The notes below the pieces were generated by a model that was given only the letters and a program-made list of their open reading frames with translations, was not told where the DNA came from and ran no database searches. A program made the translations under genes and the position numbers. From Trichodelitschia bisporula (Eukaryota), in assembly GCA_010356995.1 (NCBI GenBank), contig ML996704.1, forward strand, positions 496,001-560,000: a DNA stretch of 64,000 nt. The letters run 5' to 3'. Shown piece by piece: positions 1 to 64,000 of the stretch (positions are counted from its first letter, which is position 1; the number at the start of each line of letters is the position of its first letter).

Positions 1-1819
1 GCGGTGATATCGTCCGCGATGGTAAAAGTATGGGGTATAGGTGTAGGTTTGTTTGCCGGGCGAGTGAATGGTTTGCCGAGTCACTCACCCGGCAATTTCT
101 TTATATATGAGTTAAAGGCTGTCCATAGTTCAGAATAGAACCTCTTGGTGTCGTTCGGTGACTTTAGAGAATGGACCAGGTGATAGCAGTGACAAAGAAC
201 CAGACATTGTCGTGGAAGCGTTTCTGGTATGGTCCGCGGATCGAGTGCGCATGTTCCATGATGACGAGACACACGATCAGCTTATACGCCACGTAGAATC
301 TCAAGCAGTATATATGCGAACGGCATTCCCCATAATGGCGGTGGACACAAAGGAGTCAATGAAGCCAGTCGCGCATCTAGCTCAAGGCATGTCCGACATG
401 ATTGATACTTCCAATGCCGCCTGTCAAGTACATCTCCGCCCGAAGATGGAGCATGGGCATTGCAACGCGACTCCAGTAAGGAAAGATGTCCTTCTTCGGC
501 TTGCGGCGTCGTCCACTGGGGTTCGACGAGGCAGTTGCCACGTTCTGCGAAACCAGACTTGCAGATGCTCATGAAAGCACAACTGGATCGAGCACGGTTG
601 CAGCCTGTTACTTGACGGCTTTGGTTGTCGAGGGCGGGGCTTGTTGCGAAAGGCAACGCAGTGCCTTTGTTGACATCCTGGTGAGGAGTGGCGGGGTTCT
701 ATGTCTTCGAAGGCGGCGAAGGAGGAGAGTTCGGTATCGTAGATGGCGGGTTTGCGCTGAAGGTGGTATCCGGAATGAAGCTGACGGGAGTGCCGTAGAG
801 AGCCGACTTCTCGGTCGTGAAGGCCACACGCTTGGGCGGGATCCCAGGCGTCCGCTGGAGAGGCGCTGCTTGATCGAAACAAGAGCGCGATAATCCTGTA
901 TAAACTCTATCCTGGGAACCGCTGCAACATCGACGGGAGTCAGGTATTAGTTTGAGAACATATAAGCCCCGATTATCATCGGCTTGAGGGTAGCTATTTT
1001 TATGTCCTTATACTCAGCCATGGGATTCTGCATCGTCGTAGGCAGTGAAGGAAGAGCCTTGCGAGAGACCACCGGAGCCTGCAATATGAGAGCAGCCGGC
1101 TTCTCAAGACTGAACGCTATAGCCTCCTGCGGAACCACAGTCGTCTGCGGATTATGGGACTCGTCGCCTTTAGAGATTTCAATGTATCGTTTCTTCGCGT
1201 CTCGATTATGGGCCTCCAGATGAATCCGTATAGGGCGATGGTCGCCAACACACCGAGTATCATCCAAATGTCGTGGAAGAACAGGACTTCCAGGCGTTTG
1301 TGAGGATTAGATAATAGGGGACATAGAGCAGGGCCACGGACCTCTGGATTAATGTATGTGGCGATGATGTATGCCCATGGCGATATAACTAGATCACCAT
1401 CAGTAACCGAAGGAGCGGTTGCAAATCGAAGAAATCAGTGGAAGTTTACATCGATGAAATTGTTCCGGCAAAGTGAACAGCGGATTTCCTCGGGGTCACG
1501 GCCGCCGAGCAAACCGATCCTTCACTCTCCCTCGTGACCTTCGTGAATGGCAGAAGGAAGGCGGTAGCTCACCGACAGATGCATATGTGAGCAAATAGCC
1601 GCAAGGCATATGCGTCTGGACGATCGTGAGTTGATAAGTGGATATGGGAGGACATCCCGAAAGGAGCTAGGTTAGCCTACAGGTGCTATGAGCATGAGCA
1701 AACAAGATATACGGTCAGCCGATTTCCGTAGTGAAGACCGGTTAGCGTCATACTTTTTCCATTGTCCATTATCTATCGATACCGGACCAAGACCGTGAGC
1801 CCGCCTGATGTCCAATCGC

Positions 1820-4800
1820 CTACAAGTACTGCTCGATAACCCACCCTTCGCCGGGCACTCTCTTCTGTACAACCGACTTGCGAACCAATGGCCAACCCAT
1901 AGCACCGCCGCCTCCGACTAGGCTGAGTAGCACCTCGCACTGCCTCCGTTCAACCCCGCCCTGGCTCTCGAGCACTTCGATCTTACCCAAGGGCTTGCCG
2001 ACTTCCAGCAATGTCGTACCTCTGGCCAAGACTGCCAATTGCTCTCCGCTGACCGGTGTAAGTGCGTGCATGCGCGTCTTGGGCACCTTGCCCGGCGCAG
2101 AACTCTGGGATCGCTGGAGACGATGGTAGACGATATAGCGCGGGAGCTTGTAAGGTGCCATGTGAGCCAGCACGGAGGAAGGGTGAGGGTACACAAATGC
2201 GTCCTCAGGTGTGCCCGGCCGAGTACCCTCCCAGGAAGGGATGAGCGTCTGGTACCGCATGTCGATGGCACGCTTCGGCTTGCGGTCGACTGGGGGTGGC
2301 GTCGGAAGAAAGTCGGCGCGGATGGCGACTTGGTCCACGAAGCCTGCGGCTACGATCTGCTTCAGCAGGTTGATCTGCTTATCCGATGGTGTAGGAAGCA
2401 GCGGCTTGTAAGCGCGGATGGCATCGGGCTTGTGGCTGCAGGCAATGCTTGTAAGCTGTTCCCGGAGGGAGTTCGCTTCGTTCAGCGCCTTACTGCGGAG
2501 GAACATTGAATTGCAAAAGTCTTCTGGATCCGGAGAATTTGAATACTTGTTAATGGCGGAGAAAAGCTTGACGGCATCGCTGGAACGGTCCAAGCTCGCA
2601 AGGTGCCCATGGGCAGTGTTGTAATCCTTCCGTCGCCTCTCCCGTGCGGACTCTTCAATGTTATCAGCCTGGGTTCTGATCGCATCTTCTTCCCGTTCAG
2701 GGGTCCGCAGATCTAGGGAGCTTTCGGGTATGAAGAGCTCGGGAACATCCAAAGCCGCGACCATAGCTATGACTTGCGGAACGCAATTGTAGTTCAAGCC
2801 CAGCCGCAGCATCTGGGCGAAGCGCGGATTAAGAGGATAGTTCTGAAGTTCGCGGCCAAGCGGCGTAATTCTGCGGTTGGCGTCGAGTGCTCCAAGATGA
2901 CAAAGAAGGGCCTCGGCCTTGACGAGACTTGCTCTCTCCGGCGGAGTTGGAAAGGGGAAATTGTCAATCCGAGAGATGTTTAGCGCCTTCAGCTGCAAGA
3001 TGACACCTTCAAGAGGTGATCGGAAGATTTCGGGTTCTGAGAACTCAGTAAATGATTCGTACACCGCAGACGAGTAAAGACGGTAACAATGACCCGGTCC
3101 TGTACGGCCAGCACGACCGGCTCGTTGATCCGCACTGGCCTTGCTGATCCAGGATGTACGGAATGTTTGCACACCGGCGCGATCCCATATCCTCTCCTTC
3201 GCACGGCCGCTGTCGAACACATACCGGATTCCAGGGATGGTCAAACTCGTTTCAGCGACGTTAGTGGAAAGAACGATAAGACGAGAGCCGTCTGGAGGCG
3301 GTTCAAATACTCTGAGTTGCTCATTGGAAGGAAGTTGTGAATATAAAGGCAACACATGAACCTTCATCAGTTCACCCGCCTCCTCGCCTTCAATCTTGAA
3401 CTCGGCGTCTGCGTCCTCAAGGCCTTCGATTTCGATGTCGCTGTCATCCGCACCGGAATCCTCATCGGGTAGTTCAAGTCGAGCTGGCTTCGTTCGTTCT
3501 GCGTCCAAGTCATCGCTCTCCATCGGCATTTCAGTGGCGGATATGCGAACTGGAGGGTGTTCGTGGGTTGGTTCGGTAGCTTGGAAGGTCTGCTTCAGTC
3601 GCTTCGCCAATGCTCGAATCTCACTTTGGCCGGTTAAGAAAACCAGCATGCCACCAGGTGGCAGCTTCCGGTGGCCTCTGCAGACTCTAGTGTATGCTTC
3701 CTCCAGGTAATCGTGAGAGGTTTTGCGCGACCAATGCGGCGTGACTTCGTACTGTCGCCCCTCAGCCGTCACCAAAGGAGGGGGATTGGAGAAGAGACGG
3801 CTGTTCTCACGGAAGTCGGATACTCTGAGGGTCGCAGACATGATAATCAGCTTCAAAGGCGTGTAAAGTTTAGGCTTCTCTTTTGCCAGCTGGGCTCTCG
3901 TCTTAACACAGCGACTCATCAAGCTGATAAGGATGTCTGTATTGACTGTACGCTCATGCGCTTCATCAATGATGATAACAGAATACTTCTTCAGCGAGAA
4001 GTCCTCGGACATTTCGCGGAGCAAGACACCGTCCGTCATGAATTTGACGGCCGTCTTCTTGTTGACCGTGGTGTCGAACCGGATTTGATAGGAGACTCGG
4101 TCAGCAGAGCTTGCGAGCTCCGTGGCCACGCGTTTGGCCATACTGACTGCAGCAACACGCCTCGGCTGAGTGACTCCAATCATCCCAGGGGTTGGTCCAT
4201 TAGGATCCCCGAAGCCGTTTTCGAATAGAAATTGGGGGACCTGTGTGGTTTTACCGCTTCCAGTAGCTCCAGAAATAACCACAACATCATTGCTGAATAT
4301 GGCCTCCATAATCTTTTGCTCCTCTGCCACGACGGGGAGGGCAAGACGCGCCTCCTGGATTTCTTCTGGTCTTTGCACATTGACAGCATGGACCTTGCGG
4401 TTTATATTTGCGTTGATCTGGAGCTCCGGGGGGAGCACGTCCTGTTCGACCGGGCGAGGGGTGAACTTGATAGACTTTGCGGCGGCAGTCATCCCTTCGA
4501 TGTTGGACGTCGGTTGAAATCCCAAGGCCTCATTCCGCTGCTGCTCAGCCCAGGCTTTGAACGCAGATGTCCGCGCTTTTTTCTCAGCCTTCTGGTCACC
4601 AGAGTCCTCATCGCTGCTCTCACTCCCCTCGCTACCGGTGTCACCTTCGTCCTCCTCGCCCTCCGTCATGCCACTCTCGTCCATGTCCGACTCAGACTGA
4701 CTCTGCTGCGACAACGCGTCTTCAAGCTGTTCGGATGGCGACTCCTCATCTGCTTCACCGCCGAGTTGGGCTTTAGCGGGCTTGAGGATAGACCGAAGCT

Positions 4801-5566
4801 GCACGCATCCCTCCGCCTCGGATTCGGAAGAAAATCCTGTCCACTCCGGTTCTTCTTCCAGTTCTTCCTCTGACTCTTCCCGCGCCGGTATGTGGAATAC
4901 AAGCGGGGTTGCTTTTGTCTTCTTCCGTTTTATCCGCGGGAGGACAGGCCTGCCCTCTTCGTCCAGTTCTAACGGCCGCTTGAGCCCACTCCCGAAGCCC
5001 GCCGGGCCTCCAGATGTGGATTTAAGCGCTGCTGCAGCCTGTGGGGCTGGATCGGGCTTCTCATCTTCCGAGTCTGATTCTAGTTCTGGTACTGGCTCCG
5101 GCCTCTTCACGAATAGGGTGGCTTCGGCTTGTTCGACGTTGATTCCCGCCCGTCGCTCCCTAAGAGCCCGTGAAAGGATATCCCGCTTCGATTCTGTCTG
5201 CTGGCCGAGTCTCTTTGCGCTATGGAAAAGACTGGTATCGACTTTCGTCTGTTCGAGCTTCTTGATCAACTCAAGGTTCTCCTCCTTCTTTAGCTTCGTT
5301 TCCTATCATGAGTTAGCACTCCGCGTACAAGAGGTGTCCGAGGGCTGTACAATATAGTGATCCAGCCTCTTCTGCTTTTTGCTGGACATCTTGTGCTGCT
5401 GGGAGCGCAATTCTTCTCTCAGCTTCCTCTTGCGCTCCTCATGCTGGACCTTCGATGCGGGGAGGATCTCGGTCGCGTTCGCATCGCCACCTGCCGTTGC
5501 TGCGGCATTGCGCTGCTCGCGGTCTCGCGCCTTATGCTTTCTCTGTCGTGGCACAAATTTCGCCAT
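1820..5566 (-). CDS. DHR1: DEAH-box RNA helicase DHR1/ECM16 (DHX37), ribosome biogenesis; exons 5566-5351 and 5302-1820
   Basis: Motifs GATGSGKTTQ, DEAH, SAT, TNVAETSLTIPG and QRAGRAGR. A 48-nt intron (GTACAG..CTAAC..TAG, 5350-5303) joins MAKFVPRQRK...HYI to ETKLKKEE in frame. Confidence 0.93.
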
Positions 5567-5925
5567 GTCATCTGGTGTTGCTGTGAGCTACGAATTATGC
5601 GGGAGACTCGTCTGTCAATCGCGAGGCATCCAAAATTTCTGGCGGGAGCGGAGATGTAAGGACGCCGATTGGCTGCGCGGGTGAAGGCGGTCTCAGTGGG
5701 AAATATTCTGCCCATCCATTGTGGGTCAGGAACAACCCCGCATCTTGTCTCCAAGTCTCGGTTCATGAGGTTCCAAGGATTCTTCTCATCCAAGTTGTTC
5801 TTGCTTAGTGCTATGTAGTCGGCAAATCCAAAGGTTCTCCTCTTTACAGAGCTTTCACTGTGCTACCACAGGAAACACCACGCTCAAATATCATCAGTAC
5901 TGTACCACCCTGCGCCAACCCCACG

Positions 5926-6437
5926 ATGTCCTCACAAGATGCCCTAATGCCATCTCCCTTCCCGGCACAGTCCAAAACTGCAAACAAAACCGTAGCATCT
6001 ATCCCAACTACAGCGACCGCCATCTTCTTCACCGACAAGATCCTCATCACGATCTCGCAGGGTGGCCGCTTAGCACAATGGGTCCGCACCCCACATCCCT
6101 TATTCCCTCAGCTTACCCTCGTATCCAGGTCCACGTTCCGCTTGACGGCAGCCTCCCCGAAGCACATCCGCTTCCTCCGGAGGTCGATCCCGAATCTGAC
6201 GCGCCGCCGTCAGATTTGCTGCCCATGTCACATTTAACAGCAACGACAGTCCTCGGGGGGACAGTGCCGGAACGCGACACACTAGGTCAGCTACTAGCAA
6301 CACAGATCGCAAGCGCTATCGCAACCAAGGACACGGACGAGAAGAGAATGGTAGTGGTAGGACTGGGCTTAGAGAAGTCAACGCTTGGCAGAGAAGAATT
6401 CATGGACTTGGTGGAGCTGGTGCTTGGGATCATATGA
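5926..6437 (+). CDS. Proteasome assembly chaperone 3 (PAC3)-like protein; intron 6082-6128
   Basis: The spliced product contains F-T-DKILITISQGGRLAQW|VHVPL...LTATTVLGG...QIASAI...VVGLGL, the pattern of fungal PAC3-like proteins. Confidence 0.7.
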
Positions 6438-6728
6438 GGGGAGGACGCCTTGGACCACAGGTTCTTCAAGCACTCAGGCAGCTGGATAGCTGTGAAAAGT
6501 TGCACATGGCATGCTCCGATTGCAAGGAGCCATATATTGCGACCTGCATAGCGCAGTATTCATGAGCGACAGGGCCATGTGCCCACTTCCTTCCAGTCGA
6601 CCGTATTCTCTACGGTTCCCAAACGCCAGTATCCTCCTGCAAAGCCGTACCTCCAACGCCTCACGCATATGCCCCGTCAGTACCCCATCAGCTTCCCATT
6701 TTCCTAACATCTGTACCCATGAGCCCTT

Positions 6729-7417
6729 CTAACCCTTTTGCTGCGAGTGTTCCCGAAGTCTCCGAATAATGTCGTCGATAGCCTCCATATCCGTAGCATC
6801 AATTTCTCCTTCGACCTTGTGCTGCTCGGGCAAACTCTCGACGAAGGCATTAACGCCTGGCTGGAAGTTCCGGATACCGGAAGAGAGGGCGAGAATGGCC
6901 TTCTTACGGACAGTTTGATCGGCGTCTTCAGTCGCGAGCTGTACAAGCTTCGGAATGGCGCCTAGTCCATGTAACTATCCAAATGTTAGCTGGATGATGG
7001 ATGCCTTGAGACCGCGTCACTCACACTCTCTTGAGCTTTGACATTGTTTTGAACCGCTGTCCCCACACACCAGGCTGCCATCGCGCGCAAATCGGCAATG
7101 TCGTGCTCCAGCTGTTCTACCAAGGGTGGCCAGAGACCCAAGGGTACCAAGTTGTTCGCGTTGTCAATTTGCTCCACCATCTGCTCAAAGTTGTCGAAAG
7201 CGATGAGCTTGTTTTCTAGGTCAATCTCGGGGTGCAGAATCGCAGCCATTGCATCCTTCATGCGCTCTGCGTCAGAAGGACCACCGAGGATATGTTTTAT
7301 GAGCTCTGGATCAAGCTGCTGCAGGTTGGTAGATGGCGGTGGAGCCTGCTGGCCGTCGGAGCCCGTTTTGGTATTCTCGATGCTCCATTTGAGGAGGTCG
7401 TTCAATCTTGGGTCCAT
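6729..7417 (-). CDS. FES1: Hsp70 nucleotide exchange factor FES1; intron 7024-6975
   Basis: [34 protein letters not shown] and [12 protein letters not shown]. Exon 2 reads [14 protein letters not shown]...[19 protein letters not shown]...QQKG*. Confidence 0.92.
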
Positions 7418-9198
7418 ATTTCGGTATCGCAATGTATTCCTCTCTGTGAAGGCAGTAAACAGTGGGAGACTCCGGAATATGAGTTGGTGAACTTTTAAGT
7501 TCCCATCTCAAAGGCATTTTCTCGTAAACCAATGATACGAGGCGGCGGAGAAGGAACGGGAACGTGCGTGATCGTTCCGCGGCTTTCTGCGCTCGATCCT
7601 AGCGTTTGCTGCCTGAGGCCTCAAAATGCAAGGGTTATCAGACCCCCATTCCCTTTTTGAACCCATGGTGGCACTTCGCTTGAGGTGGGACCAGACAAGC
7701 TAAAGGGGACGACAGACGCATGTGCAGAACGAAATTCATGGTCGGTGGCAGTTGAGCACACTGGTGCTGTGGAATATCTTCAGGCAAGCGCACATGCTCG
7801 GTGGTACGACCCACCACTTGCTTCGGTCGTCTTTCGGAGCCTTCAGGAAGCAGGACATTCCATGCATGCATTGCGTCCCCCCTTACACACTGGACTTCGT
7901 GAGGTTGACTGCAAGATGGCTGCGGAGGGACAGCTCTTTCAAATACATTGGGATTTTGATATCAACCTAACTCTTTCCTTTTCTGGCCGAGATACGGAGT
8001 ACATAACCTTAGAACACAATGGATTGCGGCTGTGGCTGGCCTAACCTGATGTCATCATTGCCAGAAGCCCGCATGCCGTACGTTGGTACGGTAGAATCTG
8101 CACGAATGGCCGACGGTGTAGCCTCATATCTATGGTCTCTCTCTAGTCTCGCATACGGATTGATGACTTGAACTGCATCATCAGAATCTCGCGATGGGTG
8201 GGAAGCGGATGCGATGAAGTTATGTGCACTTGCCGGTCCGGGAGTTGGCAAGGGACAGCTTGCAGGGGAATCCTGCTAATAAGCGCAGCCGGCTCCTGCT
8301 GAGAAGAGCAGCTGGAGCCTGAGGCAGGGCGGGGCAGCTTGACGCAACGGGCCTGGCTTGCCCACACCGAGTGCGGAGTCGGTCAGAGCAGCCCACAGCT
8401 CACTCGCAGTGTCTGCGCAGAATGCCACGCACGCAAGCACGAAGGGAATGACCGGGATCCCAAGGAAGCGAATATCATGGTATGGGCATTGCGATGGGTG
8501 TGGTACTTTTGTCACCAGGGTTTATTGTACGTTGTCAGTCGTGGTGTTGAAACTTCTGCCAAGACCGTTATGAAGCTGCCTTGAGCCCGTTTGACCCGCG
8601 ATAGGGGCGGCGAGGGGCAATCGGAGAGATGGCACTAGTCTGTGGCCGCGTGGACAAGTGTTCGGATTGTCGTCGCCGTCTCAGGCTGCAGCATTTCAAC
8701 TTTCTTGCGGGGTGCAGAGAGGGTAAATGGGGCGGAGTGGAGTAAAGCGGGAATATAAATATGGCGATGGAGGATGGGGGCGCAAATATGGTAGTTCTTC
8801 ACCCGAGCACGCTATCTGTGTGAATCCGCCATATTTTGCATCATCAAGTAGGGAATCGATTCCGAGCAACAGATAGCTTGGTTCAAGGTGCAGTCGCGTT
8901 GCGGTGTCTAACTTCTTGGGCAAAAAGAAGTGAGGAACATTGCGACCAACCTCTTCCCTTTTCCCCACCAATATTGGCAAGAGGCGCTTATTTAGCACAC
9001 CCCTCGCCTCCCGCAGAAACCTCCCGCCCGCCAGAACGCAACCCCCAACCACGTTCAATTTCTTCCCTTACCACCAACACCCAACACCTCCTCTGCGACA
9101 GGCCATCCCAACTCCTACCGCCTCCTCTGCGACCTTTCTTGAGTCCTTGACTTTCGCTCTTCCGTTCGCACCGAATAATCACATTTACTTCTACAGCC

Positions 9199-10814
<1,616 letters not shown>

Positions 10815-12181
10815 AGGTTCGTCGCTCGAGTCGCTTGTTAAACTTGTCCCTAACCGCCGCAGTACTTCGCCCGTAGCCTTCGTATCCGTATCCTACCTGC
10901 ACTGATGTCCCGGATTTGATCAAGTTCTTCGAGGACAAGCGGGAGGAAGATTTCGAGACTAAGGAGATTGCTTTTCATACACTTTACGTTTGGCCAATCC
11001 AAAATCGGAGGAAGGGTGCTGCTTTAGCCGAGCTTGTTTTTTCTACATGTCTTTGATGGTGGTTGCGTTCTGCGTCTACTTGCAAGATTTGATATGCGAG
11101 TAGGCTGGAATGGTGGCCCTGCCGTTATGCTAGGTGTAGGAGACCGAATTAAGTGTAGCGGTAGTTCCCTCCCCCCTATTTATCTCCTCACGTCCCCTCA
11201 TCAGTCCTGCTCTGCCGTATGCGTCGTCCTCAGTTGTCATGTGATGGTGGATGCTTGATCCTTCGATGCTTCCGTACAGGTGTGATACTTCCTTTGCTGG
11301 ACCTGATACTTCGGTTGAGTGTATGGCAAACATCCCCCTTTCGAGGTGAACAGCTCCCCCGGCCTTACGCAGCATTGGAAGACTGACCAGTATTCAGTTG
11401 CCCATTGTGGCCTATGCCATGGCAATCCTCTCTACCGTAGAGCATTCCTCATCCAATATCCCACCACACTTCCTACTCACCTATCTGCACATCCGTTCCT
11501 GACGCTCCCCGCCTCGCCCGCCCAGCCGGGGCGCCCTCCGGCCAATATTCCCCCTCTCGGCCACTAAGCCAATCTAGCCCTCAAAGGCCTAGAATGCCGC
11601 AGACGCGCATGCGATACGCGGTCTGGAGCAGAGAGCGGAGGTGGCATGTTGTCACTTTAGGCCTCGGTGCCTCGTGATGTGGTTTAGATGAGGTGTGGGG
11701 GTTGTGCTCAGGGAAGCTTATATTCGTGGGTGCTGCTTGGTAATCTGTGGCCATGACCGGGTATTTGAGCTGGTGTGTTGCGCGTCGTGTGCGTAAGCGC
11801 GGAAGTGCCAGTTAATGGAGGATAGCTTATGGAATCAGCTCGAGCGGTCTGATGGGTCGCTTCGTTTGTGAGTTGTTCGCAGTCATGCACGGTGTTCATA
11901 TTAACAAGGTTCAAAGGTTATTTGGATTCTCAGCGCTACTAGGCAGATGCAAGTTGTCTTCGTCCTTGATCGGGCAAAAGATCTGGAACCGGAACTTCGT
12001 TCTTGCCGCCACACATTCCGCCCCGTAAGCCGCATCGACAAAGCATTCCCCGCGACGACGCCTCATTCTCCATAAAGCAGATTGAACCACGGACCCGTCC
12101 AGACTCCGGCACCGACCGACCGCATGCTAATGAGAATAGGAAAGTAGGAAGTTGTCATGACGTGGACACCTCGAGCCGAGC

Positions 12182-12612
12182 TCACTTCTGACGAACGCTG
12201 ACCTTCCAGCGGACGGTCCCAGCCTGCTTCGTAGCTCGCTCGCTACGCACCGACATCCCGCCAGCACCGGCCTCGGGCTTGCCTCCGAGCCCCATGTTGA
12301 CAGTGCGAACCTCGCCCTTCTCGGTGGGGAGATCGTTGCGCATGGCGAAGATCGTGCTTGTGAGAAGGCGCTGCCAGGCAGCCGGGCTGCTGGCAATCTC
12401 ACTGAGAGGGATACCGTCACCACTGCCGGCCTTGTTCTTCGGCGCGACCTTGACAGCGAAGGTCACGTTCTTCTCAGTCTCGTACCACTGAGGCATGGTA
12501 GCGGCTTCGTTGACGCTTGACTTGCTTGACGTTGAGGGTGTGGATAGGTCGGCGTCCGAGACAGAGGATGCTTCGGATGAAGCTTCGTCATACGTCGCGG
12601 GGAGTTGACTAT
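12182..12612 (-). CDS. Hypothetical small protein; 5' end unresolved
   Basis: ~140-codon open frame preceded by an acceptor-like CTAAC..CATAG. TATA-like CATAAATA and a pyrimidine tract lie upstream. No recognisable domain. Confidence 0.35.
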
Positions 12613-14601
12613 GCAAGGTGTGAGGTTAGTTGTGGGATGAGGGGATTGCATGCACGCAAGGGTAGTACATGCCTCGATGTGCCGGCACACGAGGTGCAGC
12701 TTGATGCCGCGGCTGGTCCCTCGTTGGGGCTTTTGCAGTGACAACAGGATAGAGGGCTAGAACATTGGTGTGAGTAGGTGTGAAAAGGAAAAGAAGAGTG
12801 AGGAGGAGGTCGGGTATTTATGGCGGTGCTAGTGCTTGCTTACCTGATGGTCGAGGCTTGCTCCTTCTCCAAATGGTCGCTCCAGCGTCGCCACTGCCGA
12901 TATTCTTGCGGGGTGCCGTGGATGCCGTTCTTCTCCTCTATTATATCGGCCGAACCATTTCTCCAAGAATAGTCGCTAGGACCAACCATCGGGCCGGAAA
13001 CTGGTAGATTGACCATGGTGTCTGCGCCTGGAAAAGAAATTTAACAAAAGCGATAGCCGCCAGCGACCAGAAGCGACCAGAAGCGAATGAGTTGACAGTA
13101 AGGTGAGAGTGTACACAAGACTCTAAATGAACACTGACTCCATTCTTATACTGAGCTCTCGATATGGAAGTCCGAATGAGATGCCGGCTCAGCTTGGCCA
13201 TCTCGGCGGTAGGGTTTCAAGTATGAGACGACAAAGCCAGCGACAAGGCCGACTTAAGACTTTTGTACATGCAGTCGAGAGAATACCAAGAGTCTGCGCG
13301 TGAGGGCCTATTATGATTTGGTCAATGTGTAGTGGCTTCACGGGATTGACCTGTGATCGCCAGCTTGGCTGAATAGGGTTGCTTCAAACGCCACGATGGA
13401 CTTCCAGTAGAGTTTGTGGGAAGACTGCATATGTCTCAACCTGCGGCAGCATCTGAGTGTGAAGCTCTCCCTCGGGGAGAGGAGCGGGATATCACTCTTC
13501 AGGGAATTCGAACACATATTGAAACAAGAGAAGACGGCGACGCAAGCAGGAGGGGGTTGAGACTTACTCTTGTCGTTGAAGTTTGACGGTGGAATAGTAG
13601 ACTTGGACATATCGGGGTAAGATCTACCTTTCGATTTCTGGCAACTAGAACTAAGGAGTTGGGCAAGGAGCTCTTGCAGCATCCTCCAGCTGGCTTTTGT
13701 AGTACTCACAAACGTGGACTGAGCACATTGCCTCTGGTGTGTGAGATCGGTACCAAACTACATAAAAAGGGTATTTACCGAATTGGCAAGGCTCGAGACG
13801 GCTATCGTGTGCTAGCACCAGGAGCATCCATGGTTCCGATTAGGACCCAGCCCGAACGGAATTTCAAGGCTGTTACAACCGCAATGGACGTGAAGAGAAG
13901 AGGCACAATCCTACAGTGCAACACTCCAGTACTTCACCAAAGCACCATCAAAAGCATCGGAAGATGAGATCAGATGGGATCAGGAAGGCTGTAGTTCGTT
14001 GCACCAGTAACCGAGACGGTTGATTGGCTCCCGTAGTGGGCATCGTAGGAATCTTTGCCTCGCCTTACCAAACTCTGAACACTTGAGCCAGAGTCATATC
14101 CAAATCCTCACACGCAGATAGAAACAAAGTCATACATATTGTGGCCTTAGGCCAGGCCAATGTACTATGAATCGCTCATAAACTGCAGATATCAGCTGTA
14201 AGAGGCATCCGCGCCATGACTTCCGCCTGAATGAGGGCGCACACTTAACTGCATACTTGGCTTGTGAGCAGACACATGCTAGGTATAGACAGGTAGACAC
14301 GTTCAGTGAGGCTTGAGAAACGAGGGTAACCATATACTATAAAAGTAGGGAAACTGTGCCATAATTGGACGGGAGGCTGCTGTAATGTAGTCTCGTAAAA
14401 AGATGGGTGGCTGCGTTTGCCTTGATGTCATGGCTTCTTATCGATTACCTCCATTTGCGCAAGCTCGCGAAGCTTGACAAGTGACACCACCATCTGAACC
14501 TACTACCAATCCGTACACCCTCACTCCTCAATACAAGCCCGTACGCACCCTTCGCGTATAGCTACTGTCTGTTACCGCTCTATGAGTTCCACATTGACCT
14601 C

Positions 14602-15598
14602 ATGACCGGCACGCTCATGCGTAGGATTTCGGCGAGGAGGGCGGCCGATGCCGCCCTCCGCACTCTCAAGCCCGCACCCTCCAGCATCCCCTCATGCGCT
14701 CCTCAACCCCGCCGGCAACTTGCAAACATCCGCGATGAAGACCGAGGCTCTTCGGAGCAGTGGTTTAGTGGCACAATGCCGAGCCTGCGACCTGGGAACA
14801 CCGAAGGACCTGGGAGCGGGAACGATCACAAGCCGCCCGATGAGCGGACGCTGAAACTGGGTGACAGTGAGTTGGGGAGCTCTGGCATATTGTTTTGCAC
14901 TGTACTAATAATGCGGGCTTGCAGCTATCAGAACGCTCCATGAACGACTTCCCACGCTGTTCGCATCGCCTCTGCCACAGGAGATTCTATCCCCGCAGAT
15001 CACACTGCGCCTCTTCCCCTCCACACACCCCCACCTTCCCGTCGTCACGGGAAAAATTGGCTACAGAGCAGCGCTCTGGACCTCACCTGTCGCTTGGGGC
15101 CGCATGCCGTTCGTCGGCAACGTCAAGCTTGTCATCCTCTCGGAACGCATGGTTGGCCACAATGGTTCTAGGTCTACGCCCTCGGGCAACGAGAGGCTGA
15201 TTGTCAAGTGGCGGACATGCGGCAAAACAAAGGGCATGGGCGTCGGGGCGCTATACCGCGGTCTGTCGAACAGCGATACGCAAGTGGACAAGATCACGGA
15301 GTTCCTCGGGGGACACTCGTCCGACGACGACAAGGAGTTTTCTGGCTTGTTCATCTTCGAGTTCGACGAACAGGGAAGAATCCTCTCGCATACCATCGAA
15401 CACGCAGAGGAAGGCGGCGACTGGGACGCGATGCCCAAAGTCATCAACGTTACCGACTGGCTGCTGGGCATGGCACGCGGCAAGAGGAATGGCAACCGTG
15501 AGGGCGATGTCACCGGGCTTGCTCTTGGCTATGTCGAGGCGGACGAGGGGCAAACCGGGCGCGTTCAAGAACGGGGCACATGGCGGCGAAGCAGTTAG
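14602..15598 (+). CDS. Conserved putative mitochondrial protein (MMU163/Mug163-like); intron 14867-14924
   Basis: Arg/Ala-rich N-terminus resembling a presequence. KPPDERTLKLG|T-IRTL...LPQEILSPQITLRLFPSTHPHLP...F-GLFIFEFDEQGRI..HTIE is a motif set recalled from this fungal family. Confidence 0.65.
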
Positions 15599-17331
15599 AT
15601 GGGGCATCTTCTTTGCGGGGCGCGGTTATGGGGTTGCTTCGGAGTCAATGACGGCGCAAGGTTGAGGTTCAAGCATATTGGGTTGGGCTCTGTTGCGGTG
15701 CATATCACGGAGTTACTGGTCTGCACTCTCTGCTCTTTTCCTTGCCGAAGTCCTAAGAGCCTTACCCTGTGCTATGGTATCAAATGCGAATCTCCTATGA
15801 CGGGAACTTCTCTGCTCGACCGTCGTCGCCACCGCGCCCGATTTGTGCATACAAAGTGGAACAGGCCCAGTGAGACTGACAGCAGCCTCGGGGAGGTGCG
15901 GCATTCGGCAGCCTGGGATCCAGACTCGTCATCCTTCCCTTGCCACGGGCCGCTAGGCTGAGAGAGCTGGAACAGGTGGAAGACCTTGGGGAACTGGTCG
16001 GCGTGTCGGACCTCAAGCTTCACTCGCATGTCTCGCTCCTTTCGCCCTACGGTAAGGCAACTGTGCGGCATAAACAAGTGGAAATCGGTTGCACGCAACG
16101 GGAATTGGCTCGCAAGACATGGGAGTCAAGGCAGGAAATGGAGCAAAACGGCCGGGAATCGCACGCTGCAAGCACCAATGTCGTTGCTGGCGCCATGCGC
16201 ATCCCTCCCGGCCTGATGGGCGTTGCGGGTGATTGGCGCGGGGTGTAGAGCGGGGGGATACATTGGTATGCAAGGTGGGTGGAGTGGAGGGGAGGGAATG
16301 GCGGGGAGTGGAGTGGAGCGGAAGGCCTTGGGGGAGGAGAGGACTGGGGAGAAGGAGGGGTATTGGGCTAGGGGTGGGGGTGGGGGTGGAGAAGTGGAGG
16401 AGAGAAAGGCTGACTCTGTTCACTCTTCTTCCTCCCATGGCGAGTCTGATGAGTATTAGGGATGTAGGTGGATTTGGGGATGCTGATGGAGGAGGGATGG
16501 CGGGGTGGCAGGCGGAGGAGAAAATTGATGGTGGCTTGTCGGCCTTGCGCTTCTCTCTTCTCTCTCCTCTTGCATCTTCACACTCCCGCCCAGCCCCGCG
16601 CCATCACCAGCCTTTTCCCGTCTCTCTTCGTCAGCATACATCCGTAGACTATAGTAGCATGAGTTTGAAGTCTCTTTCCATCGAAAATAGCAACTGTCAT
16701 CTAGTCTTTCGCTCCGCCAGTCTCCTCTCCTTCCCCCACTTGTCCCGGCGGGGAGTCTTGGCTCAGTGGTCCGCTGGGCAACCAAAAAGTCGTGGCCCGT
16801 GCTCTCCGCACATAGGCTCTGGCCAATGATACCGGGGTCAAGGTTCTAGCTCTGTTCTCCGGCCGAACCAGCGACAGAGAGAGAGTGAGAAGCAGAGCAC
16901 AAGCCCCCAGACACCGAGCGGAGAGCAAAAGAGTGCGTGAGGGAGAGGAACCGACAACTCTCATCATCACCACTCCCCACCCTCATCCTGCACAACCTAC
17001 CCAAACCCCCACTCCCGGATCGTGCGCAACTATTCTCTCCTCTCTTCCCTTCCATTACGGCTTGCTGTACTGTAGCCCGACTTGCTTCCTTCCTCATAGA
17101 CTCCTATTGTTACCGCCAGCTGAAGCTAGATTCCTGTTTGCGATCCCGTAAACGCACCCAACCCGCTTCAAGTTCACCTTCCCGAACGACGCCGCAGCAA
17201 ACTCCTCCAACCCTACCCACCCTCGATCTCATTCAGCCTCTTGCGAGAGAGCTCTCACAGGCTTCAACCTTTCTCGAGCTGCCAGCTGTCCGTTGCATGC
17301 TGGCAAACCCTCTGCAGCCGTCAGTTTTAGC

Positions 17332-20300
17332 ATGACTGATGCCAATATGAGTGAGTAGCCTTACTCCACCCATAGGTGGCTGCAGCTCCCCAGTTTGCCC
17401 ACTACCCCCACCACGCAGATCTGACGAATTACTTAGACGAACACACGAAGCTCATCAACCTCACGCCGGAGGAGAAACGGCTGTATGGCCAGCTCTTCAA
17501 GCAGGCTGACACAAAGGGCGATAACATTGTGACGGGTGAGATTGCTGTCAAGCTCTTCAACCGGACGCGCCTCTCGGAACATACTCTTGGAGAGGTAATT
17601 GACACCCTTTCCTTTTCTCCACCCTCACTGCTCTAGATTCCACCATAACGAACAGCCGAAGACACAAGGCCGCTAATATAAACCAGATATGGGCAATGGC
17701 AGATACGGAAAACCGCGGCTTCCTGCTGCAGGATGACTTCGCAAAGGCCCTTCGCCTGGTGGCCCACTACCAGGCGCTGCCTGGTCGAACGCTCACGCAA
17801 GAGCTGGCTTTGGAACGTGCGTGTGCCCGCCTCCGTCTTGACTGGAGCTTTGGTTACTAACACCCTTCCGTGTAGCTGCGCCGCCCGGCTTTCCCCAGTT
17901 TGATGGCATCAACCTGCCACCAGGCACCAAGTTTAGCGAGCCGAGCTCCTTCAAGCCTGCCTCTAGCATCCAAGCACAAACTAGCGGCCCGATTCGGGTA
18001 CCGCCGCTCACGCCGGACAAGGTCACACATTATACGCGCTTGTTCGAGCAGGCTGGTGCCCAGAATGGAATCCTGCCCGGTAAGCCTCATCCCCATTCGT
18101 TTGGTCGCCTTCGGGTGTGTCGTTAGGGCTGTCTAGTCGATATGCAGACGGACTATTCCTCACAGCAGTCACCCGTTGCGAACATACAAGTTACTGTTCA
18201 GATTGCTAACTGTCGGCAGGTGAGGTTGCGCGAAGCTTCTTTGAGCGGTGGGAGCTGCCGACCGATGTGCTCGCGCACGTTTGGAATCTCGCCGATACCG
18301 AGCAGAGGAGTGCACTGTCTTTGACAGAGTTTATCATTGCCATGCACCTGTTGTCTTCATACAAGAGCCGTGTCTTGCCGATCCTTCCGCAGGCCCTGCC
18401 GCAGGGTCTGTTTGAAGCGGCTTCGAGGCGTCCTGCTACTGTGCCAAACCGGCAGGTCGGCATCGGACGTCCAGAGGCGTCTTCGCTCCCTCGGCAGTTT
18501 AGCGGCTCCAATGCTCGCAACTCAAGCCCGCTTGCCCGTCCGCCATACACGGCTCCGCCCGCCAACGATTGGCTCATCGGTCCCCCGGAGAAGGCGAGCT
18601 TCGATGAGCTCTTCGACAAGGTCGACACGCAGCACCTCGGTTTCATCACCGGTCAACAGGCCGTAGAGTTCTTCTCCCAGTCCGAGCTACCGTCCGAGGT
18701 GTTGGCGTCCATCTGGGATCTGTCAAACATCCGGCAACTGGACCAGCTGAACCGGGACGAGTTTGCCGTTGCCATGTATCTGATTCGCGACCAGCGGGGG
18801 AAGGCCAAGCCCGACCTTCCGACCAAGCTGCCGCCGAATCTTTACCCCCCGAGCCTGCGGCATCTGGTGCAGCAGGGACCTCCGTTGCCCGGAGCTCCTC
18901 CCCAAGCTCCGGTGCCCAAGTCTGCTACCGAGGATCTCTTTGGCCTAGACGCCCTTCAGTCTTCGCCGACGGCCCCTGTCAAGCAGCAGACCACAGGCGG
19001 ATCCGGCTCGTTTGCGCGCGCCTTTGATGCCGATCCGTTTGCCAACAAAACATCCTCGCCTACATCTCCTGGATTTCCCGCTCCGCGTGGGCCGCAGTCC
19101 CACTTCAAGCCATTTGTTCCTACGTCTTCCTTTGGCCAGAACTTAACGTCGCAGTCAACTGGCGCCTCGGCGACTTCGTCGACCGTGCAGAGTCGCGATC
19201 TCAAGCCGTCTGCTATGGATGACCTGCTTGGTGACACCGACCCCGAAGTCAGCAAGAAGCTTACCGCCGAGACTACCGAGGTGGCCAATCTTTCCAATCA
19301 GTTCGGAACTCTGCGGACGCAGATGCAGGAAATTCAAAACAAGAAGGTGGCCACTGAGACTGATCTCAAGAGCACCAGCACCCAGAAGCGGGACCTTGAG
19401 CTTCGTCTTGCCCAGTTCCGGAGCCAATACGAGCAAGAACTCAAGTCTTACAAGGCTCTCGACGAGCAGCTCAATTCTCTCCGTGGAGAGACTTTCAGGC
19501 TGCAGCGTGAGCTTGCCATGCTGGAGGCCTCTTACCAAGACTTGCAGGCTCAGCACCGCCAAACCTCGCAGTCTCTTGAGACTGACCGCCGCGAGAATTC
19601 GAGCCTGAAGGAGCGTATGCGTCAAATCAACGCTGAAATTCAACAGCTGCGTCCTCAGCTCGACAAGATGCGCATGGATTCTCGGCATGAAAAGGGGCTG
19701 GTTTCGATCAACAAGAAGCAGCTTGAGAAGAGCGAGGATGAGCGCAACAAGATCAAGAAAGAGATGGAGACCTACAGCAAGACCACGCAGGACGTTCGTA
19801 GTTCATCAACTGATTCTCGCGTCAGCCCTGCGCCGTCAAGCACCAGCCAGAGCACCAACCCCTTCTTCCGCCGCTCCCCTCAGCCTACGTTTGACAACAG
19901 CATGACTCCGTCCGGCTTCGCAGCTGCCACTCAGCCTCCACAGAAGGAGCCGGCTCAGTTCGACAATATCTTTGGTCCTTCCTTTACGCCGCCGAGCACT
20001 TCTCCGTCCACTACCTTCCGCCCTGATGCCTTCAACAGTCTTGCTGGCTCCAAGCCGGCGGAATCGGAAACAACGGAGCATGATGTCCCGACGCCCTCCA
20101 CTTCGCCGCATCTGTCACAGCAGGACTCTCCCCGTGTCGAAGCTTTGCCCCCGGCCACGCGTCAGATGTCATCTCGGGATCTCCCTATTCGGGAGCCGTT
20201 CCGTGGCAACGAGCCATCCTCCACTGGAACTCGCGGCGAGACTCCCACTAGCCGATTTGGCCCGTCTGGCAACGAAACCCCAACCAATGCTGGCTCCTCG

Positions 20301-22099
20301 TCTCCTAGGCAGCGTGGTCTAGAGCGGACCGAGAGCAAGAACGAAACGAGCACTGGTGCCGCCATGTTTGACCGTCCTTCCAACACATCCCCGGTTGCCA
20401 GCACCACCAGCGCCGGCTCTCGTGGCCCTGCTGCTAAACAGGTCGACCACAACGACTTCTTCCGCACCATCAGCCATCCTCGCGAAGCTCCAGGTGCCTT
20501 CCCAGATACGCCCCCTGTGCGCCAGGACGTGACTGGAGAGAGTGGTTTCAGCGAACGCAGCAAGGGCTCTGGTCGTCCGTCGGAGTCCGGCTTCGGTTCC
20601 TCCCGGGCTGATCCGTTTGCATTCCCTGGTCCGCCTAGCAACCGTCCAACGGCAGCCACTACTGCTGACTTTGATGCCGTCTTCGCCGGTGTTGGCAACC
20701 AGAAGCAGGGTGCGCGGCGCGGTGCCGCTTCATCCCCTGTCAGCAACCAGCTTGACAGCGAATTCCCGCCCATCCAGGTGCGCGAGGAAGACAGCGACAC
20801 CAACAGCGAGCATGGGTTTGAGGACGACTTTACGCAGGTCTCGCCGCAACACCAGCGGAAGAAGAGCCAAAACCAGAAGCAGCAGCAGCGTGCTGCTGGC
20901 GGCGAGAACACAGCCGCCGGTCGTCCTACCACCGCGCAGACTTCGTCCACTGCCGCTGACTTTGCTCCGCCGCCGAGTGTCAACGCACAGAAGTCTCCTC
21001 CTGGGTACGAATCAGCAACAGCAGGCAACAAGGACGCCTCGCATTTCCCTCTGGAGTTCGGTGGCCTGTTGCCGTCCCGCGAGAACCCCCTTCCGGCATC
21101 CGCGAGCCAGTCTCCCGAGCGCACTTTCGCTCAGCCTGCCGCGCCCGTTGGCCACGGAGCTTCCCTCTTTGGTAGCTCTGGACCTTCTAACGCTAAGTCC
21201 GCGGCACCTGCTCCTCAGTCCAATGTTTTCGCTGCCGCCAGCCCCGTTACTGGAACCCCTGCTAGTACTGTGCAGTCCGACGCGTACCACAGCGCCGTGT
21301 CCCACCCATCCACAGATAAGGCTTCGCCTTCGTCGATTCACCAAACCCTCTCGCAGGGTCAGAACACTAAGGCTAGCTCGTCGACCGCCGCAGCCTCAGG
21401 CGCGGGTCAGAGTACGTACAGCGATGATTTTGACCATGGTTTCGATGACCTGGCTGAAGCAAAGGAGGATGATGACCGCGCGGACGATGACTTCATGTTT
21501 GACTCTGCCGCACACGAAGGGTTCGACGAGTTCAACCCCGCCTTTGACTCCCCCGCTGCGTCCAAGAGCAACACCATGGCCAGCGAGCGCGTTGGCCCTG
21601 CGGGCCACTCGAATGCGAAAGGCTTTTCGCCCGACGACGCGTTTGGCGAGTTCGACTTCGGCGGCAAGAGCGCTGCCAGCGCGCAGAAGGCGGCGCAGAA
21701 TGATTGGGATGCCATGCTCAAGGGCTTTTCTGGGGGCGGGCCTGCTATCGGCGGCGTCGTCGTCCCGGGCTCGTCGCAGCAGGGCGCTGACCTGAGCAAC
21801 GCGTTCGGCAACTCTAGCGGCAAGGGTGCGGAGAAGGCGTTCGGCGGGGAGAGCAGCGATAGCCTCTTTCCCGAGGCCCCGGAACCTCCCAAGCTGGGCC
21901 GCGCGCTGAGCGAGGGGACGGAGCATGATGATCCCATCTTGAAGCGGTTGACGACCATGGGGTACCCGCGGCCGGCGGCGCTGGGTGCTCTGGAGAAGTA
22001 TGACTATGATTTCGAGAAGGTAGGCTGATTGATAGTGGGTGGGGGCTGTTGAGTGCTAATGCGTTGCGATAGGCGCTGGAGTATCTTCAGCCGCGGTAG
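17332..22099 (+). CDS. EDE1: EH-domain endocytic scaffold EDE1/Eps15 (3 EH domains, coiled coil, UBA); 5 introns
   Basis: EH repeats (IWAMAD, VWNLAD, IWDLSN...EFAVAMYLI), a long coiled coil, NPF/DPF motifs and a C-terminal UBA (LTTMGYPR..AL.ALEK|ALEYL). Last intron 22020-22072. Confidence 0.92.
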
Positions 22100-22674
22100 G
22101 GTTTCCTTTGTGTGAGCCTGGTTCGAGACTGCTTGACGAGATGGGGGAGCGTTGAAGCGATTTGTGGATAAAATTGCATTCAGCGGAGGGGTCTTCTGTT
22201 CTAGGGGGGTGCATTTGTGTCTGGTTCTCATCCTGGGCGTGTCTGCAGAGCGAGCGGCGGGGGGACAGCTGCATCAGGGTGAGGATTGGTGACGCTGTTG
22301 CGGTATCTGCTTTCTGAGCTTCTTGTTCTGTGGAATGCTGGCGACGGGAAAGCGAGCGAGCTTTTGACGGTCTTTGAGTGAAGTTTTCTGCTCGTTGTTA
22401 AGGATTACTGGGTGTAACGTGTGGTGTATCTTGAGATGGATGGGATGGCCGTGGTTTTCTCATCTTCTGATTCGGATTGTAGCTTTGGTGATGGCGGTGG
22501 CATATTCGGTGGCGGGGCAGGGCTTTCGAGTGTAGTGTAGGCAGTGATGGTATGACAATCTACTCTTTGAGAGCTTGCAGTTTGGTGTATGCCAATGTGC
22601 TTCCAATGCCAGTTTTGGTTGCCATAATGCTTCATAAACTATCATGCTACGGAGCTTTTACATGGTGCACATCC

Positions 22675-23823
22675 CTACGCATCACCCCAAACCTCCTTCG
22701 CAATCTCCACCTCCAGACGCACTTTAGCCCACTGCTCCTCCTCGCTCAGCTCATTGCCCTCCTGCGTAGAGCTAAAGCCGCACTGGTGACTCAAACACAG
22801 CTGCTCCAGGCCCTTGGGACAAACCTTCGCCGCCTCATGCAAGCGCTGAATGATAGTAGCCTTATCATCCAGCTGCGGCAGCTTGCTCGACATAAGCCCG
22901 AGCACCACAACCTTATGCTCCGGCAAAAACCGCAACGGCGCAAAATCCCCACTCCGCGCATCATCATACTCCAGAAAATACGCATCAACATTCAGTTCTT
23001 GAAACAGCACTTCGGCAACAGGCTCATACCCACCGCTCGCAAACCACTGACTGCGATAATTGCCCCGGCACAGGTGAATCCCGATCTTGAGGTCTTCAGG
23101 CTTGCCCTCCAGCGCCGCGTTTATCAGTGCGGCGTACCGCCTCGTAAGCTCCGCGGCGCTGAACCGGTCCCGCGCCGCGACGTCCGCGCGCATCTTTGGG
23201 TCGCATAGGTAGGCTAGGTTCGTGTCGTCGAGCTGCACGAAGCGCGCGCCCGCGGCATACAGCGCTGCCAGTTCTGCGCGGTACGCGGCCGCGAGGTCGG
23301 CGAAGAAATCCTCGACGTCCGGGTACGCGCTAATGTCGATGCTCGCGCGGCCGCCGCGGAAGTGCACCATCGTCGGGGATGGGATGCAGACCTTAGGCGT
23401 AGCCCGCACATCGCCTCCCTGCGCCGAGGCCGCATCTTTAATCGCCTGGGCTAGGAACTCATAGTCGGCGACTTGAATCGGCTGGTCATGGGCCAGTTTC
23501 CCAGTCACGACGAGGCGCGGCGGCGCAAAGCCCTCGGTATGGGTCGCGGTGGAGGCGATTTGCCCCTTGGCTTCGACGCCGCGGAGTCGCTGGAGGAAGT
23601 CGATGTGGAAGTAGGCGCGGCGGAATTCGCCGTCGGTGGGGGAGCGGAGGCCCGCGGCGAGTTGGGCGGTTACGACGGTTTTGATGTGCGCGTCTTCGAT
23701 GGACCGGAGTTGGTCGGGGGTGATGGTACCGGATTGGAAGGCGGAGCGGGCTTCCTTCAGGGCGGGGGGGCGGAGGAAGGAGCCGACGTGGTCGGCGCGG
23801 TAGACGCCGGGGGGGAGGGGCAT
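22675..23823 (-). CDS. Cobalamin-independent methionine synthase catalytic-domain-only protein (Meth_synt_2; YxjH/MesD-like), intronless
   Basis: RADHVGSFLRP, TDGEFRR and QLDD, with Zn ligands in HLCRGN, FLEYD and HQCGF. It is 382 aa and lacks the N-terminal MetE barrel. Confidence 0.9.
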   Translation of the reverse strand: MPLPPGVYRADHVGSFLRPPALKEARSAFQSGTITPDQLRSIEDAHIKTVVTAQLAAGLRSPTDGEFRRAYFHIDFLQRLRGVEAKGQIASTATHTEGFAPPRLVVTGKLAHDQPIQVADYEFLAQAIKDAASAQGGDVRATPKVCIPSPTMVHFRGGRASIDISAYPDVEDFFADLAAAYRAELAALYAAGARFVQLDDTNLAYLCDPKMRADVAARDRFSAAELTRRYAALINAALEGKPEDLKIGIHLCRGNYRSQWFASGGYEPVAEVLFQELNVDAYFLEYDDARSGDFAPLRFLPEHKVVVLGLMSSKLPQLDDKATIIQRLHEAAKVCPKGLEQLCLSHQCGFSSTQEGNELSEEEQWAKVRLEVEIAKEVWGDA

Positions 23824-24503
23824 TGTGGGCGGTTTGGAGACTGAATGGGGTGGGAGGTTGGATGTGGGGGAAGCTGGGAGGGAGTGTTAATGGTGTTCAT
23901 GGTGGGGGATGGTGAGCTCTTTTAAGGGCCGGGCTAGAGGCGGCAGCTGGGGCAATTGGGTCGCCGGATGATGATCCTCGGCTCATGGTTGCTTCTATGG
24001 AGGGGCTGGATGCAAGAGAAACGAGGATTTGGGAGAGTGCGAGATGCTCTCCGCCTCGTTCTTTTGCGACGTTAAGCCGTAACCCCAGATGAAGATGCGC
24101 CTTATGCCCTTTTGGGACTGGACAGTGAGCCACCGTCGGCAGTTGTGCCCGGAGGTCGGATTGATGCCTTATTTGACCTTTTGATGCCTTATTGAATACT
24201 TTCATCACGTGATGACGTAACTTGAACGTCCACGAGAAGTCGCGTGTGACCGAATCCTTGGTGATTCAGGTACACCTTCCATCTGGTCTACATTCCTTCC
24301 ATAATTTCTCTTGACTCTTGCTACATCCGACTTTGCCCTCGAATGCAACCGTCCCTCTCTGGTACTGACAAGCAACCATTTCATTTGCTCAACCATGAGG
24401 CAAGTTTATGCTTTTGATATCTTGTAATAGGTGATCGGACACTGACATGTTAAGCCCTGAGCCCTCGTACTAAGCCTCTCTTGCTCCTGACATTCGCTCC
24501 ACC

Positions 24504-26263
24504 ATGTCTGATTCTGACAACGACTTCGTCGCTTCCGACTCCGAAAATGAAGTCCCTCGTTCTTCCACCCGTCGTTCTGGCCCATCAGGGTCCTCCTCCA
24601 CGCGTCCAGGCAAGCGTGATGCACGTGGGTCAAGACGACGGGAGAGGTGGGAAGCCGACATAAAGGATCGAGCCCAGCAAACCGCCGAGGAGATGGTGAA
24701 TGTGGATGCCCGGAGATTCGCTCGAGACATGGCGCTCTCGATAGAGGGGAGGAAGAGAGAGAGGTAAGTCCTTTCGTAACTTGAATGCTTCCGCGGTTTG
24801 GAGTCTTCTGGCTTGGAAATAATGTACCGTGGCAATCCGTGGACATGTCTTCTATGGCAGCAATGGTTCGGTTTGCGTGTTGTTTGCATTCAACTGCGGT
24901 ACGAAGGTTGCCGCCGGCAACTTCCACGTTGCTGCGAGTTACGGGCCGTATATGGCGGTTCTATTCATTGAATGTGGTTACTTTGCATCTCCCCTTCAAT
25001 ATACACACAACTATATACTTACCATTTTTCCAAACCAGACTCTCAGGAAATACGCAACCCGTCCAGCGAGGCATCATGCGCAGCGTCGTCTTCGTCCTCG
25101 ACGTCTCCGATGTTATGCTCGAAAAGGACTTCAAGCCAACACGCTACGTCGTGCTTATCCGCGCCGCCACGAAATTCGTCACCGACTTCTTCGACGAGAA
25201 TCCGCTTGCTCAGCTTGCTCTGGTGGCCATGTACGACGGCCGGGCGCTGACGCTGAGCAGCCTCTCCTCAAATCCCCAGGACCATTTCGCCGCCCTGACC
25301 GAGCTCCGCCAATCCCGCGAACCGAAGGGCTCGCCTTCCCTTCAAAACGCCCTCGAAATGGCTCGGGCAATGCTCCACCACATCCCCACACACGCCACCC
25401 GCGAAGTCATTATCACCCTCGGCGCGCTCTACACCCTAGACCCAGGCGACATCCACGAAACAATCCGGCACTGCGCCAAAGACAAGCTCCGCGTTACTAT
25501 CATCGGTCTAGACGCACAAATCAAGATCTGCAGCGACATCGTCAAGGCCACAAACTCCGGCGACGAAAGCACCTACACCGTCGCCCTCGATCAAGACCAC
25601 TTCGCCGAGCTCACACGCGCAGCCATCGCCCCACCCATCATCCGCCGCTCCGACCAATCCTCCACCACCGTTCCCGCCACTCTCATCCCCATGGGCTTCC
25701 CCTCGCGCTTCGTCGACCCGACCGCCAGCCTGTGCGCCTGCCATTCCAAGCCTACGCGCGACGGCTACCGCTGTCCGAGATGCGAGTCCAAGGTGTGCGC
25801 ACTTCCCGTCGTGTGTCCCGCCTGCAACCTCAGTCTCGTCCAGAGCACGCATCTCGCGCGCTCGTACCACCATCTCAACCCCCTACCAGCATACAAGGAG
25901 GTGAGCTGGGTGCGGGCGCGCGAGGTGGGGAGCCGAGCGTGCGAGGCGTGTTTCACACCCTTCCCCCCTGTTCCGTCGGAGGAAGAGATGGCTGGAGAGG
26001 CGATGACTGGGAATGAGGAGCGTTTTGCGAGTCAGAGCAGCCGGTATGAGTGCCCTAGGTGTGAGACGCATTATTGCGTGGACTGTGATGTGTTTTCTCA
26101 TAATGAGTTGCATTTTTGTCCGATTTGTGCGGCGACGGGGAGGGGGAATGGGAATGAGGTTGAGAATGGGGTTGGAAATGGGGCTGGGATGGGAGTTGGG
26201 ACTGATGGGAATGGGGTCGTGGGCGAGCCGATGGATACCACACGAGCGTCTCGTAGAATTTAG
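24504..26263 (+). CDS. SSL1: TFIIH p44 subunit SSL1; intron 24764-25038
   Basis: PVQRGIMR-vWA domain (EKDFKPTR, F.ENPLAQL, GSPSLQNALE, DPGDIHETI), MGFP, a C4 zinc finger and a C-terminal C1-like finger. Confidence 0.95.
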
Positions 26264-26920
26264 ACAGCGGCGTCTGTAATCCGTAATGGTCATGGTCACG
26301 TTGGTCCTGGGCCGTTCTTGAATGGAGGACGTTATGGTGGTCCTCTGAAAGTATGATGATATTCAGACGTCTACTGAGGAGGTATCGCCGAATAGCTGCA
26401 GCCCTTTGACGGATGGTCTCTATAGCAAAGTCGCATTGCTGTTACATTGGCATTGATGCAATGTCAAGGCTGACCGGAATAGCTCTGCGTCCCCACACGT
26501 CCCACATTCCGCCTTCCGTATCGCCCGCCATCATCAGCGTCCCAGTAGAGGACTTAGCAGTCCCGTTGCAAGGTATTTTATCGGCTTGGATGCCGCACTA
26601 GGGCCATACCGTGATGTGGACTTAAAGCAGGAGCAATGATATGCCAGGGAGGAGTATTCTTATCCAATGGAGGAACATGATGTAATGTGATCATGATAGA
26701 AGGAAGGAGCATATGAGGCTAATCGGAACTATATATTTGGTCTCAAGAGTCTCTTCCTTTCTTCCTCTCTTTACCTTTACTTCAATCTTCAGGTTGCACA
26801 GTTATCTTTGCACGTGTTAGAGCCTATGCTCCCATTATACTGGGCCGCGATGCGTGTCCCGAAGTATGCGGCTATATCACATCGTCCTCATAGCCACCAC
26901 AGAAGAGAGTTCTTTGCCGC

Positions 26921-27607
26921 TTGACTGTGTTTCAACTCGGATATCTGATAGGAACATCCGCGGTCGAGAATAGCGTAATTTACTGTACGGTTGGGGGGGA
27001 GGGCAGTGTACAGAGTAAGAATGATGAAGGAAGTGGATATGAATGGTCAGTGTTAGCTGTTGGGCCTGGAAACCCTCCATCAAGAACACCGCAGCTGGAG
27101 CCTGATGGCACGCAACGCACGACAAGCGCACTTTTCACGCAGGACTTTCGCCTTTACGCTTCGCTACGCACTCACCGCACCTCCATGACGACACCACTTT
27201 TGAAAGAGCTTATGGTATTCATTGCCTCACGTGTGGATAAGCTGTTCGATGTACCCTGCTGGAAGAGTCTCCCAGGGCCACGACTATCCGATTTTGAGCT
27301 CGAGGTGGAGGAAGACTATACAACGCTGTGCGATTTCTTGACTGAGCTCGAAAAACGGCAAGAGGCCGGCAATCAGAGGCTAGATGCTCCGATCATCATT
27401 AAGCTCAGCGAATGCACCAAGCTCTCCAAGGAACTCTATACCTATGTTATGGGTCTGAACAAACACCGTTGGTGTACGTCCCACGAGTGGGAAAGGTTGA
27501 ACGATATGTCTCGTGAGATTGCCCTTTCTCTTTGGAGGTTAAGACAAAGAATAGCTAGAAACTTGGTAAGCGGCTGTCACGAACCGTGGATTACTCGTAG
27601 TGGCTAA
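26921..27607 (+). CDS. Hypothetical protein, orphan-like; structure uncertain
   Basis: 228-codon open frame with a helical-looking C-terminal half and a GTAAGC donor near 27566. No recognisable domain. Confidence 0.3.
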   Translation: MTVFQLGYLIGTSAVENSVIYCTVGGEGSVQSKNDEGSGYEWSVLAVGPGNPPSRTPQLEPDGTQRTTSALFTQDFRLYASLRTHRTSMTTPLLKELMVFIASRVDKLFDVPCWKSLPGPRLSDFELEVEEDYTTLCDFLTELEKRQEAGNQRLDAPIIIKLSECTKLSKELYTYVMGLNKHRWCTSHEWERLNDMSREIALSLWRLRQRIARNLVSGCHEPWITRSG

Positions 27608-27890
27608 AGCAGGTTTAGAGGTCTTACTTGCTAAACAGAAGAGAGAATTTGGATTCTGAAAGTCGTGAGATGATGAGAGATTGGACAGGAGAATAAGTGA
27701 TGGCTACAAAGGGCTGAGGGGGTTGTGATATCACACTTAGGTCGTTGAGGGCCTTACGGAAGGAAGGGGCGAATAGGCTGATTGTCTCGCGGGAATGTTT
27801 AGGCCTCATTCTATTTGAGGTACTAAAGTTGAACCACAACTTGAAGCCAATGCATTCTGGTACGGTGCCCGAGCAGCTGTTTTACTCAAG

Positions 27891-30856
27891 TTAATTCCCA
27901 AACTCGACCTCGTCAAGGCTGTTGATAATGGACAGCTCCTGGCGGTCCGCCTCCGTCAGCGGAGCATTCCCCGGCCTGTCGACAACAAGCGCCTGCATGC
28001 CGGCCTCGAGCGCAGCGCGGATTTCTAGGCAGCGTTAGGGATCCCAAACGACACAGACACAACTTGATCTCTCACCGTTGACATTATCACTGAGGAACAG
28101 CACCTCAGCAGACTTAACCCCAAGCTCGCCCGCAATCCTCATATAGCTCTCCTTCACCATCTTCGGCCCCGCATTGACCGTATCATAGTTCGCCGCAAAC
28201 AGCGGATTCAAATCCCCGGCCCCCTCCACATACCCGAAGAACAATTTCTGCGCCTCGACGCTGCCGGAGCTAAAAATAATGAGCCGCTTGGAGGCCGCCT
28301 TCCATATCTGAAGCTTGGGGACGACGTCGTCGAAGAGCGGCGTGCGGACGGCGCCGGTTTCGTACCCTGTGCGCCAGAGGTAGCCCTGGAGAGCCTTGAG
28401 GGCGGGGTCTTTGACGTCCGAGGCGGAGAGGATCGTGATGTAGTCTACTAGCGTGGAAGGCGAGCTTCTCACCGACGGTGGGAACTTGGTCAAGTACGGT
28501 AAGAGGGCGGGGTGGTCCCATTGCGCGGTGAGGATTTGTGGGGCGTGGGTTAGGGCGTAGGGATACTGGGGTTCGTTAGTATGATTAATTCCAGGGGAGA
28601 CTGAAAGAGGAAGGTGAAGAGAGAGATGCTATGCGATGATTGAACTTGCGATGAAGAGGGAAGGCGATCGTGCGATATCCTGAGTGAAATGATCTGGAAC
28701 GATGTGCAAATAGATAGGGGATGTTCTCGAGGGAATCGAGGGAATTGTCTCGCGAAGCATCAAGCGAAGCAACGATGGACACGATCACGATAGCCAAAAG
28801 CAATCGCAACCCCGCAATCATCCCCTCTCCAGAATCAACTTAGCAATGGCAGAATTCTACCGTACGGTAAAAGCAAACAGCGCCAATTCCTGGGGTAGAA
28901 GATGAACAGTTTCACGTCCATGTCGGGCTAAGCCAACACTAGGAGGCATCTCACGACGGGTGAGGGGATCTCCCTGGACGCCGTCTGGGACTCCAATAAC
29001 TCACGCGACACAGGAACAAGACAAGCAGCACACCCCACCAAGCCACTATCACAACAGCAGCGGGGTCTCATGACAGCCCCAGGAAATTGTGAACTCCCGA
29101 GAGCTGGAAACGTCGGTTCTCGAAAGGTTCACAGCTGGGCTGGTGAACAGGGTGGTTGCGTGGATTCGGGATCAATCACACTGCACAGCGGCGCGCGAAA
29201 CACGGCAGTTGGCTAGAGCGTCCATTCGGATGGAATCGCGCCAGTGAGGACAACGCCTCACTTCCCCGGTGGCGAGGATCACTGCACACGTGGAGGTTGT
29301 GCTACCGTCCCGTTTGCGCTGCGGAGTGATGCGTGACCTGAGCCTGGGAAATTCGGGATACCGTAGGAAAGCATTTAGGTGGAAAGGCCGAGAATACGAA
29401 ATCGACCACGCTAACTTACCAGCACCTCTTTAACAAATGATATGGGACATATCGTTCCTTCTGCGGATCACCAGAGCAGTCAGCGCAGCTCAGGAAAAGA
29501 AAAGGTTACATCTCAGCAACGTCAACTCATCATCAACAACAGCGACCGTGATTGATGTCATCGGTCGATGACTGATGCTTCCAAAAGAAGCCCAGCAATA
29601 AACCTTAATCACCCCCACATGGCCCACCGCAAGGCAAACCACCAACCGGGCAATTTCGCATGACAAGCCCAAAGGCGCACCAGGCGTCAGGAACAAAGTC
29701 CGGATACGTAAACGAGGGCGCCTGTGACACACGCCTCTGCCCGCCACACACGCGGCTGCGCGCGAGATCTGGCGCTTGAAGGCTGAAGCACGGCCGAGAC
29801 AGACAATCTTGGGAGTGCGAGAGGCGCGCTTGGGGTTCTGAGAATCTGGCCTTCGGGACGCGCGATCGGCGCTTTCTCCGTTGAACGGACCAGCAGAAGC
29901 CCCGAGCACATCCCGACAGCCGCCGGTCGAACACCGGAGCGTGAAAATGTGACCCGTGACGGCGACGTCTTGGAGACCCTGCCAAAGCCCGAAAGCCGAC
30001 AACCGCGTCCCGCCATCATTCCTCGTCTCGTCCTCGCCCTTCGGAGGAGCGCCTCCGGTTGCGTGGCCAGAGGCTAGACCCCACATTCCGCCGCGCTCCG
30101 CAGAAGCTCGTCGACGGTAGCGGCGGAATCGCAGAACTTGCCCGTTGCTGCGCCCGCGGCTGCCGTGAGAAAAGGGGATCACCCACGCGCGCGCACCACG
30201 CGCACCAACGCCGGGCGGCGCGCGAGACATGGCCGCGCAGCCTCGGCATCCGGGGCCAGCCTATCCCGGATCTAGGAGCGTGGCGCGTGAGCCCGGCTAC
30301 TTCGGAGTATCAGCCACGTATTGCGTCCCAAGGACAGCCTGACGTGCTGGGCGCAGAATGTACTGCGTAGAAGTGCTAAGTACGGACGGATGTACATGCC
30401 CGACGGAAGGTGACGAGTGCCGTGGGAATGTTTTGATGGTGACTGCCCTAACGACGGCGAGACGTGCGTGCTTGCTGCACGCTTTCTTGGGGGAGTCGCG
30501 GACTACCGGCCCTGGTAGACGCGCGCCGTCGCGGTGTGACTTCCACGGCAGAATGGCCAGCAGCAATTGCTCCGAGAGTCCGCACGCGGTGCAGTCTTGC
30601 GTGCGATCACGCCGTAGGAGAGCAGAGTGAAGTGGGGGAACGCCAATGGGGTCATGAAGCAGAAATATGGGGCGGAAAGAACATGCAAATGCGGGACCAG
30701 TTTCTTGCTTCTGTGCCGTGCTTGATGAGGAGACGCGCGGGGAAGCAACGAAGGGGGCCAACAAACAACGCGACATCAAGGAAGATTGTCGTGCACGCGG
30801 GACACAAACTAACCAATGTCTAACAAGACGGTTGAGACGCCGTGCAATGTCGGCAT
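27891..30856 (-). CDS. UTR4: Enolase-phosphatase E1 (HAD family, methionine salvage); exons 30856-30814, 29460-29420, 28565-28076, 28024-27891
   Basis: The spliced product is MPTLHGVSTVLLDI|EGTICPISFVKEVL|YPYAL...DVKDPALKALQGYLW..GY...IFSSGSVEAQKLFF...FLSDNVN|EIRAALEAGM...RPGNAPL. All junctions are GT-AG with matching phases (1, 0, 1). Confidence 0.92.
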
Positions 30857-33800
30857 GATGCTCGGATACCTGGCTTAAGGTATGTCTAAGATGGCCGAAT
30901 GAGCCGAAGCCTGTCCGCTGGGTAACGGCAGATGAGGAAAATCGCCGACGGGAACGAGTATCGAGGTTGGCTATCGAGGCTGTTTGGGAAAACTCTTCCG
31001 CAGAGCTGAATCGAATAAAGGCAAGCGGCGGTGAAGTTTTGCGACGTTGAACTTCGCGTTGACAGGTCGGAAGTCGTTGGCGATCGATGGAGAAAAAAAA
31101 GCCGATTGCATAATTTGTACGGAGCCCCTCCCGACACCACATCCTCACCACCCGAGCTAACACCACGGCCCGCAAGGCTGCTGGCGAATCCACACCGACA
31201 ACGTGGACACACCAGCTCATTTGCGGAAACGGAAAGTCGATTTTGGGTTGGTGAAGTCGCGAAGGAGCATTTTTATTCGTCCATCTTCGGGACCTCACCG
31301 CTCCCGACCCGTTGCTGGTCTGGACTCCTGATGGCAATTTCAACGTCCTGTTAGCATTAAGCTCCACTATCAAGGGCATGTCAACAATGAAGCTGAGCCA
31401 TAGCGATGAAGCCATCCAAAGCAATCAAGCTTTGAAGATTCTGCAATGTATATGCTGATACCTCCTGCGTTCGCGAAGATCCATAGGCGCGCGAAACATG
31501 ATATCCTCGATTGCGATACCGAGATGCATACTGAACTCGCCACCGAAAGCGTTGAGCTAATAATCTTTCAGATATTGGAACTGGTAGGCACACCGACAGC
31601 AAACTCGGCCCATGAACTCCTCCAGGATCATGTTCGTAGACTATCGGCGAGGCGCCGCTGTCAAAGATCGTCCAAAATGCCCGACAATGCGTGTAAGGAC
31701 AATTCTCCGAATCTCTGGGTCTAGTGGAAGCATGCAAAGTGGCTCGTGAGCATGCTCGCTGCTTCACCCGAAACCGGGATTGCCTCCGAAACGCGACTGT
31801 GCTGGCTAGTCTGCTTCAGATGTCGTCTTGGTTGAGGTTCACGGACCATGAGACGAGAATCTCCAAAAAGATCAAGCAAGCGAAAAACGGCGAGAATCCG
31901 TGGCAGTCCTCGCTCCGCAGGCTCCGAGCGCATCGGGTGGCTCCGCATCCCGCAGAGTCGTAACCCTCATCAGCGAGGTGCAGGAGGATGCAGAGAACTA
32001 ATGAAGATACTGTCAATTAGTTTCCAACTATGGCAGTTCAACACCCTCGCGGTCGTCGTCAGCGAATCCGCGACCCCAACGTGTACACCACCTTACATGA
32101 AAGACGGACCAGAAATTTACGCCTTGGCTTGAGTTGAGGGCGGCTCTGATTCGTCCATGGGCGCATCTCACCGCCTCTATCAGTCCAATATAGGCAACTA
32201 CTGAAGACTAATAACCTTAATGAGCACACCATTGACATCTGGGTTCGCGACGCTATCGTTATCACCGCGGGGCAAGCTTACTCTATGGGAATTCATCGTG
32301 GAGTCACGCCAATGCAACCTAACTCACACCGTGAGCGGCGGTCCGAAGTACAAAGGCCAATCTCACGGTCGACCTGTGGCGATGAGAGCAAAGTGGAGGA
32401 GCAGGTGTGTCAATGGACATGTGCGTATACCCGCGAGACGTACCGATGTACCAAGCACTCGAGGGTTATCACAGGTCGACTGCCCCGCCTTCATCTATTA
32501 GAGGAGACCCCGCCATCATCCCCGCCGAAGACCTCTGCCGCGTACGACGTTGAGAGAGACAGGCCACCTAAAGGGCCGGTCGAGCCCGGGATGCGGTTGC
32601 CTCTGTCATGCGGAGATACTCGCCACCATGGCCGTCCAATGGCCCGAATAGATCGTCCTCGTCTGCAAAGGGAACGCACATCTCTTCGCACTGGTCGACT
32701 TTTCGAATCTAAAGCGGCAAGGCCCAACAAAAGTAGTCGCGCGCCGAACCAAAGGCAACTGTGATGCGTGGGAAGCAGGGAATTCATCGAGATCGGTGAG
32801 GAGCAACAAGCCTCATGACCTCGCCGAGCCCGAGGGAAGCCAAAGACTCGTCGACATGAAAGCAGAAAATCCCAATTGAAGGGAGCTTCACGCTGCAAAG
32901 AGGCTGGCCACCAGTCGCGCTCCGTACAACCTGCAGTAGTCGCATGTCGCGGATGAAAAAGGGTGGCGAGTGCAGCGATTCAACGGTGCAGGGCATGGCC
33001 TGGTGGGTGGGCTGGGGATGAAGATGAGAGGACGGGTGCGATGCGATCAAGAGGCAGGGAGGAAAAAGCAAAGTGTTCCTCTTGGAAGAGCATCCTAACT
33101 TTGTCCTACTGACTTTTTCGACGCTGCGCTCTCGCTCTCTCCTAACCCCGCACATGCGGCCCTTCAGGCCAGCGCTTCAATCCCCAGACGATCCGGCGGA
33201 GACGCGCCGTGTGCGACGGCGAGCGGCGCATTAAATTATCTCACTGACCACGCCGCGCATCTCCAACCTCAGACGAAGCCTGGCGGCCCGCGCGGGCAGC
33301 CGCTGGGAGCCTGGATGCGCAGAAGCGCAGGGTCTGGGATGGTGGTTGGGCTGTGTTGTCGGTGGACAGACTTGGGATCCCGATAGCGCTCTTGTGGAAT
33401 GCCGTGCGAGGGCTGCAGCATCATTTCATCTATCTCGATTTTCAAGCGCTGCGAGCAACGGTGTTTATCCAGACCCGTAGAGGTTTCACGCCCAGCTACT
33501 GCGTCGCCTCCGAGCCAAACGGGCGCGGATGGGAAGGATTCACAGCCTTTTGACTTGTCCGCTCAGCACGCAATGCTCGAGGTTAGGTGGTGAGGTTGCG
33601 CAAGCAGTTTGGATGGTTATGGATGTCGAGTCTGCGGCATGTGGGGGGACGGAGGATGGTACGGTCCTACCTTGAGACGTTAGGGGGAGACGGCAAACTA
33701 TTCTTTGGGGTTTGGTGCTATCGTTCGGTTTCAAAAAATCTTCCTCTTTCCCGACTACTGAACTAGAAGTTTGTAGACGCGGTACAGTATGTACAAGCGC

Positions 33801-36800
33801 CGGAGAAGGCTACGGAGGGGAAGGTGAGAAGGCGGATATGCGCTCCTTTTCGCTGCATCATCAAGGGTCCCGCCAGAAGGATTGGCGGCAGGCGGACCGG
33901 ACGCCGCAAACACGGAAAATAGGTACGGCTGTCAGTGCCTCGCGGGTCACGGCAGCAAGCTGCATCGGCGTGCGCACGCATTTTCCCCACAAAGCGGGTG
34001 TACGCGCTTCGGTTCTCCGCAATTCGCAAAAGGGCGAAGAAGCAAAAAAGGCCGCTATCCTCATTTCTACCAGCATTTGACAAGGCCCCCCAAGCCACAC
34101 TGGGCTTAGAGGAAGCTGCGGAAGCAGGCCTTTCGATATCGCCGGCAGCTACAAGCGTCGCTGCTTGTCGCGAGTGGGCGAAGCGAGCCCCTGGCTAGGC
34201 CTGATCCTGGTCAGCTTGCTGTCCGGCTGGCAGGCACCCAGGCTCGCAGGTTTACAGGCTTTCGCAGTGGATGGAGGGAGCAAGCCCAGCGGCTGTACGC
34301 TATGGGAAAGTCTTGTCGTGACATCCCGAGGCAAAGCAAGTCGGCTGCCAGCGCTCGGCGATATGCAACAAAGACAAAGCAGTAGGAGGAAGGGCTGAAG
34401 CGCCACATCAGCAACCCTTGGATCCGGGATGGAGTAACGTGGACGGCGGACGAGGGAGTGTGAGGGGGAGGAAATGTTGGAGTGAAGCTGGAGTTGGTGA
34501 TAGGTGAAGACACGCAGCGCCGATGACCGCGTTGGGAGTATTCAGGCCAATGGCACACTGGACGACGACCAGGTTGCTGTCGAGACGGGCGCTCTTTTGC
34601 TGTCACAACACCCATCCCACCCTCGACGATTACGCCCGCTACGTACCCCGACGACTTGGTATGATCTCTTCACTCGCGCCAACCTTCCCTTGCGTCGGTC
34701 CGTCGCATCACTCCAAGCAAACCCAGGCGATGATTTGATCCTCGAGGTTCCAGAGTGACGGCGAAGCCGCGAGAAGGAGGGGGATGCTTGGCGGCAATTC
34801 GCAGGGCGCGTGCGGGGAAAACGGGACTCGGCATGGTCGTCTTTCGTCTCGTTGCCGGACAGAGAAAGAGAGTGAGTGAAGAATGCGGATAGGGAATTAG
34901 GATTCTCGCAGACTCTTTGTGAGACGGTGTCCTTTCCGGAACGACGTTTGCCTAGGCGACGCCCTAGGCGATAAGCACAAGATGGGGAAAGGATGGAAGT
35001 CGAGAGAAGCAGACAGATGAACCAGTGACGTTTCCGGCAATCTGAGAAACGTCACAGAGGGCAAATCAGCTCTAATTATTCTAGGCGCCGATCCGCGTTA
35101 TTATTGTTATTCAGCGAGACCCTGTGGTCGAAAGGTCGTCTTCCGGGGCCACGGGATGCTCATGGCGGGCGGCTTCGTCGATCGCGTCTTCTTTCTGGTT
35201 CGGCTCTGCGCTCATCTTTCATTAAATTTTGAGGCAGAGGGCGGCGGGCCGGGCGGGTTTCAGAAGCACGCGCGGGGATGTTTGTTAGGATGGAAAGGCC
35301 TTGCTTCGCTGGCATATGGTTTCATCATCCATCGCGATAACGTCAGGGCCTGGGATAATACGTGATAACGGTTGAACGGAGAGGGAAAGCTGTTGTACCG
35401 AGTACGCTGAGTACCCCGTGTACACAGTTACCTTCCGCGACAACAATTGTTTGCTAATAGCGCGTTGCTTTGCCACTGCATTCCGGTACCTGGGGCAACT
35501 GCCAGGTACAACAACGAACAACGCCCCCTTGGCTCGCAGCTTCGCTGGTCACGTCGCGTGGGTGGCGTGTATCGTGACTGTTCTCCACATCTCCACATCT
35601 CCGCAGCGAGTGATGGGCATGTGCGTGTGCGACGGGGCAACGGCAGAACTCCGAGAGAGAGAGGGGCGAGAGAAGGGAAGGGCCAGACCTGGGGAAAGGG
35701 CTGTCGTGGATGACGAGAGGTGAGGCTCGTTCTCCATTGTTGCCGACAAGTCACCGGTTCATTAGCCTTGAGAGTTGTGGCCACGGGTCAACAGATGGAA
35801 CCGCTCTTTGACTCCCTCTTTTCGCGCCTTGTGAAGTTGATATCCACTTACAACTACTGGCAAGAAGTGTGAATCGACTCATTCTTTGGGTTCCCTTGGC
35901 TTCTGCGCAAGCCATGCCGTAATGGACTGTTCTTCGCTGTACTGTGTACTGTTCATACCAGAGTCCAATCATGACCCCCCGTCATCCCTTCCCCATGCAT
36001 AGCGTACTTCATCACCAGCCCATGGCGGACAAGAAAGATGGCTGAGCCTGCGCCTCGATAGGTCCAAACTTAGCGGAGGAAGAAGGAGGGTGGAGGGCGT
36101 TAGCTGAGGGTCAAGGGAATAACTCGGTGACTCCTTATGAATCCTCACCGCCCTGCAAGCGTGCGCAGAAAACTGGCCCAAAGGAAAGGCGCCAAGGGCA
36201 ACTGACCAAGCAGGGATGTTGTTCAGAGAGGGAAAAGGGCGCTTTCTCTCTTCCTTTACCCACGCCGCTGAGCCTTCTGCCCTTCCCCCCCCACTCCACT
36301 CCCCAGTATTCCCAAGGCGCTCTTTCTTCATATGCACTGGTCCTTGCCGCTCTCTCCCGCCTTCCCAGCTCGAAACCCTCTTACCTTTCGTCCTCACCCA
36401 AATTCATCTGATGACCTGATCGCCTCCCCCGCCCTCATCCCTCATCCCTCTTCTCTCTTTCCTCTACTCTTCTCTCTCTCCACCTCTAACGCCTCTCCCT
36501 AAATCGGTCCTCCACTGTTGCATTGTTTGTTGTGTTGCCTCGTCCGCAATCAGTTGCTGTACTCATCCTCTTCAATCCACTCCCTCCTTTATGACGACTC
36601 AATAACGCTCGCACCCGCCCTCTCGTTCCCCTCCCAGCAGCTGTTTCCCTGCATAGGCTTTGCGTGCCAACCACCCCCCTGCCTCGACGAGCATCACAAC
36701 AACAATAACAAGCAACGACCCGCAATCCTCTTTCATTACCCCCCCCCTCAATTCCCCCCACCTCACCTACCATCTGCACCGTTCGACCAGTTGGCTACAT

Positions 36801-37858
36801 CCTTCCACACTCCGCATCTATTCGCCTCCGACCTCACCACCTTTTTCCGTCTCATCGCCAGCAGCCGTTCATCCGCCTGACTCAACTCACCTCTCTTGAC
36901 ATTGATGTACAAGCAAGCCTTCTAGCCCTCCTTGCATCGTCGTCAATGTTTTGAGCGTCCTTGTACGGCTTACCTCTTGTCCGACCTCTCCTCCCTCATC
37001 ATCGGCGCCTATTTTCTCGATTCGCTAGCTCTCAAAGCCGGTCCTTTGATGCCTCTTACGACCAAGGCCATTGCCTCTGCCTCTGCCCGGAGCTAACGAT
37101 TTCGCCTATCTTTCCCCACCCCTCTCGAACCCCACTCCCCCACCTCGAGTCATCGCCTTGCTGTCACAAATCTCTGAGAGAATAGGTGCCTAGTCTCGCC
37201 ATCAGCAGCTCGGTCGATATCTTCTTACGCAACCCTCCTTCCTCCTTTTCTTGTCCAACTCCAGAGACCGCGACGCAATCGTTGTCCACGCTTTACGACT
37301 CTCCTTGTACCTTTTTACGCAGCGTCTCCGCAACTCTCAGGCCGTCGTCCACTTCACGACTCGTTCCGTTTCCCTTTTCTCAACACCCGCCGCTCGACCA
37401 TTTGGCCCAGCGGAATCTCGTGTCGAGATATCTACGACCTAATACCAGCAAATGAGCACAAATACACTTTCTCTAATAATTTCTTGTTGCTAGCCTTTTC
37501 AGCGGCTCGTCCTCACGGTCGACTTTCACCCGAGCCTCTTGTGAATACCTTTTTGATACCAACGATACTCTCTTGAGCGACACCGGAGTTTTGGCTTTCT
37601 TTGTTCTGCGGTTGTTGTCGGACCTGGAGTTTCCTCGACCTTCGTACATTTGACGAACCAATCCCTCGAGCTCTGCACGATCACCCTCTGTTTTACTACA
37701 ACTTTTCTTCGAGCCTCGCAACACAAAAAGTACGATAGACTGGTTGCTGTTTCATCCTCTGCTTCGCGGTTCCAACCGGTTCCGTTGTTTGCGTCCCGAG
37801 TGCCACGTCAGTCCCACCTCGACGGCACCCCGGCCACTTGCTCGTCGGTCCAGTTTCC

Positions 37859-40054
37859 ATGGAGTGTATGCGGAATCATTTTATTGACGGCGCTCTACTC
37901 GATGGGAGATTTCGTACACTCTCCCCACTCAACCATGGATCCTTTGGCATGGTCTTCAAGGCCTTGGACACTGCCACCGGTGAGCTTGTAGCGCTCAAGT
38001 GCTTGACCAAGCCGTCGGCTGCAAACACCTGTCCACAGATGATTGCTGTCGACGACCGGTCCGAGGAACTGGCCATCCACAAGCTCGTCGGCGCTCATCC
38101 CAATATCGTCAATCTCGTACACCACTTCGAGACCGAGCACCACGTTTACATTGTGCTCGAGTACTGCTCGAATGGCGACCTTTACGAAGCCATTCGCATC
38201 GGCCGCGGCCCTGGCCAGACGGAGAATGTTCGCGAAGCCATGTTCCAGCTGGTCGACGCTGTCCAGTACATGCACTCGAAGGGTGTGTACCACCGCGATA
38301 TCAAGCCCGAAAATATCTTCCTTGACAAGAACGGGACCCTGAAGATTGGTGATTTTGGCCTGGCGACTATGGACCGCTGGTCGTACGAGGCCGCTGTCGG
38401 CAGTGATCGCTACATGGCTCCCGAGCAGTACGATCCTGCCAACTGCGGCTACTCGCCAGCCAAGGCGGACATCTGGGCCATCGGCATCTGCATGCTCAAC
38501 ATTCTCTTCTCTCGTAATCCTTTTGCGACTCCGACTGTGTCGGATCCTCTGTTTTCGGATTTTGCCCACGACAACCAGAGCCTCTTCGATGTGTTCCCGA
38601 ACATGTCGCAGGATACCTTTGAGGTAATTGTCAGCTGCCTCGCGCTCGATCCTGCCAAAAGGTCTCTCTCGGCCGTTCGGAGTGCCCTTCAGCGCGCCGT
38701 TGCCTTCACCACGGACGAGGAGCCTCTCGATGACTTTTGCGTCGAGGATCCTACCGTCGTCGAAACCACGAGCACTCGCGAGCCTCTCCGCACACCTTCT
38801 ATCTCCACTCCGCATCTTGATCAGAACGGTGCCTTTCCTTGGGCCAAGGCACTCGCGCTTACGCCTCCCGTGCGGCAACTTTCGGCCATCCCCGACACTG
38901 AGAACTCGGATGACTTTGAGCTGTTTCCCTCCGATCCGCAATCGGACTGGTACTCGGTTTCGGGTTCCATTCCCTCTTTCGTGGATTCGGGTCTCGGTTT
39001 CTCGCTCAAGTCTGACAAGCTCTCGGGTTATGTTGCGATGAAGTCGACTCGCCCCAAGGCTGTACCAAAGACCTCGGGCTCGCTGCCTATCTCCATGGCA
39101 CGTCCCATTCCCAGCATGGCAAGCGTCTTTGGGAAGAAGCGTGAGGCCGTTTCCAAGAGCTGGAGCGATTTGTGGGATGAGGACGCTGAGGAGGAGCAAG
39201 TACTTTTCGGTCGTATCCCTGAGCCAATTGAGGAGCAGGAGCCGATCGATGAAGAGGAGCTGGACCACGATTTGGTCTTCCTGCGCAGTGGTGAAGACGA
39301 CAAGGTGTGGGAGGCGGACCTTCCTGAGGACCCCATCACACCTCGCCCTGCCCTCAAGGAGCTGAAGAACCTGGACTCCGTCAATAACTCGCGCAGCCAC
39401 AGTCCGAAGGCTTCGTCCAAGCGTGCTCGGGAGACACCAAGAGATAAGGAACATGTCAGCGAATTCACAGGCTTCGTCTTTGAAGAGCATAACGAAGATG
39501 GCACCTCTTCGTCGGCTTTGTCCAATGTGCCTCGTTACTCGCCACCATCGAAGCGCTCGATGGTTGACAAGTGGGCGGCTCTTGGAGATCGCAGGCGTGC
39601 GGTACCTAACGGGCAGAGCATCACGAGCTCGGGTTCTCGCGTAGGTGCCAAGCGGGGTCGCGCTGGTAGCTGGAAGAAAAATGCGAAGGAAGTGTCGTCT
39701 CCGTCGGCTCGGACGACTCCGTCCTTCCAGCATGCTTCGCCTTTCGCATCTGATGGGCCACATGGCGGCTCCCACGATTTTGGCGTTTGGGAACAGCTTC
39801 AGAACACTTCGCCTTCCGTCACTTTGCACCAGGATGGAACCCCCGGTGGTCTTGGCCGTCGTGGGCTGTGGAACATCAAGGATTGGCGCCGGCAGCTGGG
39901 CACCAACACGAACAGTCCCTCGGTCTCTCCTATTCCAGCCATGAGGACGGGCGCGACCGTGGCGCAGCACTCGCGCAATCAGTGGAACCCGTTCCACACC
40001 GGCGGGGACGCGAGCGAGAATGAGTGGGTGTGGAGGCACGACCTTCACTTGTAG
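37859..40054 (+). CDS. KSP1: Ser/Thr protein kinase, KSP1/Ran1 family; intronless CDS
   Basis: LNHGSFGMV, VALKCL, HPNIV, YHRDIKPEN, DFGLAT and GSDRYMAPEQ, with the SKSWSDLWDE tail motif typical of fungal Ksp1. Confidence 0.88.
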   Translation: MECMRNHFIDGALLDGRFRTLSPLNHGSFGMVFKALDTATGELVALKCLTKPSAANTCPQMIAVDDRSEELAIHKLVGAHPNIVNLVHHFETEHHVYIVLEYCSNGDLYEAIRIGRGPGQTENVREAMFQLVDAVQYMHSKGVYHRDIKPENIFLDKNGTLKIGDFGLATMDRWSYEAAVGSDRYMAPEQYDPANCGYSPAKADIWAIGICMLNILFSRNPFATPTVSDPLFSDFAHDNQSLFDVFPNMSQDTFEVIVSCLALDPAKRSLSAVRSALQRAVAFTTDEEPLDDFCVEDPTVVETTSTREPLRTPSISTPHLDQNGAFPWAKALALTPPVRQLSAIPDTENSDDFELFPSDPQSDWYSVSGSIPSFVDSGLGFSLKSDKLSGYVAMKSTRPKAVPKTSGSLPISMARPIPSMASVFGKKREAVSKSWSDLWDEDAEEEQVLFGRIPEPIEEQEPIDEEELDHDLVFLRSGEDDKVWEADLPEDPITPRPALKELKNLDSVNNSRSHSPKASSKRARETPRDKEHVSEFTGFVFEEHNEDGTSSSALSNVPRYSPPSKRSMVDKWAALGDRRRAVPNGQSITSSGSRVGAKRGRAGSWKKNAKEVSSPSARTTPSFQHASPFASDGPHGGSHDFGVWEQLQNTSPSVTLHQDGTPGGLGRRGLWNIKDWRRQLGTNTNSPSVSPIPAMRTGATVAQHSRNQWNPFHTGGDASENEWVWRHDLHL

Positions 40055-42026
40055 TTTCTTCCTGAGAGTGGAGCGATATGCCAAGTTCTTCCCAGTCTGG
40101 GAGGTGGAGACTGCGAGCCGTTGGAACTTTGGCGAAGAATGACATCCTTTTCCTGGGGAATGAGGAATGGATGCAAACAACAGGCTGGTTTATGTTTCTC
40201 TTGTCGCTTTTGTTCTCCCATGTGTGTTTTTCATTTGTCACAAAAAATATCCGCTTCGAGGGTCGTTTTTGGGCCTGGAGCGCGTGTTCTCTTCTCTGGT
40301 GTTGATTGTTGAGAGAGGGCGTTCGTCCGGTGCCTGGAATTCCAAGTGGGAAAGACTGCAAGGTCGCCCATCAAGGATCTTTCTTGTCTTTCCAAACTTC
40401 ACCCTGTACTACTATTCCGCAGCATGTTTGGAACTGGGCACTGTTTGAGCGCGCGTGGATGGTTGCTGTTTGGACCGCGGTGGATTTGCGTCTGCCATTT
40501 TCATTACCATTCGACTTGGGAGGACGAGAGAAACGAGTTTGTACAAAGCCAACAAAAGGAGCGGAGCCAGCCTGGGCAAAAAGGGATACCCTATTTCTTG
40601 CATCTTTTCTTTCCGTATCACGTCTTCATCACCAGCTGGCACTTCAGCCGCTAGCCAATATGGCATGAAGGAGTGGGAGACTTACCTGGAGGAGATTGTC
40701 GCGCTTTCTTCGCGAAGAAACGCGGTTTGGAGGTTTTCTGGACCTCTTGGGCGGGGAAGGAACGGCGGGAAGAGACTCGCATCTGTGTATCACTCGGTTT
40801 GATTTGGAGGTGGTGGGGATGTTCTACCTCAGAGCTGGAGTATTAGATTGGGAATACACAGATTTACCCACTCACTGCTTTGCTTCTTGATTGTGCCTGT
40901 GATGTGAAGTTCATGCGAAAGCTGGTAGATATTTGGTGGTTGTAGTTGTTGTTTGTTGTGGTGGCCCAGAGATATATCGATGGATGGAGTTTGTCTGGGA
41001 GGAGGACTCATCCCTCAGCCACGTAGTACATGTTCTTCGACCATTTCAGGGTCACTAGCTCATAGTTGATCTACAGAGACGAAAAGGGTCCCGCAAAATG
41101 ATTCCCAATCCTTGTTATTCAGACATGTTGTGATGCTTCGTCTTCTATTTATCCTAAAGAGTATTTCTGTATCTCTGACCTCTGAACAGCTTTTGCTGAA
41201 TTATCGACGGCCTCTGAGGCACGAGAGCTAAGGCATAGTTTGCAGGCGACGCATATCATGCATTATCAGCGATGCTGAATATGATGGAGCGGATAATGTA
41301 GAATTGCCTATGGAATTTCGATGGCTTGATAACTCGGGTCGAGGATTGAAGCTTCAAAATCCTAATCGAAGCATATGCAAACGCCCGAAGAGCAGAGCGA
41401 GATAGTAGTCGCAGACGGTCAAGATGCCCGAGCAGAGGCAGCAAACTCAATTATACATCAAGCTAGCGAGCAACCACGATCTCACGAGATATTAGAGGTT
41501 CAAGTTCCATCCATCTCAAATCAACTATGTACAAACATGTAAACCATCCCCCTTCCGCATCGGAAGTGATGGACGTCATCTACAGCAATTACAAGTGTGC
41601 TTCCCACACCCCAATTCCCCTATTCCTCCCGCTAAACTCCCCACCAGATGGCCTCTATGATATGCAACGTACGCACACATGCCGGATATATCTCCTCGCC
41701 TCGCAACAGAAGCCATTCGCCCATTCCGCCCCCCCTATCGACGCTGGTAAGCACCTCTCTATCAATCTCCCAGTGCAATCATAAACTGCGTGATAGAGGA
41801 TGTTATAACATTGCGTCGTGGACGTCGCCCCGACCCCAAAACAGCACCGACTTAAGCACACCCAAAAGTTACCAGTGACCTGCCCGGGGTCCCAAATACT
41901 AAAAAAGCGCGTGGTATATTCGCTCACTCAGACAACAGCGCGAAAACGGCATGCATCCTAGCGGCATCGCGCGGTGCAAAAAATGAGAGTCGATTAAACA
42001 TAAGAAGAAAGATCAGCTCATCCCCA

Positions 42027-43285
42027 TTACGTGTACCCCGGGCCACCAGTTGTGACCGTCGGCCAATCGTCCTCGGTGATGCTTGACCAGAATACCCACA
42101 CCATGACCACAGCCAGCAACGTAAATAGCGTTTCAAACATGCCACCGTTAATCTTGCCATTGGTGCCATCGCAGATGTGGACGCTGATGACATACTGGAA
42201 GATCTGGCCGAGAGCAAAGAGCAACGCGGCAGCGCTAAGGTAAACTTGAAAATGTCAGCTCTGACTGGCTGGGTACGAAAAATGATACATACTCATTGGC
42301 CTCATCTCTCTCAATACCTTGAGTACAAGATACGCTTGAAGGATGAAGTAGACCACCAGGAACACTAATGGCGCAAGCTGATAAAGCGTGTACAGAGGGT
42401 AACTGCGGTTCGGTGCCTCGAGCGCGATGTCGAAGAAATGGGTCCACTGGAAAGTCGTATCGAGAGCGATATAGCCAGTGCCGATGAAGAAACAGGCGGC
42501 AGAGCCTAATATCAGCCCCATGGAGAGCGCTGTCCCGTCCTCGAGGAGTTGGAAGCCGACAAGGCCGTTGAGCATGAGTATCCAGATGGTTGATACTACG
42601 GTCGCGATGTGTACGGCGGAGAACCCCTAAACGTTGGTTAATGCGGTTTATGGAGTGTGCAAAGCGTGAGCTTACTCTTCGAACACGACCGTTGAGAGGG
42701 AAGCCTCCAATGGTAAATATTTCGCAAATCTCAATGATAATGAAGCCAATGAGGAACAGCTGCATCTCTCTGCGATGAGTTAGCTAGCGTCCACCATGAA
42801 GCGTTCCAGGCAATCTGACCTCCGCCCAACAGCAGCTTTCTTCCGGTTTGACCGCCATAGCAGGAATAATGTGACGAGGATAGCGATTGCTGCGAATAAT
42901 ATCGATCCTGATCCCGTTAGAAAGTTTGGCTGAGATTCCAAGCTGCGAACGTACCTAAATTGGCGAGGTGTTTCCCGTTGCTCAGGCTGATGCCTCTCAA
43001 TTCACACCCGCCGAATCCAATCGAGTCGGAACCTCCCTTTGCAGGTGATTCATTGAAAAGCTATCACGGAGAAGAAAGGTTAGCGACCGAGGTAGCAGAG
43101 CCCGTGGGTCTGACGGTTGACGCCGTCGCGGTCGCGGGAAGAGGATTGAACTTACGTTGCACACTACATCACAGCGTTAGCAATTGAGTAAGCCAGCATC
43201 ATACATCTAACATACCTGGGATTGTCGCGTAACGATTGCCGGAGTCCCGACAGAAGTCGTGAAAGTATCCATACTGCGACGGCAT
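42027..43285 (-). CDS. CHS7: Chitin synthase export chaperone CHS7; 7 exons including an 8-nt microexon
   Basis: The spliced product reads MPSQYGYFHDFCRDS...IP|VCN|LF...HLANL|GSI...RKKAAVGR|REMQLF...NGLVGFQLLEDGT...ICDGTNGKING..F...VFWSSITEDDW. Confidence 0.92.
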
Positions 43286-46200
43286 CGTTGCGCGTGGTGC
43301 TGCTGCAGCTTAGCAGCGCCGTGGTGCACCCCTCGCGAGACCCTTCCGTCGCCTGGCTGCGAACGACAACAGTTGAGCTGGAGCTCCAAGTGCTATGTGC
43401 CTTTGTGCGAAAGGTATACCAAACACTGTCGAGTTGGGAGAGTTGACGTCGACGGAATAATTAGACGCTCGTGCGCGCGCCGTGGGTTGATTGCGCCGGT
43501 CGAGTGGAGGATCAGGGGGATGCAGTGGTTGCACAGCGGACCTGGTACGGGGTGGGGGAGCGAGGAGACGGGTTTGAGGGCGCAGCTACGTCGTCGCACC
43601 TCTATAGATAGTGATTATACGATCGTGGAATGGGTTGCGATAGAAGCAAGCTGTGGAGGTTTGAAGGTTTGGAGGTTCGCAAGGCGGGAAGGCAGGAAAA
43701 AAGGGAACTGGCGCTTTCGGGAAAGAAGCACCTTGACGAGGCCGAGAGGAGAGGTTGGCGACGACGACTTGGTTGGCTGATCGGGCAGGAGCCCAGCTTT
43801 TCTCCCTCGCTTCCTCGCAGGACGGCCGTGCACGCCGTGGGCGGTCGACTTTCCCGGGGCAGTGCGTGTAATGTGGCAGTGGTGGCTGGATTTGAAGCTG
43901 GTCGCAACTGGGGATGGGGCTGGGATGAGAAGGCTGGTGATAGGTGAGAGCGAAAGAAGCGGCGCTTTCTGTTACTTGCAATTGGGTGCTCCAGCAACGA
44001 GGGAAAACACGACTTAAGATGATCCCGCAAGCCATGCACCCTAAATCATGATTGAGTAATGTTCCTCGACTTTGACGCCGCTTTTTTAAAGCTTCTGGAA
44101 TCAAACAACAAGCAAGGGCGAGACGATTGACGGTTTGCATTTGCGTTTGCGTTTGCGTTTTGTCTTCTGTTCTTCAGGATAGCTGTTGCTCTGCTATTGT
44201 CCCTTCAGTCCCCGGGGCCGCGAGGTCAACGGCTCCGCACACCAAACTGAACTTCCCGTGTCGCGCGTCGCAATTATGGGTGGGGGCGAGGACTTGCACC
44301 CGTGAAGCTCCCCCCGCCTGTTGTGCTTCGCGAGTTTCCGCGCGGGCCAAGTGCGAAATGAAACGCCAGGAGAGTGTCCAGGGCTGCCTGTTAGAAGTAC
44401 TTCCTACAGTACAGGAGATATGCTTGCTGGTGGGCAATTCTGAGATGACTTCTGTTTTGAAGGCAAGACATTATTTGCGAAAGGACACTCCGCCCATCTA
44501 ACCTTAACCGCTTGTCTGCGCAACGGCTATGGCGCAAGCACGCCAGAGCAAGCTCCCCTCCGTAACGGCGCAGACGTCAAGTCGACGACTTCACCGTTAT
44601 GAAGCATATATCGATCGTAGAATAGCAAGTCCTACCTTCACGTCAGAGCATGCCGCAGTAGCCGGCAAGCTCGAGCGGTTCATCGATCTCTCGCCGTTTC
44701 GAGGGTGTACCCCATCCCCGCGTCGCATCACTACGTGTTGCGCCATAACTTGCCTCCGGATCACGGTTTGGAGAGAGTCGCCAATAATAACCTCGCCACT
44801 GCCTCCTCCATCACAGCTCGGGTTGGACTCCGAGTTTGGATCCTGTTGTAGCGAGCATCATGAGGCAAAAGCTATTGCCAAGTCCAGGAGGACCATTTCG
44901 ACAAATGATAGAAACGGAAGACAAGTGACTGTCAGCCCGCAGACCAGGAACGCGTATTGAACAGCGCATCATGCAGCTGACGAAGAAAAGGAAGCAAAAG
45001 CCTGCTTCTTGTTGGCCGAAATGCTTATCACGACGTCCCTCTCGATGATTTCTCCGACATAGGAACAAGTTCTAGTTGGCCGCCCGCGATGCACTCGCCA
45101 CATCCAAGGCACTCCGCCTCCGGCCCAGACGCAGTACGGCAACCCGAGACAGCGAAAGGCCTCGTTTCACTAGTCTCAAAGTGGAGCTTCGCATCATGCT
45201 AAACACGCTGCGTCTTGTGGAGTCCGGAGCCAGTACATAGTAGTTACAGTACTTCGTAGTACGCTTGTCCGAGGGAATGCCAGTTACAGCGATCATTGCA
45301 CCCGGTAACTGTCGACCCGAAGACAGGCCAGCGCCAAACTCAAGCGCACAAAGGCGAGCTGGAAGTGACGTTGTGAAGGCAACCCATATGACATGAGCAT
45401 CCTTCCGAACCTGTGGATCGGCTTGGCGAGGCTCTACTCTATGGGCTGCTTGGACAACCTGCAGAAGGATGGACCTGAACCAGGAACCCGTAGATTACGA
45501 GTACATCGCTGCAGCAACCTAGCCTTGGGGATCGCTAAGAATAAGCTCTCGCCTCAAGTTCAACCCACAATTGCGGAGGTATACCTACCGCCAAAGGCAT
45601 CATAGCGTCCGACGAACCTTCGTGCGAGCCTTCATCAAACCCCCCCAAACCACCAACCCCACCACCCACACATCGCGACTCGCGCCAAGCCCACCCCGAG
45701 ATGAAGCTAATCTCCCGTCGGCCGGGCGCTACCGACCCGATGCCACCCCACCGGCCCGCTGCCGGATTCCCTATAAGCACGAAGAGGCCCTCCACGAACA
45801 CACGTCAGACGTCGAGGTCTCAACGGTGCTGCCACTGCCGTTCTCGAAGCTCGTGACCGAACCCCCTTGCATACGTAGTAGCTGTCTCGGTGAGCAAGAC
45901 TCTATTGCCAAATAAATCGCCGCTGCCATTGGCGCTTTCTAATGCAAGGTTCCACCGAGAGAATGCGCGTAATGGGCCGGATGTGCAATGGCGTGAGGAT
46001 CATCCCGAAGTTTGACCAATGGTCTATTGTAGTCGAGCTGCTGCATCTAAACCTCAAACACGCGGTATCGGCCCGGCTGGCAAGAACTCACACATTAAGC
46101 ACATTCTCATCGGTGGGGATCCGGCCTTGCTCTACTGGGCGACTGCGGCTGCGGAACACTTAATGTATGCCAACGGAAGGCGTCTAATCACTTGCTGAGC

Positions 46201-46494
46201 CTGGAGAGCCTGAAGAGCATCGTTTAACCCGCATGAAAGGTTGACAAGTCTATCGTACAACAATTAAACCCCTCGCAACTGACACAGCAGTCCCTAAAAA
46301 GTTACCGACATCAAGACTACTGCCTTCTTCGCATTCCTCAACCTTAGACCATCATTTTTTTTCTCAATCTAACGCCGACCGGAGTTAGTAGTAATGCAGG
46401 CAAACAAGTCATTGTATCCCTCCATAAACCGAGAAAAATCGCCCATGCTCCCACCTGCAGCCCAGCTATGTCGTCTCAACTCCATATCTCCCGT

Positions 46495-48918
46495 TTAATC
46501 CGAGATCCTCCATGTGCTGAGCCACTTCAGGTGCTTCCACTGCTGATTCGATCCCACCATTCCGAAGCTGATCGCGCGGAAGATCACGTACAAGCCGATG
46601 ATCACCGCGTAGAGCAATCCGTACACGGCATACCGTACCTCCCGCCTGGCCGACCGCATCACCCAGTCAACGCAGAAACCGAGCGTTAGGATGGCAAACC
46701 ACAGCGCCGGGTAGTAGTGGTGGACATACGTGACGCGGCCCATGATGATGAACGGAAAATAATGTAGCACCCACCCTATCACAGGGTAGATGCCGGCATA
46801 GAGTATATGGTCAATATCGGTCGGGCTCAATTCCTTGTAGCCACGCTGCCACCGCACCAAGTACCAGAGAACCAGCAGCGCAAAGGCGCCCAGTGCAGCC
46901 GTGGACCCCCAGTACACGAAGGGGTTACCCAGCAAGAAGTACTTGACTGTGTTGTCGTCCCATGAGCACATACGGAGACCAACATGCAGAAGCGGCCACT
47001 GCCAGAAACTAGAAGCGAGGTCATCCTGCTTATCTGGATCGGGCACGAGAGCGTTGTTGGAAGTCATCATGGCAACATTCAGGTGAATGAAGTCACGGAA
47101 GAAGGGGGACTTGTACGAGCCGGGATCGCTGGGCGGGACTTGGGCATGTTAGTATGTTATGATGACAAGGACGGCCTCAACTCACGCTTTTCGTTCCAAT
47201 GGCTCTCAATGTTCCAGTGCGTGTACTTGTCCTTGGGCTTGTTGTCCTTCGTGCAGCTCACCTCAATCTGCTTGAAGCCCCACTGCGGCAAGTTGACATT
47301 GCCGGCGCGAAGGTAGCAGCCCAAATCGATGTGCTTTAGCCTGAAGGACGTGGTGAGGGTACGTATTTTTGAGTAGTCACGCGATGACGCATCGTCCACG
47401 ACTTCGAGTTGCCAGTGGTCTTTGGTGTCGCCGACGGTCAAGTTCCCATAACACGACACCTCATAATCAGCCTTGGTCACCGGGGCCGGAATAGTGTGAG
47501 AGTGCAAGTTGCGGCCAGTCTGGGCGTGGAGCAAGCGGACAATGTCGCCGTTCCCAATGAAGCGGGGCTCGTCCTCGGGAACGTACTCGGGCTCCGAGCG
47601 GTTGGGGTAGAAGAACCAGTCGTTGTTGGCATCCTTGTGGTGGTAACAGGTAATCTGCTGCTGACCCGAGCCTTCAGGGTAGGTTTGCACATGGGAATGA
47701 AGAAGACCACCGCCATATCCCATGTTCTTGATGGTAACCCGAGAGCCAAGGGCAAGCTCGAGGGGGCTGTCCTTGCCGACTTCAGTTCCCCGAAGATTTG
47801 CCTGGAAAAGAGAGCTCATCTGCGCATCTCCGGGCCCACTGTTCTCGAGGATCAGGAAGTGCAAGTAGAATGAGAACATGTAGACCAGCATAGGGAGGAT
47901 GATGAGGCCAACAACGCGGAATCCTAGATGAGCGGCAAGTTCGGACTAGAGACCGGTAAGCGTTAGTTCATAACGTTCAGTGAACCATACCTTGGGCATC
48001 TTCAGGTCTCCAAATTTACGCCACAAGTCCTCAATCGTGTAGAGACCCACGAGTGCAGTGCAGAAAAAGCCAACCCACTTGACACTGCAAACACAACCGA
48101 TTGACACGCCGGAAAGCATGAGCCAAAGGCCCCATTCCGGGGAAAAGGGGTCATGGCGCAGCTGGTGGAACTTGGCCCAGCAGAGTACAGTCGTGAATGT
48201 GAAGAAGAGCAGCATCGAATCGAGGAGGATGAACCGGCTGATGGTAGTGTAGGAGTTCTCGCAAAGTACCATCAGCGTGATGAACCAGACTGTGAGCTTC
48301 CTGAACTTCAGTTCCTTTGCCGTGTAGTATGCAACCGGAATGCAGAGGGCTCCGAAGGCAGAGTTGAAGACACGCATGAACGTATAGTTGACATCAGTGG
48401 GATACGTCTCGCCGGATTTGAATTCAAAGGACCCATTGTAACCGGCGAGGTAGCCCGAAAGACCAACAAGCATCTTGCCGAGCGGAGGATGCACATCGAA
48501 GTAGAATTCGCGCTTGAGATAGTGCGAGCCAAACTTGCCGAAACTGTAAACGTCTTAGCTGAGCGTCTTGGAGCCAGTGGTAATCGCATACTGAGCCTCA
48601 TCCCAGGTTACAATTGGCGAGAGGCCAATCTTATACATGCGCGTGAAGAAGGCGAAGAATGTGAATAGGATAGGCCCCACGATGGGTTCGATGTCGTCCC
48701 ACGACTCGAGGAAGGACTTGGACTACACGATGGTCAGAAATGGTCTCGAAGGACGGAATACCAATGCAAACCTTTTGTTTGCTCTTCTCCACCACATGAT
48801 GTGCAGGTCCTGGGACATGGTGACCAGTTGGCGGGACAGTTCTCCGCCTCAGTTCCTCAGCCTGTCGATCTGCGCCGGTGGTATAGCCCTGTGGGCCGAG
48901 ATGTTGGCTTGAAGCCAT
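46495..48918 (-). CDS. PMT2: Dolichyl-phosphate-mannose protein O-mannosyltransferase, PMT2 subfamily; 4 introns
   Basis: VTWDEA, FYFDVHPPLGKMLVGLSGYLAGYNGSFEF, SRFILLDS, SGPGDAQMSSLFQANL, MIR domains and RVTYVHHYYPAL. Confidence 0.95.
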
Positions 48919-49796
48919 GATAGAGGTGATTGCCTCCCGGGTATTCTGTCGTAACAACCTCGAACCTTTGGACCAGAGGTTGAAATAGTGTAAAGGCGAG
49001 TAGATTGAATGCGGAGGAGCTCAGACCTCAGCCGGATCTAATCTGGCCTCAAGAAGCGTAGGGAGGATGGTCGTAGTGAAGTAGAAAAGAGAGTTGAAGA
49101 AGGGATGCGGGAAGATTTCAGGGAAGCATCAAAGACTTGAACCGAATTCAAGGAGTGATTAAACCCAGGACAGGGAGTATTCAGGAGAGGGGGAGAGGTT
49201 CTCCTTTGCGCGGACACGGTGAACACCCAGGACGCGCGGATCCAAGCACCTTTACGTATGCCAGGGTAGGTTGCCGACACCTGGCTTCTCGCCCGCAAAG
49301 GCGTCGGTCATGGCTAAACAATGATCCGACCCACTGAAAATAGCCCCTTCTTCAGCCCAACGAACCCCTTTGATGCAATGTTGGGTTGTTACCAAACTAC
49401 TGGCCTACTGTGGAGGCTACAACAGTGTTTCACTCCCTGTGGGGCGGACACTCACCCCACACCGGAATGCGCTTGTGGAGTCACCGGAGTGTGGGACCAC
49501 GAGACGGAAACTCTATGCTAGCGCATCAATCAAGGACTCTGCAGCCAAAATATTCTCTATCTCATGTCCTTGAACCTACTCCAACATTGGCAAACCCAAT
49601 TGCTTTCAAAGAATGCGATCGTCATCTTCACAAGGCTGCGCCGCTCTTGACAAGCAGTGTATTTACCATCCCGACGTTCGCCGTCACCGCTACCAAAACG
49701 CCAGTGTATTTCCAACCCATCTTCTGAGGAGTAACAGAACGCCCAAGTAGATCACAATCTGCACCGAATGATGGTAACAGACCAAGCTTACAACGT

Positions 49797-52127
49797 CTAT
49801 CCCTCATCTTCCTGCTCGACCCGCTTATACTGGCCTCCACCCTGGCTGTTCCCATCACTATCCCTGGTTCGCCGGACCATGCTCGAGATCCAACCCCCAA
49901 AGCCCTCAGCTTGGCTGCCGGCGCGGTCTCTGAGCGAGCCACGGGTGGACGGTGGCCCGTTCTGGTTGACTGGTGGGTTTATGTCAAGACCCGGGATCGC
50001 GTTGTCGGCGCTGATGCCCTGTCTCCGGAGGTCGAGTGACGGCACCGGTGACCTGTGTCCGCTGAACAATGATTCCACTTCGGCGAGAGTTTCGGGGGTC
50101 GGCACGACTGACGTCGCATCGCCGAAGAGTGAGTTCATATCTTCAAGGCGGACATTGGCCGTTTCGGGATAGAGGAACCAGACTGAAGATGGTCAGTTCC
50201 GCTATCAGAAATCATGGAGACCAACTTACCAATTACAAAGCTGAGAGCACAAAAGAAAGCGTGCACTAGGTACAGCCGCCACTGGATCCACTCTTGCAGC
50301 ACTGGAGTCAACTCGCCAACGAGCCAGTTGAAAGCCCAGTTCGTCGCGGTACTCAAACTTGCGCCCTTAGCTCTAATGCTCAAGGGAAGAATCTCAGGCG
50401 GATACAGCCATGGAATAGGACCCCACGAAGCTCCGAATGCCGCGTTGTAGACCATGACAAAGACAACAACGAGCGTAGGTGTGGCGCGAATATCGACGTA
50501 GATGAAGTATGAGATCAAGGATAGGGCTATCATCATGGCCACAGCTCCGGAGAGAAGAATCAATCGTCGTCCCCACAGGTCCACCAAATACCAAGGAGGG
50601 ATGGTGGAGAGGAGGTATGTTATGCCGTTGATACCAGTCATGAGAATCGCGTCCCGGCCGACCCAACCTGCTTGTTCGAAAACGAGGGGTGCATAGTAGG
50701 ATATGACATTGATGCCGTTTAGTTGGGCGAGAGCTTGTGCCGACATAGCGATGAAGACACGCCTTTGGTAACGCTTGAACATGTCCCCGTACGAACGTTC
50801 GCCTTCTTGACGTTGTAGAAGAACGTTCATTTTGATTTCCCTGTACTCTTCCCTGGCTTTGGGATTGTGGATATCTCCCTTGCCGTAAAGATTGGCGATC
50901 ACAACGATACCTTCTTCATCATGATCATTGTCAAGCAGCCACCTAGGATAATTAACGAAACTCGTTGACGGATTTGTGACGCATACCTCGGGGACTCCAA
51001 AATGAGAAAGCTTCCCAGACCCAGGAGAGTACCCATCAGGACCTGCATGAGCAACGGCAGTCTCCACGCCCAGTGACCGTCGATGAGACTGCAGAAATAA
51101 TCCACCCAGACGCTGGCCGCGTAGCCGAAGATATTTCCAGTGAATTCAATGCACGCAAGCTTCCCACGATTATGAGCTGGCGAGATTTCCGATTGGTAGA
51201 CAGGGACAATGGTTGACAGGGCGCCGACGCCCAAACCAGCGGTGATGCGGCCCAGCATCATCATGGGCATGCCGTTGGCGAAACTTTGGAGAGCACCTCC
51301 AATGACAAAGATAACTGATCCGTATAGAATGGTTCGTCGACGTCCGAGGCGGTCGCCTAGTTTTCCGACAAGAAGCGAGGATATGAATGCGCCGACCTCA
51401 AGGATGGCAACCATGGTACCGATTTCTGCTCTCGAAGGCTCATGGAAGTAGTCCTTGAAGTGCGGACCGCTGTTAGCGCTTATTAGCATTCCGTCGCGAA
51501 AGAATCGGGAAGTCCATACGTAATAATGCCGGACATAACACCCTGATCATAGCCAAACAAGAAGACACCAAGAGATACGAATATAGTAGTGAAATATCTG
51601 GACCTTAGTTAGCCATCAGATGTATACCTGCGACAGAGCGCCCACATCAACTTCTTCCCATGAAGCCCGTGGATACGGGACGGTCCATCGTTGGGAGCCA
51701 TTATGGATACAAGTAGCCTTTCGCCGAAGGAGATCTTGCGCGGAGGCGGGTTCGGAATTGGGATGTCCTCTTTCCTCTTAGCGACGCCAGAGCACTTTTC
51801 GGCACGGTCCTCGACGTCGGCGGAGTAGTGCACGCGTTTCGGGCGATGGCTCCGACGATTCCCGTTCCTTGGGAGGCCCTCTTCCAGGGACGCCCTAAGC
51901 CTTATCCGCAAGGGGTCTTCCTCCTCGGCCAGCTGGTCAACGAGGTCACCCGTGTCACTCCACTCTTCTGAAAATTCCTCCGATAATGATGAACGCTGAC
52001 TATCGCGCTTCTCGTCGACTGAACCGATGGGCGACACGGGATCGGTATCGTACACACGTGAGGATGAGGAGAGAGTGTGGAGGGGGATGTTGGCGGGCCT
52101 CCTGGGGTTGCTAGAGAAGGGAGGAAT
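49797..52127 (-). CDS. MFS sugar porter (monosaccharide transporter); first ATG at 51701, proposed extended start ATT at 52127; 4 introns
   Basis: FLFGYDQGVMSG, GDRLGRRR, PVYQSEISP, ESPR, QLNGINVISYY, WGPIPWLYPPEILP and PET motifs. The 5' end is inferred. Confidence 0.9.
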
Positions 52128-53006
52128 CTTGACGATAGCTGGGCTGGGATGGAGCAGCCCGACTCCAAGACAAAGAGAAGGAAAGGGTGGGGAGCGTGTG
52201 CTGCTGTTGAGGAGGTCGGAATGAGATCGACCTGTGACGTGGGTTAGATAAGCAGGTGGATCAGGTTAGAGCTCTGATGTCGTGGCCTGGTCCTGGCTCG
52301 GGGGGAGGTGTGATTGAGGAGTTGGTTGCCTGGTGTTTGCCGGCGCGGCACCGGCGCCTGCAGCAGACGGTGATTTGCGGGGGTTAGGAGGACACACAAC
52401 CACCAGGAAGCCAAACTAAAAAAGTGCGCGGGATCGGTATTGATGACGTCTGGTGAGCAATAATGAAGAAGGATAAAACCGGTAGTTTTTGTTCCACTTT
52501 GGAATTTCACTAAAGGTTATGTACGCAGCTAACACAGCAGGCAAGACTCTCTCGGTACTATTAACGAGCAAAAGCGATCCGTGATCTGAGAAGAAGGCGT
52601 GGCAGACAGAGAGGAGAGAGGCGCTTGGCTCCTATGCATGCGGCTCGCCGCGACAACTCGGAACGAGGCGAAGCCGCGTCAAGCGCTTGGCCGAGGGCAG
52701 AAAGATGCAACTTCCACTGCCCCGTGACTCCCTTTCCATTATTTGCGCTTCCTCTTCCCCTTTCGACTTCGGCTTCAGCCTCTGAAGACTCGCGTCGGAA
52801 GTGTCACTGCCCTGTGGCTGTGCAAATGAAAAGTATGATCGCAGCCTCATCACAGCCTCACGTCCAAGCAGCGTCACCTTCACCAGTCACTGAAAAGGAA
52901 CGACCAGTTTCAAAGCACGAAATCCTTTGCTTTCAAAATCACAAACTAAAGTACACTGCTTCTCCAAACGCCTTAACTCCCTCACCACCCGCTCACTCCT
53001 TGGACC

Positions 53007-54341
53007 TCAAGTTGTCCGAACATAGGTCAGCAAAATCGCAAAGGGTTGGTGCTTTTCCATCCGGAGCACCTTGAATCGCGGATCAACCAGGTCCCTTATC
53101 CTGCCCTTGTGGACTTGATTGTTGTTGATGCCGAAGACGCCACCCGGGCCAGAGTAAACGCCTACATAATGGCCGGCGTTGGTCCGCCTGTCCGCTTTAT
53201 ACCTAACCCCAGGCTCGCTTCGCTTTATCCCCTCCTCAATCTGGGTCTTGAGAGCAAACACATCTTTCTGCAAAATTGTGCCGTTTCCATGGAAGACCAC
53301 TGAAGACAGGCGGTAACGGAGCCGTTGAGAGCGGAATCCCCGTTTCCTGTACTTGGTCAAGTCTAGCCAGAGACTGTACCTAGTATTCGCCCAGTGCGTA
53401 TGCAGCTTCTCGTCCCTGGGATCTAGCTTGATGAAGAGGGCCTCGGGTGCTGCAATGATGCTGGTGATTTCGGGTTTGTATGAACGGACGCCGCAGCCGT
53501 TACAACCGCGTTCGACTTCCGGATAGATACGCAACTTCTTTCGTATGAGGTCCTTCACGTGCTGGCCAAACTCCAGGTAGGTCAGTTCAGTGTGAACCAT
53601 TAGGTTATCCTCTAAAGGTCCTGGATTTCGCGCAGTGCATTCTCCCTGTGTGCAAGGGAATTCCGGTTTCAGGGTAATAGTGAAGATTGCCGCCAGCTCC
53701 TTCCTCTTCTTAATTCTACTCCAGTCAGCAATTGTGCTTAATGCCCCATAGAAGAACGTGCCTTGTCCCCTTGTCGGTGTAGGCCACCCCTATCGATGAC
53801 ACCAACCCCTCAATGATCCAATCTAGGCACTCCCCAGCATCTGCCTGCTGGTGCTCGGCAAACTTTGCTGCCCATGGCGTGGTGACGCAGACTGACCTCA
53901 TACGTTCATGAATTGGAGCAGTCACTTGCTGAGCACTGAGTGGGTCGCTCCAGTAGTCGGTAACGAAGGAGCCCAAGGCGCACGCAAGGCACATTTCCGG
54001 AGTCTGATTTTCGCAGTCTTCGAGATGTAGCTTCAGCCATTCATAGAAGATTGGTACATGTGCCTGTTCCAGAGCGTTAGCGCATCCACCGTGACGGGAG
54101 ACGTAAGTACACACCAGGAGTTGCAGTACTACGCGATTGAAACACTCGTTTCTAGTATTCAACAGCCCTTTGGGACGAGGCGGAGGCTGCCCTTCCTGTA
54201 ACTGTAACTCTGGAGGCCACTCCCTGCTCAGCCCAAGAGCTGTCAACTGGATTAACGTTAGCATCTGACTGAGACTTCATTGAGTCCACTTACCGCAGCC
54301 GACCTGTCATCATGGAGTTGGTCTTCGTGAACGGTAGCCAT
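53007..54341 (-). CDS. Divergent ubiquitin-specific protease (peptidase C19)-like protein; 3 introns, one GC-AG (53761-53716)
   Basis: Cys box GLLNTRNECF, QQADAGE (QDAxE box), zinc-ribbon pairs CTQGEC and CNGC, APEALFIKL, YRLSSVVFH and His box AGHY...GINN. Start MATVHED has context CAAAGATGG. Confidence 0.7.
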
Positions 54342-54936
54342 CTTTGCAAAGCGAATGTTCGTTGACGATTTGAGGGAGAACTCCGGCAGATTCAGCTGCT
54401 GGAGTAAAGTATCCAGTTCGCCATAAAGAAGTGCTTCTGATGTCCGTTTGCGGCAAAATCCAGTTATCGCTGAAGTGTATCATTGAAAGAGGAACAAGGA
54501 GGTCCTCAAGGTCAAAGTGCCGAATGCGGCGCATAGCGCAAATCTTTCATTCGCTCCCAGGGATGACTTTTCAGGCGCATTTTGAAGAAGGATCAGTATA
54601 GGATTGTCGGTAAAGACAAAGGCGGTCGCAAATAGTGGAAGAATTCAAGAGCCTCATCAGGGGACAGTCTGATGGGAGTCTCGAAGGATAGCCAGAAATG
54701 GATGTACGGATGCATCTCAGTGGGAAATATTATCAGCTGCGCTAAATCAAGCTCGTCACGGAATCAAGTACCTAGAACTAGACGCAGTGTCTTCGTTCTG
54801 ATGGCTCCGAGGCGGGAAGCTGTACTTGACGTTGATGTTGACGTTGACGTTTGAAGTTGGGCCAAGTTCCTTTGGCAGACTTCGCAACTTTTCCCGAAAG
54901 ATCAACCATTCGTGGTGACGACATCACATTAATCCA

Positions 54937-55705
54937 ATGGCAACCCCCATCGAGCGCGGCTCCCAGTACGAGGAGCAACACGTCCACGCCGTGTATGAAG
55001 AAATCGCCTCTCACTTCTCCTCCACCCGCTACAAGGTGTGCGTCGCCCCAGCTTGCAGCTCCCAACCCCCTCTTCACCTAACATCACCCGCAGCCATGGC
55101 CGCTGGTGGAATCCTTTCTGACCTCCCTCCCCGCCGGTGCCGTCGGCCTCGACCTCGGCTGCGGCAACGGTAAGTATTTGACCGTGAACCGCGACGTCTT
55201 CATCGTCGGCTCGGACCGCTCTCCGAACCTCGTGCGCTTTGCTGTGCGCCATGAGCCGCACGCTGCTGTCGTGGCCGATGTCCTGGATTTGCCGCACCCG
55301 CGGCGGAGATTCGACTTCGCGATCTCCGTTGCTGTCGTGCACCACCTTTCCACGCCGGAGCGGCGCATCGAGGCCATTCGCGCGATTCTGGACGTCTTGA
55401 CGCTGGCTAGTGGGGGGGCGGAGGGGGGCCGGGCACTCATATATGTATGGGCGCTGGAGCAAAAGGGCAGTCGGAGAGGGTGGGATGAAGGACACGAGCA
55501 GGATATTATGGTGCCGTGGATCACGAAGGGCCCCAAGAGCAGCGGCCAAGAGGAAAAGACCTACCAAAGATACTACCACTTGTACCGCAAGGGAGAGCTG
55601 GAGGAGGATGTGGTCAAGGCTGGAGGCAAGGTGCTATCTTCTGGATACGAAAGGGACAACTGGTGGGCGATTGCCACGCCGGAGGGGCTAGAAACTGTCA
55701 TTTGA
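54937..55705 (+). CDS. TRM9: tRNA wobble-uridine (mcm5U) methyltransferase TRM9; intron ~55036-55093
   Basis: YEEQHVHAVYEEIASHFSSTRYK|PWPLV, DLGCGNGKY, AVVHHLST..RR, YVWALEQ, RYYHLY and RDNWW. Confidence 0.95.
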
Positions 55706-56733
55706 TCACGTCTGGGCAAGTAGGATGGTCGCAATGCGCATAACTGTGGTCGCGGTGATGATGAAGCATGGAAAGCAATCAGGTACCACCCGAATCCTTA
55801 CGTCTGTCCCCCCAGGCCGTTGTCTTCACGACCGCACATCATGCAAGAAGGTTACATGAAGTTTCAGGAGGCACGTAACTCCGGTCTTCACGCCAAATCG
55901 GAATGTTGTGTGGCAGCACCGAAGCGCTTCTCGGCCTGCAGTGAGAATACGCAAAGCCCTTGGTTGCATCCGTTGATCCTCGACCTCGATGAGATAAAGA
56001 GATTGGAAGCGAACAATCAGGGCTACCAACTTGTCCCTAACCCGGTGTGCTTCATCCTACTCCCCATCGCTACAGACACAGACAAAGTCATGACGCAACT
56101 CAGGATCGTTTTGCTGGTTTTGGTTTTGCCTTTGTTCCAGCATTGCCCGTCAAGCGTTCGTTCCCCTCGACGGACCTTTGATCATGATGTCCTAACCCTT
56201 CCTCCATCCAGGACAAGACACAACGTTTGGCTCATCGACTTTGTCAGTGACGCTTGAACCAGTTGGGCAAAACCAGTCTGGGAGTGTAACCTTATCGCCA
56301 ATCACCTAAGACAGTGAGGGATGGTGGAATTTCGAGAAGGCTCTTTCGTGTTACGATCCCAGGTCGCTGTTGATGCGTCAGTTGTTGGTGGGAGATGCTT
56401 CCCTGATCCTGATCAGCATCCGTGAATGACAATGCGTGAAAGTTCCCGGAGATTGAGTTTTCTAGGCTCCGGCTCATTGTTTTGTCGCCACGGAAACATG
56501 TGTCGTGTCGAACCTCCATCGCGTATGCCTGTGCCTTTTTTACGGTCAATTCGGGCAGCCTGGTTCGGTCAGGTTCTCATATATGTCCCTCACATCATTC
56601 TGCGTTTGCTGTTACCAGCCTGTGTCTATTTTGGTTGCGCATTAGCGCCCTAATTTATGCGCCAATCCAACAAAATGACAAGGCTGAACTTTCCACCACA
56701 TCCCTCTCCTTAATGACTTTGCCACATCCCCGC

Positions 56734-57332
56734 TCACTTCTGCGTCTTAGTCGCAATGATGGAGATCTTGGACACCTTCCTGTCCGTCACGGGAGTGAAT
56801 CCATCGTACAGCGCAACGCCGAAGCTGCCATCACGGTTTTCGTACGCCACCCACTGGCGAGAGGGAATGTCCGCCCCGTCGCTCACGCCAAGAGTTCCAT
56901 CCTGGGCGATGGTGAAGGTCGACCATTCCATGATTTGGCCCTGAGGGATTTGGTCTGCTGTCGGGCTGACCACGTCCACAATATCCAGCAGTCCATTGGC
57001 GCCCCGCAGTGCAACCTGGTGGGTGTCGTCGCCCGCGTGGAGGCTCAGCGTCTTGGCCGCATCGTACTGAGTCGTGAAGAACTTGCCCGCCCTGGCCGTA
57101 TCGGACCGGTCGCCGGGGAAGAGAGCGACACGCCCGTCTTTGGCGCTGAGGTACAGACCGTTCAGGTTTTGCGTGTCACTTTATCCGGTCAGAAGCAGAC
57201 TCAAAAATGGGTGGGAACGTACGATTTGGTCTGAAGGGTGTAAAACTGGGCGTTGTCCGGAATGGTGGCCCCAAGGGGCGCGGCGAGCGACCCCGCGATG
57301 AAAGCGGCAAAGGCGAAAGTGAATGTCTTCAT
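56734..57332 (-). CDS. Small secreted protein (~185 aa); intron 57222-57179
   Basis: Signal peptide MKTFTFAFAAFIAGSLA-AP. Splicing gives ...LQTKS|DTQNLNGLYL... open to TKTQK*. A TATATA element lies ~140 nt upstream. Confidence 0.75.
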
Positions 57333-59370
57333 ATTGGCGAATATCAAAGAAAGAAGGCAGCGGATAAACGAGTGAGTATCAACAGCTTAACTGCAGGACG
57401 CGGGGCTACTCTTCCGTGCTGATGGATGACTTTGGCGGCGTTTTAACGTTTGACGGGCCTCGAGGGCTATATAGTCTGGGTCCGGGGAGATTTCAGGGCA
57501 GTTAGCTCATGATATCCGCGGATCTGCGTGCGGTTCAATCAGAAACATGAATCGGTTGCGGTACCTGATACTAGTATCGCATCGTCAATTTTCGGCTTTC
57601 GCGCCATATGTTCGGTAGATTTACCGAGCGGGGTGACAACTGACGCCGTATCGCGGTCGGGAGAAGAAGAGTAAATGAATACGTTGCGTAATGTCAAGGG
57701 ATACTGCTGCGAGGGGCAATATGATGTGTGATGTCGCAGATGTCGCCGCTCGTCAATTCGATGCGGTGCGGCGATTGGCAAATGGAGCCGTTTCGTTCCA
57801 TACAAGGCTGAGCGCAAGGCAATTAAAGGCGTCGCCGTGCGTTCGGGTAGCTCACACCCATTTAGCCTAAACAAGAACAAGATGCCTCACATAGGGCCAG
57901 CTTGGACAAAAACAGTGGTGATTTGCGCAAGGGTTGGTCTCGTCGTCAACGACGACACCCTGCGGCTCACCGGGTTTACTGGGTTCACCGGCCCTGAGCA
58001 GACAATTCGCCGAGCAAATATGCTCGTGAAACGGATGCGGGAGTGTTCTAGCGCGACGATTATCGTTCGGCAAACTGCATGTGGGTGTCTGTAGCTTGAA
58101 TCGGAGTGATACCCATTCACGCACATTGACTTAGGCCTTGGAGTATGCGGAGTACTCCGACGGCGCTAGAGCCGAAGATAGAATTGCCAGTGAAGAAGAG
58201 GTAAGGCTTGCCTACCTAGAGAGTGGGTTACAGTTTCTCGAGGACAAGATTTTGGTGGTTTCGGACGCGAGATCAATGGTGGCCCTCACTGTGTCTCATA
58301 TTAGTGGGAATGCATCAACTAAAGCAGTCTCTAGACCACAAGTCGGCAGCAGCGGTGTCCCGAGGGCTGATCGGGAGCACGCAAGAGTCAGCTCGATGAT
58401 GACACGATACCTGTCCGGATGGCAATGGAGAGATGCTATTCGAACATTGCAAAGTTAGAGGTGCTAGAGGAACTCTGCCAGGTACCCGCCCGCTTGTGGC
58501 TTACAGGCCATGCTGGACGTCAATATAAGCCAAATGAAATAACCTGGGGCTATATTGGACGACGTCATAGCGGCGTTGTCTATAACCCACCTGTCGCTCT
58601 GACTTTCACCGCAAGGTCTTCGCCGTTCATTATCCTGATCAGGGAGAGTTGTCCGAAAGTCGTGAGGCCATTTATGCTGAAACGAAATCGAGAGAATTTC
58701 AGGGGAAAGGATATCGTGATAGGTTGAATCGATCTGAGATACGCAAGAAGCGCAAAGACGTTACGAGAGATTCAACAAAGTCATGTTGATTCCCGATTTC
58801 TCCACGACTTTACAAAGAGACAGTGAAGGCTGGGTCAGGAGATTAAGTTGTTGGAGTAGTCTGTAGGGGGGAAAGCTTAAAGCTGGAAAGAGAGGTGTGT
58901 CCGCGGAAGCAGTGGAGATGGAGTTTGATGTTTGATGGAGGAGTGGGGCTGTAAATGCTTGGCACCCAGACTTGGCGGAAGATGTGGCTTATGAGTTTTG
59001 ACACAGCCACACACCATCATCATCAAGTGTGGCTTATGAGGCATTACGTATGCTGTGGCGCCGCCCATTCCCAATTCACCCCGCGTACTCAGCTCCCCCA
59101 CCAGTGAAGTTGCCGCTCTCTGTCGCTCTGCTAAGCCACGGACAGATTCGCTTTCCAAGGCTACGCAACTACGGTAACGTACAAGTCAAGAGACCAACCT
59201 TTGCTGACCTCCACGATTTGCCGCTGAAATCGCAAACCTCTTCCTCCGCTCGCTCTCAATTCCCTGCCCTACTTCTCCCCCCAAGGAACCTGCCTATTCT
59301 CTGTCGTAGATAAACAGGCTGCGTGAGCCTCAGCGCCGTTTCCACCGGCTGCGCGGCAATATCACGCAAT

Positions 59371-60381
59371 ATGGCCGACTTCATCCCACCAACGGTGAGT
59401 GATTCGACTTGTCCCGCACGGTCCACTAACGGCTCCCACAGGGCCCACCTCCGCCCAAAGTTCCAGAAGGATGGAAGGCAGTGTGGAACGGTTTGTCGCC
59501 TCGCCTCTCATGCCAGCCCTGGGGCCATTCTAACTTATGTTGTTTCTGTAGATCAGTATAAGGAGTGGTTCTACGTGAACATCTACACTAGGAAGTCCCA
59601 ATGGGATCGTCCCACCGAGCCGATTTATCCACCGGGCGAGTCTGCCAGCGACGTTCCTCCAGGCGGCCCACCACCGTCCTATGGACCGGCTGGCGAGCAA
59701 CACGTCGGGCCGGAAAAGGGCGGGCTCGGTGCAAACAATCCGTATGCGCCGGGAAACGCGGAATCCACAAAGCAGAACGTCGAAGATGACGAAGCTCTGG
59801 CACGTCGTCTGCAGGCCGAGGAGGACTCGATGGCACAGGCGAGGCGCAGCGGTGCCGCTAGCGACTTCTACGCCCAAGGCCAACCGCCGTACACGCAGCT
59901 GCCCGCCGCTTCGCCATATGGTAGTTCATCGGCGAGTCCCTTCGTGCCTCAAGAGCAAGATAGGACCAAGGGGAAAGGTGGCTTCTTGAGCAAGTTGCTC
60001 GGGAAGGGCAAACAGCCAAGCCAGCAAGTATATCCAGCTCAACCAGGATATGGTCAAGGTGGCTACCCCCAGCAGTATCCTCAGCAGTATCAGCCGTACC
60101 AGCAGTATCCGCAGCAGTATCCGCAGCAGTACGCCCAGCCTGGGCGGCGTCCTGGGGGCGGAGGCATGGGCATGGCGGGAGGTGCAGCACTGGGCGTAGG
60201 CGCAGGTCTACTTGGCGGTGCTTTGCTCGCCGATGCTGCTCACGATGGAGGCGATGGCGGTGGGCACGGCGGAGATGACGGTGGTGGGTACGGCGGAGAC
60301 GACGGTGGTGGGTTCGGTGGGGATGACGGCGGCGGCGGTGGCGACTTCGGTGGCGGTGACTTCGGCGGCGGAGGATTCTAA
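59371..60381 (+). CDS. WW-domain protein (Wwm1-like) with a UIM-like segment and Q/Y/G-rich tail; 2 introns
   Basis: Spliced WW domain VPEGWKAVWN|DQYKEWFYVNIYTRKSQWDRP, then EDDEALARRLQAEE and GGAALGVGAGLLGG. Confidence 0.85.
   Translation: MADFIPPTVSDSTCPARSTNGSHRAHLRPKFQKDGRQCGTVCRLASHASPGAILTYVVSVDQYKEWFYVNIYTRKSQWDRPTEPIYPPGESASDVPPGGPPPSYGPAGEQHVGPEKGGLGANNPYAPGNAESTKQNVEDDEALARRLQAEEDSMAQARRSGAASDFYAQGQPPYTQLPAASPYGSSSASPFVPQEQDRTKGKGGFLSKLLGKGKQPSQQVYPAQPGYGQGGYPQQYPQQYQPYQQYPQQYPQQYAQPGRRPGGGGMGMAGGAALGVGAGLLGGALLADAAHDGGDGGGHGGDDGGGYGGDDGGGFGGDDGGGGGDFGGGDFGGGGF
60068..60378 (+). repeat. Coding low-complexity repeats: YPQQ units and GGDDGGG units
   Basis: CAGCAGTAT-type units at ~60070-60132 and GGCGGAGAYGACGGTGGTGGG-type units at ~60268-60330. 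Confidence 0.8.
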
Positions 60382-62788
60382 GCTCGCCAGGCTTGACTCC
60401 GCCTGGGATCGGCCGTGTTTGTTACAGATGTCGCAGAGTGGAGTCCAGTCGGTTTGATTTTCCTATGCGGCTGTCGGATTGGGGGGCGTTTGAGACTTTA
60501 CTTCTGTATTCAAGTGGGGTACGAATGATGTTAGACGTCTTGTTACGAACGCTTCTAATGACTGTTGAGCTATAAGCCTTGATTGGAGCATGGAACTATT
60601 GATATAATGCAGCGCCAGTTACCTGAAGCATGTTCCCATGGGCAGCAATGCGTCCGATGCCGCAAGCCACATTCACCAAAGAGAAAGCCTTCTTGTAAAT
60701 GAAGAGAAGTCGATGACAACCAACCCCCAAGAGCCCCTTCTAGCGTTCCTCTCTACAAGGACCATCAATGAGCCTCTCATAACCCTCTTGGTCATTTCCA
60801 TCGATGAAGGCCGCCCGGATAGCTTTCAATGACTTGGGGCCGGACAGATTGCGAGAATCATGTCCGCATCGACATGGCTGAGAACCACATCTCCTTGCGG
60901 TCTTCTCTAGAAGCACGCCTTGGGCTTGTGTCCGGGCTGGGTTTGCCATTTCCCAGGGCCTTTGAGGAGTATCTAGGGGACCACACGTGTGCACCGCCAT
61001 GAGGCTCCCCAGCTTCTTTCACTCGGGTTTTCGCCCCTCTTCGGCCACAAGTAGGCCCCAAAAGTTGGCTCAGGAGATACCACCTTCAACAAGGGCGCTG
61101 GATTCCACGAAGGCATGGCCATACTAGGCGAATTGCTCATAGTACCGTACCCTTTCCTATAAGTAAAAACGGTTAGCTCTCTGTGCCAATTATATCCTGC
61201 TGCTAGAGACGTTGACCTTGTTGCATAGCCTTCCACTTTTGGCCAATATGATTCACGTGGAGAACCGGCATGCATAAACTTCGTATAAGCATTGCTTTTT
61301 GTCATGTGATTCGGAGAGCTGCGCACTCTATTTTGATCGCCTGGATACAAACATGACTGCTTAGAGTATCTGAATAGAACTAGAAAAGAGTCTCGAGTAC
61401 TGTGTATCATAACCATGAAATATGTGCTCCGGAGCTCATAAGGCCGCATATCAGCGAGATGTGCGCTGGAAAGTTAGTTCTTTCCACGACCCGCCCGTCT
61501 GCAGGAAGGGTTGACGTGGTGGCTTGTAGTTCGCCAAGTTTCAGCGAGGCAGAGCAGACGTCGAGCCTCCAATTTCGGACTCACCACCGGCTCTGCTGTT
61601 GAGATACTCAAGCTCCGAACGAAGCCGCGACAAGCCTTCGGGCCGCTTAACACACCTCCCTCTGAATATCGTTTTCTAGCCGACGCCTGTGATCGGCCTG
61701 CGCCTGAGACTCACCGTGCCGTATGGAATGAACGTGACAGGTGACGGGTGCGACAAGCGGGCAAGCCATGGCCGATGTTCCAAGGGACGATTCAGCCGAG
61801 GGGGTATATAAGACTCTCGGTTATGGGCCACGGGAAATCGAGACTTTCAGGGTACTCTCACCATACACTCCCCACCTCGAAGTCGGAAGCGACTAAGCGG
61901 AACTAGACGATCACGTACAATGTCTGTAAAGACTTGTACGAAAGAAACATTCAAACATTCCACAAGTTGGACGAGAAGCAGCAGCGAGCCATACTGGAAG
62001 AAGTCAACAGGTGGCTGCGCAAGGACAACGTCCCGGAGATTGATCTGCGAATCCTGAAATGGCGCATGACCATAGCATTTAGGTCACAAAGACGCTATGA
62101 CGGTATTGAGCCCGAATCGTTGTGAGGAGGATGACTGAGTTCCGCCAGGTGTCCGCCAACGTGCCGAAGCAGCCGCCGAAACGGCTCTCGAATCCACAGA
62201 GTTGGACATCCCACAGCTAGCGGAGGAAAGTGATATGGAGCTCGGAAGAGATGAAGAGCTCCGAGGAGGGGATGAGGGGGGGAGTGCAGGGTATCTAGCC
62301 GGCGAGAGTTCCGCCGCAATGGGACGATGTAAGTATGGGCCTGCTAATAGCCGCGTCCATAGTCTCATTTGTTCCAGACGCTTATTACGATCCTGTCCGC
62401 GATCGTTGACGCAAATTCGATGCCTTGAATTGGGATATCCGTTGAAGCTGATCATCCGAAGTTGTGGAGGCGCTGTGAAAATTATATGGTAGACCCCCTT
62501 TTGGCAATATCATGTTGTGGATTATGGTACAGAGTTCAAGAATTGACATTCGGTTTCGGCATCGCGATAGGTCAATGACTGGCCGATGAGTTAGCTGATA
62601 CCCGCATTTTGTACTCGCGAGAAAGGGGAAGAGCATGGTTGGCAGAAACTCAGGCTTGACAAAGATATCCGACATAGTACAAAGGTTGCTTGAGTCCATT
62701 GGTATTCGTCTCATGTGTTTAATCAGTTGAGCAGTCTCTGACAGAAATGGACGACCCATGGGGGTATATGTCCCATATTCCCAGTCCC

Positions 62789-64000
62789 CTAAAACTTCTT
62801 TTGCAAGACCTTCTTCAGGATTCCACTCTCATACTCCCATGCTTCAACCTTCGACTGACTGGTCATGACCTTCCCCAAGAGCCACCTCACCCGTCCTGCC
62901 ACCTCCCCAGGCTGTCTCGGCAAGCCTCCCAGGGTCTTGAGTTCTGCTTCATACTTTTCGATGTTGCCATTCTCCGCTTTGATAAGTTGAGTCAAGATGG
63001 CCAGATCTAATCTCGCGCGGAGCACGTCGTCGGAAACCAAGCGCCGGAAAGCTGGAAGGTAGACCGGCTTGCCAGGCTTGATAGACGCCGGCCGGCCGTT
63101 AGGAGCCACAACGATGGAGATCAGTTCCGCCTGTTCCAGTGCCTGTAGGACAGCATCGCCGTCGGCTTTGAAGGTGTCATCAAGCAAAATCTCGTTGTAT
63201 CGCAGGCTCGCTTCCTGCTGTCCCAGCTTCTGGCCGTCCATAGGCTCACCCGCAGCCGCTAGCTTTTTGATCAGCAGCCATGCCTGCTCGGTTGACCACT
63301 TGCGCTCCCCGCTCACGGTCACATCATGCCCAAAGAGGTACACCTTCAAGATCTCGCTTGCAGACTGCTCGACAATCTCTCTAACAGCCTTTTTGGGGGT
63401 TTCTCCGGACTTGATCCGCCTGGCCAAGAACTCCAAGTCCGTCAGTCGTCCGCCTAGGGCATCGATGCATTCATCCAATTCTTGCAGGTCCCTTCTTTTC
63501 TGGGATGGGGAGATTTTTTTCTCTTGGTGCTCAGTGTCTCCGGGCTGAGCGGTACTCTCGCTGTCGATATGGGAGATCACAAATCGTTTCGCCGCGGAAG
63601 GCGAGCAGTCAGACAGTGAGATTTGACGGAATACCCGGCCTGGAAGTGCCTTGGAGAGGGATTTGGAGTACGCAACATCGTTGGTGAGAAAGATAACATG
63701 GGCAACATTGGCCGTCGTCAGATTCGCTGCCCTACAAAGCACGTTAGTAATGAACTGTGAGGCAAGAAGGCCAGCAGCAAACCATTCAGCAATTTTATCA
63801 TATACTTCGGGCTTCTCCTGGCTCTTATGCAGGAAGTTATCGATCACAACGACTGGGCGTCTCTCTGGGTACGCTTCGAGGTACTCGTCGTCGGTCATGT
63901 TTTTGTCCTTGTCATTGCCGTCTTTGTCTTGCAGTGCGATCTGCGACAGCGCGGTAGCTGTGTTGTTCAGAATTTTCCTCAACTGTGTTTCCAACGTCTC
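62789..64000 (-). CDS. YME2: Mitochondrial escape protein 2 (YME2/RNA12), 3' part only; intron 63782-63732
   Basis: RPVVVIDNFLHK, AHVIFLT.D...SKSLSKALP, LSDCSP, LGGRLTDLEFLARRIKSGE and IKPGKPVY. The gene runs off the window end. Confidence 0.9.
   Translation of the reverse strand, partial: ETLETQLRKILNNTATALSQIALQDKDGNDKDKNMTDDEYLEAYPERRPVVVIDNFLHKSQEKPEVYDKIAEWFAAGLLASQFITNVLCRAANLTTANVAHVIFLTNDVAYSKSLSKALPGRVFRQISLSDCSPSAAKRFVISHIDSESTAQPGDTEHQEKKISPSQKRRDLQELDECIDALGGRLTDLEFLARRIKSGETPKKAVREIVEQSASEILKVYLFGHDVTVSGERKWSTEQAWLLIKKLAAAGEPMDGQKLGQQEASLRYNEILLDDTFKADGDAVLQALEQAELISIVVAPNGRPASIKPGKPVYLPAFRRLVSDDVLRARLDLAILTQLIKAENGNIEKYEAELKTLGGLPRQPGEVAGRVRWLLGKVMTSQSKVEAWEYESGILKKVLQKKF

Follow-up and report, generated by a model that had tools for sequence, protein, structure and literature searches.

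The UTR4 locus

The window analysed here, a stretch of 64,000 nt from the genome of Trichodelitschia bisporula, carries UTR4 on its minus strand. When four minus-strand exons are joined they give a CDS of 708 nt encoding an acireductone synthase (UTR4) of 235 amino acids, in which the LLDIEGT motif is intact in the spliced translation. The features of the locus, with the evidence for each, are listed below in the direction of UTR4, followed by two further introns identified from RNA.

30814..30856, minus strand: UTR4 exon 1, 43 nt, ATG at 30856 (sequence, spliced translation, RNA joint 29460>30814)
29461..30813, minus strand: UTR4 intron 1, 1353 nt, phase 1, GTTAGT ... GCTGAC ... CAG (RNA contigs)
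29420..29460, minus strand: UTR4 exon 2, a 41-nt microexon (sequence, spliced translation, RNA joints on both sides)
28566..29419, minus strand: UTR4 intron 2, 854 nt, phase 0, GTAAGT ... ACTAAC ... CAG (RNA contigs)
28076..28565, minus strand: UTR4 exon 3, 490 nt (spliced translation, public protein)
28025..28075, minus strand: UTR4 intron 3, 51 nt, an ordinary length, used as the internal control (RNA joint)
27891..28024, minus strand: UTR4 exon 4, ending with the stop codon TAA (sequence, spliced translation)
27555..27627, minus strand: intron in the UTR4 3' extension, 73 nt, GTAAGA..TAG, 263 nt beyond the stop codon (RNA joint)
31117-31176, plus strand: intron of a transcript that overlaps the UTR4 5' end, 60 nt (RNA contig)

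The first 28 codons of UTR4 are divided by two introns into exons of 43 nt and 41 nt. Exon 1 codes for MPTLHGVSTVLLDI and the first base of a Glu codon, while exon 2 codes for (E)GTICPISFVKEVL and completes the HAD motif DIEGT. HAD motif I, with its nucleophile Asp, is formed only by the joining of these two exons. In comparison with S. cerevisiae Utr4, the gene for which is not known to have introns, the T. bisporula motif exists only once two long introns have been removed. An earlier reading made from the sequence alone had placed the exons and introns at the 5' end of UTR4 and had noted the split LLDI|EGT; its coordinates are exact throughout, both in the sequence and in the spliced translation.

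The same reading had taken the product to be enolase-phosphatase E1, and this is borne out. The curated equivalog model TIGR01691 scores 188.4 bits over residues 8-230, passing its cut-off of 128.1, and the yeast UTR4 structure 2g80 is matched over residues 7-220 at E 2.4e-45, with LLDIEGT aligned to LLDIEGT. S. cerevisiae Utr4 (2g80) and human ENOPH1, the 'E-1 enzyme' (1yns), are members of the same family over their full length and share the nucleophile motif LLDIEGT(I/V)CPISFVKE. The spliced product is a letter-for-letter match to a public Trichodelitschia bisporula protein (P0001), which means that the gene model has already been annotated. At this locus the UTR4 gene of the species, for acireductone synthase (enolase-phosphatase E1), is annotated correctly.

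Splicing of introns 1 and 2

The RNA evidence consists of contigs from two runs, X1 and X2, of one sample in one study; these contigs skip introns and therefore behave as RNA. They give no strand or transcript ends. Among their joints, 29460>30814 skips the 1353 nt of intron 1, 28565>29420 skips the 854 nt of intron 2, and 28024>28076 skips the 51 nt of intron 3. All three joints read CT..AC on the plus strand and so GT..AG on the minus, and a separate RNA contig of 42 nt for exon 2 carries the joints on both sides.

Taken as rough per-contig means, the depths of the junction contigs are 534-543 in X1 and 99-222 in X2, against 8.25 and 25.3 (X1) and 0-16 (X2) for contigs of unspliced intron, so that intron depth is about 2-9% of junction depth. 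Splicing of UTR4 looks efficient in this one sample. Introns 1 and 2 are real U2-type spliceosomal introns, removed from most transcripts.

That these two introns are far longer than others is upheld for the surrounding 4-kb stretch, where they are approximately 12-27 times the length of the three other RNA-confirmed introns, of 51, 60, and 73 nt. Retention of either leads in silico to an immediate stop, as had been claimed, with intron 1 giving ...LLDIG* and intron 2 giving ...KEVLVS*.

As regards the 3' extension of the gene, the 73-nt intron at 27555..27627 is minor in run X2, where the joint has a depth of 2.6 compared with 143 for the gene.

Intron length in related fungi

The relatives available for comparison are fungal contigs from soil metagenomes, with protein identities of 40-58%, and intron 3 is the sole control for length. 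The introns at the 5' end of UTR4 in these contigs are as follows.

L004: intron 1 328 nt, exon 2 41 nt, intron 2 560 nt
L005: intron 1 305 nt, intron 2 440 nt
L006: intron 1 305 nt, intron 2 438 nt
L003: intron 2 559 nt
L014: intron 1 352 nt, intron 2 absent
L009: intron 1 74 nt, intron 2 248 nt
L001: no exon 2 in the 459 nt preceding exon 3

The 43-nt exon 1 is also present in L004, L005, L006, and L009, and L003-L006 and L009 have the 41-nt exon 2 at the corresponding position. Among the relatives intron 1 ranges from 305 to 352 nt, with one of 74 nt, and intron 2 from 248 to 560 nt, while intron 3, where it can be read, is about 55-80 nt. In five of the six informative metagenome contigs at least one of introns 1 and 2 is 305-560 nt long, L009 being the exception. 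The T. bisporula introns are two to four times the lengths seen in the relatives and are the most extreme among the loci compared.

The sequence-only reading had proposed that the introns are kept for a function, and had named introns of about 50 nt in orthologues as evidence to the contrary. Such short introns are not seen at these positions in the closer relatives, but they do occur further out, with 74 nt in L009 and 60 nt in Beauveria, where the gene model reads through intron 1. The view that the length is no accident of one genome has some support, in the five of six contigs with long introns, but the mechanisms proposed along with it do not, as described below. The split and its two small exons are old and common to related Pezizomycotina. 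Great length characterises both of these intron positions in the closer relatives and is further expanded in T. bisporula. Conserved length without conserved sequence can also come from inheritance and slow shrinkage.

Of 56 public NCBI gene models for orthologues, 14 have a defective N-terminus exactly at the two small exons, which shows how widespread the split is and how difficult it is for annotation.

Content of the introns

There is no AT-rich decay, as had been stated: GC is 0.613 in intron 1 and 0.535 in intron 2, compared with 0.548 for the window, and RIP indices are normal. Intron 1 has a core of 600 nt at 29750-30350 with a GC of 0.67, between flanks of approximately 0.5-0.55. The further statement that no transposon ORF is present likewise holds, with none of 20 ORFs from the introns and the upstream region reaching a Pfam gathering cut-off; at E<=1 there are two sub-threshold matches, at E 0.24 and 0.39. 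A frame of 256 aa inside intron 1 has no homologue.

An open frame of 375 codons at 30300-31424 on the minus strand was considered as a gene and rejected. It has 0 matches among 1.84 billion representatives, is interrupted by the plus-strand intron, and lies outside the UTR4 frame. Of 500 dinucleotide shuffles only 3 reach its length, and of 500 block shuffles 8 do so. It is treated as a by-product of a purine-poor sense strand.

No terminal inverted repeats or target duplications were found at the introns, the best inverted pair being 14 nt at 86%, and neither intron has a second copy within the window. Tandem and dispersed repeats at the locus are limited to trivial ones of 18-37 nt. Over 33 windows the folding z-score averages -0.16, with values for whole introns from -2.9 to +2.1, and 'zipper' pairing of the 5' splice site to the branch point is absent in all nine introns tested (z -0.98 to +1.53).

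An Rfam scan of both introns, which had been suggested as a check, returned nothing better than E 0.99, for a miRNA model, when 27500-31500 was searched at permissive thresholds. In six related loci the best match was at E 0.57, and nothing fell below E 0.5 there or in the window locus. The only snoRNA matches are to archaeal-type C/D models in Rfam at E 5.4-7.9, far below their gathering scores; the best of these, at E 5.4, falls outside the introns, and the sole intronic one is sR2, at E 7.9. No tRNA was found, and the introns have no conserved box-bearing block in common with those of the relatives. A fungal snoRNA that Rfam does not include may still be present.

Orthologous introns of three to four lineages have 0 common 7-11-mers, and no similarity between lineages was found by blastn (none at E <0.26) or nhmmer (best E 0.4). 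Blocks conserved within the L001/L003/L004 clade were sought in the window and in seven other loci, where nothing was found, and there was no convincing consensus fold. The intron sequences evolve fast. Neither a riboswitch nor a known ncRNA, a remnant of coding sequence, or a repeat within the window was detected in them.

One short candidate, GTGAT, precedes the acceptor of intron 1 by 6-9 nt in three lineages. It is not significant, being matched in 42 of 2000 shuffles with eight flank tests, and is missing in L009 and L014.

Origin of the intron length

The length may have a neutral origin, the T. bisporula introns having grown through insertion of mobile or foreign DNA, such as a MITE, an introner-like element, or a decayed transposon, that has no function, with the length seen in relatives as inherited slack. 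This would account for introns longer than those of any relative, for the GC-rich core of intron 1, and for the lack of sequence conserved with the relatives. However, the introns lack terminal inverted repeats and target duplications, have no further copy in the window, and show neither homology in their ORFs, nor a RIP signature, nor excess folding stability, and both intron positions are older than the species. We consider insertion of this kind rather unlikely, although the extra length in T. bisporula may simply be tolerated expansion.

Introner-like elements are reported to have excess folding stability. In the available portion of the report on such elements in Dothideomycetes (PMC4457414), they resemble the UTR4 introns in being unusually long introns in a Dothideomycete. 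The UTR4 introns differ in being single-copy in the window and without excess folding stability. Both UTR4 intron positions are present in the distant relatives L004, L005, L006, and L009 and are therefore not recent gains, which would be expected for introner-like elements.

Possible overlapping or intron-hosted transcripts

It has also to be considered that the introns host or overlap a separate transcription unit. This could be an ncRNA made from an intron or an antisense RNA; alternatively, the introns might supply promoter or other regulatory DNA for a spliced plus-strand transcript that overlaps the 5' end of UTR4. UTR4 exon 1 is covered by an RNA contig that runs from 30814 past 31500 and has the canonical plus-strand intron 31117-31176 (GTACGG..GCTAAC..AAG). 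In X2 the contigs of unspliced intron are deeper toward the 3' part, at 16.1 compared with 4 in intron 2 and 9.4 compared with 0 in intron 1. The 13-mer TGTYTCGCGCGCC occurs three times in the window, always on the minus strand, at 29190, 30217, and 31486, against an expected count of 0.28 and with 0 of 100 shuffles reaching three, for a pattern chosen after the repeats were seen. The 150-nt window 30401-30550 folds at a z of -2.66.

The 13-mer is not, however, present in the introns of the relatives, and similarity around its copies ends after about 19 nt, while a single window of 33 with z below -2.5 is near chance. The depth of the introns is just the small fraction of junction depth given above, and the Rfam, C/D-box, and tRNA searches offer no candidate. 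A separate unit is, on balance, improbable. The CGCGCGAAA-type motif was considered as E2F/SBF-like and this was rejected, the motif not being conserved in the relatives.

Putative embedded RNA elements

Introns with a TPP riboswitch are known in NMT1/THI4-type genes of Neurospora and Aspergillus. UTR4 is like these in having a 5' intron, in a metabolic gene, of which mis-splicing leads to a premature stop, but its introns are without an aptamer match, a conserved core, or a structural signal. A riboswitch-like intronic RNA that responds to SAM, MTA, or sulfur and controls UTR4 splicing, in the manner of TPP riboswitches in fungal thiamine genes, would suit a metabolic gene with long 5' introns, immediate stops upon retention, and long introns at the same positions in relatives, but it is highly improbable given the Rfam, k-mer, similarity, and folding results above and the fact that the immediate stops are not conserved, retention in the relatives giving stops after 31-113 codons.

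Neither of the two roles that had been put forward for the introns, metabolite-responsive splicing and the hosting of an unannotated ncRNA, finds support: the former is without an Rfam match, common k-mer, similarity, or fold signal, and the latter without an Rfam match, tRNA, excess folding stability, or cross-lineage similarity. A conserved aptamer of the TPP-riboswitch type would have been detected by these searches, although a lineage-specific element may be present. Introns 1 and 2 are in all probability ordinary, real introns that hold no conserved embedded RNA element.

Exon 2 as a possible splice-choice point

The best explanation overall, which we hold to be probable, is that these are ordinary, efficiently spliced U2-type introns, the length of which is a trait of the locus and has been expanded here, together with a putative splice-choice step. 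The 41-nt exon 2, placed between two long introns, would be the point at which the choice is made. This exon is not a multiple of three in length and its skipping therefore shifts the frame. When it is skipped in silico a stop is reached after 112 codons, at a point 194 nt ahead of the junction between exons 3 and 4, and in all four of the relatives tested the stop comes after 62-116 codons. A transcript without exon 2 would be a non-productive mRNA of the NMD type, and on this proposal the fraction of UTR4 mRNA that is productive could be tuned by splicing. None of the five joints in the RNA contigs links exon 1 to exon 3, in a single sample and with contigs that drop rare forms. A control step through skipping of exon 2 is possible, but at present we consider it unlikely.

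Regulated exon skipping is rare in filamentous fungi. Regulated unproductive splicing is known elsewhere, as AS-NMD cassette exons, and in animals the SAM synthetase genes have SAM-responsive splicing. UTR4 resembles these cases in that a productive mRNA depends on the inclusion of a frameshifting exon, and in that the gene belongs to methionine/SAM metabolism, but here the likeness is predicted, from in-silico skipping.

In the available portions of two reports, an exon whose loss destroys the ORF is skipped or differentially included in the same gene in other classes of Pezizomycotina. The enolase-phosphatase E1 gene of S. sclerotiorum (Sscle_03g030320) shows exon skipping at all infection stages, leaving an ORF of <30 aa (PMC9597501), and M. 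oryzae UTR4 (MGG_10183) is among five genes with changed exon inclusion after pyraclostrobin (PMC11091397). In those portions the skipped exon is not specified and intron length is not commented upon. In S. sclerotiorum the locus measures 1892 nt and the transcript 765 nt (PMC7749757), so that approximately 1.1 kb is intronic. The Sclerotinia ORF of <30 aa differs from the 62-116 codons that follow skipping of the 41-nt exon, so that the event, as far as it is described in that portion, may be a different one. In contrast to what is listed for Sclerotinia and Magnaporthe, the T. bisporula contigs show no skipping.

It is conceivable, though we think it doubtful, that the catalytic 41-nt exon is a conserved splice-choice device that sets the amount of productive methionine-salvage mRNA in Dothideomycete-like and probably also Leotiomycete fungi, the long introns being kept to make the choice tunable.

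Implications

The UTR4 locus of T. bisporula has a correct gene model, annotated before this analysis, in which two introns are outliers and no riboswitch is present. In the literature found, the long introns and the microexon of UTR4 have no earlier description, the gene appearing only in two listings of alternative splicing, in the available parts of those reports (PMC9597501, PMC11091397). Since 14 of the 56 public orthologue models miss or garble the 43-nt and 41-nt exons, which carry the catalytic Asp, gene callers for fungi could usefully be tested on this locus. Indeed, orthologue proteins with a garbled N-terminus would wrongly appear to be catalytically dead.

The recurrence of long introns at both positions in several lineages, with no sequence conservation, together with exon skipping in two other fungi, leads to a testable hypothesis, that methionine salvage in filamentous fungi is controlled at the level of splicing. 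If the splice-choice reading of exon 2 is true, it would unite the unexplained UTR4 exon-skipping events that are listed in the Sclerotinia and Magnaporthe transcriptomes.

The UTR4 gene and its splicing

Read on the minus strand, the UTR4 region is a gene of four exons.

Exons and introns of UTR4 in T. bisporula
30856-30814, minus strand, exon 1, from the ATG (43 nt)
30813-29461, minus strand, intron 1 (1353 nt, GTTAGT ... GCTGAC ... CAG)
29460-29420, minus strand, exon 2 (41 nt)
29419-28566, minus strand, intron 2 (854 nt, GTAAGT ... ACTAAC ... CAG)
28565-28076, minus strand, exon 3
28075-28025, minus strand, intron 3 (51 nt)
28024-27891, minus strand, exon 4

Spliced computationally, the exons give a 708 nt reading frame for a 235 aa protein, which reads LLDIEGTICPISFVKEVL and then YPYAL over both junctions. 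These coordinates and the spliced model agree with the sequence-only reading, which had placed two giant introns around a 41 nt exon. A protein search with exon 3 recovers a 235 aa NCBI protein of T. bisporula at 100% identity; at full length this public protein is the spliced model. The window is accordingly DNA of T. bisporula, a Dothideomycete that lives on dung, and a gene model including the two giant introns had been public before. The match to TIGR01691 scores 188.4 bits (cut-off 128.1) and the nearest solved structure is yeast UTR4 (2g80, E 2.4e-45), with an alignment that begins at the LLDIEGT motif. By these similarities the protein is identified as acireductone synthase (enolase-phosphatase E1).

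Evidence from RNA comes from the contigs of two runs, X1 and X2 (one sample, one study), the RNA label of both being a guess. Placed on 27500-31500, they contain five joints, of which three are exactly the UTR4 introns (1353, 854, and 51 nt skipped; all CT..AC on the plus strand) and two are a 73 nt minus-strand intron and a 60 nt plus-strand intron. As rough per-contig means, the depth of the junction contigs is 534.5 and 543.1 in X1 and 99.1 and 222.2 in X2, while that of the unspliced contigs is 8.25 in X1 and 9.4 dropping to 0 in X2 for intron 1, and 25.3 in X1 and 16.1 dropping to 4 in X2 for intron 2. This indicates that both introns are spliced out of the great majority of UTR4 transcripts. 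Introns 1 and 2 have ordinary signals and are efficiently spliced, and are extraordinary in length, being 12-27 times longer than the three RNA-confirmed ordinary introns of the stretch (51, 60, and 73 nt). A joint of exon 1 to exon 3 is not among the five, in this one sample and in contigs, which lose rare forms. The immediate stops that had been described upon retention of intron 1 or intron 2 are real; they are not conserved in relatives and so look incidental.

The split in relatives

The query for a scan of JGI metagenome contigs was exon 3 aligned with its nearest homologues; 80 of 319 confirmed loci were retained, the majority being unsplit bacterial genes. Among the 80, the UTR4 split is common to six contigs of soil fungi.

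Lengths (nt) around exon 2 in fungal contigs
L003: exon 1 beyond contig, exon 2 41, intron 2 559
L004: intron 1 328, exon 2 41, intron 2 560
L005: intron 1 305, exon 2 41, intron 2 440
L006 (near-identical to L005): intron 1 305, exon 2 41, intron 2 438
L009 (44% identity): intron 1 74, exon 2 41, intron 2 248
L014 (40% identity): intron 1 352, exon 2 –, intron 2 none

Counted from the ATG, exon 1 measures 43 nt in L004, L005, L006, and L009; exon 2 was not found in the 459 nt upstream of exon 3 in L001 or the 776 nt in L008. The occurrence of the same split in fungal relatives shows that the split and its microexon are old and the layout inherited. In the closer relatives, each of the introns flanking exon 2 has several times the length of intron 3 beside them, which is about 55-80 nt where readable (manual count). 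The suggestion that the length is more than an accident is partly supported by this. The trait is not universal: intron 1 is short in L009, and one Beauveria gene model reads through an intron 1 of 60 nt.

Content and conservation of the long introns

It had been proposed that the introns are kept for metabolite-responsive splicing or as hosts of an unannotated ncRNA. A riboswitch or ncRNA is unsupported. No Rfam match rises above chance: a permissive scan gave five chance-level matches over 27500-31500 (best E 0.99) and one in six related loci (E 0.57). The introns contain no tRNA in the search made for them, and of 20 stop-to-stop ORFs inside or adjoining them, none reaches the Pfam gathering cut-off (two sub-threshold matches, E 0.24 and 0.39). 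The 256-codon open frame of intron 1 has no homologue. A stop-free frame of 375 codons (30300-31424, minus strand) takes in sequence upstream of the gene, exon 1 in a frame other than that of UTR4, and 500 nt at the start of intron 1; neither 1.84 billion representative proteins nor Pfam gave a match, its length is equalled in 3/500 dinucleotide and 8/500 block shuffles, and it is rejected as a gene and attributed to the purine-poor sense strand.

Against the whole 64 kb window, blastn finds self-matches only for both introns, and tandem and inverted repeats are trivial. GC is 0.613 in intron 1 and 0.535 in intron 2 (window 0.548). RIP indices lie in the normal range; on the sense strand T exceeds A, as is usual for introns. 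Sense-strand folding has a mean z of -0.16 over 33 overlapping 150 nt windows. The sole locally stable fold (30401-30550, minus strand; -53.8 kcal/mol, z -2.66, 0/200 shuffles as stable) is the one window below z -2.5 and, as 1 of 33 tested, is near chance expectation. Zipper pairing between the 5' splice site and branch-point regions exceeds shuffles in none of nine introns of T. bisporula and relatives. Introns 1 and 2 thus lack a detectable embedded element.

Comparison of orthologous introns upheld the recurrence of long introns in closer relatives, not the presence of conserved blocks across lineages. With blastn-short, similarity among all introns is confined to the pairs L005/L006 and L003/L004, and no 7-11-mer is common to three or four lineages. 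This speaks against an aptamer of the riboswitch type and against an RNA gene long hosted by the introns; room is left for lineage-specific elements. Within L001/L003/L004, a clade of soil fungi, intron 2 is about 60-65% identical (exons about 88%) and has two better-kept blocks with cores of about 35 and 65 nt (L003:270-355, 404-497; L004:833-911, 957-1052; L001:42-125, 173-265), profiles of which match nothing in the window or seven other loci, and for which no convincing consensus fold was found.

In three lineages (window, 29466-29470; L003/L004; L005/L006), GTGAT precedes the intron 1 acceptor by 6-9 nt, within a final 12 nt that are not pyrimidine-rich. It is discounted: a 5-mer is shared in 42/2000 shuffles, GTGAT is absent from L009 and L014, and the result is not significant after multiple tests.

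Neighbouring features

One RNA contig contains UTR4 exon 1 and continues about 1.2 kb upstream (30814-31500 and beyond). It carries the canonical 60 nt plus-strand intron (31117-31176, GTACGG..GCTAAC..AAG), so a spliced plus-strand transcript, in whose region no convincing ORF was found, adjoins or overlaps the 5' end of UTR4. The canonical 73 nt minus-strand intron (27555-27627) is 263 nt 3' of the UTR4 stop codon, in the transcript's 3' extension; its joint has a depth of 2.6 in X2, where the gene has 143, so that it is a minor isoform in that run. It overlaps a convergent 237 aa ORF without Pfam match. The 13-mer TGTYTCGCGCGCC has three copies in 64 kb (expected 0.28; three reached in 0/100 shuffles, for a pattern picked post hoc), around which similarity stops after about 19 nt; it is absent from the relatives' introns. 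The roughly 6.8 kb upstream of UTR4 (31000-37700) has no Pfam-recognisable ORF until a protein kinase gene, and the upstream regions in L006 (2.2 kb) and L009 (4 kb) are likewise without obvious coding ORFs.

Features around UTR4
24785-26260, plus strand, SSL1 (TFIIH subunit)
26894-27607, plus strand, 237 aa ORF
29190-29202, minus strand, TGTYTCGCGCGCC in intron 2
30217-30229, minus strand, TGTYTCGCGCGCC in intron 1
31486-31498, minus strand, TGTYTCGCGCGCC 630 nt upstream of the ATG
37739-40051, plus strand, protein kinase gene

Exon 2 as a possible point of splice choice

No published description of the split or microexon layout of UTR4 was found in the literature searched. In 14 of 56 NCBI orthologue models the N-terminus is wrong or missing exactly at exons 1-2 (P0002, P0006, P0008, P0020, P0021, P0038, P0041, P0062, P0075, P0082, P0088, P0089, P0093, P0100; P0018, a false pattern flag, was left out), and on paper these lack the catalytic DIEGT motif. 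The models of Venturia inaequalis and Verticillium albo-atrum have lost exon 2, with exon 1 joined near exon 3.

In silico, skipping of exon 2 shifts the frame, and translation ends after 112 codons, at a point 194 nt ahead of the last junction; in relatives the stop comes after 62-116 codons (4/4). The available text of PMC9597501 lists the enolase-phosphatase E1 of S. sclerotiorum (Sscle_03g030320) among 21 genes with an alternative-isoform ORF under 30 aa, the event being exon skipping at all infection stages, and that of PMC11091397 gives M. oryzae UTR4 (MGG_10183) as one of five genes with exon inclusion changed after pyraclostrobin; neither text specifies the exon. In a supplement table of PMC7749757, the Sclerotinia locus (Chr_3:2735501-2737392) is 1892 nt and the transcript 765 nt, which leaves about 1.1 kb as intron.

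With a frameshifting 41 nt exon held between long introns, the splice choice at that exon may set the productive fraction of UTR4 mRNA. The combination of such an exon, long flanking introns, and UTR4 skipping listed in two other fungi makes a splice-choice point of this kind possible, although we infer this step tentatively and consider it rather unlikely. In T. bisporula the additional kilobase may be a tolerated expansion. The gene model is already known; what the comparison with relatives adds is a small new observation.

Follow-up and report, generated by a model that had tools for sequence, protein, structure and literature searches.

A conserved AUU codon as the probable start of an N-terminally extended sugar porter in filamentous ascomycetes

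Described non-AUG starts and the present locus

Among described cases of non-AUG initiation, that of cpc-1 in Pezizomycotina comes closest to the gene discussed here. This gene has a conserved N-terminal extension with a dN/dS of 0.35, several candidate near-cognate codons, among them an AUU retained by 74 of 100 species, and a leader with two AUG uORFs (Ivanov et al. 2017; PMC5487733). The transporter gene considered below resembles it in being a filamentous-ascomycete gene with an in-frame extension conserved as protein and a putative near-cognate start in a near-optimal context. Unlike cpc-1, however, the transporter has one candidate start, ATT in 57 of 57 distinct sequences, its leader near the start and its extension are AUG-free, its product is a membrane protein and a hairpin lies just 5′ of the candidate codon. 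A preliminary description of the locus had cited cpc-1 as a precedent for conserved non-AUG extensions with AUG-depleted leaders, a parallel that holds for the extension but not for the leader, since the latter has AUG uORFs in cpc-1 (PMC5487733).

A non-AUG start is also used for the peroxisomal 6-phosphogluconate dehydrogenase, a dual-localised fungal enzyme (PMC7214817), while in Cryptococcus ArgRS and LeuRS start at AUU and ACG, respectively, with cccaccAUU as the ArgRS context (PMC7049704). Dual-localised fungal enzymes share with the proposed scheme a single mRNA on which leaky scanning past a weak upstream near-cognate start gives the shorter form, but they carry short organelle-targeting signals on soluble proteins, whereas here a 142-residue arm would precede a polytopic membrane protein. 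Tzani et al. are said to have described, in 2016, mammalian AUU- and CUG-initiated proteoforms, PTEN being an example. A conserved near-cognate start 5′ of the annotated AUG that gives a longer proteoform would be common to PTEN and the transporter, although the kingdom and the protein class differ. To our knowledge, neither a comparable all-frame purge of AUGs nor an adjacent upstream hairpin has been described for proteoforms of the PTEN type.

Local RNA structure beside a start has been proposed to influence the 40S subunit in two systems that are relevant here. In START, non-AUG initiation is assisted by a downstream hairpin (PMC11165317), whereas the hairpin of the transporter is upstream. 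In GCN4, structured elements 5′ of uORF1 contact eIF3a (PMC3131280) and act in reinitiation after a short uORF, while the case discussed here would concern the first recognition of a near-cognate start that opens a long ORF. No published account of an AUU start in this gene family was found in the literature searched. The transporter would be an unusually clean case among already-known N-terminal extensions with near-cognate initiation. A natural and deeply conserved AUU that is single, invariant, free of competing AUGs and accompanied by a structured element would suit tests of near-cognate start choice and its regulation in filamentous fungi.

A sugar-porter gene and its conserved extension

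The gene lies on the minus strand of the window, by which is meant the whole stretch of 64,000 nt that was analysed (from Trichodelitschia bisporula, a dung saprobe; assembly GCA_010356995.1, contig ML996704.1, positions 496,001 to 560,000; all coordinates count from its first letter). Its spliced model (Table 1) agrees without exception with the C-terminal 704 residues of database protein P0001, which carries PF00083 and identifies the transporter as a member of the sugar porter family within the major facilitator superfamily (MFS). The orthologue P0003 matches the same profile (Sugar_tr) with an E-value of 1e-106 over positions 3-452 of 452, and the solved sugar porters STP10, GlcP, GLUT3 and XylE are matched with E-values of 1e-52 to 1e-36. 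The designation 'high affinity glucose transporter' that appears in databases should be read as given by similarity only.

Table 1. Coordinates of the transporter gene, its candidate starts and its leader elements in the window
Feature	Positions	Strand	Basis
Leader hairpin: stem GGGCUG 52160-52155, loop CUCCAUCC 52154-52147, stem CAGCCC 52146-52141	52141..52160	-	
UGGAG block shortly before the hairpin; complement of its loop (CUCCA)	52163..52167	-	conservation
Interval without ATG (some of the 5′ leader, then the N-terminal extension)	51702..52636	-	ATG scan, simulation
Initiation context CAAG-AUU-CC; proposed AUU start 52127-52125	52123..52131	-	conservation, upstream stops
N-terminal extension, 142 codons	51702..52127	-	gene model, codon entropy, dN/dS, Met count
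First AUG, context AUAAUGG; proposed start of the 571-aa short isoform	51699..51701	-	conserved Met
Exon 1, coding part	51646..52127	-	RNA-derived contigs unbroken 51646-53715; exon extends further 5′
Intron 1, GT..AG, 48 nt	51598..51645	-	joint 51597/51646 in both runs
Exon 2	51520..51597	-	RNA-derived contigs and gene model
Intron 2, 50 nt	51470..51519	-	RNA-derived contigs
Exon 3	50987..51469	-	RNA-derived contigs and gene model
Intron 3, 44 nt, GTATGC..TAG ('cut +2' reading of the joint)	50943..50986	-	RNA-derived contigs
Exon 4	50230..50942	-	RNA-derived contigs and gene model
Intron 4, 47 nt	50183..50229	-	RNA-derived contigs
Exon 5, coding part; stop TAG 49799-49797	49797..50182	-	RNA-derived contigs and gene model

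The exon structure comes from RNA-derived contigs of the same organism (two runs of one sample from one study), for which the RNA label is a guess and of which only the bridging and skipping of introns was used. Since they skip seven introns, four in the transporter and three in the upstream gene, these contigs must stem from spliced RNA. They contain no splice joint between 51646 and 53715 in spite of the removal of introns elsewhere, which argues that no upstream ATG exon is spliced in, an arrangement that the preliminary description had named as fatal to its proposal. In the contigs exon 1 ends at 51646, with the donor GTGGGC at 51645, and not at a GTATAC further on. Transcription from 5′ of about 51900, also presupposed in the preliminary description, agrees with the contigs in so far as the region is present in them, transcript starts being beyond what they can resolve. 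The 3′ UTR extends to 49557 at least. At the other end, an RNA-derived contig also covers the upstream gene, which may reflect overlapping transcripts or a read-through that were merged. Relatives have seven intronless cDNA-like contigs that are collinear through the site; in each, a single ORF of 695-723 aa opens at the ATT, preceded by a leader of 121-490 nt or more.

Upstream of the ATG at 51701 the transporter frame is open for 188 codons, from 52265 (about 190 had been noted), and the conserved part is the 142 codons from ATT 52127 (about 140 residues had been proposed). A 212-aa upstream ORF finds 135 protein matches at E<=0.001 with identities of 40-66%, and a profile search with the extension finds 190 protein representatives, mostly exon-1 fragments, with the same pattern. 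More than 100 orthologues bear the extension in five classes of Pezizomycotina (Dothideomycetes, Leotiomycetes, Sordariomycetes, Eurotiomycetes and Lecanoromycetes). Over the 142 extension columns the mean entropy is 0.84, 0.73 and 1.53 at the first, second and third codon positions, and dN/dS in 204 pairs has a median of 0.18 and a maximum of 0.62. Variation that is concentrated at third positions, together with a low dN/dS, means that the extension is real coding sequence, kept as protein in the orthologues as the preliminary description would have it. In the same vein, there is no in-frame stop over the approximately 140 codons in 80 metagenome loci and the window, and indels 3′ of the ATT preserve the frame.

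Public annotation has fared poorly at this end of the gene. The model for this organism joins an upstream ubiquitin-hydrolase gene to the transporter, the database models P0001, P0002 and P0006 are fused to the upstream gene and many others carry short invented first exons. Annotated N-termini 5′ of the conserved block are all different or fused to neighbouring genes (PF00443, PF03641). Judged from the matched proteins, the whole orthologous transporter family is mis-annotated in public fungal genomes, with N-termini that are invented, truncated or fused.

A candidate AUU start and the AUG-free path to the next AUG

The 5′ edge of conservation falls on an isoleucine codon, which in the window is ATT 52127. 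Every one of the 57 distinct sequences has ATT there; a small number of diverged loci carry ATA or a codon that is hard to call. Other invariant isoleucine columns of the extension, which serve as a control, show mixed codons. Around the AUU, A at −3 and C at +5 are invariant, and conservation reaches at least 90% for the C residues at −4 and +4. Two near-cognate codons had been put forward, ATT 52127 after GTCAAG and ATC 52088 after GCCAAC, and both are present as described. Only the former has the properties of a conserved start: it lies at the conservation edge with its invariant A at −3, while the latter falls within the conserved region and is variable (ATC in 47 sequences, ATT in 7 and ATA in 3). 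AUU is one of the weaker near-cognate codons and G is preferred at +4, the position occupied here by C.

In the 80 metagenome loci and the window, no in-frame ATG precedes the conserved block, counted from the nearest in-frame stop 5′ of it or from the start of the contig, in a scan of 65 of 65 anchored sequences and the remaining 16 loci, of which L061 is incomplete; the first in-frame methionine comes 111-154 codons further on. Several relatives have in-frame stops 4-7 codons 5′ of the ATT (L006/L008, L022 and L048), and in L006 and L008 an in-frame TAA, read from the sequence, precedes it by four codons without a near-cognate codon between them. One database protein (P0029) has an initial M that falls exactly on the isoleucine position. 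The annotated protein of Tothia fuscella opens with M at this site, where an ATG codon is predicted. These features suggest that ribosomes initiate at AUU 52127. Two other elements were considered and rejected. As a start, a conserved CTG in the hairpin fails because it stands in no constant frame to the ATT (19, 11 and 9 sequences for the three frames), its GCTGCT is missing in 18 of the 57 sequences and a stop follows two codons on in L048, L050 and L072. CAGCC as a 3′ splice site fails because its spacing from the ATT differs by non-multiples of 3, an in-frame stop follows it in L006 and L008, and the cDNA-like contigs keep it.

Between the ATGs at 51701 and 52639 the minus strand has a gap of 938 nt in all frames, which bears out the ATG-free stretch from 51702 to 52636 of the preliminary description. 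Neither strand of the window has a longer one, the runners-up measuring 750 nt (minus) and 471 nt (plus), and none of 400 windows simulated with a first-order Markov model, both strands considered, reached 938 nt (median 499, maximum 896). Within the 935-nt segment, 63 of the 64 trinucleotides are present and ATG is the sole absentee, against about 10.1 expected from base composition. The depletion recurs in the orthologues, as had been anticipated: the 57 extensions hold 8 ATGs of any frame where about 260 are expected, while the 420 nt 3′ of the conserved AUG, taken as a control in 49 sequences, hold 409 against 312 expected. Methionine is likewise absent from the extension, with 0 in 12,625 residues of 93 database orthologues and 0 in 2,199 of a further set, compared with 3.6% in the transporter body. 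The methionine at 51701 is conserved; its AUG has A at −3 in every sequence and, in most, G at +4 (C or T in about 11 of the 57). A product started at this AUG would be a complete sugar porter, the body matching solved sugar porters from about 15-20 residues downstream. Leaky scanning past the AUU to AUG 51701 is thus supported indirectly, through the near-total loss of ATG in all three frames of the extension.

On this comparative evidence, we consider it likely that this minus-strand sugar-porter gene of the MFS gives rise to an AUU-started form of 713 aa and about 78 kDa and, by leaky scanning, to an AUG-started form of 571 aa and about 63 kDa, and we infer that the two predicted products coexist. 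The gene would consist of 49797-52127 plus a leader, and its mRNA would lack AUG in the 512 nt or more that precede the AUU and in the next 426 nt. Scanning 43S complexes would meet the AUU at 52127-52125 first, its flanks (A at −3, C at −4) being favourable in fungi, and a fraction of them would start there with Met-tRNAi and make the long protein with its arm. Complexes that pass it would next encounter an AUG, in whatever frame, only at 51701, where the context is strong, and would there begin the short transporter, which has the short N-terminus usual for the family.

The conservation of the extension, on a par with that of many domains, and of the AUU context with its adjoining hairpin, which could make initiation efficient, would also suit a gene from which the long AUU-started protein alone is made in meaningful amounts, Met 51701 being merely internal. 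Such an arrangement is unlikely, however, because the loss of ATG in all three frames (8 versus 260 expected) is difficult to account for if few scanning complexes cross the extension, because near-cognate codons are usually leaky and because AUG 51701 has retained its context and would open a complete sugar porter. Both isoforms might alternatively be made with another transcription start, within the extension or closely 5′ of it, as the main source of the short one. Alternative transcription starts are common in fungi and the contigs are blind to transcript ends, but an internal promoter would need no purge of ATGs from all frames of the extension and the seven cDNA-like contigs all reach past the AUU into 121 nt or more of leader, which renders this origin of the short form quite improbable.

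The remaining explanations dispense with the AUU. That the upstream ORF is an untranslated leader conserved as RNA, with AUG 51701 as the sole start, could be entertained because long AUG-free leaders exist and the hairpin part is conserved as RNA, yet it is very hard to reconcile with third-position variation, a dN/dS of 0.18, some 140 codons without a stop in 80 loci and the window, and indels that stay in frame 3′ of the ATT while spacing upstream of it varies by non-multiples of 3, from 9 to 17 nt; we regard it as highly improbable. Splicing of an ATG exon to the extension, after the manner of the public ubiquitin-hydrolase fusion, is how P0001, P0002 and P0006 were built, and other models have short first exons in its place. 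Given the lack of a joint in 51646-53715 where seven other introns were removed, the collinear cDNA-like contigs, the disagreement among annotated N-termini and the stops in frame 4-7 codons 5′ of the ATT in several relatives, this structure is scarcely credible.

The leader hairpin and the N-terminal arm

A hairpin whose 3′ end (−14) lies 13 nt 5′ of the AUU in the window is predicted by single-sequence folds of the window and of most relatives. In a MAFFT alignment (A4, 46 sequences) its 6-bp helix is paired in 89% of cells, compared with 28-53% when the partner is slid, and in five of the six pairs both partners have changed (11 cells). Shuffled controls came up to any one of the observed measures in no more than 2 of 500 cases. 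A hairpin of similar kind is present in 38 distinct sequences, ending 8-18 nt from the AUU. RNAalifold gave no consensus structure for a wider alignment (−80..+60), a scan of 51500-53100 against Rfam gave no match at E<=1 and the fold of the window by itself is unexceptional (z = −1.25). Kozak hairpin and START structures begin roughly 14-20 nt 3′ of the start codon. No conserved structure of this type appeared 3′ of the AUU, neither in the −80..+60 alignment nor in the fold of the window, where there is only a weak 5-bp helix downstream.

The loop may also take part in a pseudoknot or alternative pairing with the UGGAG block. At least 4 bp can form between the loop and the 12 nt upstream in 41 of 47 sequences, whereas shuffled flanks give 20.6 on average and never more than 31. 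None of 300 shuffled flanks equals the stability of this pairing, but 156 of 300 combinations of flank and loop from different sequences do, so that the complementarity rests on two conserved motifs rather than on covariation. The candidate pseudoknot helix GGAG:CUCC pairs in 60% of cells of the MAFFT alignment. An outer helix between the flanks of the hairpin was rejected as no better than shuffled flanks, 84 of 300 being at least as stable.

The hairpin may tune the use of the AUU. A further-reaching and rather doubtful idea is that the AUU and the hairpin or pseudoknot form one regulatory module that sets the ratio of long to short transporter, possibly in response to nutrients or stress. 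The structure would then re-form, or contact the exit side of the 40S subunit and eIF3, as the AUU enters the P site, and the arm would be open to regulation in trafficking or signalling. If this were true, a sugar transporter or sensor would, in most filamentous ascomycetes, be governed by the stringency of start-codon choice, through an RNA structure that lies upstream and not downstream.

The predicted isoforms would differ by the conserved arm of 142 residues, which is probably cytosolic and largely disordered, and with such a pair the uptake or sensing of nutrients could be regulated isoform by isoform; our guess is that the arm serves to control trafficking, turnover or signalling. A search of Pfam with 160 aa of the extension returned no family, and no targeting signal is recognisable in the 142 residues. 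The best score for the 142-aa extension in the ESM Atlas (0.76, 'GLC7-interacting protein 1') is below a meaningful level and serves as a lead only. The arm is rich in Ser, Arg, Pro and Glu, has no Met and contains short conserved motifs, among them an RVxF-like K-R-V-R-Y.

A coding extension devoid of AUG

From 51701 to 52639 on the minus strand, not a single ATG occurs over 938 nt, the longest such gap in the whole 64-kb window, both strands considered; of all 64 trinucleotides, ATG alone is missing from it, ~10 being expected from composition. None of 400 simulated windows (first-order Markov, whole window, both strands scored) reached this length, the median being 499 and the maximum 896, which bears out the ATG-free gap reported in the preliminary description. 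The second-longest gap (43285-44035, minus strand, 750 nt), reached in 4 of 400 simulations, ends at an ATG whose frame starts with M-M-L-A-Y-S and is followed by membrane-like ORFs, and possibly represents a further long leader free of AUG.

Upstream of ATG 51701, the transporter frame remains open for 188 codons. Database matches to this frame comprise 135 proteins (E<=0.001), the best being a 991-aa model (P0001) from Trichodelitschia bisporula, itself a Dothideomycete, with 99% identity. The extension, i.e. the 142 codons between ATT 52127 and ATG 51701, displays 40-66% identity within Dothideomycetes and extends to members of the Leotiomycetes, Sordariomycetes, Eurotiomycetes and Lecanoromycetes. 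A comparative DNA set of 80 related metagenome loci provided 57 distinct sequences for codon analysis, in which variation is found mostly at third codon positions (mean entropy 0.84, 0.73 and 1.53 by codon position over 142 columns). Across the 204 sequence pairs with 0.05<dS<1.5, the median dN/dS is 0.18 and the highest value 0.62. Judged from sequence, the extension is coding.

No AUG is available to open it. None of the 65 sequences retrieved with the first anchor has an in-frame ATG in the stretch from the closest preceding stop to the conserved block, and the remaining 16 loci (one truncated) likewise have none upstream of that block; Met first appears in frame 111-154 codons further on, where it is the conserved residue encoded by ATG 51701. 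Among the matches listed, 99 of 120 database proteins had both anchors, six of which were left out since the pattern for the conserved Met failed, and the extensions of the 93 counted contain no Met in 12,625 residues, as against 3.6% Met in the transporter body. A second protein set gave the same picture, with no Met in 2,199 extension residues of the 16 proteins (of 44 new ones) that could be counted, the other 28 failing to match the patterns.

Gene structure and the fused models

Contigs of two runs, both made from one sample, leave out introns with GT..AG or GC..AG ends and are therefore derived from spliced RNA. They define four introns in the transporter gene (see table) and three in the upstream gene, one of which (53716-53761, minus strand) has GC..AG rather than GT..AG ends, seen as a CT..GC joint on the plus strand. 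At the fourth transporter intron (50182-50231), a minor contig of run X1 (depth 25.5 versus 1768 for the main form) is joined one base away and carries an additional letter, which could reflect either an assembly error or the use of an alternative acceptor. The spliced frame runs from ATT 52127 to TAG 49799-49797 (713 codons) and corresponds to the last 704 residues of the 991-aa model. By sequence, its body is a canonical sugar porter: PF00083 is matched by the orthologue P0003 with an E-value of 1e-106, and the nearest solved structures are STP10, GlcP, GLUT3 and XylE.

Features of the transporter gene, its leader and its N-terminal arm
Feature	Position	Strand	Remarks
Transporter intron	51598-51645	minus	skipped in RNA-derived contigs
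Transporter intron	51470-51519	minus	skipped in RNA-derived contigs
Transporter intron	50943-50986	minus	skipped in RNA-derived contigs
Transporter intron	50183-50229	minus	skipped in RNA-derived contigs
Leader hairpin	52160-52141	minus	predicted fold; 3' end 13 nt before AUU
Basic motif	51834-51848		K-R-V-H-Y
Arm block, N-terminal			R-P-A-N-I-P-L-H-T-L-S-S-S
Arm block, acidic			W-S-D-T-G-D-L-V-D-Q-L-A ... E-D-P-L
Arm block			form E-D-I-x-I-P

Annotated residues upstream of the shared block vary between database models, some of which are fused to an upstream gene, of PF00443 type in T. bisporula and two Venturia species and of PF03641 type in Hortaea. P0001 joins an upstream ubiquitin-hydrolase-type gene (53007-54400, minus strand) to the transporter through an intron of ~1.1 kb (~53205 to ~52103). 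This intron is not seen in the RNA-derived contigs: unbroken over 51646-53715, they pass from the 3' part of the hydrolase gene across the intergenic region and the leader through the extension, with no sign of an AUG-bearing exon spliced onto it, keeping in mind that they come from one sample, that transcript ends are not visible from contigs and that a contig spanning two genes is not proof of a single transcript. Contrary to the fused model, the hydrolase frame continues to a stop at 53007. The two Venturia models are fused in the same way, so the hydrolase and transporter genes probably lie side by side in those species as well. In Hortaea werneckii, P0092-P0102 and others are ~985-aa models fused to a lysine-decarboxylase-like gene, probably an annotation artefact of the missing AUG.

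The AUU codon and its leader

Conservation starts at an Ile-Pro pair, a few residues ahead of a shared R-P-A-N-I-P-L block. The Ile codon at this edge is ATT in all 57 distinct sequences, while three other invariant Ile columns mix ATC/ATT/ATA (47/7/3, 29/18/10 and 16/9/30). Both near-cognate codons named in the preliminary description are in place, ATT 52127 at the edge and ATC 52088 inside the conserved block, where it is the first of the mixed columns. The A at -3 of the ATT is invariant, and C at -4 and C at +4 are each at least 90% conserved. Upstream, the frame is not maintained: a conserved nucleotide block, 9 to 17 nt from the ATT, is read in all three frames across lineages, and in several relatives the frame is closed by a stop 4-7 codons before the ATT, with no other near-cognate codon in between in L006 and L008 (read from sequence). 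In seven cDNA-like intronless contigs, a single ORF of 695-723 aa runs from the ATT, behind leaders of at least 121-490 nt. One annotated protein (P0029) has its initial M exactly at the Ile position. Sixteen more diverged loci have the same ATT site in nine cases and ATA in three closely related ones, the rest being ambiguous or truncated. A conserved coding extension, no AUG and an invariant ATT together support non-AUG initiation, as first proposed, with AUU as the putative start codon. Three cDNA-like contigs from relatives carry a minimal AUG-UGA start-stop uORF in a conserved setting (L022:50-55, L030:71-76 and L048:33-38), 157-163 nt upstream of the AUU, with no counterpart in the window.

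The conserved block upstream of the AUU forms a predicted hairpin with a 6-bp stem and an 8-nt loop. In a MAFFT alignment (46 sequences) that had not been adjusted to the structure, 89% of its cells are paired versus 28-53% when the partner is slid, both-sided changes occur in five of six pairs and at most 2 of 500 shuffles matched any observed measure. The loop CUCC has its complement in a conserved GGAG close by on the 5' side, and a pseudoknot is possible; flank-loop pairing of at least 4 bp is found in 41 of 47 sequences (shuffled-flank maximum 31), the complementarity is no better than for flank and loop drawn from different sequences, and GGAG:CUCC pairing is poor on the alignment. Neither an Rfam match nor conserved structure downstream of the AUU was found. 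The hairpin may act at the 40S exit side to tune how the AUU is used.

Putative products and known cases

ATGs in any frame number eight in the 57 extensions versus ~260 expected from composition; the 420-nt stretch that follows the conserved AUG contains 409 of them in 49 sequences, versus 312 expected. The purge of out-of-frame ATGs from a coding region implies that many scanning complexes must cross it, and supports a pair of products (713 and 571 aa) that leaky scanning would generate. The downstream AUG has A at -3 throughout and mainly G at +4.

The arm carried by the long product (142 residues) is rich in Ser, Arg, Pro and Glu, and matched no Pfam family; three stretches of it stand out as conserved (see table). 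A basic motif, K-R-V-R-Y or K-R-A-R-F (general form [KR]-x-[VA]-x-[YF]), is found in 56 of 57 sequences, V pairing with Y and A with F, and presumably resembles the PP1-docking RVxF motif. An Atlas match of the arm to a 'GLC7-interacting protein' cluster scores only 0.76, which makes it a lead rather than evidence.

The closest known case is cpc-1 of Pezizomycotina, in which conserved near-cognate starts including AUU open an extension under purifying selection (PMC5487733), and Cryptococcus ArgRS and LeuRS have extensions starting from AUU or ACG (PMC7049704). Unlike these, the present gene combines a single invariant start codon, the complete absence of AUG nearby, a membrane transporter as product and a hairpin upstream of the start. 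The literature searched yielded no description of non-AUG initiation for this transporter family, and on comparative sequence grounds the transporter is probably a new, unusually clean example of known non-AUG-start extensions.
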